Source: Octopus sinensis (taxonomy: Eukaryota). From it: a DNA stretch of 64,000 nt. Made by a program: the position numbers and the translations under genes. Of the stretch, positions 1 to 64,000 are shown in pieces. The DNA lies in NCBI RefSeq assembly GCF_006345805.1, contig NC_043010.1:17422001-17486000 (forward strand). Reading direction: 5' to 3'. Each line of letters starts with the position of its first letter. Position 1 is the first letter of the stretch. A model generated the notes under the pieces. The model worked only from the letters and a program-made list of their open reading frames with translations, did no database searches and was not told where the DNA came from.

Positions 1-229
1 ATGTCTGTGGTGAGATATCCAGTCATCAACGAAGTTTGGAATATGTTGGCTGTTGTCTAGACAAAAAATTCCCTCTGTCCGAGGTCAGGGCGACATAAGT
101 GGCTTTGTTCCCTTTCCTAGACACTAAGCCTACCGAATACTTTGTGTATGTGTACACAAACCACTTTTTTTATAAAGGTATACATAGGATTAGCATACAG
201 GATTATTCTTGTGCTGTTTTGTTTTACGC

Positions 230-520
230 AGTGGACTACGGCCATGCTGGGGCATCACCTCGAAAGGTTTCGTTGAATAAATCTACCACTGTACTTTTTT
301 AAAATCTGTATTTATTGTATCAGTCTCTATTTGCCGACGGCTGGGGTGCAGAGACGTAAACAAACCGGCGTCGGCCGTCAAGCAGTGGTATGCGGAGCAA
401 ACACAAGATCACACACACCAAATTCACTCACAAAGCGTTCGTCGGACTGAGGCTATGGTAGAAAGTGCCGCGCAGCGGAGTTGAACCTGAAGCCACATGG
501 TCGCAAAGTGAACTTTTTTA
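230..520 (-). mobile_element. Degenerate tRNA-derived CORE-type SINE (family B)
   Basis: Reverse-complement similarity to the copy at 41047-41385 (ggccatgctggggcatcacc ... aattcactcacaaagc). Confidence 0.6.
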
Positions 521-2779
521 GACACAAGTCTCAGTTTGGCATCTGCTGCCATGACGAAGCTGAATGCCAATGGAAAAGTCACACGCCATTAGTTGACAAG
601 ATTAAAGTCAGCTGTTAGCGGTCAGGCTCCCCGCAGCGCAATGGCCAAACTTATTTGTCTTTTTAAACTTGAGAAGTCAATAAGCTTGAATTCCGTTCAC
701 TATGGTCAGAGTTTATATAAAAATATGATTTAGCTCTCCCCAGTCTATTTGTTTATTTTTAATGTTCATGCTGTGTTTGTGTTGTTTGTCATACAGGTTC
801 ATTCTTAGGGAATTAGTTCTTCCCTCGCTACAGTTTTGTTTTCTTGACCCTGTTTTATCGGAGATTCTCAACAATATTTAATTTGCTGATTCATTCTCAA
901 AATGATTGGCTCCATTTTATTGCTTAGTCAGAAGGAGACGACGAAGAGTTTGTCTCCATGGCTGGGGGAAAGAAATAAGGGATTTATCCTTAAGCTAGAG
1001 CTCTGGTCCAAATGCTTACAACAGTGGATTCCACAAAAGCAGCCAAGGTACCAAGCAGTTGTGTGAAATCGTGTGACCAATTAAGTCTACCCCTAGACAA
1101 ACGAACAGTTACAACGGTGGGGTTCCACGACGTTTTCATCTACCAAATGTCACTGAAAGGCTTTGGTCGATCCGTGGCTGCTGTAGAATAATTATATCCA
1201 AAGTGCTTCGCAGCATGATTGAACTCAAAACCGCACTGTTGAGAAGTGAGCTTGTTTTACTTACAAATCATATCTACGCCTATCTTCTTGTCGGCTCTAA
1301 TCTAACAAACTTATGATCAGAGACATTTCAGCCGTAATCCTCTTGCTTTTTATCCAGCCATACTGTAACCTCAGACGTTAGGGTTTGGCTTGAGGGATAT
1401 TTGGCTACTATTTCTAACAGGTTGAGCGATCGCAAAGAGGCTCCCTTCTTGGCTCTGATTTCATCTTTTATCATTTTGGTGCAAAGCGGCAAGTTTTAAA
1501 ACTGTTTGTTGTCAGGGTTCATCTGTGTAGATGTTTACTGAAGACGGTCTGTAATTTTCGTCGTCATGCTCTCATCAATAAGGATTGGGAATGAAGAAAA
1601 CCTTGTCCAGGACTTTTATATTCTTGCAAAGAATTAGGCATCTCCTGTAAATTGCAAGTCGCAGAGCATTTTCGTATTTTAGGCCAAATAATTGTCAGCG
1701 AGGTTGTTTTGACAGCAGACACTCGTGCGGGGCAGCAAGAACCACTGATAAAAAATCTATATAGTTATCAAAATGAGGAGTATTTGACGGTAAGGTTTGG
1801 ATCTGCAAGAAGTAGAGGCTCAGTGTTCGGTTTCAGATCCCACTTAAGGCTACTTGAATAATTTTGATGTTGCATATGTTTGGAGCAGTGAGGGACTCCT
1901 TTCTGTCCGTGAAAATGATTTTTGTTTTTACAAATGACAATGATCAGTCCCCCCCCCCATAGTGTACCTTCTAGAGAAGGCTGACGCCCACCAAGATTCC
2001 AATTCAAGTACGTCCTAATGTGCGACCTTCTGTGTTTCTAAAAGACATTGTTTCATCTATTTACTGGTATCGACGTTGACAAAGGACGTTTGGAGATTAA
2101 TGGAAACCTCATAAGCTGAAACAGCTTGAGTTGAATATGTATGTGATAATGTGTGTGTGTGTGTGTGTGTGTAAACGTTTGTGTGTGTGTCCGTGTGTGT
2201 GCGCGCCCGTGCCCGTATAAATGGTTATATAGATATGCTCGGCTGTAGGTGTAAACGTAAACAGAGAGAAAGAGAATTAGCGAAGGAATCCAGGTCTGAT
2301 GAATGCCAAACTACTTTACCAGTCGTTCAACAATATTCAGATCTCGTTGCACAAACTGCTCCCTTCGACGATGTCCATATATTCAAAATAAACTATTTAA
2401 TGAAAGAAAATATCTCACACGAAGACACATTCTATTCTAAGTCTATCTTGCTTGGAAACCTATTTGGCTTGATTATCCGGCATCAAGTCGGTCTTAAGAT
2501 AATCTATCGAGTCTACTTATAAAAGAAAATCATTTCTTAGAAGTACATTATGCATATATCATTACGTATATACGCTAAATATATGTTTACAAAAATCCAT
2601 AATATGTTTTTTTTTTTTGTATAATTACGAAAGCATAAATTCTGGTTTATCACAGATTCCTTTAATTAGATTTACTTTGGTGTGGATTCTACGCAAGGTC
2701 CTGATAGAAGTAGCTTATTTTTAATAATTACCGACGCATATGAGAAGAGGTGGACTGGAGTTGTTGATGATGCTACACC

Positions 2780-2900
2780 AGTCGTTATAATAGTGGTGGT
2801 GGTGGTGGTAGTAGTAGTAGTAGGCACATCTCTTCAGTGGTGGTAGTGGTAGTAGTAGTATACGCGTCTCTATTACTATTGGTAGTAGTAGTGGTGGTGG
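2780..2900. repeat. (GTG)n/(GTA)n trinucleotide repeats
   Basis: Seen directly in the sequence. Confidence 0.9.
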
Positions 2901-3691
2901 CAATGTGCTAAATTGAACGGTGAAAAATACTCGCACAAACAGGAGTCGTAAATTGTGATGTTAGTTTTTACTGGTCTCTGCTGTAATCTTTAATCTGATA
3001 TTTTCTGAATATCTTCGTTACTAAGTTATTATTTTCTCTAGTCATTCGTTATGACATTCAGAGATTAAGAATCAACTGGTGGAACCCGTATTTTCTCCCC
3101 ACCAGCCGTGCAATTTCAACAGTCACTTGCAAGTACCTCGCCGCCGCCTCTACGACCGCCACCACCGCCAGTCGCCGCCGCCGCTATCACACGCTCTGTT
3201 CTATGTCTATTAACCTTATGATAGAATAGTCTTTACGTGTTTCGCATCTTCCATACATTTGTTCACTCCTTATTTCCTCCTCCCCTTCTAACAAAGAATC
3301 TATTTAAACCACACCAACCTATTCACTCATATTGACTGGTACGATATTTATAACCTGGTCGGTGCTATACGTTTCGTTTAACTCAAAATTCCAAGCCATA
3401 ATACCTTTTATATAACGATAAAGATGATGATAACAATAACAACAACAGCAATATCGGACATCTGAATGTCTTTTATGATTTTCCATGTGTCGTTCGTCAT
3501 CCTGGAGCAGTCTTCCTCTTTCCCTCACCTTTCTTAGATTCACGTTTCTCACCTGATCGAAATATTTACCTTCACCAAGACTATTCGCTTAAAATAATTG
3601 ATTCCCTTATTTCGTCTGACTCGGTCTCCCTGCCTGAATTTTTCCGACTTAGTCTACAGAATTTTTGGAAGTTAGTTCATTGCCAGTTTCC
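2900..3691 (+). promoter_or_regulatory. Possible promoter/5' UTR region of the hexokinase gene
   Basis: Unique CpG-retaining sequence with (GCC/ACC)n runs at ~3140-3185, directly upstream of the candidate first exon; inference only. Confidence 0.3.
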
Positions 3692-3751
3692 ATGGAAACT
3701 TATAGGACTGATAGCTGTGGTAGCCAAGGACGTTCCAAGCGACCTCGAAGT
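3692..3751 (+). CDS. HK: Candidate hexokinase first coding exon ([20 protein letters not shown])
   Basis: ccATGG start, 20 open codons, then a consensus GTAAGT donor in phase 0, which matches the phase-0 acceptor at 37147. It lies in a CpG-retaining region. No homology support from the peptide itself. Confidence 0.5.
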
Positions 3752-3924
3752 GTAAGTACAAGCTTCATATTGATTTTCTTGTTTTCTCTTTCTTTCCTCA
3801 ACTCGTTTCCTCTTTCTTTTATACGCTCGTTGTTTTGACAGACAAATGAATATTTTGTTCTGCTGCCACGCACAATATACACACGTTATCTATATACATA
3901 TACACCCCACCCCATGTATGTGTC

Positions 3925-3965
<41 letters not shown>

Positions 3966-4279
3966 GCGCGCACTGTAGGCATTCGCTTTCAGTTGTCAAG
4001 ATCACGAAAATTTCGGCACCTTCCAAACATACATACATACACACACACAAACACTGGTGCTTCATAATTTTGCGTTTATTTGAGGTATGTAAGGTTTACC
4101 GCCACAGAGCAAATATTTCTGTTTCCCCTAATCTTAAGGGATTAAATAAAATCACACAGATTATGTCAAACGGACTTATTTTTGTGTTCTGACATCGCTA
4201 TCTTTGAATGTCTATTTCTAAAATATTCGGCTGCGTTTAGACACCATTCGATCTTTCGATCTCTACATATATATACATA

Positions 4280-4330
<51 letters not shown>

Positions 4331-4830
4331 ACATACATACATACATAGCTATCTGTGCGCGCGCGCATCTTTATGTAGAGGTGAAATTGAAGGAATAAGG
4401 TTTATTATAGCTAGCACCTGATGGATAGTGAGTTTAGTCTGTCTTCTAAGCGATCTTTTGCGTTCTAAGCGGGGCCTCTCTGCTCTGTGATTCTTATTTG
4501 AACCCTCTACTGCTAAATATGTGTTAACCCACTTTTGAGGGCTATCTCTGACCGCAGAAGCTTCCACGACTGGCTCAGATCTTAATAGTGCGTCGTAGTG
4601 CTATTCGGAGACATTCGTCGTTTCTCACGCTTCTACACACAGTCATAAAATGTATGAATTGTGAAGGTTTCTGGAAATGGATATGTAATGAATACGTCTT
4701 ATAAACACACAGATGTATGAAATATAACAAACGTTTTAATTGTGATATATAATATATGTATGTATATGTGGGTGTATACATCACATATATGTGTGTATAT
4801 ATATATATGTATATTTGTCTGCATATGTGT

Positions 4831-4868
<38 letters not shown>

Positions 4869-5033
4869 ATATGTATATTTGTCTGTGCATATGTGTCTGT
4901 TTATATATTTATATATATGTATATATATATATATATATATGTATGTATATTTGTCTGTGCATATGTGTCTGTTTATATATTTATATATATATATATAATA
5001 TATATATATATACATATACATATATACATACAT

Positions 5034-5075
<42 letters not shown>

Positions 5076-8000
5076 ATATTGCTGTGCAAGTGATGCTTTG
5101 GGGGGTTGATGTTGTTGTTGCTGTTAAGAGTGAGTGTTTTGTATTTCATGTGAAAGAAGGTTGTTGCTGTAATCTGCTAAACTGGTTGGTCAAGTTTGGA
5201 AGGTGTGAGGTATTTATTTAGTGAAGGTCAAGGTGAAACTCACTTTGACGTGTGTGTTGTCTGGTTGAGAGGCAGACAGACGGACTTGGCTATGATTCCG
5301 GCCGATCGACAAGGATTCAGAAATTTAAATTGCAATACAATAAAATAGATTTATTTAAAAGATCCTTTTATTCAAATATTATGGTGTACAGATGTTTATA
5401 GCTGCTCATTTTTTTTTCTTTTCCCGTTTTTAATTAAAATGAGGCAATGTATTTGATGTTTTACCAGTTACATAATTGTTACAAAAATATAGTAGGAGAA
5501 AACAATTCTGTTTTGAAAAGCAGAAAAATATGCTTCGTTTCCAAGATTTTATTCCTTAGTGGAAGATGATAATGTTTGTATCATTCCGTTGCTTTTGAAC
5601 TGAGGTGATATTGAATAGTTGGCGTGAAGGTCATTCTCTCTCGCTCATTAGATTTTTTTTTGCTTTTTTTTTCTCTCTCCTTTTAGCCATTGACGTCGTT
5701 GTCTCTATAAAAGCCGATGTGCTTTTTCCGCCTTTATTTTCTTTTCCAAATATTTGCGAAGGTTTATCGGAACCTGCTTAATACCATTATAGAAACCTTG
5801 GTTGTCATTAAAGTTCTTTTCCTTTTCGACCTATGCACAATAGCTTAAATGTGTACCGAGAAAGGATATAGTCGATTAGGCACTGCTCTACCCACACTTT
5901 CATACTTTTCATAAATCCACTTGCTTCTTTATTGGTGTGCCTTTTAGCACAATACTTGCCCAGTCCTTAACAAGGGCAACCATGACTAAAAACCAGGGCT
6001 GGGTTTTCGTTGTTTCACTTGAAAGCAGTTTTATGTAACACTTTTATGAGAAAATTTAAACATACATGGATGACTATCATTTCGAACGAGGATCTTCAAC
6101 AGGGGGCTGTTCTCTGCTTATTGTTGGGTGTTGTTTATGTCGGCAGTATGTCCTTCTTTAAAAGGTTTCTATGGTCAAGAAAAGAGTCTTCATATCACAA
6201 TATTTAAATATTGGTTTCTGATTTAGACAGGAGGTCAGTAATTTTTGATAGGAAGGGGCTTCTCGATGCTATTGCTCCGAGTACTTAAATGGTACTTTTT
6301 TTTTTATCGATCACAGAAAGAGGAAAGGCAAAGTTGATCTTGGCGGCATTTTCCCCGACGCTCTATCGATTCCTCCAGTCCGTCAGCTTAGTATTGAAAT
6401 CATGAAAATAGACTTGATGGGACTGTTGTTTAACTCATGAGAAGCCCGAACCAAACAGGCTTACGTTCATAACCATTCCAGCCGTAGTTCTCCCGTCTTA
6501 TCCGATATGCAGGCAGGAAATCCAAGATCGCATTATCCAATATGTTCTTCAAAACGATAATATGTGGGAGATTTGACTGCTTTTTTTAGCGTTGGAACGA
6601 TCCCGTAGAGAGTGCTACAACCCATATTGTACAGTAGTGTTGTCGATTAAATATGATAATGTTAGATTTCTAGACATCCCTGACAGAATTTGAACTCCGA
6701 ACCTAAATGACAACTAACCGTCCTTTATGTGGAAGGAAACCAACAAGAGTGATTTCATTATAGTACTTGTACTTTAGCGACCCGAATGAATGAAAGTCAA
6801 CATGAACCGCGTTTTTATTTAGAATGAGAATCGAAACTAAAGAACTAAATAATACATTGAATCAACGAGATGGACTCTACTGAGTTCCTGTAATTGCTAG
6901 AGATAGCAACCGACTCTATTAAAATGTGCCACCACCTGTTATGAAATGGGAGGTATACATTGGATGATATCGTTCTAGATACCCAATGATCGATGTAAAG
7001 TACTTACAGTAACTTCTTTCTAGGATGTATGTATGATTGTTCTGACAGCGTGCAAGGATAATTGCCAACCTTATATTATTAAAGTGAGTCTTGAATATCT
7101 TAAGCCGACGCCGACAAATGTAAATAAATACCTGTTCATTTTTTTTCACAGTCTAATAGACTTGACTCAAGTTTCGAACTTTATTGGGTTCATCTTCAGA
7201 AGTCTTGTGCCACCACTTTTGCCGACAAAGACAACAAATAACATACACCACCTATTTGTACACACTTCTTGTGGTGGCTTCAACGGATTGGCTTGGCCTG
7301 ATTTGCATAAATCATGTTTTGATGATTGTTAATTCACCCAAGTAGCCTCATCTTCACACTCATTTAAAATCACACACACACACACACATACACCTTGGTT
7401 TGTGTGTGTGTGTGATTTTAAATGGATCTTCGTTGATTTCAACGGTGCATAATCAGTCGTACAATCAACTGCTCATTAAATTAGGGTGTATGTGGTTTTG
7501 TCATTTTCAGATACGTGAACCCTTCACGGATCCTTCAGATAGAATCACCGTCACACAATGTATCGAACATGACTGGACGGTTTATGTACGGTTTCAATCT
7601 TCGACGAGATTCCATACACTTTCCGTCTACCAAAAGGTGTGACTAAGTTTTTGTTGTGAAGAAAATTACCTTATTTCTTAAGCTTCTGATATCACACCGT
7701 CGGATCGAACTTAACAGTTCGTCCGTACTACGCCTCTCTCGTTCTCCTCACACACACACACACACCTTTTGTTTTTTGAGTTTTTTTTTTTTACAAATAC
7801 ACATAGGTCGTATATTTAATTGAAACTCTGATTAACTGAAATTATCCCAGTAATTAGTAGACAAAAACTCCTTGACGCATTTGAAATAACTCCGGTAAGA
7901 TCACTGGACTGAGGTACTGGATTTGAAAGGTTTTAAAACCTTTATTTTTAAGAAACCGTCTTATGCACACGTATATAATGCATCGGTTTCAAACTTTAGC

Positions 8001-11000
8001 AGGGCGCTAGCAGTTTCGGGGAAGGGGGAAACCTGATTACATCGACACCCCAGTGTTCAACTGGTACTTACTTTATCAAGGATGAAAGACAAAGTCAGCC
8101 GCGACGGAATTTGAAATTAGAGTGTCAAGACGGTCGAAGTGCCGGTAAGCATTTTGTCCGGCGTGCTTAACGCCGAGCAGGACGCTTAATGTGTGTGTAT
8201 ATGTATGTAAACAGATGTATACATACATATTTATGTATATGTGTATCTGCTTTGGCATGGTTTCTACGTTAGGAAGGGCAGCTAGCCATAGGAACTATTC
8301 CAAAACAGACACTGGCGCACGATGTAGTCTCTGGACCCATTGCAGCCTGGTGTGCTCTTCCAACTCATGCCAGCATGGAACATGGACGTTAAAACAGGTG
8401 TGTCTACCCAGAGTGTCTCATAGCGATGGACACGTTTTATTTATAATATCCAAGATCGTGGCCATGCTTGTTCCTGTCCTAAGCACTTGCATTTAGAATA
8501 TGTCCACGATGATTTTCAACCCAATATCTGCGTGCCGTTATTTATAGCTTTCTGTGTGCTTCGAAATTCACTATTCCTCCGTTCGTTCGTTTTTTTTTTT
8601 GTTTTTTTTTTGTTTTTTTGCCTTTTGCATTCTCTCCTCCCAGCTGAGGTGCTGGCGTTGAGCGACCATCGTTTTCCCAGGCTCCACTCGACTAGTCTTC
8701 CTCCCAGTGACACGGGGTGCGATTCTAGAACCGAGAACGCTCAAAGCCAAAATAGACACCACACAATATTTCGCCGTAACTTTTCGCCAATCCATTGTCT
8801 TGGGATGGTGCCTTCCTTCGTTCTTTCTCCTTTTCTTTCTGTCTATCTCTAGCTATCAATCTACCATTGTGGGAACCTGTTATAGTCTTTGTTGGCAAAA
8901 GTGATCTGGTATCTTATACTAGATCTAAAGCCTTTATTATGGGCCATTGTTGCTATCGTTTCCATATTTTCAAGAAACAATAATTATTGAAGCCATTTCC
9001 TGCAGGCATTAACGCGTTTCTCGCTTCGAAATAAGAGGTGGCGGGGAAGGAATCTAAATTCGGTATGAAAAATGGGGAAATTTATTCTTGAAGGACATCG
9101 TATGCTTGCTAAATTAATGTTTTTATTTTACATACAACCACAAACGTATTAACTTAAAAGATTTAACGGTCAGTAAATTTGTTTTTCTCTTCGAATGCAG
9201 ACGTATTTTATCGATTGAAAAAGACGTGTGTGTGTGTGTGGTGAGGAATGTGACCTTTCCGTCTTTGCCAAGTGTATCTAGCGACATGAGTGAAGTGTAA
9301 AAGTTACGACCGGGAGTCGAAGCAGAACTCTCAGTGAGCTGGCCTCTCTGGCAATTCTTAGAAATGTGCGCACTCAACACAACATTCACAGGTGTGGTGT
9401 CTATTTTGGTGAAGGCGACCAATAATTGGCTGCCAGTCTATCCCCCCCTCTCTCTCTCTCTCTTTCCATCTCCCTCTCTCCCCCCTATCTCTCTCATTAA
9501 ACGTCAACTTCAAGAATTTCGATCATTTTGTATTGGGTGATTTCAGAAGAATATTAGGGGATTTTTTTTTTCTTTTATATTCGGTTAGGGACGACTGACT
9601 TTCGGTATCGGTCTATGTGAAGGGACGTAACTCTGCGCCACGAACTAGGCATTTTTAGTTTTGTTTAGGGGAAACATTTAACAGAAAATGTAGATTTTTA
9701 GGAAATAAAATAATAGAAAGAAATACTATTTTTTCTTTGAATACTTGAATAAAATCCAATTCGATTCAAAACCAGAACATTGTTAATCGACTTGCTACAA
9801 ATAGCAGCTAAGTCTCAACTCACACCTTGCAGTCTTAAATGAAAAAAAAAAAAGTGGGGGTTTGTACTCTTTTTCAAGAATTGGGTGATGATAGGTTTTG
9901 TTAAAATCTTTGTGATTCTGAAGTGCTTTCATATTTTAATATTAAAGAAGCTAAAGTCATTTCATTCTCTAAGTAAATCGCTAGGAGCCATGTTGTTGTG
10001 CTAACGACATAATTGAATTAATACATTTTTTAAAAACGTAAAACAAGAGAAATTATTTCAATATGCTTGCAGTGAAGAGAACAAAAAATTAGTTTACTCC
10101 TGATCTTAATTGTAAATTGATCTCCTGTCTGAGCAGTTATTTGATTGTTTAGCGCTGACCACCGATGGCTTGTTAGAAATTTGTTTTCGGGATGATTAAT
10201 GTTCTAATGTGATATTTAACCACAACGAAACAGCCGGGATTTCTGACTTATCTCGCCTCATGATAAGCTCCTAATAATCCAACGAGGTTAAATATCAATT
10301 TCTTCTACCGTTTTATTTCATAGTATAAAGCGCTGTGACAAAAATATTCAATGAAATGCAGTGAAATGTTTAATAGAAAACGGATTATAACTTTAAAATG
10401 AAAGGCAAATTGCGAGTTACAGGAATTTTAATCCAATATTTCAACTTATTGAAATCCACTTCTACGAATTGGCTCCTTCACTTTCATCTTGGTTCCCTGA
10501 GAGATCATGGCAAAAAGGTTCTTTAATCTTCGTCACTCTGATTAGTGGACAAAGGCTTATATGATTATGCTAAACGAACCAACCGAAAGTTTTCTTAAGT
10601 AAAACTATTGGACGTTATGTGGCACTAGATCAACAAGCACTTATTGGCGGTTCTTGGAGATCAAATTGGATAAGAGTATGATACCAATGTCCAGTGTAAT
10701 TATGGTCTGTGTCTTGTTACTCTATGGATGCCTGACATTGTAATGTGCGAGCTTCAAGAATATGGTAGCCACGGAGCTGTAGATAATTTTATTTAAGCGT
10801 GGTTCGTTTGGTTTGAGGAGCGAAACCATATCGAGCGATCAGTATGGCGAAGAGAATGAAGAACTTCGATTCCTTCTCCAGGGGTTATGCTTCTGTCTGT
10901 GGATCTAGATTTGAAATTAGTTGCATGACGAAAACAATATAGAATATTAATAGGAGACTGATGGTGTTGATCTTTTCTAAAGATTTTGTAAACAGCCAGT

Positions 11001-14000
11001 CTTTAAGAAAAAATGTCCGAGTTGTTGAAAAGTTCAAAGTTAAATAAAAGTGGTTGTTATTTTGATAAACGTGTGGAAATATAATGTTAAACGTTTAAAA
11101 GGGAGTTTTTTTTTCGATCGCAAAAATGACAGTGTCCAATAAAATTTATGGGGTCAATATTCAATGAAGAATGAAACGTTAAAAAAATGATAGACCTAAT
11201 TCACGGATTATCGGTGAAGTTCAGTGATATCTGAGTTTTTCAAGTGAAAATCTATTACTGTAACCCGCGAATCTTTTTCCATTATTTTTAACGTTTTGTT
11301 GCACTTGAATTGTATATTTTCTGTTATTTTACTTCATGCTTTGCAATAAAATTGAAAGAGTTATTTTTAAAATGTTTTAATCTCAGATTACAAGATTTGA
11401 GATCGATACAGACTTTCTACTTATTGTTTTAAATTTGGGCCATGAGAAAAAGAGAATCCAAAAACGAGTGGTTCTCTTTAAAAGAAAATGTCATTTAATT
11501 CACCAGAGTTATACAAACGAAAGAAACATTTATTTAGTCAAATAATCATTTTTTTATGATCTTTTCCCAACAATAAAACAGTCTTTGTGTATTTGTTTAC
11601 GGCGAGATTGTTTCTACATCGCAAAATACTAAATCCAACGAATGATTTTCTTACGAGTTCGAATATGCTTCAAGCATATTTAAGCTTTGATTTATACACA
11701 TCACTGCAGCCACCCGGTAATAAAACAGATTATTAATTCTTTGGCGAAAACAAGTTTATTAAAAGGTGCTTTGCCGGTAGAATTAAACGATCAAGACCGT
11801 TGCTGTGATTGAACCCAATTCAAAATTGCAACCGCGACTAAACTAATTTTCTACGCTCTTTCCAAACATTTGAGAATTTGTGTTATTTTGCGTGAAACTA
11901 CGGACGACGCTTGCTGATTGCTCTATCTTTTCAGCGAAAGACACGCTTGTACCTTATGTCAACAAGAACACGCCTAAAAGCAAACTCGATCATAAGTGTT
12001 CGACGTTTTCGGACATAAGCAAATACAATACACTATCTTAGGTATCCTTCCCCTATTTTTTTTTCTTTCAAAATCTGTGTTGTGTAACTTGAAATTTCAT
12101 TCCTATTTCTAGAAAGCCGGGATCTTTCGGTTTGGACGGCAGTTTTTTCTAGCGGTGTCACATGAAATTGTCACCCATAATTATGACCCTAGTATCGATC
12201 TATTGCATTTCAATCTGTTTTAGGGTTAGGGGTGGGAGGAAGGGTATCTTTTTTTTTCTTCACAAATGTAAATAAACCCAATCTGTTTCTTAAACGAGGG
12301 ACATATTCATACGGCATAGAATGTTTTCATCTCAATAGACGTAATTGATTGGTTGAAATTGCAGAAATTGTAGAAAAAAAAACAAATATCTTACAAACTA
12401 TAGAATTTTCTCAACAAAGCCAAGAGAAAAAGATGTTTTAAAACACATTCTACCAGTATACGAAGTTAAAAATTTTTTAGTTACCTAGAAATTATGTTAA
12501 AAACTGCCGTTCAACCCGAAAAGATCCGAAAGCCGAATGACCACGTAGAAGTTCTCTCGTTGGCTTGTATTCGATTTTAATCAATATGGCTTTTATTTGG
12601 ATTAAAAGGGCAAAAGTAAACCTTGCATTTGTCATTCGATGTAGATGACTGATAGAAACGTTCGGTTGAAGTGTTTTATAAACTGTAGCCGATCTCTGGA
12701 GTTTAAACAAAACATTTATACAGGTAAATCATCAGGAATTTAGCGAAAAAGAAGTTAATATTATCTATGTCTAGATATGTGCACGCGTGTCTGTATAAAC
12801 AGTCGCTCTCTCTCAGATCTTGACCCAAATAATTGCTGTATCCCGTTTACCTATCAATAAATTTGTATCGATTTTTGGAAATTATTGAAGTATCCGAAAT
12901 GCCAAGTACCATCTTTCTTTTATGCTTGTTAACCATTTTACGTACTTATTGAGGTCGCTGAATGAATAAGCGAATAACGTCCTTCAAGACACTCAAACGT
13001 TAGTCTGTATCTTATAAAGCTTTGGATTATATTTTTAAGTCTGCGGTGTATTTGAGAACCACTGGAAAATGTCGGTGGCACCACGTCAAATAAAGAAAGA
13101 ACGAAAGAAAACAAAAGAAAATTCCTTCCTCTGTTGCCAAATCTGTATTCTGTTAACCCTAACTAACGGCACCGCTGCCAGACATTGGAATAGTTGTACT
13201 AATTATGGAAATATTTTAACCAACATTGGCTTTAGTCTTTGGAATACGAAACTACAAGGCTCTGCTCTCAATAATATATTAACAAGGGCGGCGAGTCGGC
13301 ACGCCGGGCGAAATGCTTAGCGGTATTTCGTCTGTCGCTACGTTCTGAGTTCAAATTCCGCCGAGGTCGACTTTACCTTTCATCCTTTCGGGGTCGATAA
13401 ATTAAGTACCAGTTACGCACTGGGGTCGATGTAATCGACTTAATCCGTTTGTCTGACCTTGTTTGTCCTCTCTGTGTTTAGCCCCTTGTGGGTAGTAAAG
13501 AAATGGGTATTTCGTCTGCCGCTACGTTCTGAGTTCAAATTCCGCCGATGTCGATTTTGCCTTTCATCCTTTCGGGGTCGATTAAATAAGTACCAGTTAC
13601 GCACTGGGATCGGTGTAATCGACTTAATCCCTTTGTCTCTCCTTGTTTGTCCCCTCTGTGTTTAGTCCCCTGTGAGCAATAAAGAAAGAAATATATTAAG
13701 AAAAGATAATTAACCACTAATTGGTTACTTCTGTTGAGTTTTCTATGCAGCCAACAACATCGATTTTCTAGTCTGGGTATTCTCTAAAGGGAAGTGGGTC
13801 AGCCGAATCAAATGTTTTGTTGCGGCTCAAAAAGTTCCATTTCCTTACTCCTTCAACCACACACCTCATGCGGGGTGGCTGAACCCGATGTGGCCCAGGA
13901 CCGTTGAAGGCCTTCGCCCCCTCACTTCAGAATACAGATGCCCAACGTAACTGGGATGACATCAAATGCCAAGTTACCTTCAGGCAAATTGAGACATCCT

Positions 14001-17000
14001 TAGGCCAGCACCGACTCGCCTGCCTCCGTTTCACTTCGCGGAGAAATAGCGGTGCGTCGATCAATTCGGTGCCCTGCACGTGTATGAATCGCACAGATAC
14101 TGTTGTGGAGCAGTAATCGATGAATTCAGCCTGCAAGCCAGAGCGCAGACCGAATTCCCTTATACGCCGCCCCGAACGACATTAGAAGGGGCCGCGACGC
14201 AGTTGGCTTCCCGTCTCAGCTAGAGCCGGTAGGTTTTTTCTGCGGGGATAGTAAATGCCCCCGCCGGAATAGCCCTTCTTGTCATACGAGGGAGACAGAT
14301 CCCTAACCTGGGATGCGATGTGCTGCGACACGTTTTCCGTCTCCAGCCTTGCTGCATCGGCCGCAAACCCCGGGTCTCGCCGCCCGTAACGCAGGGGAGA
14401 GAAAGTTATTAAACAAATACAGGACTGGTCGTCGTCGAGATCTGAAGGTGTTCCCAGACTCTGTCACTGCTAACTTTCTCACCAAAATCGAGAAATGAGT
14501 TCCGCTCGGTGGAGTGACCGTTACAGTAAGTGCCGCGCTGGCCATTCCCCGCGGCAACGCCTTTGCAATCATGTCCACGAGGCACAGCTGAATACACCCT
14601 TAGTTCCGGAGTCTACAACCTGTTGCTCCCTTCCCTCCCCCATCTTTTGCTGCTTAATCTCCCACATTCTTTTTTTCTTCTTTTCTTTGTTTCCTTGATG
14701 AAGCAGTTCGGAATTGTTTTGTTTGTTTTTTCTCGATAGTTCGATCCTTTATACTTTTTTTTTCTTCCTGTAAAAATATGTCGCTGAATTAAATTATTAT
14801 CGGTTTTTGGGCTGGAAGTATGGTTGATAAAATCACCCCCAATCGATATCGATATTGACGTTAACTACAACCCCCACCTTCCCCTTTACAGAATTGACCT
14901 AGTAGTGTGTCAAAAGAAATCGTTATTCTATTCGGCTGTGGTTGGCAGATATGGCAGTACAGTGGATATAAAACATCTTTGTACATTAGTTAAATTCAGC
15001 TGGTTACGATTTTTGCTTTTACTCAATAAATACCATTAAACAGAGCGAAAGACGATACACTTTCTACTCTTCTATAAATGCGTGACCTTGTGCTTAATAT
15101 GAGAAATTATTTAGTTGTCACGTCACCAAAGCTGGCCTTTATTAGTGCCACGTTCCTAGAAATAATCTACGGAGTCTTTTCTCCATTTAAAAACAGGTTC
15201 CGATTGTTTTCCAGTGGAGTATGAAGCGAGAGGTGTCGACCACGTCAACCTATCATATTTATTTCCATATCTCGAGGCTTCATAAATTAACGACATACTG
15301 TGTAGCCTTCCCGACCAATAACAGCTGAAGGTGTGTCTTGGTGCAACGTTTTCAGTTTGAGTTATTCCGTTTCGTCATTCATTGTATGGCGAATAGTTCT
15401 GTTGTCAAATTCCCAATTTTAATGTGTGCTTGAAAGGCTTGGGAAATTGTAGAAACTGATTATAAACTAAAATTAATTGGGGAGTGACAGCTGATTATCA
15501 TACTAGCTTGGAGTGGTCTCTCTCATTGTGTAGTACTGCTTACGTACGTAGCTGACAGAATTAATAGAACGTAATTTGACAGATTGTTCAAACAAAAGAT
15601 ATATATATTGTGTGTGTATGTATATAATACGTTTGTGTATAAAACTTTACACTACTGATAAAGGTGTGTCTTGACCAAGCACGCTTGAAAATGCTCCCGT
15701 TATGCCCAGCCCGTCTCGCCCCTTGTGTGTGTGTGTCATCATCGCCAATCCCGCTTCTATTTTAAGGATTTTATCGTGTGATTTGAGTGTGTTTTTGTTA
15801 CTATTTTTATGTGGTCGAATGATTTTTTAATTTCTGTCTTGTGCCGTCCCTAATGTTTTTGTGAATCCTGTGTGGTTAACGAAAAACAAAATTATTAAAT
15901 AATAATAATAATAATAATAATAATAATTATTATTATTATTATTATTATGGCTCAGAGCTCCCGATCTTGCTCTGGTTGATTCTGTGGGAACTGACAGCAA
16001 CCTGTTGTCAGAAGTCTCTCAGGGTTTCTTTAAGACTTGGCACTTGGATATTAAGTATCGTGGAAGACACTCAACACCCAGGTACCAATCTCAAAGTCCT
16101 AGCTGTCCCCAACAGAGCAGTTTTGGGAACTGCTTTATTATAATTTAGGCGATGAGCTGGCAAAATGCTTAGCGGGGTTTCGTCCGTCTTTAACGTTCTG
16201 AGTTCAAATTCCGCAGCGGTTAACTTGGTCTTTCATCCTTTCGGGGCCGATGAAATAAGTACCAATTACGCACTGGGGTCGATGTAATCGACTAGCCCCT
16301 CTCCTCCAAAATTTCACATTTTGTGTCTATAGTAGAAAGGATTTATATTATTATTATTATTAAGGTGGCGTATTGACTGAATCGTTAGCACGTTGGACAA
16401 AATGCTTAGCTTCATTTCTTGCGACTCATTACATTCTGAGTTCAAATTCCGCTGAAGTCAGCTTTCGATGTCAAACTAAGTCACCAGTGAAGTGTTGAGG
16501 TTGATGTAATCGACTGACCCCTTTCCCTCTAAAATCGCTGGTCTTGTGCCAAAATTTACATTATTTATCATCGTTATCAAAGACAGCATCTGAAGTTTGG
16601 CTGATACTTCAATATGTGCAGAGCTGTAAAAGCGAAACAACTTTTGACCCGGAGACACGTAACTGTTAACACTTCCTTGAGTTGGTGCACTAATGGTGGC
16701 CGGCCACTCCTTTATTAACAGGAAATGTTGTGGTCTGGCCGTTGGGTTTGTACAACTTCCGATTTTACTTACGGCTTAAACAGTCCTCAACAATTTTTTA
16801 TTGAAAAGGAATGCCGGAATGATTAATAAATATAATCATCCCTTCAAGTTTGTGGGTGTGGGTCAGTTGTTGGGTCAAGAAGAGCAGACTTTTGTTCTGT
16901 CCAAACAACTCTTGGCTTTTCTACAGTTTTAGTGATCTTCAACTATATATTTCATTAGATTTAATTAGCAGTTTTAATTACCTCGAAGTCCATTCAGAAT

Positions 17001-17895
17001 ATTATGAAATCGATTTAATGCAAGCGTTCGATTATTACTGGGTCTGTCGATGAAGTTTTGGGGGACAGGTTTATTTTCTTCTCGCCCGTGTCCATTCGAT
17101 GTCGGTTCCCTCCTTTGTGTTAGCATCAGATATACCAAGGTGAATATAGACATTGTCTCCTATAAAAGCTGTCCATTCAAGTCTTCCTCTCCTCGCTACG
17201 ACAGTATGAGTTGGCTGCTATTTCTAGCGAGCCGAACGACCAAATAAGAGGCTTTACAGTTGAGCCTCTATTTGGTCGTTCGGCTCGCTAGAAATAGCAG
17301 CCAACTCATACTGTCTTTAAAAAGGAAGGGGCATGTTACACTGGTTTATGTCGCCCTAAATTCACTCATTTAGTCACGGTTTTGTTAGGCCCCATTCACT
17401 TTTTTCGACAATATCAATCCCAGGATTTTTTTTTATTCATATCTATTTATCAAACTTCAAAACAAACGTACGCACACTCACACACACACTTCTTCTTTAC
17501 GAGTTCCCGTCTCCCAAATTTCACTCGCAAAAGCATTAGTAATATCGCCGATTATGTCACGCAGTGGGATCGAACCCGAAATCAAGTGGTTATGAAGTGA
17601 ACTTCTTGGCTACACAGCCATAAAAAAAAGATGGGAGTAGATGTGTTGGTCACAACTGTAATGTGTTTTGTTTTTGGAGCTAATCCAGAGTTGAACACAA
17701 AACATAATTCTTTTTTCTAATTTAAAATCTATAAAGAAAGGAGGTTAGCAAAGGTTTTGCTTATGTCTCTCTAGAACAACCTACGCACCGACAAATACTT
17801 GCCATTGTTTTTTTTTTGTTTTTTTCATGTAAGATAAACCTCACCGAACCAGTTTTCCATAACCTCATACTTTCGTTTTCGTTATAATTCTTATA

Positions 17896-17926
<31 letters not shown>

Positions 17927-20900
17927 TTCTTGGATTTAAAATCTGTTTTATTTTTGTTGTTAACATTTTGTACAACTTTATAGTAAATAACATTTAATTT
18001 AGAGGCAGGAAAAAAAAACCCTACATGGTCACTCGTATTACAAGAAATAGCTAGATTTCTTTCAGATTTCCTTTGATTTGGGGGAGAAAGAAAAAGCTAG
18101 GACTAATTCGGTACATCGTTATGTTTGAATAAAAGACAAGACTACCGTGGTTGGAACACCTTTGATGGTAAGGTTTGCTAGATCGGGAGTTAAATAACGA
18201 CACCCCTCATAAAGGATCGCCTCACCATTTTTGTTCACATCCCATATCTATCTATCTATCTATCTATCTATCTGTCTATCTAACCATCTATACACACACA
18301 CACACACCCATATAGATGTAGCAGTGGTATGTGTAATATTTTGGCGAGACTGTCACACCACACACACCTTCGTTTATCATTCACGAGACAATCTTATTTC
18401 GCTTTCTTCTCGAAAGCACAGACGTTTTATTTTTTATCTCTTTCTGTTTATACTTCACAATTCGATCTGTTCGACCTCCAGTCAACAAGTTCAATTTGAA
18501 ACATTCGTTGATTTTCAGAGAACTTCAGGAAGACATTTTTCTTTCCTTTCTCTTTTTTTAAGTCAAGGGAGATAACTTCATTCTCATATTTAGAAAGTTA
18601 ATTAAACACTTATTTTTTCATTCACTCCAGCGGAGTTGATTGTCAAATTTATAGAGGAACTAGCAGTGTCGCCCGGCGTTGCTCGGGTTTGTTTCGACCC
18701 TTTAGAATTAAAATTTTTGAAAAGTAAAAATTTTGCATTTTTCTGGTTGGAATACACCGAAAAATGGCGACACAGCAGCAGTCAAAAAATCGTAAAAAAT
18801 AGGGATTTTTATAGAAAAAAAAGCACTTTTGATGCAAATAATTTTTGGTGTTAACATTGTCCGATTTGAATTTTTTCTTCTACGGAAGGAAGAGCAAGCC
18901 TTCTTCTATCATACTCTCAAATTTGGTCAACTTGCGCTGCAGAGTCTCGGAGGAGATAGTGTTAGTTGAAGGCTACCAAACCTGCCATACGCAGACAACT
19001 TCAGCTTTATATATATAGATTTTAAATTTGATAATGAATAATTTTCAGTTTTGCCAATTTTAAGATTTTCTTCCTGCTTTCCTTCCATTACTGCCACTAC
19101 CACCATCATCACTCATTCAAAGAACGTTATTTTTCTTTTTTATTGTTAGTATGTTGTGGAAGGGGCTGTAACTGTACTATTTTCAGACAGTCTGAAACCA
19201 GTAAACGGTTGGCGTAGAATGTAAATGCCAAGTCAGTGGCTAAAGGAGGGGATATATGTGAGAGTGCAGCAATCGGTTCTGAAGAATAGAGATCACTTTA
19301 GATGCTGTGGAGGGACAAAGAAGAAGGGAGCGGACACGTCTGTGCAACAGCGGTTGGAATATGTTCCGTGGGATTAGGTTGGGTATTTGCCAACCACATG
19401 GTTTTGGGTTCAGTCCTACTGTTTGGAACCTTGGGCAAGTGTCTTCTGCTGTAACCTCAGGCCAGCCAAAGCCTTGTGTGTTTGGAAGACAGAAACTGAC
19501 AGAAGCCCTGTGTGTGTGCGTGTGTCTGTCTGTTCCCCCACCACTGCTGGTGTTGGGGTGTTTAGCTTTTCCTCACTAACCATTTTAACCCTTCAGCATT
19601 TAAAGAGGCCAAATGTGGTCCAGATATTCTATTTGTGTTCAAACTGGCCAGTTCAACCTTTCACGCCTATCCTACAATGTCATTCTAAAAATATATAAAA
19701 GACAATGCCTGATTAATTCAAAACCATGCAAATAGATAAGCATTACATTTCACGGTGTTTGACATGTACTAAGGAAGATAAGCTTTTAGTCACTAAGAAC
19801 TGAGCTACTGGATCTTGGTGACATTAACGTACGTGCTGGAGAAGTATTCACTTGATACAACAGCTGTGATGCAAAACCAGGATCAGAGAAGATCAGAGGA
19901 TTATGTATGTAGGAACTGTAGAGCAATATTTATTTTGGTATAGAGATAATGGTATTTGTTTGCTTTAAAGATCTTGACCATATCTAGGGTAGGTTGTATT
20001 GTGAGGATAATGACAATGATTTTGTCATAACCTTCATAAATATTATGTAAAAAACAAAACAATAAGCAATCTGTCCAATTCCAGTACAGCTTGAAGAATC
20101 TGATAAAGAAACTTGAGGAAAAAGTTATGTTGAAGACCTTGATAAATAAAACTAAACATTCTCACCTCCAATAATAATAATAATAATAATAATAGTTTCA
20201 AATTTTAGAGAGAGTAAGTTGATTATAACAGCCCTCAACTAATGCTAGCTTTATTGACCCCCAAAAGAATAAGAGGCAAAGTTGACCTTGGCAAAATTTA
20301 ACTCAGAACTTAAATAGAAACAAAGCATTTTGCCTGGCATGCGAACAACTCTGCCCCAGTGTTCAGTAGTGAGGGACAAAGACAGTGGAATTTGGACTCG
20401 GAATGGAAAGAGCCAGAAGAGATGCCCTAACTCTCCTGCCAACTCACCAACTTAATAATAATAATAATAATGATGATTTCAAATTTTGGCACAAGGCCAG
20501 CAACTTTGGGAGAGGGAGTAAATCAATTACATTGACACCCCCCTCCCCAGTGCTGAACTGGTACTTAATATATCAATCCCGAAAGGATGAAGGGTAAAGT
20601 CGACCTCAGCAGAATTTGAACTCAGAAAGCATTTTGCCCAGCATGCTAATGATTCTGACAGCTTGCCACGTTAATAATAATAATAAACCCTGCTTTTCAT
20701 TTAATAATTCTTGACAGTTGTAATAATTTAACTTTGCAAAGAGAAACCAGAGTTAGTGTGTTCTGGTATTGGAATAAGAAGAAAATTCAGTCCAATACGG
20801 CTATCACTGAATACTGAACCTAACGATTGTTTATAATGCTAAAAAAAAAAAAAACTGTCTATGGAAATATTCCAGAGAGATGACCAACCTTGAATTGATG

Positions 20901-23900
20901 GACTTAGAATTAAATCCTCTGTTCAATAGGTATGCATCCAGGTACTCAACATGAAATCAAAGTTTCTTTGTGAAAGACTAGAAAACCTACACCAACAACA
21001 TGAAACAGAATCAGAACTAGGAAAAACAAAAAAAAAAGCACAGACAAAAGACCTCCACATGGCATTAGACTAGCAAAATGTCAAAAGTATTTGATCTCAG
21101 AAAATACCAAGGAGTTGAAAAGCTTTTTCATTTCTGTTACTGTTTGAATGTGGTGCTTTCTTCTCGATGTGTTGTAAATGGATAAACTGAAAGCTGATAT
21201 TGTCAAAGAAGTACAAGAATTCTACAGTCACTAAAGTCTTTTGTCATTAATCTTTTGTCTCAGTTATCCTGGTTCTGTCCATCCTACAGAATTGTCACTG
21301 TTCAAGATCTCTTATCAACAAGTGACATCTGCCTTGGAAATCTCTGCTAATATTTTGCAAGTATTTCAATTCTACCCACCATCACCCCTCTCCATATGCA
21401 TAAATTCCATTCTACTAGGTGTCACACTCACTCTTCAAGACATTCAATCAAAACCAACAACTCTCCTCCCCCCACAAAATCTGCAACTGCTATAAATGGT
21501 TTAAGGCAGAAGTGGGAAACCCTTGCATGTTGGAAAGCTACTTGACAAGCTTATCAGCTGCATGAGACAACTGCATTCAACAAAAATTTCCACTGCTAAA
21601 TCTGTTATTTTCTAAAATTTAATTATTCCTCCTCATCATCATAAGATGTAATATTTCCTAATTAATATATTTTCTGTTAATTAAATTAAGTTTCCATTCT
21701 CAGCAAATGCTTAGCTACCAGCACTGACAAGAAAACATGACTCAGCAACCTGCACTACACAATTGCTCGTTATTTCACTTGGTGGACATAAACACTCTTT
21801 TAGCCCTGTGTTCTGTGTTAATGTGAATTGAATGCTTTGACAAGATCTAATAGGGGCCAAACCCTGCATCGTGCTCCACTGTCTGCTTAAGCATGGTTTC
21901 TATAGTGGAACATCCTTTCTAATGCCAACCACTTTGTAGCATGTACTGGGTGTCTTTTTTTTTCATGCCACCAGCGCCAGTGAGTTTGCCTTGCAGTGTG
22001 CAAGAGTACGAAACCCAAATGGGGCTGCATTATACTCAGAGACAAAGGGTTAAAGTACGAGAGAAGGAAGCAGTATGGAACTTTTAGAAGAGAAAATGGG
22101 AGTGGGGTGAAGCTGGGAGAAATAATGGTGATGGGTGTTTGTGTGGACCCTCAAGGTATAAAGTGAATGGGGGAGGGGGGAGAAGAACTAGGAATGTGGT
22201 TGGGTGCGTAGCAGCTGCAAGGCTGTACGAGGTGATGGGGAGTGGGGGTGAATTGGATGACTGAAGAACAAGTGTTGAGGGGTGGATAAGGGAGTATTTT
22301 TATATTCCCTTATCCACCCCTCAACACTTGATCTACGCCGCATCCTTCGTGTCCGATGGCATCACTCTGTCTCCAACAATTCGGTGCGACACCAGTGCAG
22401 AATCACATCCCTCCGACAAGTCATCCTAACGAGACGTCTGCGTTGGCTGGGTCATGCCCTCCGTCGTCAACCAGGGGAATTCATCTACGAAGCAATTGCC
22501 CCAGCTCCCCTTCAGGGTTGGCGAAAGCGATGTGGTGGACAACGAAAAACCTGGCTGATGACAGTCAAAGCTGATCTGGAACCCAACCTACAAAGCAATT
22601 GCCCCAGCTCTCCTTCAGGGTTGGCGAAAGCGATGTGGTGGACAACGAAAAACCTGGCTGATGACAGTTCAACGCTGATCTGGAACCCAACCTAGACCCC
22701 ATATCTACGGCGTTCGCCGCTGGAATAAGGAGTGGTTGAATATCACGTGGTCGTTAACCTCAAATCGCTGGGTCTGGTTGGCGTTTGTGAGAGATGCAGC
22801 ATTGAGGATGAATGAAGCCAGCTCAACCCACCCCGGGTGAATGCTGTCTCAAGTCAAGTCAAGCCAAGTGGATAAGGGGTTGGGATGGCCAATAATGCAG
22901 GGAGGAGGGTGAAGAGCAATAGAATATAGAGGAGAAGGAAGAGAGTGACATGACATGTGAAAGGGAAGACACAAAATATTAAAAAGGCAGGGTTTTAGTA
23001 GAAGCACCTCTGTCATACCATTTTTTTCTTTTCTTTTTTTTCCCCTCCCTTTACCAAAAATTTCTCCAGGCAATTACAATTACCTTAACCCTTTCATTAC
23101 TGCATTAATTTTGAGATGTTCTGTGTTTCTTTCGGTTACTTTAAATATAACAAAGAATTTAGTAAAATAACTTAGTTATTATTAAGCTAGTGTTGGGAAC
23201 ATAAATTGTGACTAAGGTTTAGTGGAAGATTTTAATTCAAAACTTATGGAAACAAGACATTTGTACTCAGAGCCAGAGCCGGTTTCAGCCGGGTTGGTAT
23301 GAAAAGGGTTAAGCAAGTAATTAGAAATTAATTTGTAATTCATTGGAAAGACAGGGTTTTAAATAAAATAAAAAGTAATCAGCCAAAAGATATTCTAATG
23401 TAATGGTTTTTCCCTCAAACATTATTGTTTCAGAAGGTTGCATTTAGTCACTTCTTGTCTTGAGGCTTAACAACGGACGTTTAAGAACGTGACCTTGAGA
23501 TATTAGTGAAATAAAGGAAAGGGGGACAGTTTTTGTAGAAACTCTTAATGAAGGTAAGCAGATTTGAAAAAAAATGAAAATAAAATATTCAAAAATAGCA
23601 CCCAAAACATAATCAATAGCACATCTATATGGCTGTGTGGTAAGAAGCTTGCTTCCCAACCACATGGTTCCGAGTTCAGTCCCACTGTATGGGTGAGTGT
23701 CTTCTACTATAGCCTAGGGTTGGCCAAAGCCTTGTGAGTGAATTTGGTAGACAGAAACTAAAAGAAATCTGTTGTGTGTGTGTATATAGGTATGTATTTG
23801 TATGTCTGTGTTTGTCCCCCACCATCACTTGACACCCGATGTAGGTGTGTTTATATTCCCATAACTTAGCAGTTTGGCAAAAGAGATCGATAGAATAAGT

Positions 23901-26101
23901 GCTAGGCTTACAAAGAATAAGTCCTAGGGTTCGTTTGTTTGACTAAAGGTGGTGCTCCAGCATGGCCACTCAATCGACTGAAACAAGTAAAAGAATAAAA
24001 AGCTATATATACACACACACACACACACAGAGAGAGAGTAATGCCTCAATATGAGTTAGTTCCTTTCTGAAGAACACTTGTAAAGTGAAAATACGCAAAC
24101 AGGAAACAAAACTCATACACCTGGGGTCTCATAATGAGAGGTATTATTGTGTGTGTGTGTGTGCTGAGAGGTTTACTTGCCTGCCACATGCTTTTGAGTT
24201 GGTTCCAGTGCATGACATCTTGGATAAGTGTCTTCTGTTGCGCCTGCATCCAAAACCATTTTCTACAGCTAACTGACAAGAACTCGCTCACCAATACACT
24301 CAAAGAGTAACCCCACAGCTCATTGCTGTTCCTTTTCTCTGCCTCTTCTACGGGAACTACAACAGCTCAACTAACAAACAACTTTGACACAACTCCACGC
24401 AATTCTTTCATCTTGTCATGGATATCCATGCCTTGCCCTTGACCCCCACCAATTCTTCTTATAGACCCCTTTACTCCATTCTTCTTCCTCAGAATGGAAG
24501 CTGTGTCCTTAGTTCCTGTAGGCACCAGCCTACACAAGTTCAAGCTAGTTTACAAAAATATTAATCACCCCCCTCCCCTCCTTGCCCTTCAAACCCAACT
24601 CGTTAATATCATTTAGAAATAAATCTCGCAACAATGCAAATATTAAGAAATAAGGAAAAATTAGCAGAAAAATCGAACAAACAAGCAAAAAAATAACAGT
24701 AGATATTTCTTCAATTTGAGCTTTGTAACTAAATTCATGGGACCAATCCAGAGGACATGGGAAAATGTCAGCCTGATACACAAATGAATTTTTAAACATT
24801 CTATCATTATTCTCTCGGTATCTTTTGCTGAACTGCTAAGTTACAGGCATGTAGACACGCTAGTGCAAGTTGTCATGTGATGGGTGACAAATACACACAT
24901 ATACCTATTTCTTTACTGCCCACAAGTGGCTAAACACAGAGGGGACAAACAAGGACAGACAAACAGATCAAGTCGATTACATTGACCCCAGTGTGTAACT
25001 GGTACTTATTTAATCGACCCCGAAAGGATGAAAGGCAAAGTCAACCTCCGTGGAATTTGAACTCAAAATGTAGTGATGGGTGAAATACCTATTTCTTTAC
25101 TACCTACAAGGGGCTAAACACAGAGGGGACAAACAAAGGGATCAAGTTGATTACATTGACCCCAGTGCATAACTGGTACTTATTTAATTGACCCCGAAAG
25201 GATGAAAGGCAAAGTCGACCTCGGCGGAATTTGAACTCAGAACGTAACGACAGACGAAATGCTGCTAAGCATTTCACCCGGCGCGATAATGTCTCTGCCA
25301 GCTCACACACATATACCTGCCAGGCTTCTTTTAGTTTCTGCCAACCAAATCCACTCACAAAGCTTTGAACAGCCTGAGGCTAGAGTAGTTGTGTGGCTTT
25401 TGGAAACTGAAATGGGGGTAACTGAGGAGAGAGGCTCAGTTGATAAGGGACGGGAGGGAGTCATTGTTCGATTAGTTGAAAACAACCCAGAAAATGAACC
25501 TGCTTTTAACGTTCCATTGCTTATCATAATCTATTTATTCATAACACTGAATACCAGAGCTATTCAAAATGTTCGTTTCTGAGCAGCTTAATAAATAAAT
25601 TAGATTGTGTAAGAGCAGAACCATTTCAGAATCTTTAATTGCTACATTGTGGGTCACACATTTGTACTTTGGTGAAGGTCATTTATTGATCAGTACCGAA
25701 ATACTACACTAGACTGCTTCCCCCTCCCCCGTCCCCCAATCTGTTTGTTTTATGGAACATTATTATTGTTGTTGTTGTTATTATTATTACTATTATTTAG
25801 TTTCTGTCTAACTGGGTAATTTACCTTTTATGTTTGTTTGTTGGACATATTTTGCTATCAGGGCATGAGTGCTGGTGGCGTGGAGGGGCAGCAGTGCTGG
25901 TGGCGGGGGGAGGGCCAGTGGTGGTGAATGGATACCGAAGGAAAGTTTTGATGTGTGTTAGTAGTTTGACTAACATTTACAAAGGATCTTTTGTTGACAA
26001 GAGAGAGAGAGATAGGGAGAAACATTCCAGTGTGGCCAGTACAGAGTGGCTGAGATCTTCCAAAAGAATTAGTCATTCATAACAGTTTAATGGCTGAAAT
26101 G

Positions 26102-26132
<31 letters not shown>

Positions 26133-28629
26133 AATGGAGCTTATCTATAATTCCTTCCTATGACATGTTAAATGGCTTTACATTGATAAAATAGAAAATT
26201 TAGCCATAAATGTTGCTTACAGTTGGTAAAAGTTTGTAATATTTCCTAATTAATATATTTTCTGTTAATTAAATTAAGTTCCCATTCTCAACAAATGCTT
26301 AGCTACCAGCACTGACAAGAAAGCCTGACTCGGCAACCTGCACCATACAATTGCTCGTTATTTCACCTGGTGGACATAAACGCTCTTTTAGCCCTTCCTT
26401 CCATCCATGACTTAGTGGAATACCAAGGATGTGACAACTGAAGGGAGAGAGAAGAGTGCACCAGCACTCAGCTGGTTCCCATTTACAGCCAGGTCATCTG
26501 GAGTAACATGAAATGAAGTACCTCATTCAAGGCCACAATGCACTCACCTTCACTTGTACATTCTACTATAATTAATTATGGTTCATCATCGTCATCATTT
26601 AGCGTCTGTTGTTCATGCTGGCATAGGTTGGACAGTTTAACCAGGGCTGGCAAGTGGGAAGGCTGCACCAGACTCCAGTCTGATTTGGCATGGTCTCTAT
26701 GGCTGGATGCCCTTCCTTATTCCAATGGGTGCTTTTACATGTCACCGGCATGGCTGCTATTTGTGTGATATGACTATAATTTCACTTGGTTTGCCGGGTC
26801 TTCTCAAGCACAGCATATTGCCAAAGGTCTCGGTCATCAGTCATTGCCTCTGTAGAGGCAATATATCTTAATGACCCGTATAATTAATACATTGAAATCG
26901 TTTCCCTACTTGTTTAGATATAGAGGAATTAGCAGTATCGCCTGGTGTTGCTCGGGTTTGTTTCGACCCTTTAGAATTGGAATTTTTGAAAAGTAAAAAT
27001 TTTGTATTATGTAGCTTGTTATTCTCGTTAAGTGAACATTTTTCTGGTTGAAATACACCAAAAAATGGCGATACAGCAGCAGTCAAAAATTGAACAAAGA
27101 TTTTAGTCACAAAGAGTATAAAATAAGGTTCTTTTAGGAAGTTGCATTAAAAAAAAAGTCTTTGTTATGACAAGAAATTAAAATAGGAATACGTCCAGTG
27201 AATAATATTGTTGTTTTGGTTGTAATGTTTGCTGACTCGGCCATCTTAACTGACATTCTAACCACAACAATCCATAAAATGCATGCTGCCAGTGAGATAT
27301 TAGTCTGTTGCAAGTCATCCTGAATATTATCATTATTATAACTCAGTCCGGAGCAAACTGGTTAGGTTTGATTTTTGAAGAAAATTGTTTAATCAAACTA
27401 TCAGCTGAGTCACTATTCTAACATTTGCAAACAATGAGAAAGACCTCGTTTGATGAAGTTGTGATTAGAGCACAAATAATACACATAATGGTATATGTGG
27501 ACACTGGAGCAATGGCTGCTGTTCCTTCGGTTTAGTCATGAAAGTGGATCTTATTCAATGAAACGATGCTTCCATTGTGTTTCATTATTGAATATTTTGG
27601 TTTGACTTTGAATTTCTCAATGATAATAATATTGATGCTGGCTGGATGAAAATGGTGAAGTTGGATGGGTCCTTAATGTTGGTTTCAAATTTTGATACAA
27701 GGCCAGCAATTTCATTGACCCCATTGCATAACTGGTACTTATTTTATTAATCCTGAAAGAATGAAAGGCAAAGTGAACCTCAACAGAATTTGATCTTGGA
27801 ACATAAAGCATTTTGCTTGGTGTTCTAAAAATTCTTGCAGATCGCTGCATTAAGATGGGTCCTTAATAATGAAATGAAATGATAATCACCAAGGTTGTGT
27901 TTTCTCATCAAGGCCAAGACTTTGAAATATTGGTGAATGGTTGGAAGAAAGACTAACTTGTTTATATCAATGATTATAGTGACCTTGATAGTAGTGAAAC
28001 TCTAAGCTTCCTTTGTTTGAGATTAACGAGCAACTTCTGGTTATAGTGAAATCCCTTAACAGATGTCCAGATGTTGGTGTTTAGCTAAAAGATGCCAAGT
28101 TAAAACCTTTCAACATGTCTAGGACTTGAGCAGGAATATGTATTGTCACCACTTTTTCATAATTTTTATGACCTGGGTTGACATGTGCAGCCATTGTGGA
28201 GGTGGTATCGCAATCAGTGGTCGGCTGATACTTGCACACAACATTGTACTACTTGGCTCATCAGAAGATAATCTCCAGAATGCACTGAATGGGTTTGCTG
28301 CTGATTGATGCAAGGCAGTGATGAGAATTAGGATTGCAAAGACTTGAGACATTGGTCCTCTCCAAGAAAGTCTTCCCAGTGCAGTTTGTATCTTAGAGGA
28401 AAAGTTTAAATATCTCAGGGCCATATTCAGGAGTGATGGGATTCAGAAGGCTGAATTGGATTCTGGAATTGCAGGTGCTGCCAGTTACAAGACTATATAT
28501 ATATATAATACATATGTATTATATATGATGGGCTTCTTTCAGTTTTCATCTACCAAATTCACACAAGGCCTTGGTCAGCCTTGAGTTATAGAAGACACTT
28601 ACCCAAGGTTCTATCTCTCTCTCTCTCTC

Positions 28630-28660
<31 letters not shown>

Positions 28661-31600
28661 TGCACTCGGCTGAACTTAAATTTTTTACACATGAATAAAT
28701 AATTAGTATAATTTGATTAGACTGAGATTTGAAACCTTTCTGTCAATTTCCGTAATCTTCCAATATAAGAACAAACAAACAAAATACAAACCCTTTGTTT
28801 TTTTGCAAAATTATTGCCTATATGCAGCTCCAAAATAGTTGGAAGCAATTGTGAAAATTTCCAAGTTGTTTAAAACTATCCACACTTTTCAGTGCAGTTT
28901 TCACCTTTTCCTGGAAGTCCACACTGTGCATGCGCTGGGACAGTGATGCAGTCTTTGGAATTGATCAGCTCATTCTTGTATACTGGACTCCTCTGGTGCT
29001 GGTTATCTACAGCCATCAGCAAACAGCAGTTCCCCCAAAATTAGATGCTTAATCTTGATTTTTTGCTTGCAATCTGTAATGCTAAACAACTTGCTACCAT
29101 TTCTGTACCTAACACCAATTTCAGGTCAGGTTATGGTTCTCAAGATCTTTTGCGACATGACAGAAAAACATGATATAAAGAAGCTGCTAATCCATTTGTT
29201 CTTAACACTCACTGGCATGCATCATTTATTTAGTCGTGCTGTATGTACAAACATGGGCAGTGAGCAATATTTTGGGGGAGGTTTCTCTACAACCACCACG
29301 ATATCTTGTGTCAAAAAGCTTTTCATATCAACAAAAATCACACGCAGGGACTGATTCTGGTCTGTATACTTCTCTTTGATCTGTCTTACTGCAAAGATAT
29401 CAATAGCTTGTTTGCAGATAACCAAAGTAGTCAGCAGACTAAAATTATTAGTCTTCACACTAGCATAAAAATAATAATATAATAAATGAATTATTGTATA
29501 CAGTGCTCAGGTGCCCCACAACTTGTCAAAAGTGCATATAAGGCATATGCAATAATGTACAAATGTCTGGAAAGCGAACAGTGTATTAGTCAGATACATG
29601 TTTGCGTGTGTATGGAGGGGAGAAAATCAGATGTAGTGTTGGCAAATCTCAGGAAGCATGGAAGTTTTGTAGGATGCAGTGCTCCGACAACTAACAACTG
29701 AGGCTGGCAGTTTGTTCCATGCTTCACCAACAGAATTTGATCTTGGAACATAAAGCATTTTGCTTGGTGTTCTAAAAATTCTTGCAGATCGCTGCATTAA
29801 GATGGGTCCTTAATAATGAAATGAAATGATAATCACCAAGGTTGTGTTTTCTCATCAAGGCCAAGACTTTGAAATATTGGTGAATGGTTGGAAGAAAGAC
29901 TAACTTGTTTATATCAATGATTATAGTGACCTTGATAGTAGTGAAACTCTAAGCTTCCTTTGTTTGAGATTAACGAGCAACTTCTGGTTATAGTGAAATC
30001 CCTTAACAGATGTCCAGATGTTGGTGTTTAGCTAAAAGATGCCAAGTTAAAACCTTTCAACATGTCTAGGACTTGAGCAGGAATATTATTGTCACCACTT
30101 TTTCATAATTTTTATGACCTGGGTTGACATGTGCAGCCATTGTGGAGGTGGTATCGCAATCAGTGGTCGGCTGATACTTGCACACAACATTGTACTACTT
30201 GGCTCATCAGAAGATAATCTCCAGAATGCACTGAATGGGTTTGCTGCTGATTGATGCAAGGCAGTGATAGAATTAGGATTGCAAGACTTGAGACATTGGT
30301 CCTCTCCAAGAAAGTCTTCCCAGTGCAGTTTGTATCTTAGAGGAAAAGTTTAAATATCTCAGGGCCATATTCAGGAGTGATGGGATTCAGAAGGCTGAAT
30401 TGGATTCTGGAATTGCAGGTGCTGCCAGTTACAGGACTATATATATATATATAATACATATGTATTATATATGATGGGCTTCTTTCAGTTTCATCTACCA
30501 AATTCACACAAGGCCTTGGTCAGCCTTGAGTTATAGAAGACACTTACCCAAGGTTCTATCTCTCTCTCTCTCTCTCTCTGTATATATATATAATATATAT
30601 ATATATATAATATATATATTATATATATATATATATATATATTGCACTCGGCTGAACTTAAATTTTTTACACATGAATAAATAATTAGTATAATTTGATT
30701 AGACTGAGATTTGAAACCTTTCTGTCAATTTCCGTAATCTTCCAATATAAGAACAAACAAACAAAATACAAACCCTTTGTTTTTTGCAAAATTATTGCCT
30801 ATATGCAGCTCCAAAATAGTTTGAAGCAATTGTGAAAATTTCCAAGTTGTTTAAAACTATCCACACTTTTCAGTGCAGTTTTCACCTTTTCCTGGAAGTC
30901 CACACTGTGCATGCGCTGGGACAGTGATGCAGTCTTTGGAATTGATCAGCTCATTCTTGTATACTGGACTCCTCTGGTGCTGGTTATCTACAGCCATCAG
31001 CAAACAGCAGTTCCCCCAAAATTAGATGCTTAATCTTGATTTTTTGCTTGCAATCTGTAATGCTAAACAACTTGCTACCATTTCTGTACCTAACACCAAT
31101 TTCAGGTCAGGTTATGGTTCTCAAGATCTTTTGCGACATGACAGAAAAACATGATAATAAAGAGAAGCTGCTAATCCATTTGTTCTTAACACTCACTGGC
31201 ATGCATCATTTATTTAGTCGTGCTGTATGTACAAACATGGGCAGTGAGCAATATTTTGGGGGAGGTTTCTCTACAAACCACCACGATATCTTGTGTCAAA
31301 AAGCTTTTCATATCAACAAAAATCACACGCAGGGACTGATTCTGGTCTGTATACTTCTCTTTGATCTGTCTTACTGCAAAGATATCAATAGCTTGTTTGC
31401 AGATAACCAAAGTAGTCAGCAGACTAAAATTATTAGTCTTCACACTAGCATAAAAATAATAATATAATAATAATGAAATTATTGTATACAGTGCTCAGGT
31501 GCCCCACAACTTGTCAAAAGTGCATATAAGGCATATGCAATAATGTACAAATGTCTGGAAAGCGAACAGTGTATTAGTCAGATACATGTTTGCGTGTGTA

Positions 31601-34600
31601 TGGAGGGGAGAAAATCAGATGTAGTGTTGGCAAATCTCAGGAAGCATGGAAGTTTTGTAGGATGCAGTGCTCCGACAACTAACAACTGAGGCTGGCAGTT
31701 TGTTCCATGCTTCACCAACTCTTAGCGTGAAAAAATGTTTCCGAAAGTCATGGGAGCCGTGCTGTTTTCTGACTTTGTAAATATGTCCATGGGTGTTAGA
31801 CAGGTGGAGTTTGAAAAGGTGCTCAGAGTTATTGTTTGTAAGATGGTTAATAATTTTATGGGTGTCTGCCAAGTCAGCTGCCAGATGTCGGAGTTTCAAT
31901 GTGTCCATGCCCAGGGAAGTAAGGCGTTCAGAATATGGCAAATCCCTGATGGAGGGTATTCTCTTGGCTGCATTCTCATTGTTTAGACAGGAAGGAATTG
32001 GGGGAGGATTTTATAACTGGATACTTTTTCTGTTGCCAAACCTTACCTGTTTTTCAAATAAGGGATTTTTCTTTCTGTTTTTCTGTTGTAGAGGAATTTG
32101 AAAGTGCAGGTCTAGAAAATGGTTAGTTGGTAGCAAATAACAAATGTCTCCATTTGTAGTTTAATGTGTTTTGGCTGTAAGCATTCACACCATTATATAC
32201 TCCTCCACACACACACACACACACGCGCTATATGGTTAAGAAATTTGTTTCCCCACCTCATAGTTTTGGGTTCAGGCCACCCAAAGTCTTTGGTGAGTGA
32301 GAATAAAATCTCAGCTGGAATTTTAAAGGGATCCTCCCACATTGAATGGCATAAATGTCTGTTTATACCACATATATATGCCAGGCAAAAAGGGTCAAAC
32401 CAGTTTTAGTCTGGTTAAATAGCGATGATTGTGGTTTTGGAGTGACTATGTCAACCAGTTTACCTGCATTTTTTTCAATATAACTTTTTTGTTATTTGTC
32501 CCTCCTTTCTTAGAAACGATGATTCATATAAAATAGAAAGGTGTTGGAGTACTGAAGACACCGCTGTTAGTCTCACCTTCATGCTTCATTCATTTAAAGT
32601 GGAAATGCTTCATGTTTAAAATATTGCACTCGGCTGAACTTAAATTTTTTACCAACCAAACAGCCCTCCCCTCCCATTAACATAAAATTCTGATTTATTT
32701 GAGGTTGTTATAAAAAGGAGTTTTTCTCTAATTGTCAATACTAAATGAACCAGACAAACTGAAGCTGTGGTCTGCCAATCCCTGGTTCAAATGATTGATA
32801 AATATTTATACAAACGGTCCTGAAGTATGCAGTCTAAAGAAAAAACTGTCTTATTTTTTCGTTAGTTATCTCTAAAATTATTAATTGTGGGCAATTAATT
32901 AATTTATAGCTGTTCTATTAACTAGTTTCTTGAAGTTAAAATTAAAATTCTCTTCGATCCTTTCCTTGCCGTGAAAAAACCTGATTAGAATATTTTTTGT
33001 TATTTAATTAAGAGAAGAAAAAAAGGATGTATTCAGTTAAAATAAAAGACCAGTTTCTTTTGTTCTTTGATTGATTCTGGTCATGCTGGAATACTGGCTT
33101 ATTTTTGTTTAGAATTGAACTTTTCAAGCAGTTCCACATAATATTTTATAATTTAAAGTTCACAGTTCAATTGCAGGTAAAGTCTTGTTCCATTTTCTTA
33201 TCAAAAATAAAGCCCAGGATATAATAATGAATGTTGAAGTGAGAGAGAGAGAGGGAAAGGAAGGGGTAGGAGTAATTAGACGATGTCATTCTAGGAAGTA
33301 TCCATTATATAGTTTCCCCCCAACCTTTTCAAATGATACTTCCTGTTTTTAATTAAATCTTTAATTATAAGCCTCTGTAATTATTGTTAGCATTTAGTCT
33401 GTTATCAACACTGCCATTACTTTCACCATACATATTACAATTGTAAAGCTTTTAATTGTTGTCATTACTGCTAATTATGAAATGAATTCCATCCATCAAG
33501 AATATTTTTTCTATCATCTTGATAATTTTCACTGTCAACAGCATTCATTTATACACAATCTTCTCACCAATCATCCTTAGTTTCAATAAATTGTGTATAC
33601 TGTGTTTAATAACTTTGGATCCTGTTGGTCAATTGCTAAATACTTTCTCAGATTGAGGGTCTAAACAAAATCTGATGTGATTATTATCTGCAGTTCCTGC
33701 TTGCTTACGTCTTTGAATGTTCAGTCTTTCTGTAGAGTATGACAGTTGTGTGTGTTGTATAACTGCAGAAAATTACAAATGTATAATATCAGGTGCTGTA
33801 ATAAAAAGTACAAGTGGGAGTTTGCACGTAAAGCAAAGAATTCTTTCTACTAAAGGCACAACCCCTGAAATGTTGCGGAGGATTACATTGGCTCCTTTGC
33901 TCAACTAGTATTCATTTTATTGACCCCTAAAAGAGATGAAAGCCAAACTCAACCGTGGCAGAATTTAAACCTAGATTGTCAAGCTGGAAGAAATGCTGCT
34001 AAGCATTTTGTCTGGTGTGCTAACAATTCTAGCAGCTTGTTGCCTTGGAGTGAAGAATAATGGTAAACTAAAGATGCATCAGTAAGGTCTCTAAGAAGAC
34101 TTCTTTTCCAAACAGTCCCACAGAGATGTGATTTGGCAAAACCTCTTTACATCTCAACACTATTCTGTACAGCAGGTAAAAGGAGTTAAGTATAATGTTT
34201 GCCTAACAAAATCCACTCCTAAACCTCATACAGATTCTTCCCCCATCTGTGTAGACATTAAAGAAATCTTTAAAAAGGCTTATTTTAAATTCACATATTC
34301 CTTGTTGATAGCCAACATGGCTTCTGTCTCTCGGTTCTCAACTAAACTGTAAATAACCCATCTGTTACTCACTTCTCAACTCTTGTGTTAAAACCCAAGA
34401 TTAAAGTCAGTTTAAGCAAGATTTTAATTTATTTAATTTATTTGCCATCATCCCTTGAGCTATAAAGATATGATTCAATATTTAAAACAACAATTAAATT
34501 CCCTCGTGACAATTCCACTGTTGTCGTTATAATAATGCAGTTTTACTGAAATAAAATTATTACACATCAACATTCATTAGATTCTCTTTGTTAATTCTGA

Positions 34601-37600
34601 GCCAAAGAAAACTTCCATAAAACACCATTGTAATCCACTAATAAAACATTTGATTTAGTCTTTTATTGCCTGTTCATTAAAAATGCATTTCTAATAAAAT
34701 GCTCCAGCATGACCCTATCTGAATGACTGGAGTCAGTCAAATTGAAAAGAAATATCCCTTAATATTAACCTTGTAAAACAGGTATTCTTTAAAAATAGAT
34801 ATTTGTATATCTTCCATCAGTTCCCATATCTCAAACATCTTGCTTCTCTAGGCTTTGACACACCAAAGCTTCAACCTCTGGCAGCAGCTAAACCGATGGA
34901 AGTCCACAAGACTATCCACCATCTTTCCAGCAACAACTTTAGACCATTTTTTTCAATTCGGTACTTCTACTGCCCTTGTGGACATACTTATAAAATTCAA
35001 AATGTATGCAGCACCCATGACTTTTGGAAACATTTTCACATGTTCAGTATTATCGAAGCATGGAATATAAACTACATACGTCGGATGTTAGTTGTCAGAA
35101 CACTGCATTGTTCAAGAATTCCCTGCTTCCTAAAATTCACCAACATTATTCCTAATATGTCCATCTTTTACTGTTCACTTTTCTTTCACGTTGTGTTTTA
35201 TTCTGTCTTATTATGTTGGTACTTTTTGGTTCTCATTGCTGTCTTTCTTTGCTTGGTTTCTCTCTACTTTCTCATTCCTCCTTTATTCTTTCCCAATGAA
35301 TTTCAGTGCAGCTGAGCATTCTATACAGAAAGCTCAATTATCATTATTTGGATATACTTTTTAGAATCTATTTTGTCAGAGCAATTTCGTATCATCTATT
35401 CACTGAGTTAGATTTTATCTGTTCCAGGTTAACAGGTTTTCCTTTTAGAAATAAAAACCAAGGGTTTCTTTAAACATTTATCACTGATTTTCATTAAAGA
35501 CACACACAATCTAAAAACAGTCTCAGAATTTATTTTTTTCCTTATTTTGTGGAAAATGTGAAATAAAGAAAGAAGAAATCTTTAAAGGAAATTAGGTGGA
35601 AATAAAGTAAATTAAGTTTTATTTATAATTTGAGGTAATCAAAAGTTGAAATGTTTCAGGTTGGGGTGATCTGTTAAAGAAATTCCTTAACTGTGCGGAT
35701 TTAGGTGGTTGTGCTAATCAAGTGAAGGCACATGGCTTAATGGTTAAGGGCATTTGGCATACGATCCTAAGGTTGATTGATACCTGGTAGGGCATTGTTT
35801 CCTTGAGCAAGACACTTTATTTCACATTGCCTCCAGTCCACTCAGCTGGCCAAAATGAGTTGTACCTGTAATTCAGCAGGGGCCAGCCTTGTCACATTCT
35901 GTGTGTCTCAGTCTGAACCACTTGCATGTTAATTTCACAAGCAGGCTGTTCTGTTTATCAGATGAACAGGAACAGTGATCATTGTAACCAGTGCAGTGCC
36001 AAGCAACAATAATCACTTTGTCTGGACTCCCTGCCTTGTTACTTGGCATTTTTGCTAAGTCTTTGCAATTATGTTGCAGCAAAACGATTGCATTCCGCTG
36101 GCAAGCTGATTGTCTTTGTAACGACCTTCTTTCTTTTGGCACAATGGCTACTTTCTCCCGTTCACTTCTCTGATATATTAGTTGTGACTAGGAGTAAGAG
36201 AGAGACATTGAAGCAACATGTTGGCCTGGGCTGATATATGTGCCCTTCGGTAAGTCTAACTGTCTCTGCAATCCTTTCGGTAAACGAAGTTGCTGGGCAA
36301 CAAAGATAAGGTGATATTCTGAAAACCACAATGAAAACTAGATTGGTCGAATATAAAATGGAAACTAATCATCCTTCTTTGATTGTATCTTTGGTCTGCT
36401 GTGCTGTTAGTTTTGTCACTCTCCTGAGGAGAATATCCTATGGAAAATGGTACTTGTTAGTTTTCTCCCAACTTCCTGTAACTGTTTATTTCCATTAACA
36501 GGAATTGATAGGAATATGAAGTAGGACTTGAGTAGGTTGCCAGCTGGTACCTATCTAGTTTGTTCTTCATTTAATATGCCACTCTTAACAGTCAATGATA
36601 TGACATCCATATCTTAAAATACAGGGGCAATATATCTGTATCTTAAGTGCATTCACCATGTTTAAGGACATGTTGGGAATAACGACCTCAAGCAGGGAGT
36701 GTGTGGTAGGGTGGGTTAACCAAGTTAAGAGTTGTTTTCAGCTTTCTCTTCTGTCTGTTCTATTTAAGACAAAGATACATTGAGGTAGAACTGCTGCTAC
36801 CCATCTACTAGAATGTCTGTTCCTTTGTGATGCTGTTTTTGTAAGGTCCTAATGCCATGTAATTTTTACAATCCTAACATTGCATTCATAGTAACAACAG
36901 GGCTAGTTGGGTCTGTGGAAGATCGTGGCTGTTGATCCTACAAGGATGTGATAGGTTTTAGTCAGAACATATTCTTGTTTATACACTGAAGGAGATTTTT
37001 AAAGCCAAGTATTTTATGTAAGCCAACTAGAGATCTTATCATCTCAAGGATAGGACATCATCGTCATCACCATATTTTTGTTTTAAAGATATTAATTTTT
37101 GAATATTGCTATTGAAAATAAAAATTTCCAAAAACTTTTCTTTCAGATTGAAACTATAGTGCGGCCATTCAAGCTTAATGACATGAATTACCGGGAAATA
37201 ATGCATTTGATGATAGAGAAGTTTAAGGAGGGTTTGAGTGCAAAGACAAACCCAATAGCTACTGTGAAAATGTTTCCAACATATGTCCGATCAACTCCGA
37301 AAGGAACAGGTAATATTAACGATTTACATATTTAATTTTTATTATCTTTTATTTTTTTCTAAATGTTTTTTTAAATCAATCATGACCTGCATGCCTCCTA
37401 AATTTGCAAGGAAATCAATATAACAAATGGTTTCAGCTATTTCTGATTTATGATTTCAAATCTGTAAAAAGTGATTCGTTGTTCATGAGTTGGAATTGCT
37501 GTAGGCTAGTCTTCTACTATCCAGGGAGATATTTGTTTTCCCTTAAGTGCCATAGACATTTTATATATCATCACCTATTTCTTTACTACCCACAAGGGGC

Positions 37601-40600
37601 CAAACACAGAGAGGACAAACAAGGACAGGCAAACAGATTAAGTTGATTATATCAACCCCAATGCGTAACTGATATTTATTTCATCAACCCCGAAAGGATT
37701 AAAGGCAAAGTCGACTTCGGCAGAATTTGAACTCAGAACGTAGCAGCAGACGATATACTGCTGAGCATTTCGCACGGCGTGCTAACGTTTTTGCCAGCTC
37801 GCTGCCTTTATATATCATCACCTTCATCCTTTAACATCCATCTTCCATACTGGCATGGATCAAGTGCTTTGCCAAAATTTGACATTCAAAGGCTGCATCA
37901 TGCTTCAGTTTTGGCAAAGTTTCTATGGTTGGTTGCCCTTCCTGGTGCCAACTGTTTTACAAAGTGCACTGGGTGCATTTTTTCGTGGAACCAGCCTTAA
38001 TGAGATCACCGTGTAGCTTGCAAGACTAAGTGCCTTTTTAAGTAAGTGGGGCTACAACAGAGAGAAGGCAGTTTTATTGCGAGGAGATGAGAATGGACCA
38101 GAACTAAGCACGTTTCTAACTGCAGAGGAGAGATACGTGGCTGTTCACTTGTGATACACAAGTAATTGGACCGGAACTGGAGGAGAGAAAAATAGTGAAT
38201 GTGGTATCAGTGATGCTTCATCAACATCTAAAGGTTATAAGATGGAAGTGTGAAAGAGCGGGGGATGGTTAGAGATGGGGAATGAGTGAAGTGAAATGGG
38301 GATGTGTGTGTGTTACTGTTTATAAATGAGTTAACTCACCCCTACATTCCTCAGTTTCCAAGTAAGGGCATGCAAGCATTTTATGTCGACTGAACTTTCA
38401 GGATTGTGGGCCTGAATCAACCATTAATAAATAGATTTAGCTTTGAGGGCATTTTTCTCACTTGTATGTATTTCTTTACTACCCACAAGGGGCTAAACAT
38501 ATAGGGGACAAACAAGGACAGACAAAGGGATTAAGTCGATTACATCGACCCCGAAAGGATGAAAGGCAAAGTCGACCTTGGCGGAATTCGAACTCAGAAT
38601 GTAGTGGCAGACGAAATACTGCTGAGCATTTCGCCCAGCGTGCTAACGTTTTTGCCAGCTCCCCCCGCCTTTATTTTTCTCACTTGTATACTCACTTTGT
38701 ACATGTGCATGTATCGCCATTGTTTTAATTTCCACTTTTCCATGTTGTTCTGGACCACACGATTCATTGTGACAGATTTCTACAGCTCACGCTGATGCCA
38801 CCTCTTGTCTCTGTTTCCAAGCAAAGTATTATCTTGCCACTAATCTTCAAGACATGATTTTACAGATTCGCAAATGAATGAGCCTGCTTTTGTATGCCAG
38901 GGACATTGGTTTACACTTTTGGGGGCAACGGTGTGGAGTATTGCACAAGGGACATCACCCTGATTGCTCCAGTAAAACAGAATGCGAGGGAAATGGTGGT
39001 GTTCTGCATCAAAGTTATTTTAATAATTGACCCTGTGGGATAGATTTTGTGGGGACTTGCAGGGGGCTGTGCTAACCTTGGATCATAGAGTGACCCGCTG
39101 TTCATGAAGAGACCTATTGTGTCAAGTACGTCAACACCAACATCAAAATAAAAATCAAATGGAAATTGTAGTTAAGACAGCTGTGCCGGTGACACATAAA
39201 AAGCACCGCCCGAACGTGGCAGATGCCAGTGCCGCCTGACTGGTGTCCGTATCGGTGACACGTAAAACCACCAACTGATCGTGGCCGTTTGCCAGCCTCC
39301 CCCGGCCCCTGTGCTGGTGGCATGTAAAAAGTACCCACTACACTCACAGAGTTAGGGAGGGCATCCAGCTGTAGAAACACTGCCAGATCAGACTGGAGCC
39401 TGGCACAGCCTCCTGGCTTCCCAGACCCCGGTCAAACCGTCCAACCCATGCTAGCATGGAAAACGGACATTAAACGATGATGATGATGACGTTGGTTGAC
39501 TTGGCTTTACATTGCTCGAAGTGTTGTTGATGTAAAGGCACACATGTATGTTATAACCAGAACCCTCCTTTGGAGAGAGAAAAAAAATGTCCTGTGATTA
39601 TTAAAGGAGGAGGAGGGAGAGGTGACAAGTGTGGGTGGAGGGAGTCAACCTCCGCCCTCGTCCTTCCTCATCACTCCATTTATCTTTCCATCCTTCCTTC
39701 TCACACTAATCCATCATCATCATTTAACATCCGTCTTCCATGCTGGCATGGGTTGGACATTCTGACAGGAGCTGGCAAACCAGAGGACTGCCCCAACCTA
39801 CATGGTTTCTATGGCTGGATGCCCTTCCTCATGCCAACCACTTTACAGAATGGACATTTTGCATGGCACCAGCACTGCTGTAATCCATTTAACATTCAAA
39901 GCTAGTCAACCTCTTTTGTTCCTCATTTTGTCATATTTATTCTGCTGTTTGGTTTCTCGTTGGTCTGATGAGGAAATTCGTTTTTTTTCTTAATTTACAG
40001 TTGAGATATTAACAATAAGAAAGAGCAATCGGCCCAACATGTCAAAAACCTTAAAACTAAACTGACCATCCAGACAAGACTAATAGCCACACCATCTTTG
40101 TCTAATTAATCTACAAATAGCCAGATAAATCCCTGTCATTTCACAATGCTCTTCATCATTGTTTTAACATCCACTTTTCCATGTTTGCATGGGTTAGACA
40201 AAGTTTTACTGAGGCAGATTTTTTCTGAACTCCTTTACCTCTGTTACACAATGTAAAGACTAGAGTTAACACTCTCATACATGTATACACACACACACAC
40301 ACACACACATTCAACAGGCTTCTCTCTCTTATTTCTATTTACCAAATTCATTTACAAGGCTTTGGTCAGCCCAGTGCAATAGAAGAAGGCACTCACCCAA
40401 GATGTCACACTGTGGAATGGATCCCAAAGCTATGTGGCTGGGAAGTAAACTTCTTAACCACACACCCAGCCTTACCCTTAGAACACTAAACTCCCTCTCA
40501 TACCCACTCGATCAAAAGATACACATCAGAATCATGACAGTCTCCCTATTATACTTTGTCCAAAATCTGCCCTGTTTCTTGCAACCATTTTGAATGGCTT

Positions 40601-43600
40601 CTTAAAATGAGATCTTTTGTGTCCTCAACATCCCTAAATGTCTCTGTCTGCCAGACTCACCATGAGTCTCCTTCACTCATTCAACATGATGTGACAGTCT
40701 TTGGCTGCCAACCAACATTATCCCAGAACACAGCGAATGCTGATGTCTTTTGTGTGTCAATTCAATATCTGCCTCTCCATTGCTTGCTCTGGCTTCAGTT
40801 GAATTTGAATAAAAATACCCAATGGCTATCACATAAATGATCCCCAGCAATTTTTCTCCCTGAATAAGACTTTGTGGATTTCACTTAAATCTTTTTCCAG
40901 AGCACATCATCCATTGCACTACATTCACATCATACATTTCCATCAAACATCATTTGCTTATATCATACAGCCTGTCTAACATTGAACTTGAAGTTGTGAT
41001 CATCAGAAGCAATGACTGACAATGAAACAGAAAACTTTATCAATATAGGCATAGGAGTGGCTGTGTGGTAAGTAGCTTGCTTACGAACCACATGGTTCCG
41101 GGTTCAGTCCCACTGCGTGGCACCTTGGGCAAATGTCTTCTACTATAGCCTTGGGCCGACCAAAGCCTTGTGAGTGGATTTGGTAGATAGAAACTGAAAG
41201 AAGATCATTGTATATATGCATGTGTGTGTATATGTTTGTGTGTCTGTGTTTGTCCCCCCAACATCGCTTGACAAGCGGTTTGGCAAGAGACCGATAGGCT
41301 TACAAAGAATAAATCCTGGAGTCAATTTGCTCGACTAAAGGCGGTGCTCCAGCATGGCCGCAGTCAAATGACTGAAGTAAGTAAAAAAAAAAAAGTGTAT
41401 ATAATATGGAGTATTAAGCTCATTCTTGTAATTGCTGCTAAACAATGGTGAACTGCTTGGTATGATTAGACTGTAATAATTTTTAAAATGAGACAGCTTC
41501 TTCCATGTGAATGCTCTCCAAGTAAGACATACAAAGTGATTCAGAAATCCCTTTATTATTTAAATGACACAAATATTAAAACACTAAACAGACTCACCCT
41601 GTATAACCTTTACTGCCAAGAGAAATTGCTCCAGCTCCCCTGAGCTGAAGACCACTAAATATTACTTCTAATATTAATGATTGGACAAAGTGGTCTTGAG
41701 TTGTATGTTTTGGCTTTTAAACAGAAATATGCTATCTTACAACGGTGGGTCTTTTAGCCTATGTTGACAACTTTTCTTTCTTCAGTTACTGACATGATCG
41801 CTGGTGAAACCCATATTGGAGTACGGGATTGAAGCCTCTTCTCCTTATCTCCTCAAAGACATACATCATCTTGAAAGAGTCCAGAAGCTGGCTACCCGCA
41901 TGGTTCTTGGTCTCAAGCATTTGTCTTATGAAGAAAGGCTGAAGACGCTTGACCTTTATTCTCTCGAAAAACACCGCCGCTGTGGTAATCTCATTGTCAC
42001 TCACAACAGCATAAGCGGAAAGTGTAACCTCTTGAAAGAGCTGTTCTTCACTCCTGCTCCAGAGCGTGGGCTGCAGGGTCACTCCGAAAAGCTCTATCTA
42101 TGACAATTTCATCTCAGTTGAAGGAGAGGGGCTTTCTCCTTCCGGATTGCGGATCCGTGGAATAAGCTGCTGGACGAGATAGTGAAGATGCCGATGACCG
42201 CTCGGTTCAAAGTCTCTCTTGACCAGAAATGGCCTGAACTCTTTGTATGACCACCCTCCCTGTACATAACTCCCTGTCCCCCTACATGGCCTTGCTTTTG
42301 CTTTTTGAGCCAATAAAAATTGAATTGAATTGAAAATGTCTAACAACTCAAAACTCACAGCAAACAATCCAAACTAATAACTTTTTTAATGTCCTCCACT
42401 CTGTTTCCTTTCCCGCCATTAAGCTTTCTACATGAATTATTGGAGCCCCCCCCTTTTTTTATTTTTTAGATTTCAGTCACATGAATGGTTTCTTGACCTT
42501 GGAAAGATCACTAAAAGTTACCAATTTTGATATTAGAAAAGCTTTCAAATTTGTCTGCAATGAAAATCTGTCTACAAAATCTTCCTCTCTATGATCTTTA
42601 TTCGTTGTTTAAGTTTCAAGTTTATCACAAGATTGCTTTACCATAATATTGGGAATAAAATTTTCCCCGATCCCGCTTTCCTCACACCTTGTTTCACCTT
42701 CCCACATTAAGCAATTTGTTGTTACCTCTGACTCTGTGTTTCTTTCTTTGGTAACACCATTCGACACTCTTTAGTCACCCCCCCAACCTCAGTCATTCAT
42801 AGTTGACACCCGTCACCAGATTTGCACAAAGGGACCTAGACCATATTTGCCAGTGGAGATTCAGCCATGGGCCAGTTATACATCTCAATTAAGCAGATCC
42901 TCAACTCTACGTTTTCACTGTTTGCATGTGTAAATCAAACAACTAAACCCTTCACACCCTTCCTTATCTCTCCTGGATTTTCTTGAGACAAACAGATATC
43001 ACACAGGTTACTTAATTTTTTTTCTATTTCCCCAGAGTTATAAAATATTCCACCCTGAAGCTTCCACTTTTATCCTGGACTATATCCTTAAAAAAAAAAA
43101 CTCATCTAAAGAAAATCCAACCTTTATTCACAAATACTTCACATCATCAGATCATCACTGAGCCGTGTCTTTTCTGCCGATGGCTTCGCATGCCTTGAAA
43201 TTTGTTGAATGTTTCTCTCTTGCCGACAAAAATCCAATTCACTTACTCCTTTATTCATCTCTACATCACTCTTCTTTCAACCTCACATTAACCCATTAGC
43301 TTTTAAACTGACCATATCCGGTTTAAATGTTCTTGTTACGTGTTCAAACTGGTCAGATATGGATTCTCTTACACCTATCCTACCATGTATCTCAAAATAT
43401 TCGTTAACATAATTGAAATCTCGAAGCTATGAGACAATGCAAGATTAATTCAAACCAATGCGAATAAAATAAGCATTACATTTGAGAAAAGTAATGTGAA
43501 TGCTAAAGTGATTAAACACTGCTTTCACTCCTCAAACTGCAAGACTCTCAAGATTATCTCTGTCTCTGCTTTCTTTTTCATCCATTCATCATTATTATCA

Positions 43601-46600
43601 TCGTTTAACGTCCTCCTTCCATGCTGGTATGGGTTGGATGGTTTAACAGGAACTGGCCAGGCAGGAGCCTGTGCTGTACTTCTGTGTCTGTTTTGGCATG
43701 GTTTATTTTACAGTTGGATGCCCTTCCTAATACCAACCACCCCAATGAGTGGACTGAATGCTTTTTACGTGACACCAGCACAGGCAAGGTCAGTTTTGGC
43801 AGGGTTTATACAGCTGGATGCCCTTTCAAATGCCAACCACTTTGCAGTGTGGACTGGGTGCTTTTTACATGGCACCAGCACTGGCCGAGTCACCAAGTAA
43901 CTTGCAAGACAAAGATCCTTTGAGAAGGGAGGGAGCATTGGAGAGGGTGACCTTGTGTCAGATGATGAAAAGTTAGAGTGTGACAGAGAGACAGAAACAG
44001 GTGTCTTGCTGTCGAGGAGATACATGGTTACCCAACCAGAGAGAAGAAGAGAGGGAAAGGGAGAGTCACTGAGGGCAGAAAGTGGTGTGCTGCTGAAGAG
44101 GAGGGACATGGTTACCTAGGCATAGGTAAGAGCAAGAGAATGAGGGTAAAAATAGGTTTGTTGTTGTAGAGGAGATACACGATTACTCAACAAGAAGGGA
44201 GAGCAAGGGAATGAGAGAGAGAGAGTAGGAGAGCAGGAGAGGGATGGCAGTAAGTGCAGGGAGATACCTGCAAGGAACAGAGATTAGAGCTTAGATGGGA
44301 TGGTAGAGTAAGGAAGAGAGAGATGAATGGTAGCAGGTGCTGGCAGGGTATTGCCAAGAAGTCGCAAATAGGAAATGGGGGTGGGGAATGCCGTGACTGG
44401 TGAGAATCTTGGTGTAGAGAGGGGGGCAGGGGGTAGCAATGATTATAGTGAGCAGGGTGGTGAGGAGTGGATTGGAGTGTGGGAAGTAATCATAATATAT
44501 CAAGATGGCTGTGTGGTAAGTAGCTTGCTAACCAACCACATGGTTCCAGGTTCAGTCCCACTGCGTGGCATCTTGGGCAAGTGTCTTCTGCTACAGCCCT
44601 GGGCCGACCAATGCCTTGTGAGTGGATTTGGTAGATGGAAACTGAAAGAAGCCTGTCGTATATATATATGTTTGTGTGCCCCCCTAGCATTGCTTGACAA
44701 CCGATGCTGGTGTGTTTACGTCCCCGTCACTTAGTGGTTCGGCAAAAAAGACTGATAGAATAAGTACTGAGCTTAGAAAGAATAAGTCACAGGGTCGATT
44801 TGCTTGACTAAAGGCGGTGCTCCAGCATGGCTGCATCAAATGCCTAAAACAAGTAAAAGAGTAAGAGTAGGAAATGTGAGAAAGAGAAGAGAATCAGATT
44901 GAGAAGGTGGTGGGGTAGGGTGTGTGAAAATTTTATTGTTACATGTGGGTGGAAAACAACAATTCTAGAACTCGGGTTCGCTGGCATGGGCAGGTCTTCT
45001 CTAGAACTTCATATCGCCAAACCTTCCCAATTTACACTGAGCATTTAATTCATTAATCTCAACCAATGATTTCTATAACCCCCTGTACTCTGACCTCAAA
45101 GGGTCACAGACACAACCCCACTCCCTCCCTCTATTCTATCTGCATTACACAAACCGATAAGATAAAGAGGCAGGCGTTGTCTGTGTTTCATTTTGTTTAG
45201 ATTTTGTGGAATTCGGAAGTAAATATGGCTGTGTTAGAGCGTAGAACCTGTTTGACAGATGATTCCAGCTCCTCCTGTCGCACACAACTCCGCTGACCCC
45301 TGTCTGGGTTTTCTTTCTTTCTTTTCCCTCTAACTATTTGTCAGTTGTTGGCTGTTTTACTCTTGGACATTTCTCCGTTTATATTCTTGTGAATCACTGG
45401 GTTCCAATGTTGCTGAGACTGTCTCACTGCTTTCTCGTTGAGAAGTTATGAGACATGCATTCCTGTCTTTAGAATATTTGGAGAATTTTTTTTAGAATAT
45501 GAGCCAGAGATAGTTTAAATTCCTTGACTAGAACCATCATACATCATCATCATCATCATCCTCATTTAACGTCCGCTTTCCATGCTGGCATGGGTTGGAC
45601 AGTTTGGCTGAGAACTGGTGAGCCAAAAGGCTGCACCAGGCTCAATCTGATCTGGCAAAGTTTCTACAGCTGGATGCCCTTCCTAACACCAACCACTCCG
45701 AGAGTGTAGTGGGTGCTTTTACATACCACCGGCACAAAGGCCAGTCAGGTGGTTCTGGCAACGATCGCACTCGAATGTTGTTTTTCATGTGCCACCAGCA
45801 CATGTACTGGTAAGGTGACACTGGCAATGATCATGCTCGAATGATGCTTTTTACGTGCCACCAGCATGGGAGCCAATCCGTGGTCCTGGTAACGATCACT
45901 CTCAAATGTACTTTTAACTTTCCACTGGCACGAGTGCCAATCAGGCAGTACTGTCATCAGCCACGTCAGTGATTTTGATTTCACTTGCCTCAATAGGTCT
46001 TCACAAGCGAAGTTTATTGTCCAATGAATGAGGGGTATTCATAAGTGGGCTGGTTATACCCACTGACATAGGTCACAGGCTATGGTCTCACTTGGCTTGT
46101 TGGGTCAAATGCAGCTCCTACCATTGTATAATATATAATATAGAATGGCGTATGTGTATATGATATACTTTGGTTGAGGTGTTGTTTTGAATGTAAAGGT
46201 CATGAGTTGAAATCTCCCCACAGAACTTGTACTGAATTCTTTATCCAGTTTTCCTGATGCATCACAAAATATGTCCCTTTTCTATTTTAAGGCTGAGTGA
46301 TTAACTGTAACATTGATGAAAATCAAAAGAAAGAGATTTAAAAAAAAGGAGGAAAGAAACAGGTTCTGTTTCATTAAGATCATTCTTTTGCCATTAACGA
46401 CAATTACGAGTTGGTGTGACTAATGTTTGAGACAGTCGTTGAACATGTTCCATGAAGCATTCAAGTCATACATATAGATATTTGTTGTAGATGTAACAAT
46501 ATTTCTTTTTAAACAAGTTAACCAAGAACACAACCAGGTTCTAGTTTAATGAGTTTTTCTTTTTCCCACTTGTTGACATGCCCCAGTAAAAATATATTTT

Positions 46601-49600
46601 CTCTGCTGTTACATTAATCTTTCTCTCTACTTCATTTCCTCGTCGAGCTATCCTCGTTAAACTATCTTAATTCATATCAACATTTCAACTTGAGCAATAA
46701 TGGTTCATGGATGTTACATATTTAATTTCTCATTAGATACTACTATAAAATTTTTTGTTGTTGTATGTGGTCATATGTTGTGATGGCATCAACAGACTAA
46801 GCTAGGGTTTATATGGCTAACGTAACCGTTCTAATTTCTATATTGTACATTTTATTGTATCTGTAATCTATCTTGTATTAAACATTATACACATATAACA
46901 TTTTATCTGAGCATCAAACTAATACTCCCTGTTTGTAGTTCTTTCACCTCTCTCTAGTTCATATTTTTCATTCATATATACTATATACATGTAGACCCAT
47001 GTATAATCTGTGTTATATTGTACTTAGGTTATATAATATATGTTCATCATCATCATCGTTTAACATCCGTTTTCCATGCTAGCATGGGTTGGATGGTTCA
47101 ACTGGGGTCTGGGTAGTCAGGAGGCTGCACCAGGCTCCAGTCTGATCTGGCAGTGTTTCTACAGCTTGATGCCCTTCCCAACGCCAACCACTCCGTGAGT
47201 GTAGTGGGTGCTTTTTACGTGCCACCGGCATGGAAGCCAGTCAAGGTGGCGCTGGCATCGGCCATGTACAGATGGTGCTTTTTACATGCCACCAGCACAG
47301 GTATCACAACTACAATTTCCATTTGATTTTTTGATGTTGATGTTGATGTACTTGACTCAATAGGTCTCCTCAAGCACAGTAGGTCGCCCTACGATCCAAG
47401 GTAAGCACAGCAGGCCATCATGCGATCCAAGGCACTTTGGATGGGCTGGGGCTTCTATGTGAAGCTGGTGCAGGAAACAGCCATGAACTCACATTATTTG
47501 TCGGGTCTTCGCAGTCACAGCATATCTCCAGAGGTCTCGGTCTTTCATCATTGTCTCCGTGAGACCCAACATTATGGGTTCTGACTAAAGGCAAACTAAT
47601 GACTCAGAGAGAGAATCTCTTCAGTGTTCCTCAACCTACTCGTAATGGATTCCATCCCTGGTTATTTGCTGTTGGTAACCACATAATCAGGCACTACCGG
47701 CCATGGTTGATGGATTTGCTATTAACCCTTTATAGCATTTAAACCTCTCACACTTCCCCTTCAATATTATTCTAAAGATAAACAATCACATCATTGAAAT
47801 CTCAGTTACAATGTAATGCATGATTAATTCAAATCAGTCCGAATGGTAAAGGGCCAAACTCCTCCACCCGATCCCACTACTGAGCTTGTTCAGTGGAAAG
47901 AGCGTGCGAGGATACCTAAGCAGGACTGGGGAAAAGCAACAACTTGTCAAATGAGTTTGATGAGGGCCATTGACTCCGTATCCGAGGGAGGAGATGGGCA
48001 TTAGCAGAATTCTGAAGACCACTGGAACACTTGAGTAGAGATTACATAGATTGGTTGCGAGCAGGGTCAGAAAGAAAGTCCAAGACTAGGAGGGGTTGGA
48101 AAAGACTGGGAAAATAAATTTAGATTTCCCAAAAGCAGAAATGCTGTGAGAAAGACATCACTTGATATGACAACAGAAAATGTCCTGTATTGGCCTTGTC
48201 TTTGATTTCCCAACCTTTGTCAGCATTTATATTCTTCTTCATGTTGCTTTTCCAGTACCTGTCATTGATGAGTTAATATTTATACGTTGGGAAGGCAGTG
48301 AGTTGGCAGAAACATTAGCACACCAGGTGAAATGCTTAGCGGTATTTCATCTGTCTTCACGTTCTGAGTTCAAATTCCACCAAGGTCGACTTCTGCCTTT
48401 CATCCTTTTGGGGTCAATAAATTAAGTACCAATTGCATACTGGGGGTCAATCTAATTGACTGGCCCTCCTCCCCAAAAGTTTCGGGCCTTGTGCCTATAG
48501 TAGAAAAGAATATATGTTGGTATGGTTCTTATGAAACGGGTCTATTAAAAATTGCCACAGGAATTAATTAAAAGAAAGAAGTAATGCTTAGACTGCTTTA
48601 CGAGTTTTGGCAGAATTGCCTCAATATACGATGCTTCCATTGTACCTCACCAGACACTGCAGCATATTTTCAACAAGTGGTGGAGTAAATTCTCTCCTTG
48701 AATTATCTTCAATCTACCTGCTTGTATATATTTTTTTCAGATTATCTTTTTTACAGCAAATTTTCTTATAGCAAAAATGTTTACAAGCAAACAAAAAAAA
48801 GTAATGTTGTAGCAGACCCTGTCTTGTGGTTCCTTACTATGTCTCACTTCTTCAAATGGAATTTTGTTAAGTTTGCAGAAACAAATTTTACCAATTGCTA
48901 ACTCAGTTCCTGGTTTTAATGATATTCCTTGCTTTGAATTCTTCATTCCCGTTTAAGTGAGAAATTCTTTGAGTGACAGAAAGAGTTATGCCACCCAACC
49001 CTGCCCCATCTCATCCTTTTGCTAAACTCTGCCATTCAAAAAGAAACTCCTAACAGGCCAAAATGCAAATATATGGGAAACTACCACCTGTGTCATCTCT
49101 TGTGAAAGGTAGAAGAGTCCAGTTTGCTGGATATTGTTGTAGAGCTGAAAACGAGGTAATTTCTACTCTTCTCCTCTGGAAGCCATCTACTCGCGATACC
49201 AGAGGGTGCACACTCTCCTACCCTGACGTAATCTCCAGGGATACAGGCATCCAGCAACAGGACCTCCGTAATGCTATGATGGACCATGAAGTCTGGCGTG
49301 GCATGGTAAATTCCATTGTCTCGACCACGGTCGAACAATGATGATGATGATGACTGGGTTCAGGTGTAAAATGAACATAATAATCTGAGTTCAATCTCAC
49401 TATAAGACACTCTCAGCAAATCCCTCCTGCTATAACTATGGGCTGATCAATGCCTTGTGAGTAAAAATTGGTAGGTGGAAACTGTACCGAAGTGCTCTGC
49501 GTGTGTGTGTAGATGGGTGTCCTCATCATTTAACATATTTCATGCTGGCATGTGTTGAACTGTTTGACAGGAATGGACAGACTCTTAGAGGACTCTATCA

Positions 49601-51159
49601 AGCTCCATTTTGGCAGATTTTCTATGGTTGGATGCCCTTCTGAACGCCAATCTACTTTACAGAATTAATTGGGTGTTTTGTATTTGGCACCAGCAACTTG
49701 CAAAACACAGACCTCTGAGTTGAGAGAGGGACTGGAACTATGAGAAATGGTTGTGCACCATGCAAAAAGGTTAAAGAATAATAGAGGGATAGAGATGGTT
49801 GCTTAACCAAAGGGGAGATATTTGGCCACCCCAGTAGGAGAAGGAAGGTGGATAAATGTTTTGTCATATTTTGTCATATTGAGGGATGTAACCCAAGGTA
49901 AACTGAATCCTCCAGTAAAGAAGGATCAATGGAGTACCAGATTAGGTATTTATTAAATTGACTAAAATGCTTGACCATGGTGCCCTAGTGTAATTGTAGT
50001 CCACTGATCAAGACAGATAATGGAACAATACAAAAATTCACCTTCATTGTTGTCAGAATGACACCACAAAGCACTTTGCAGTATAAAATCTGGCAAAATT
50101 AGCAAATGTCAAGGCAGCAAGTTGGCGGAACCATTCGCTTGCCAGGCAAATGCTTCGTGGTATTTCATCTGGCTTTACATTCTGAGTTCAAATTCCATTG
50201 AGGCTGACTTTGCCTTTTGGGGGTGATAAAATAAGTACCAATTGAGCTCTGGGGGTGATGTAATCGACTTACCCCCTCCACCAAAATTTGTTATTTTAGA
50301 CATTTTAAAATGTTCCTAACGAGGTAAATATTTTAGGATTGATTAATGAACATTTATATTTTTTTATTTTGTTTTTGTAGAAGTTGGAGATTTCCTTGCT
50401 CTGGATTTAGGTGGCACAAACTTCCGTGTACTTCATATCAAACTTGATGGTCAAGACACTAAAATGGAAAGTAAAATATTTCTGATTCCTCAGAAGATTA
50501 TGTCTGGAACTGGAACCGAAGTAAGTAACAGTTTCCTTTTTCCTTCTTTTTTTGTTTTTCATCTGATATCATCATTGTTTTTATGTCCATTTTTCCATGC
50601 TTTTATGGACTGGAAGGAATTGGTTGCAGCAGATTTTCTACAGCTGGATGCCCTTCCTGTCAGCAACCCTCACATGTTTCGAAGGGAAGTAATAAACTCC
50701 CCCCCCCCCACCATGGCCAGACATATTTTCATGGCAAACTGGAAACTACAACCATCATGTGATAGCAAAGCAAGAGAGCACACACACACAACGCATTACT
50801 ATTTATAAATATATGACAGGCTACCTTCAGTTTCCTTCCACCAGATGCACTCCCAATGCTTTGGTCTTAGTCCAGGGCTGTAGTAGAAAACGTTCTATGC
50901 AGTGGAACTAAACCTGAAACTTTGTGACTGGGAAGCAAGCTTCTCAGTTGAATGAGGCACAGACATGACTGTGCTTAAGTCTCCTCGTTAGTGTTGGATG
51001 TGTTTACAGTCGACATAATCTAGAAGAGGTTTCACTTTGTGTCAGTCACAAGCTCTTCTCTCTCTCTCTCTCATGCACCCTTTACAAACAGCTGGCACTT
51101 TTTCTCCTGCTACATTTAGTTTTACTTTTCTCAATTATGACAGCAGGGTCGATAGATAT

Positions 51160-51198
<39 letters not shown>

Positions 51199-51641
51199 AA
51201 AAATATTCTAATTTTAGCAATCTCAAAGCCACTCACATGAAGCTGTGCAGGTACACAGTGGTTGTTGGATCATATGTGAAACACTTGGCAGTTACCAGCA
51301 CAGAAACAATTGTAGTGATTTAGATTAAAGCCTGTTACATTTTTTTGGTATGAATTCTGTAGATATCAACAGGTTTTCACATGTATTCCTTTGGTATGAT
51401 GGCATATGGTAGCCGATCCCTGTGGAGGAGCCTTGTAAAGCAGGCTATCAGATTATTACCCAGATACTATATATGTGTGTGTGTATTTGTTTCCTTTATT
51501 CACTCATGTTCAGTAAAACATAACTAACAATAATTGCAGTTATTCAGATGAGTTGACGGCTATGGGCTGATTCCATCAGTGGTACCCAACCATGTACTTA
51601 ATTAAAGTACTGTTTATTGATTTGGAAGACAGATGGTGTTG

Positions 51642-51673
<32 letters not shown>

Positions 51674-52013
51674 TGTTAGCACGCTGGATGAAATGCTTAG
51701 CAGTATTTCGCCCATCGCTGCATTTTGAGTTCAAATTTCACTAAAGTCGACCTTACTTTACTAACCTTCTGCTTTTTCGCTTTTCTTTTTGTTTAGCTCT
51801 TTGATCACATAGCAGATTGTATATATAAATTTGTCAAAGAGCAGCAGCTGTTGACACATTATTTACCTTTGGGCTTCACATTTTCATTTCCTTGTCGACA
51901 AGAAGGTCTTGATAAAGCTATTCTTACCACTTGGACTAAAGGATTTAAGTGTGAAGGAGTGGAGGGAGAAAATATTGTGGAATTATTACATGCTGCAATA
52001 AAACGGAAAGGAG

Positions 52014-52051
<38 letters not shown>

Positions 52052-52364
52052 AGTCCTCTCATCTAGACTCATTTTTAGTCTTTAATCCTTTTGATACTAA
52101 CCCACCTGTGACCACCCCTCCCGGTTCTATGGTACAAATTTCCTGTTTTAAAGGGGTCTAAATTAAAACCTTTTATCAAAATTTTACCAAATTTATTAGG
52201 CTATTCGTTATTTTCAAAATTAATTGAAACAAACACTGTGTATTTCAACAGAAATATGGTAACAAAAGGGTCAGGCTTTCTTTTGCAACTTAAAATATTT
52301 AATTACTTCAACTCCTTGGACATTACATATAATTTTCTGTCTCACTTTTCTCTCTCTGTCTCTC

Positions 52365-52442
<78 letters not shown>

Positions 52443-55400
52443 TTATATATTGAAAAATATCACTACACCCTTCCTTCTTATTTATAACTAGCAGTATCGC
52501 CCGGCGTTGTTCGGGTTTGTAAGGGAAATAACTATATAAACATTTTTAGAGTTATAGTAAAAAAATGCATTAAAAATGGGAAAAAAATTATTGTAAATTT
52601 TTTTTTTAAATCGTTGACTCATCGTAGACATTTTTAGAGAGTTACTTCCCTTATATAATAGCGAAAAAAATGCATTAAAAATGGGAAAAAAATTATGGTA
52701 AATTTTTTTTAAATCGTAGACTCATTGTAGATGCGCGCTAATACCCAGAAGGGCTCGATATGAATCACGACTGGTTAAACTGCACCGCAAAATGTGGGAG
52801 TAGTTAGGAATCTAAATCGTAGGAGACAGACACACAACCTCTCTTTTATATGTAAAGATGTTTCCATTTTATATTGAATATGCCAGTGACATCTGACTGG
52901 CACATAATAAAAAGCACCATTTAAGCGTTGGGCTTCGTGGGGGCAGTGACAGGTGACCGACACCTTTGGCAATATACTCTACTTGTGTAAGACCTGTCAA
53001 ACCAAGTGAGTCCAGGTCAATGGCACCCGTGCTGGTCGCATTGAAAAAACACCCACTATGCTCTCGGAGTGGTTGGCATTAGGAAGGACATCTAGCCATA
53101 GAAACCTTACCAAATCAGATCGGAACCTGGTGCAGCTCCCTGGCTTACCAGCTTTCAGTCAAAGCATCCAATCCATGCCAGCGTGGACGGCGGATGTTGA
53201 ACGATGATCAAAAAATACCAAGGAGTGGGGTTCACTTCTCTTTCTTTTGTTATATTTTTTTTGCATTTCTCTTTCTTTACACAATGCTTTGAGGTCATTC
53301 ATTTTTCATACTCCCGGAAGGAGTGGTTTTATTTATAGCAACTCTTTTCAATGTTGCATGTGTTGACAAGAACAAGTAAAGGAGAATTAGAATTTTGACC
53401 TACATTGTTATGGCTTGTGTCTTTGGCTATAAACACACACACAAACACACACACACACACCACACACACACAGTTGAAGATTATATATAATCTTAACCTA
53501 CATAATTACATAGTCACACATGGGTCTACCTCATAATTGAGTCCTGTACAAAAGGTTAAAAGGTATTTTAAGAAAAAGCTAAAATGATTTAAAATTTTGA
53601 CACAAAAGAATTAATGGAAAATGTTTTATGCTTTTCAAGTCAAAACATGTCTTAAAAGTACAAAGCTGTGCATATTTTTTGGGATTTGCTTTTCTGCCTT
53701 GAGTTCTTTGCTACTAATGTAAATACAACTACCGGGTTGTCTTGTTACTATAACTGCTTTGTTACAAGCAATAGTTATTGTTCAGGTCCAGCAGCTCTAC
53801 ATTTGACCCCAGTTCAGCCCAGTAAAGGTTTTCTAACCATGGCCATCCTGCCTGTCCTTTCCAGCATAGTTCGTCTTAGTGCACATTATCTAGAATGTCC
53901 TTTTTTTTTTTACTTTATTTTAAAATACAAAAAAACACCCACTACACTCGCTGAGTGGTTGGCGTTAGGAAGGGCATCCAGCCGTAGAAACACTGCCAAA
54001 TCTGACTGGGCCTGATGAAGCCTTCCGGCTTCACAGACCCCAGTTAAACCGTCCAACCCATGCTAGCATGGAAAACGGACGCTAAATGATGATGTTGATG
54101 ATGATGAGTGTGATTTGATGGCGATTTGGCTGTTATTTCTACCATGGTCAGCAAACACATAGAGGCTCCCTCATCAGTGTTGGTGCGGTCATCTCAGTGG
54201 ATGACCTATTGACCCTAGTTGATCCCCTGTTTACTAATCTGTATACTGTTAATCACTGATTTTTATACATGTTGACCATTGGACAGAATTCAGTGATATT
54301 ACAATGTTGTAAATAACTGACAGTCAAAACTATTGAAAAGGTTGCAAGATGCAATGAAAATTTTAGGACAATAAAAATAAGAAAAAAGTGGAAATTTTAC
54401 CGGTGAGTGTGTTACATAATAAGGCACAAAAAGAAAATGACTCTCTCCAGACACAACAGAATATGCATCAACACACGAACTCATATAAAGAATCTTGCAA
54501 ACCAAATCCCAAAACGAAATATAATAATGTTGTTTGACATATTCTTTTTTTGGCCAATTCAAGACATTCCACTAATAATGTCATATTCTTGTAGTGTACA
54601 AGTTTTATGGAATTTAGTCCAATTCCAGAACTCCTACTCGAACCAAAAACATCATGCTCTGATGTTTAGTCTAAGTAGGAGTTTTTGATAGTGTTGGAAC
54701 TAAATTCTATAAAACTTGTAGAATACAAGACTATGACATTCATTCATCGTTTAACGTCCGCTTTCCATTCTAGCATGGGTTAGACGATTTGACTGAGGAC
54801 TGGCGAACCAGATGGCTGCACCAGGCTCCAATCTTGATCTGGCAGAGTTTCTACAGTTGGATGCCCTTCCTAATACCAGCGACTCCAAGAGTGTAGTGGG
54901 TGCTTTTACGTGCCACCAGCACGAGGGCCAGTCAGGCGGTACTGGCAGCAGCCACGAAAAAATCGTGTTTTTTTTTTTACATGTCACCTGCGCACCGGCA
55001 CAAGTACTAGTAAGGCACTGCTGGTAATGATCACGCTCGAATGGTGCTTTTTTCGTTATTAGTGGAATGTCTTGAATTGTGTCTTTGGTTGACTGTAGGT
55101 CAGAATTCTTTTTCTCATGAACGACAAAGGACACAAGCAAACTTCCTTCCTATTCAGGGCTAGATTCTTCATTTACACCCTCACGATGACCCCACATTCT
55201 TCACATAGCCAAAAATTACATCATACTTGTTGGGTTTCCTTCAGACTTTCATAAACTTGACCTTCTCTAGCTGTTATCTCTTTAAAAAGTACATATTCTC
55301 TATTTGGGATGGTAAAGTCACTCCAAGATAAGGACCAACCCTCATTAACACTTCTTTTTATTCATTTCAACTTCAATGTTTCATTTCTTTTGCCAGTTGT

Positions 55401-58400
55401 CCTCCCTACCACTGTCTCTGGATTTTTTTTTTAACTAGTTTTCTTTCCCTAAAATGTACTTCTGCCCTGTTTGCTTAAATCTAAAATAATTCACGATAAA
55501 CATCACTCACCCACTTTTCCAAATACTCTGGGAAATTGATCCAGTGTCAAACTAAACAACAACAAAAAAAAAAAGGGTTACATTTTGGTGATAGTTTATC
55601 TCTCTTTACAGTCTGAGCTCAAATTCTGTTGACTTTACCTTTCATCCCCTCAAGGTCAAGTACTGGGATCAATATAATCAACTTAACCATCCCCTAACAT
55701 TGCTGGCCTTGTGCCAAAATTTGAGACCAATATTATAATAGATTTTGAGGACTTTATCACCTCCCCTAACAAAAATAACTTACATTTGTATCTATTATAT
55801 TGAAAAGCATTTTGTTGTGTTTGGGTCAGGACACACGACTGTTTGCTTCAGTTTGTGTGGCTGGAATAAAGTTTCTCCTCCTGCTTTGCTTTACAGTGGC
55901 TCATTGCCACCACTACCACCACCATATTGTGTCTCTGTTTCCTATATTAGTTTGACAGTTTGACAGGATCCAATGGGTCAGAGGACTACATCTGGTCCTT
56001 GTGTCTCATTTGGTGCAGGGTTTCTATGGCTGGATATCTTTGTTAGTATCAACCACATTACAGAGTGTACCTGGTACATTTTCATGGCACCAGCACTGGT
56101 GAGGCTATCTTGCCATCAGCAACACTGAAGAACCCTGGCATTGTCACAACTTTTATATGTCACTGGCACGTAAAAGGCACCATTTGAGTGTGGCTGATGC
56201 TAGTGCCACTTGACTGGTTCCCATGCCAGTGGCATGTCAAAAGCACCATTTGAGTGTGGCCAATGCTGCTTAACTGGCTCCCGTGCTGGTGGCACATCAA
56301 AAGCACTAAAGCGCCATTTGACTGTGACCGATGCCAGTGCTGCCTGACTGGCTCCCATGCCGGTGGCATGTAAAAAGCACCCACTACACTCTTGGAGTGG
56401 TTGGCATTAGGAAGGGCATCCAGCTGTAGAAATCTTGCCAGGTTAGATTGGAGCCAGGTGCAGCCCCCTGGCTTGCCAGTTCTGTCAAACCATCCGACCC
56501 ATGAGAAGTGGATGTTAAACGACAACAACAATAGGATTTCAGGTGCAGTTTTTCATGGCACCTTCACAGGTGGGTGATGGGGGTCACCTCCTAGTTTGCA
56601 AAGTGATAGAAATCTTCTGTAAAGGACAAAACAGATTTATTATTGTGAAAGGATGGTAGTGGAGAGACTAAGAGAGAGAATAGGGTTTGTTTACCTATTA
56701 TATTTTGAGCATTTCTTAAATATTTTTCCTTAAAATTTGCCATTTTATGTTTAATATGCATTTTCTTTCCATCTTTTAGCAACTTAATATTAAATGTGTG
56801 GCTGTGATCAACGATACTGTTGGAGCCCTGATGTCTTGTGCCCACAGTGATCGAATGTGTTCTATTGGTATTATATTAGGTAGGTATTTATTATTTTAAT
56901 TTGTTAGAATTAAAGACTTGTCAAATAAAATATCAAAATATGAGAAACTTTGTGAAAAGTTAAAATTCAGACAAAAATGTTCTCGTACATTTAAGAAGCT
57001 TTGTGAATTGTTTTAGATTTTCCCATTTTTTTCTTTTTCTGCGCTTCCTGTAGACTGTTTTCAGTATCTACTCTAAAATTCCTTTAGAAATAATGGTTTC
57101 CAGTTGAATTCCAATCTGGATTTGAATGCATACAATACTTGTATATCGAGGAATAAGGAGGCAATTAATGGTGATCACAAAAATGTATTGTTGATGTAAA
57201 CATTTTTCAAAATGTTTCTTCTCTTAAATAGAGCTTAAAATGTGAAACTTGGGATTTTGTTAACAGCTCATCTGATGCATTTTAACTAAAATTCTCTGAC
57301 AAAGTATGTTTAACAGAGAAGCTGTAAGTTTGTGTTAGAGCCTTGAAATTAACACTTGGGTAAAACTTTCCTGAAATAAATTATACTTTTGAAAATGTAA
57401 GAGTAAACTGTAAAATGATGTGAAAGGAAAACAGTCCATCACTTTTATACGTTTGATAAGTTTATGGCCATGCGGTTAAGAAGTTCACTTCTCAATCATG
57501 TGATTCCAGGTTCAATCCTAATAGAAGGCACCTTGGACAAGTATTTTCTACCAAAGTTTCAGGTTGATAAAACCTTGTCGCTAAACTAGAATGAGGGCTC
57601 TTGGCTATAGTGTTTAGTGGTGTTTGCTCTGCCACTACCAAGCAAGAATCCACTTTGAGGGTAACTCCCTATCTTCATGTGTTGCCTCTTTCTGCAGTGA
57701 CCTCAAAGATGTGGTTTCTTATCCACACACCACCCATCTCAAGGTCATGACTTGTTCACTCTTTCCTCTTCTAACTAGGTTGTGTGTGTGCACGTGCATG
57801 TGTATGTATGTGAGAGAGAGAGAAAGAGACACCAAACAACTGAAAGCAGTTTGGTGGCAGTGTAAATAAACAATAAAAAAAAATGGACATTTTTTTTGTT
57901 TCCAAAGAAAGTTATTTGAGAAAAATCCAATTTGAATTGTCTGAACTCTCAAATGGTACTGCTGCTTTGATTCACAAGATGGGTCGATCTGAAGTCACTG
58001 TTGCTGTAGATGGCTCTCTCTACAGATCCCATCCTCATTTTCATGACTTAATGGTAGAAAAAATTAAAGCACTTTGTCCCCTTACTAGAGTAAGTAGATT
58101 TCTAAGTTCATTTAACTGAAATTTTTCTGTCAATCCACCTGAAGATTAACTGCATTTACAGTTAATCTTCTAAGATCAACTGGATTTCACTGATACATTG
58201 TTGAGATTGTCTCTTCAAAACTCCATGGCCATTACCTAAAACAATAAAAGCATAATTCGTGTCTGCAAGATTCTGTCAATTTGGCCCTTTTATTATCTGC
58301 TGGACTGGGGACTGGGTGATAGAGAGTACAAAATATAATCTGCTGCCACAGAAAAACCTATGAAAATGACAAATTTTCACCTGTTTCTTCTTCCAAATTA

Positions 58401-58782
58401 ATTCTTATTTGAAAATATTTCTTTCAGGTACAGGTACTAATGCTTGTTATATTGAGAGACTGGAAAATGTTGACATTTGGAATGAAGATAAAAATGAACC
58501 AAAACAAGTGAGCGCCTTTAGCTTTCTCTTCATCTTTATTTAGCATCACTATTGTCTTGTTCTTTTCTTCGTGTCTTTAGTTTTTTTTATTTATTTCTGG
58601 CCGTAGACTGTGGCCATGCTGGAGCACCACCTCAAAGAATTTTAGTTGAAGGAAGCAACTTCAAGCCTGGTACTTATTCTGTCAGTCTCTTTTGCTGAAC
58701 CACTAAGTCACAGTGATGAAAACATTCCAACAACTGTTACCAAGTAATGATGAGGGGCAGACACACACACACACACACACAC

Positions 58783-58815
<33 letters not shown>

Positions 58816-59753
58816 GACAGGCTTCTTTCAGTTTCTGTCTACCAAATCCACTCACAAGGCTTTGGTTGGCTCAAGGCTATAGTAGAAGACACTTGCCCAA
58901 GGTGCCATGCAGTGGGACTGAACCACACAGCCACACCTGTGCCTATAAACTTTTCAGTAACCTCATAAATTCTTTTTCCATCCACCCACCTCCCTAAAAC
59001 ATTTCAATGGTTCTGATGATATTACTGACAATGTCTGTCTCAACAACGGTCAGCTGAAATAGATTTTCTTTTTTTTTTTTGTTAATCTCCCATATTTAGA
59101 TTTTTCTATGATTCAAACCTACTCAAGCTTCTTGAGAAAAATTAAGGCAGCGAGCTGACAGAAACGTTAGCACGCTGGGCGAAATGCATAGCCATATTTC
59201 GTCTGCTGTTACGTTCTGAGTTCAAATTCCGCCATGGTTGACTTTGCCTTTCATCCTTTCGGGGTCGATAAATTAAGTACCAGTTACGCACTCGGGTCGA
59301 AGTAATTGACTTAATCCGTTTGTCTGTCCTTGTTTGTCCTCTCTGTGTTTAGCCCCTTGTGGGTAGTTAAAAACAAAATATCTGAGAAAAATGAGAGAAA
59401 TGGAACCAAACAAAGTGCAGATTGAACTAGACTTCAGTTCTCTACGAGCTATGCCCCTCTTGTGACCTTGTAACACTACCTCCTCCTCCTCCTTCCTGCA
59501 GTGGTTTGACTTTTGTATTCTGCTCTCGTCTCATGCCTGGTGGTGTTGATACTTCCAAGTGATTCTGATGGTTCCAAATCCTCCAAAAGTTACATAATTT
59601 TTTTGTTTCGTTTTCTTCTGCAAAAAGGTTATAATTAACACAGAATGGGGTGCATTTGGAGACGATGGCTGTTTGGACAAGATTCTAACAGATTACGACA
59701 GGCAGGTTGACAAGCATTCCATCAACCCAGGAAAGCAACGGTATGTATGTGTG

Positions 59754-59795
<42 letters not shown>

Positions 59796-62700
59796 TATAT
59801 ATATATACATATATATGTTTTTTTTTTATATATCTGTAATAGTTTAGCTTTTGTTTTTGTTTTCTGTCACGTTGTGTTAGTTCTGTGTAAAGTATTTGAA
59901 GATTTGTTGTTGTTGTGGTGGTGGTGGTGGTGGTATGTGTAATTAAACATGTCAAACAACATTTTGTCATGAAGAAATGTTGGTATTTAAAAACAATCCC
60001 TTTCCCCAACTGGGTGCAGGTCTTATTCTGTCTTTAAGAGGTTTGCTTCACAACCTTGTTATCCTAGGTTCAGTCCCACTGCATGGCCCCTAGGCAAGTA
60101 TCTTTTCTTATAGCCTTAGGCAGACCAAAGCCTTGTGAGTGGAATTTAAAAAAAGGAAACTGAAGAGAAGCCTGTCCTGCATGGATCTTTCAATGATGCA
60201 GATTCAGTTGCTTGGTCAACTATGTTGCCTGCCCCTGAACTAATATCTAAGTGGCCCAATATTCCACAGACGCGTACCTTTATCTTAATTCTCAGACAGA
60301 CAATATTGTTGTTTGTTCCTTCTCAAGCCATGCCTGGTTCATAAGGGCCGGTTTCTTGGCGTAGAGGTTCCCCACCTGAACGGGACGCCGGTCCGTCGCA
60401 GGTGAGTTGCAAGATGTAGGGGGAAAGAGTGAGAGAAAGTTGTGGCGAAAGAGTCTGCAGAAGTTTCACCATTACCTTCTGCCGGAGCCACGTGGAGCTT
60501 AGGTGTTTCGCTTGTAAACACACACATCGCCCGGTCTGAGATTTGAACCCACAATCCCTCGACAGCGAGTCTGCTGCTCTAACCACTAGGCCATGTGCCT
60601 CCACAGGCAGACAATCAGCAAGGCACAGTGACAAATGTGACTCAGTGTGTGACAAAGGTACTGCCTTGTTACACAATGTATCACAAGGCCGTACTAGGAA
60701 GTTTAATTCCTGACATTGTCGTTCAAGGTTCAGTCCCACTGCATAGCAAGTATATTTGTATATGTATCAGTGTGTGTGTGTGTGTGTGTATTTACATCTC
60801 ACTTCACGCTTCAAACAGGTGCAGAATAAGAAAACCTCTACTTGAGAAACAGAATGGTTAGTGACAGGAATGGTATCTGACTTAAAAACAATGCCTCAAA
60901 ACTATTTGTTGGACCCATGCAAGAATGGTAAAACAATCATAAAGTTGCCATGGAAACCTGATCCCATTTTACAGAAAAGTACTGTTTGCACCTAAAATGC
61001 TCGCTGTGCCTAGTTTGCTTAGATTTCTTCTCTCTGTATGTGCACATGTGTGCATGTATATGTGCACACATCATTATCCTCATTCAATGTTCCTTTTCTA
61101 TGTTGGCATGGGTTGGATGGTTTGACAAAATCTAAGGCGGTGAGCTGGCAGAATCGTTAGCACGCCAGGCAAAATCCTTAGCAGTATTTCGTCTGTCGTT
61201 ATGTTCTGAGTTCAAATTCCACCGAGGTCAACGTTGCCTTTCATCCTTTCAGGGTCGATAAATTAAGTATTAGTTACGCACTGGGGTCAATGTAATCGAC
61301 TTAATCCGTTTGTCTGTCCTTGTTTCTTTCCTGTGTTTAGCCCCTTGCGGGTAGTAAAGAAATAGGTTTGATTGACAAAATCTGTTGTGCTGCATTGAGC
61401 TCCAGTCACCTGTTTTGGCTTGGTTTCTGTGGCTGGATGCCCTTCCTAGTGCCAACCCCTTTGCAGAGTGTGTGTTGGGTGCTTTTATTGTGCACTTGCA
61501 CTAGTGAGGTCACCAAGTAATGTGCAAGGCAGGAGATAAGTGGGAAGGGGTGTGTGTGAGTGATGGTGGGAGGGATGTTATGCCAGGTATTGAGGGGGAA
61601 AATATATGAGAGAGAGACACACAGGTGTCTTGCTACAGAGGGGATCCATGGTTACCCCATTTGTAAGGAACTGGAGAGAAGATAAAGATGGAGATAATTG
61701 GGATGCTTATAGTATAATATATTTTTTATTTTACTTTACAGATTTGAGAAGACAATATCTGGAATGTACATGGGGGAACTTGTCCGTCTTATACTTGAAA
61801 AGTTACGCAGACATAAACTGATTTTCAATGGTGTTGGCTCAGAAGAGTTATCGACTCGTGGACGGTTTTACACAAAATATGTTTCTGAAATTGAAAGGTA
61901 AACGTGAAAATATTTTCTAATGTAAAATCTATGGTGTTCAATAATTTCTTTTCTCCTTTCTTTTTTGTTGGTTTTGTTGTTTATTTTTATGTTAGCAAAG
62001 AGAAATTGATGGAAAATAGCTTTTTTAAAAAAAAGTCCAATTTGCAGCAGTTGAAATAATGGCCTGTAACTCCTGGAAAGATCACTTCAAAGGTGCTGCA
62101 TCATTATATATATGTATGTGCATGCATATATATTTTCTCAAACAAAAAAACCACAGCATCATGCCTATGCAATACATGGATAACTTTTTTAATTTAATTT
62201 TGTTTCAATTGCATACCCTGAGTTTATTACAACCCAACAGGCTTTCCACAATATCAGTGAATGTATTATTCACTATTTTCTATACATCAGAAGAGACATT
62301 TTATTTACGCAATGTGTCAAATGGATACTTATCGTTGACAAGGTCCAAAAAGGCTGAAACGTGTCTTACATTCTCGTGAGTCACTGGCTGAAATAGTGTT
62401 CACCTCACTCCCTTGTTTTAACACAACTTGTCTAGAGATTTCCTCTTGGATAAAAACCACAGCATCAGGGGTGTATATATGTTATGTATGAAACACAGAC
62501 GGTTACAGAGAGAAAGAAAGATCATTTTTGTCTGTAGTATAGTTTTGTGTTTTAAACCTTGAAACACATGCAAATTTTAAGAATCATTAAAATAGTATTT
62601 TTTTTATCCATTTACTTAACGGTTTCATTACATTCCAAAATGATTCTTTTCTTTGAATTACCATTTTCTTCTATATATTTAACGTTTTTTTTTTTTTTTC

Positions 62701-62849
62701 GTCTTGCAGTGATATTGATGATAGCTTCAAAAATACTAAACAGGTCTTTCAGGATCTTAACTTAACAAACTTTATGGTGGAAGATTGTCGTATCGCTCAG
62801 TATGTCTGCTCAACTATTTCCACACGAGCTGCCTATTTATCTGCCGCAG
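3692..62849 (+). CDS. HK: Hexokinase gene, multi-exon, probably the single-domain ~50 kDa type; 3' end outside the window
   Basis: Exons 37147-37309, 50381-50520, 51797-52012, 56780-56879, 58428-58507, 59628-59740, 61742-61897 and 62710-62849 join in frame via GT-AG. They give the hexokinase motifs [56 protein letters not shown] and ISGMYMGE. The 5' boundary depends on the tentative first exon. Confidence 0.93.
4741..5075. repeat. Compound (TA)n/(TG)n microsatellite with a higher-order repeated unit (tatatttgtctgtgcatatgtgtctgtttatatat)
   Basis: Seen directly; further TA/CA arrays lie at 3925-3965 and 4265-4350. Confidence 0.9.
12120..12527. mobile_element. MITE with ~28 bp TIRs and 8 bp TSD (Merlin-like termini)
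   Basis: Left end GGATCTTTCGGTTTGGACGGCAGTTTTT, right end AAAAACTGCCGTTCAACCCGAAAAGATCC; direct repeat GAAAGCCG at 12112-12119 and 12528-12535. Confidence 0.85.
13287..13690 (+). mobile_element. tRNA-derived SINE family A, copy with duplicated body
   Basis: B-box-like gagttcaaattcc and core gcctttcatcctttcggggtcgataaattaagtaccag each occur twice in tandem. Confidence 0.85.
13880..14620 (+). mobile_element. Degenerate 3' fragment of a CRE-like non-LTR retrotransposon (zinc knuckle plus restriction-like endonuclease)
   Basis: GC-rich island. Frameshifted peptides [69 protein letters not shown] and [12 protein letters not shown] resemble the WDAT.PDT / A..AE..K..KY / IQRGNA motifs of the RLE. 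Confidence 0.75.
16147..16560 (+). mobile_element. Two adjacent family A SINE copies, each preceded by AT-rich/(TTA)n sequence
   Basis: ttctgagttcaaattccgc and gatgtaatcgact motifs each occur twice. Confidence 0.8.
17200..17315. repeat. Near-perfect inverted repeat (53 bp stem, one bulge, 9 nt loop)
   Basis: 17200-17253 is the reverse complement of 17263-17315 apart from one extra A. Confidence 0.95.
18660..19019 (-). mobile_element. Non-autonomous Helitron
   Basis: On the minus strand it starts A|TCTATATATATAAAG and ends with the hairpin CCCGAGCAACGCCGGG then CTAG|T; no TSD. Confidence 0.8.
20476..20672 (-). mobile_element. Family A SINE (degenerate)
   Basis: ctggtactta...cgaaaggatgaagggtaaagtcgacctcagcagaatttgaactcagaa. 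Confidence 0.75.
21647..21807 (+). repeat. 161 bp dispersed direct repeat, copy 1 (copy 2 at 26235-26395)
   Basis: tgtaatatttcctaattaat...ggtggacataaacactcttttagccct is nearly identical at both sites. Confidence 0.9.
22331..22867 (+). mobile_element. 5'-truncated RTE-clade LINE 3' end with internal ~100 bp tandem duplication
   Basis: [18 protein letters not shown]...[11 protein letters not shown]...[11 protein letters not shown]; (CAAGT)n tail; TSD GTGGATAAGGG at 22282-22292 and 22868-22878. Confidence 0.88.
23089..23308. mobile_element. piggyBac-type MITE
   Basis: TTAA|CCCTTTCATTAC ... GTATGAAAAGGG|TTAA. Confidence 0.8.
23628..24000 (+). mobile_element. Family B CORE-type SINE
   Basis: tggctgtgtggtaagaagcttgc...gagttcagtcccac...ccaaagccttgtgagtg...ggtgctccagcatggcc. 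Confidence 0.85.
24903..25303 (-). mobile_element. Family A SINE, copy with duplicated body
   Basis: Reverse complement of the arrangement at 13287-13690. Confidence 0.85.
26929..27092 (-). mobile_element. Partial copy of the Helitron family at 18660
   Basis: tagcagtatcgcctggtgttgctcgggtttgtttcgaccctttagaatt... matches 18661 onward. Confidence 0.75.
28050..28480 (+). mobile_element. Old RTE-like reverse transcriptase fragment (duplicated at ~29997-30425)
   Basis: Degenerate peptides FIIFMTW...[18 protein letters not shown]...EKFKYL. Confidence 0.6.
28850..29440 (-). mobile_element. Old RTE-like reverse transcriptase fragment (duplicated at ~30830-31430)
   Basis: [27 protein letters not shown] resembles D.IF.LRQL.EK..E....L...FVD..KAFD. 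Confidence 0.7.
31455..31985 (-). mobile_element. CR1/L2-group LINE 3' end
   Basis: [16 protein letters not shown]...HGHIYKV...[17 protein letters not shown], followed by a 3' UTR and a (TTA)n-like tail; truncated copy at ~29465-29731. Confidence 0.85.
34820..35150 (+). mobile_element. Older CR1/L2-group LINE 3' fragment
   Basis: [13 protein letters not shown]...GHTYKI...[13 protein letters not shown], homologous to the 31615-31941 ORF. Confidence 0.75.
35723..35990 (+). mobile_element. tRNA-derived SINE with CORE/V-like motif
   Basis: A-box-like tggcttaatggttaag; ccttgagcaagacacttta...ccagtccactcagctg. Confidence 0.6.
37147..37309 (+). CDS. HK: Hexokinase exon (IETIVRPF...[15 protein letters not shown])
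   Basis: tttcag acceptor, GTAATA donor, 163 bp, phase 0 to 1; contains the VKMxPTYV motif. Confidence 0.95.
37575..37808 (-). mobile_element. Family A SINE
   Basis: Full-length match to the family on the minus strand. Confidence 0.85.
38468..38670 (-). mobile_element. Family A SINE
   Basis: Match to the family on the minus strand, with an internal deletion. Confidence 0.85.
39113..39490 (+). mobile_element. Family C non-autonomous retroelement with (GAT)n tail
   Basis: agggcatccagctgtagaaac...ccaacccatgctagcatggaaaacggacattaaacgatgatgat. Same orientation at ~52880-53210, 53935-54105 and 56160-56530. Confidence 0.75.
41047..41385 (+). mobile_element. Family B CORE-type SINE, well-preserved copy
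   Basis: A box tggctgtgtggtaag, B box gggttcagtccc, CORE-like caccttgggcaa, internal (TG)n and an A-rich end. Confidence 0.88.
41787..42335 (+). mobile_element. CR1 LINE 3' end (RT C-terminus and 3' UTR)
   Basis: [53 protein letters not shown]; AATAAA and (TTGAA)n tail. Confidence 0.9.
43288..43515. mobile_element. Degenerate TTAA-type MITE (related copies at ~19585 and ~47722)
   Basis: ttaacccattagc ... gctaaagtgattaa ends and shared internal sequence. Confidence 0.55.
44505..44845 (+). mobile_element. Family B CORE-type SINE
   Basis: Close match to 41047-41385. Confidence 0.88.
45543..46105 (-). mobile_element. Family C element, with internal sub-repeats
   Basis: (CAT)n...tttaacgtccgctttccatgctggcatgggttgg...ctggatgcccttcctaac; similar copies at 26585-26855, 39712-39880 and 43595-43910. 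Confidence 0.75.
47045..47570 (-). mobile_element. Family C element
   Basis: Reverse complement of 39113-39490 with additional 5' sequence. Confidence 0.78.
48292..48510 (+). mobile_element. Family A SINE
   Basis: aggcagtgagttggcagaaacattagcaca...gttctgagttcaaattcc...aaattaagtacc. Confidence 0.85.
49055..49352 (+). mobile_element. RTE/RTEX-like LINE 3' end
   Basis: [24 protein letters not shown]...LLLWKP...AMMDHEVWR, followed by a (TGA)n tail. Confidence 0.82.
50381..50520 (+). CDS. HK: Hexokinase exon with phosphate-1 motif ([22 protein letters not shown]...GTGTE)
   Basis: tttgtag acceptor, GTAAGT donor, 140 bp, phase 1 to 0. Confidence 0.97.
51797..52012 (+). CDS. HK: Hexokinase exon with sugar-binding signature (LFDHIADC...[11 protein letters not shown]...[12 protein letters not shown]...KRKG)
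   Basis: gtttag acceptor, GTAAGT donor, 216 bp, phase 0 to 0. Confidence 0.97.
52086..52270. mobile_element. piggyBac-type MITE related (inverted) to 23089-23308
   Basis: ttaatccttttgatac ... gtaacaaaaggg ends. Confidence 0.6.
52488..52858 (-). mobile_element. Non-autonomous Helitron, second subfamily
   Basis: a|CTAGCAGTATCGCCCGGCGTTGTTCGGG end shared with 18660; other end ...ttttatatgtaaaGA|t; internal tandem subrepeat. Confidence 0.78.
54555..55079. mobile_element. Foldback/MITE-like palindrome with a family C element nested in its right arm
   Basis: caattcaagacattccactaataa (54555-54578) pairs with 55056-55079; 54577-54655 pairs imperfectly with ~54660-54740; insert at ~54741-55055. Confidence 0.8.
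56780..56879 (+). CDS. HK: Hexokinase exon with catalytic Asp ([33 protein letters not shown])
   Basis: ttttag acceptor, GTAGGT donor, 100 bp, phase 0 to 1. Confidence 0.97.
57956..58089 (+). pseudogene. Displaced (out-of-order) hexokinase C-terminal exon or pseudo-exon
   Basis: Reads (G)[44 protein letters not shown] followed by GTAAGT. This is the adenosine-motif segment that should follow the exon ending at 62849. It is preceded by TG, not AG. Confidence 0.8.
58428..58507 (+). CDS. HK: Hexokinase exon with phosphate-2 motif ([27 protein letters not shown])
   Basis: ctttcag acceptor, GTGAGC donor, 80 bp, phase 1 to 0. Confidence 0.97.
58600..58940 (-). mobile_element. Family B CORE-type SINE
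   Basis: tggccatgctggagcaccac...ccaaatccactcacaaggctttgg...acttgcccaaggtgcc. Confidence 0.85.
59145..59368 (+). mobile_element. Family A SINE
   Basis: Full-length, well-preserved family match. Confidence 0.88.
59628..59740 (+). CDS. HK: Hexokinase exon ([38 protein letters not shown])
   Basis: Pyrimidine tract then caaaaAG acceptor, GTATGT donor, 113 bp, phase 0 to 2. Confidence 0.96.
60310..60604 (-). mobile_element. tRNA-derived SINE family D
   Basis: Minus strand: GGAGGCACATGGCCTAGTGGTTAGAGC (A box)...GGGTTCAAATCTC (B box), then a GC-rich body. Confidence 0.75.
61135..61365 (+). mobile_element. Family A SINE nested in a family C element
   Basis: Family C sequence (catgggttggatgg ... 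ctggatgcccttcctag) flanks it, with ttgacaaaatct on both sides. Confidence 0.85.
61742..61897 (+). CDS. HK: Hexokinase exon ([18 protein letters not shown]...[11 protein letters not shown])
   Basis: tttacag acceptor, GTAAAC donor, 156 bp, phase 2 to 2. Confidence 0.97.
62710..62849 (+). CDS. HK: Hexokinase exon ([13 protein letters not shown]...[16 protein letters not shown])
   Basis: T-rich tract then ttgcag acceptor, GTAAGC donor, 140 bp, phase 2 to 1. Confidence 0.96.
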
Positions 62850-63000
62850 GTAAGCGAAGGTTTCGTGAAATATTTTAACCTTTTTTTATGCAGCTTCTTT
62901 GATTGATGTTTTCAGATTAAGTGATTGTGTCTGTCCACAGCAGAGACCATAAGAACTACATCAGGACAATAGATTTGGTAACTGTTCTTGGATATCCATT

Positions 63001-63033
<33 letters not shown>

Positions 63034-63034
63034 T

Positions 63035-63116
<82 letters not shown>

Positions 63117-63120
<4 letters not shown>

Positions 63121-63433
63121 GAAGGTTTGAAAATGCAATTTTAAAGATGTTTATTTACTTGACCAGTTTCACTTTTTTTAGAAAAAGATTGTCAAAAGTA
63201 AAATGTAAATCTTTGTTGTTATAAGTACTGGTTGTCACAAAGGTATTAAAATACATATATACATTCTTTGATAATAATAAGAAAATGTTAAAAACAGTTT
63301 ACAAGGAAATATCTTGAGAAAATATTAAACAGAAATTTCTGTTACATTTTACTTCTGACAATCTTTTTCTAAAAAAAGTGAAACGTGTTAAGTGAATGAA
63401 CATCTTTAAAATTGCATTTTCAAACCTTCTTTC
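63117..63433. repeat. Long inverted repeat (92 bp arms, 133 bp spacer) embedded in (TA)n
   Basis: 63117-63208 pairs with 63342-63433 with about 6 mismatches; the ORF track shows the same peptide on both strands. Confidence 0.93.
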
Positions 63434-63619
63434 ATATATATATATATAAATAAATACATAAATACATACATATATTTCCAGCAGTTTTATTTTCAGGCGG
63501 GACTTTTCACTGCTTTCAATTTGTTTGTTTAGGCGATTTGAAACTTTTGTACGCCATCTCATAAAAATTTTTCACTCTCTGGGGATTTTGTTCTTGTGTA
63601 CAGTGGCCTTTCTCTCTGG

Positions 63620-63639
63620 GATACATACATATACATATA

Positions 63640-63711
<72 letters not shown>

Positions 63712-63778
63712 CATACACACACACACACACACATATGTGTGTGTACGTGTATGTATATATACGTATATACACATATAT
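63620..63778. repeat. (TA)n/(CA)n microsatellite
   Basis: Seen directly; similar arrays at 52367-52450, 59745-59815 and 63000-63116. Confidence 0.9.
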
Positions 63779-64000
63779 GGTGGATTCTACTGTCTTAGAC
63801 AAAAGGTGAGGATTCTGCTACTTCTTGCAGAACAACCTGCACAAATGGTTTGTTGATGCAATGTCGTGCTGTGCATTAGCTCAATCCCTCCATCAAATCG
63901 GCGTTACCTGTACAGGTGCACAATGAGTAATTAAGCTTGGTCTATCTTGCCGCTCTATATACACTTAATAACACAGCATCATTTCCAACGGACCTTTCAT

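Follow-up and report, generated by a model that had tools for sequence, protein, structure and literature searches.

An intron of a hexokinase gene in Octopus sinensis holds a 189-bp copy of DNA from farther along the same gene, including the whole penultimate exon, and we put at about 0.8 the probability that this copy came from templated repair of a DNA break and is an inert pseudo-exon. The window, meaning the whole 64,000-nucleotide stretch that was analysed, stops 787 bases short of the true penultimate exon, and positions past its end are given in window numbering extended downstream (Table 1). The original prediction, made from the sequence alone, was that a C-terminal hexokinase exon sits four exons too early in the intron between the NDTVG and GTGTN exons, and that it most likely arose by duplication within the gene, the true exon lying past the window end. 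Both parts hold: the copy lies in that intron, four exons upstream of its normal position, and the suggested search past the window end recovered an intact, in-order second copy, 99% identical and with an AG acceptor.

Table 1. Positions of the hexokinase exons, the copied segment and neighbouring features; numbers above 64,000 continue the window numbering past its end
Feature	Position	Strand	Remarks
Hexokinase NDTVG exon, 5' of host intron	56780..56879	+	P0002 mapping and splice check
Host intron containing the copy	56880-58427		Between NDTVG and GTGTN exons
Candidate cryptic acceptor, T-rich tract and AAG	57886..57907	+	Would open a 182-base exon at 57908
Duplicated segment, acceptor copy, 189 bp	57955..58143	+	187/189 identical to source
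Pseudo-exon, copy of penultimate exon	57956..58089	+	No AG acceptor, intact splice donor, Phe-to-Ser at 58028
Perfect 12-bp inverted repeat, 6-base loop	58141..58170	.	Overlaps right junction by 3 bases
Hexokinase GTGTN exon, 3' of host intron	58428..58507	+	Joined directly to NDTVG exon in RNA-type contigs
Hexokinase exon	59628..59740	+	P0002 mapping and splice check
Hexokinase exon	61742..61897	+	P0002 mapping and splice check
Hexokinase exon, phase 1 end	62710..62849	+	Spliced to true penultimate exon past window; P0002 mapping, RNA-type contigs
Source of duplication, past window end	64786-64974 (G000:C14:17486786-17486974)		
True penultimate hexokinase exon	64787-64920 (G000:C14:17486787-17486920)		ttcAG acceptor, Phe codon
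Last hexokinase coding exon	65393-65512		Follows true penultimate exon

The best protein match to the gene, P0002, carries at its source the label hexokinase-2 isoform X2 (Octopus sinensis) and aligns in order, exon after exon, from 37147 to 65512. It matches the Pfam families PF00349 (241.8 bits) and PF03727 (270.6 bits), both above the curated cut-off, and the annotated octopus hexokinase spliced from the host gene is 473 aa long. With the downstream exon used, the seven exons from 56780 on translate to exactly the last 280 residues of P0002. The hexokinase gene needs no exon scrambling, because the in-order exons with the downstream copy give the P0002 sequence. The exon before the penultimate one ends in phase 1 at 62849, as predicted.

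The original prediction described only the 134-bp exon part of the copy. The duplicated piece is longer and is made up of 1 base of pre-exon sequence, the exon itself, and 54 bases of the next intron. The exon part is uninterrupted and stop-free in the hexokinase frame, its 44-aa piece matches Pfam Hexokinase_2 (E 4.4e-7), and its GTAAGT splice donor recurs unchanged in the true exon. Where the cognate acceptor should be, the sequence is TG instead of AG, and the reported lack of a pyrimidine tract is borne out at that position (10/18 pyrimidines, against 12 to 17 of 18 at seven real acceptors checked), although a T-rich AAG stands 48 bases upstream. In the animal's own genome (G000), the exon part has two matches, itself and the downstream copy. 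The two copies are 6643 bases apart, and the true exon lies about 6.8 kb downstream of the copy. They differ at 2 of 189 bases, and the mismatch at 58028 gives Ser in the copy and Phe in the true exon. Judged by its sequence, the upstream copy is the derived one, because it has Ser at a site where, among the 41 other proteins whose motif is readable, 40 have Phe and one has Leu (4 of 45 gave no motif match). Neither flank of the copy has another match in G000 by a search that can miss common words. No poly-A/T tail is found at the junctions, nor is a target-site duplication, the longest word common to both junctions being 5 bases and wrongly placed. Hidden homology of the left flank to the acceptor region of the source was considered and rejected, since the similarity does not rise above chance (as high a score is reached by 80% of random windows).

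Presence of the copy in other animals was judged from assembled contigs of seven distinct runs of 23 listed, leaving out two runs marked as a possible source of the assembly, and a junction was counted as bridged when a contig crosses it by at least 31 letters. Three of the four DNA-type runs bridge a junction by this rule (X5 the left, X7 the right, and X8 both), and the fourth, X3, falls one letter short of it, with 30 letters across the left junction. The copy is present in all four, and none of them has an empty, pre-insertion site; contig holes at 58172-58545 in X3 and X5 were not counted as absence. X5, X7, and X8 carry other organism labels and are about 2 to 3% divergent from the window in the intron, so that the proposed comparison of the orthologous locus finds the copy outside the reference animal. 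The copy is real DNA and is older than the split of the sampled lineages.

A comparison of the window with organism C shows differences at 4/134 exon positions in the copy and at 0/134 in the true exon, which fits neutral drift of the one against constraint on the other but is not significant (Fisher P = 0.12). Amino acid changes among the copies include Phe-Ser, Thr-Ser, and Val-Ile, of which the Val-Ile change in organism D, where the data cover the copy, may be a species difference. With the true exon taken as ancestor, two sites group the lineages differently: T at 57975 is found in the copies of organisms C and D and not in that of the window, and T at 58134 is found in the copies of the window and organism C and not in that of D. 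Lineage sorting or recurrent mutation could produce this conflict, as could gene conversion by the true exon. In X3, positions 57955-58133 are represented by one contig at about double depth, which has C at 58028, as the copy does, and for which T is not listed. Collapse of the two copies in assembly is the most likely cause, the less favored alternative being that the true exon was converted in that animal. Organism C runs also have a 20-base insertion relative to the window at 57344.

Use of the copy in transcripts was examined in three runs from three studies that we took as RNA by guess; none is on record as RNA, and the assignment is supported by their intron-less joins. Contigs from all three join the NDTVG exon to the GTGTN exon, with the copy-bearing intron removed whole, and all three have the penultimate exon followed by the last exon. 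Immediately before the penultimate exon, X12 has the 62710-62849 exon, and X10 and X14 have 406 letters, which equals the combined length of the three middle exons once 3 ambiguous letters are set aside. The spliced penultimate exon has the letters of the downstream exon in each run. In X14, which bears the organism A label like the possible-source runs, the site equivalent to 58028 has T, as in the downstream exon. This site is not discriminating in organism C, whose copy also has T there; however, that copy is changed at 57975, 57996, and 57997, and the RNA-type contigs of organism C are without those changes. A 58089-58428 join is absent from the contigs of the three runs, which drop rare variants. 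The mRNA check that had been proposed thus comes out for the downstream exon, and the copy is likely an inert pseudo-exon. The condition originally set for that status was a downstream intact copy matching all mRNA with none using the upstream one; the downstream copy is intact and used, and rare use of the upstream one is possible insofar as contigs drop rare isoforms.

At its right end, the copy overlaps a short hairpin, for which comparable inverted repeats number 5 in 88,252 unmasked bases, and which is a candidate repair scar or fragile site. Of the 45 bases past the right junction, 87% are accounted for by 6-mers that recur in the 105 bases around them; 0.35% of 1440 background sites score as high (1.6% with 7-mers), and the hairpin itself supplies much of the score. 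This patchwork resembles the filler of synthesis-dependent end joining (PMC5728401). As in the account given there of filler at experimental breaks in flies, hairpins and short local copies lie within about 30 bases of the junction; unlike in that account, where the filler is short, the octopus patch is a 189-base copy from 6.8 kb away, and a link to the polymerase is putative here. With no empty site among the four DNA-type runs for comparison, the hairpin may just as well be a fragile site that was there before the insertion.

We propose that a germ line break arose in the hexokinase intron and would have been patched by a copy of nearby DNA from the same gene, through strand invasion and short synthesis, with end joining and snap-back filler closing the right end. 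The spliceosome would then skip the copy because its splice acceptor is missing. With both splice sites in place, a copy would cause a frameshift and would likely have been purged, leaving a survivor that begins at the exon edge. A bare 134-base exon put at this place does shift the frame, so that translation from the NDTVG exon onward meets its first stop at codon 106, and selection would therefore favor an acceptor-less copy. Such selection against acceptor-bearing copies may explain why the left end falls at an exon edge. The copy predates the divergence of the three lineages sampled, and it has drifted since. In favor of repair, the copy holds intron sequence and has neither a poly-A tail nor a target-site duplication. 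Against it, the left end is within one base of the splice acceptor, where a random DNA breakpoint would seldom fall; the source, 6.6 kb away, exceeds the 5-kb limit set in the literature for the proximal class; and without an empty site, microhomology, filler, and deletion are undefined.

Several other readings were weighed. The original prediction had named misassembly and real exon scrambling, by trans- or back-splicing, as alternatives, and nothing speaks for either except the original out-of-order look. Misassembly is contradicted by the junction-bridging contigs from other samples and organism labels, which carry their own substitutions, and scrambling is contradicted by a complete in-order gene with which the spliced contigs are collinear; we regard this pair of readings as almost certainly wrong. 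A tandem mutually exclusive exon was likewise rejected, on the TG at the acceptor position and the absence of the copy from spliced contigs. An improbable but more consequential reading is that the copy is spliced in at a low level as a cryptic exon, with the T-rich AAG at 57907 as its acceptor. The stretch from 57750 to 58070 has 19 AG sites, of which the one that would open an exon at 57908, 48 bases upstream of the pseudo-exon, has a T-rich tract and keeps the hexokinase frame. Its 14/18 pyrimidines exceed those of two real acceptors of the gene (12/18, one of them also an AAG), the added 48 bases are stop-free in that frame, the splice donor of the copy is intact, and a join to the last exon stays open until the natural stop. 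However, such joins occur in none of the three RNA-type runs, a contig of low depth in X10 continues past 57908 without splicing, all four annotated octopus proteins of the hexokinase cluster are 473 to 474 aa long with Phe, and the copy has gained amino acid changes in different lineages. If this reading were true, an onward join to the GTGTN exon would shift the frame to a premature stop, with nonsense-mediated decay likely to follow, and a join to the last exon would give an internally deleted hexokinase of 326 aa from which the four middle exons are missing, as is the true penultimate exon. It is similarly improbable that the repair scar is half-recruited, with some tissues splicing the copy in through the cryptic acceptor as a poison exon or as the 326-aa form, in which case sister octopus lineages would have in common a young isoform built from an out-of-order exon copy. 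We also noted a second strong-looking cryptic acceptor at 57779 (TAG, 16/18 pyrimidines), which would open a 311-base exon with an early stop and is unused in the RNA-type contigs.

The remaining readings accept an inert copy and differ on where the patch came from. A nascent or partly processed hexokinase transcript could have been reverse transcribed into the break, a template suggested by the left end, which matches the exon start to within one base, and by class 2 templated insertions, which are proposed to be RNA derived in the account of them that we draw on (PMC5110952). The copy, however, has 54 bases of unspliced intron and nothing of the preceding exon, and other local doublets of similar size are found in both orientations. 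To our knowledge, ordinary splicing does not produce an intermediate whose 5' end is free at an acceptor. An RNA template is the weaker alternative to a DNA template, and an unlikely one. Still less probable, to the point that we give it very little weight, is that a mobile element brought the piece in, through capture or transduction, or that a longer duplication was worn down to it by deletion. Helitron ends have a hairpin near the 3' end, as is seen beside the 3' end of the copy, and the intron contains SINE-like repeats; however, the lack of any other G000 match for the flanks (within the limits of a search that can miss common words), of a poly-A tail, and of a target-site duplication, together with the chance-level similarity upstream of the left junction, speaks against this origin. 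Repair of a break from a DNA template is the reading that we prefer.

A survey of similar duplications covered 692 kb of G000, consisting of 292 kb around the window and 200 kb from each of two other contigs, and took two-copy, non-tandem pairs of 70 to 1500 bases with at least 85% identity. It yielded 21 pairs, of which 11 lie within 10 kb, against 0.6 expected. These 11 local doublets, this locus included, are 77 to 199 bp long, with 6 direct and 5 inverted, and two others of them that were checked genome-wide have two matches each; among the remaining pairs, some may be rare repeats. The survey suggests that the duplication process described in vertebrates is also common in the Octopus sinensis genome. 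A same-strand bias hinted at by the first four pairs was rejected at 6/11 direct. Local doublet density is uneven, with 8 in the 292 kb of contig C14, 3 in 200 kb of C10, and 0 in 200 kb of C5. Within the window, 21647-21807 and 26235-26395 form a 161-bp direct doublet (94% identical, 4.4 kb apart, only two G000 matches) that is likely the same kind of event, and 27781-31719 is a tandem duplication of about 2 kb with 97% identity. Elsewhere, L003:5724-5912 and L003:7999-8182 form a 189-bp direct doublet (96% identical, 2.1 kb apart, two G000 matches), one left junction of which lies inside a perfect 12-bp AT-rich inverted repeat. Outside the 11, a 272-bp direct doublet (L005:4607-4878 and L005:5767-6027; 96% identical) starts with a fragment of a common repeat and has two full-length G000 matches along with many partial repeat matches. 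Hairpins occur at 3/44 doublet junctions against 2/977 background sites, but the count falls to 1/40 (P = 0.08) without this locus and one TA-repeat arm, and the hairpin is not established as a general mark of doublet junctions.

As it stands, the octopus copy is of little consequence. It is a clean example of a short local duplication by which an intron can gain an entire exon and the gene remain unaffected, and only proven use of the cryptic acceptor would give it more weight. It is also a caution that an "out-of-order exon" at the edge of a window can be a copy. Among the literature matches listed, no paper joins "repair-mediated duplication" and "cephalopod," and those for octopus hexokinase exon duplication hold nothing on this locus. 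Tandem duplication of mutually exclusive exons, as described in PMC8373072, likewise gives a homologous exon copy within the same gene; in contrast, the octopus copy is four exons from its parent, lacks an acceptor, has a phase incompatible with its position, and is absent from the spliced contigs. A retrotransposed copy, or class 1 templated insertion as that class is described in PMC5110952, was rejected on the lack of a target-site duplication and of poly-A. The class 2 templated insertion polymorphisms of the same account, ascribed there to germ line break repair, are closer in that a patch comes from elsewhere with neither of those marks, whereas their sources are distant and they are polymorphic in people; the octopus source is local and the copy is in 4/4 DNA-type runs.

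The nearest likeness is to the repair-mediated duplications of Pace et al. (2009), who described 824 in humans, within 5 kb of their source, with a mean length of 162 bp and a maximum of 619 (PMC2671141). Two of the human cases are whole exons, and intronic whole-exon copies are described; the ACSBG2 copy is inverted, whereas the octopus copy is in the sense direction but without an acceptor. Pace et al. sought inserts of at least 50 bp that match a single other genomic site, lie more than 50 bp away from it, and are free of poly-A/T; the octopus insert is 189 bp long, its exon part has two G000 matches counting itself, 6643 bases separate it from its source on the same chromosome, and its junctions have no poly-A/T. 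Unlike theirs, its source at 6.6 kb is outside the 5-kb class, a cut-off that the authors call ad hoc while estimating 41% of distant cases to be true repair-mediated duplications. Their survey, as reported, covers vertebrates only, whereas the host here is a mollusc, and in place of the marks that they read from empty sites, which 0/4 DNA-type runs offer, the octopus locus has a filler-like patchwork and a hairpin at the right end. The octopus copy works like a repair-mediated duplication and is placed in a broader kind, the short local templated duplication, rather than in the strict class.
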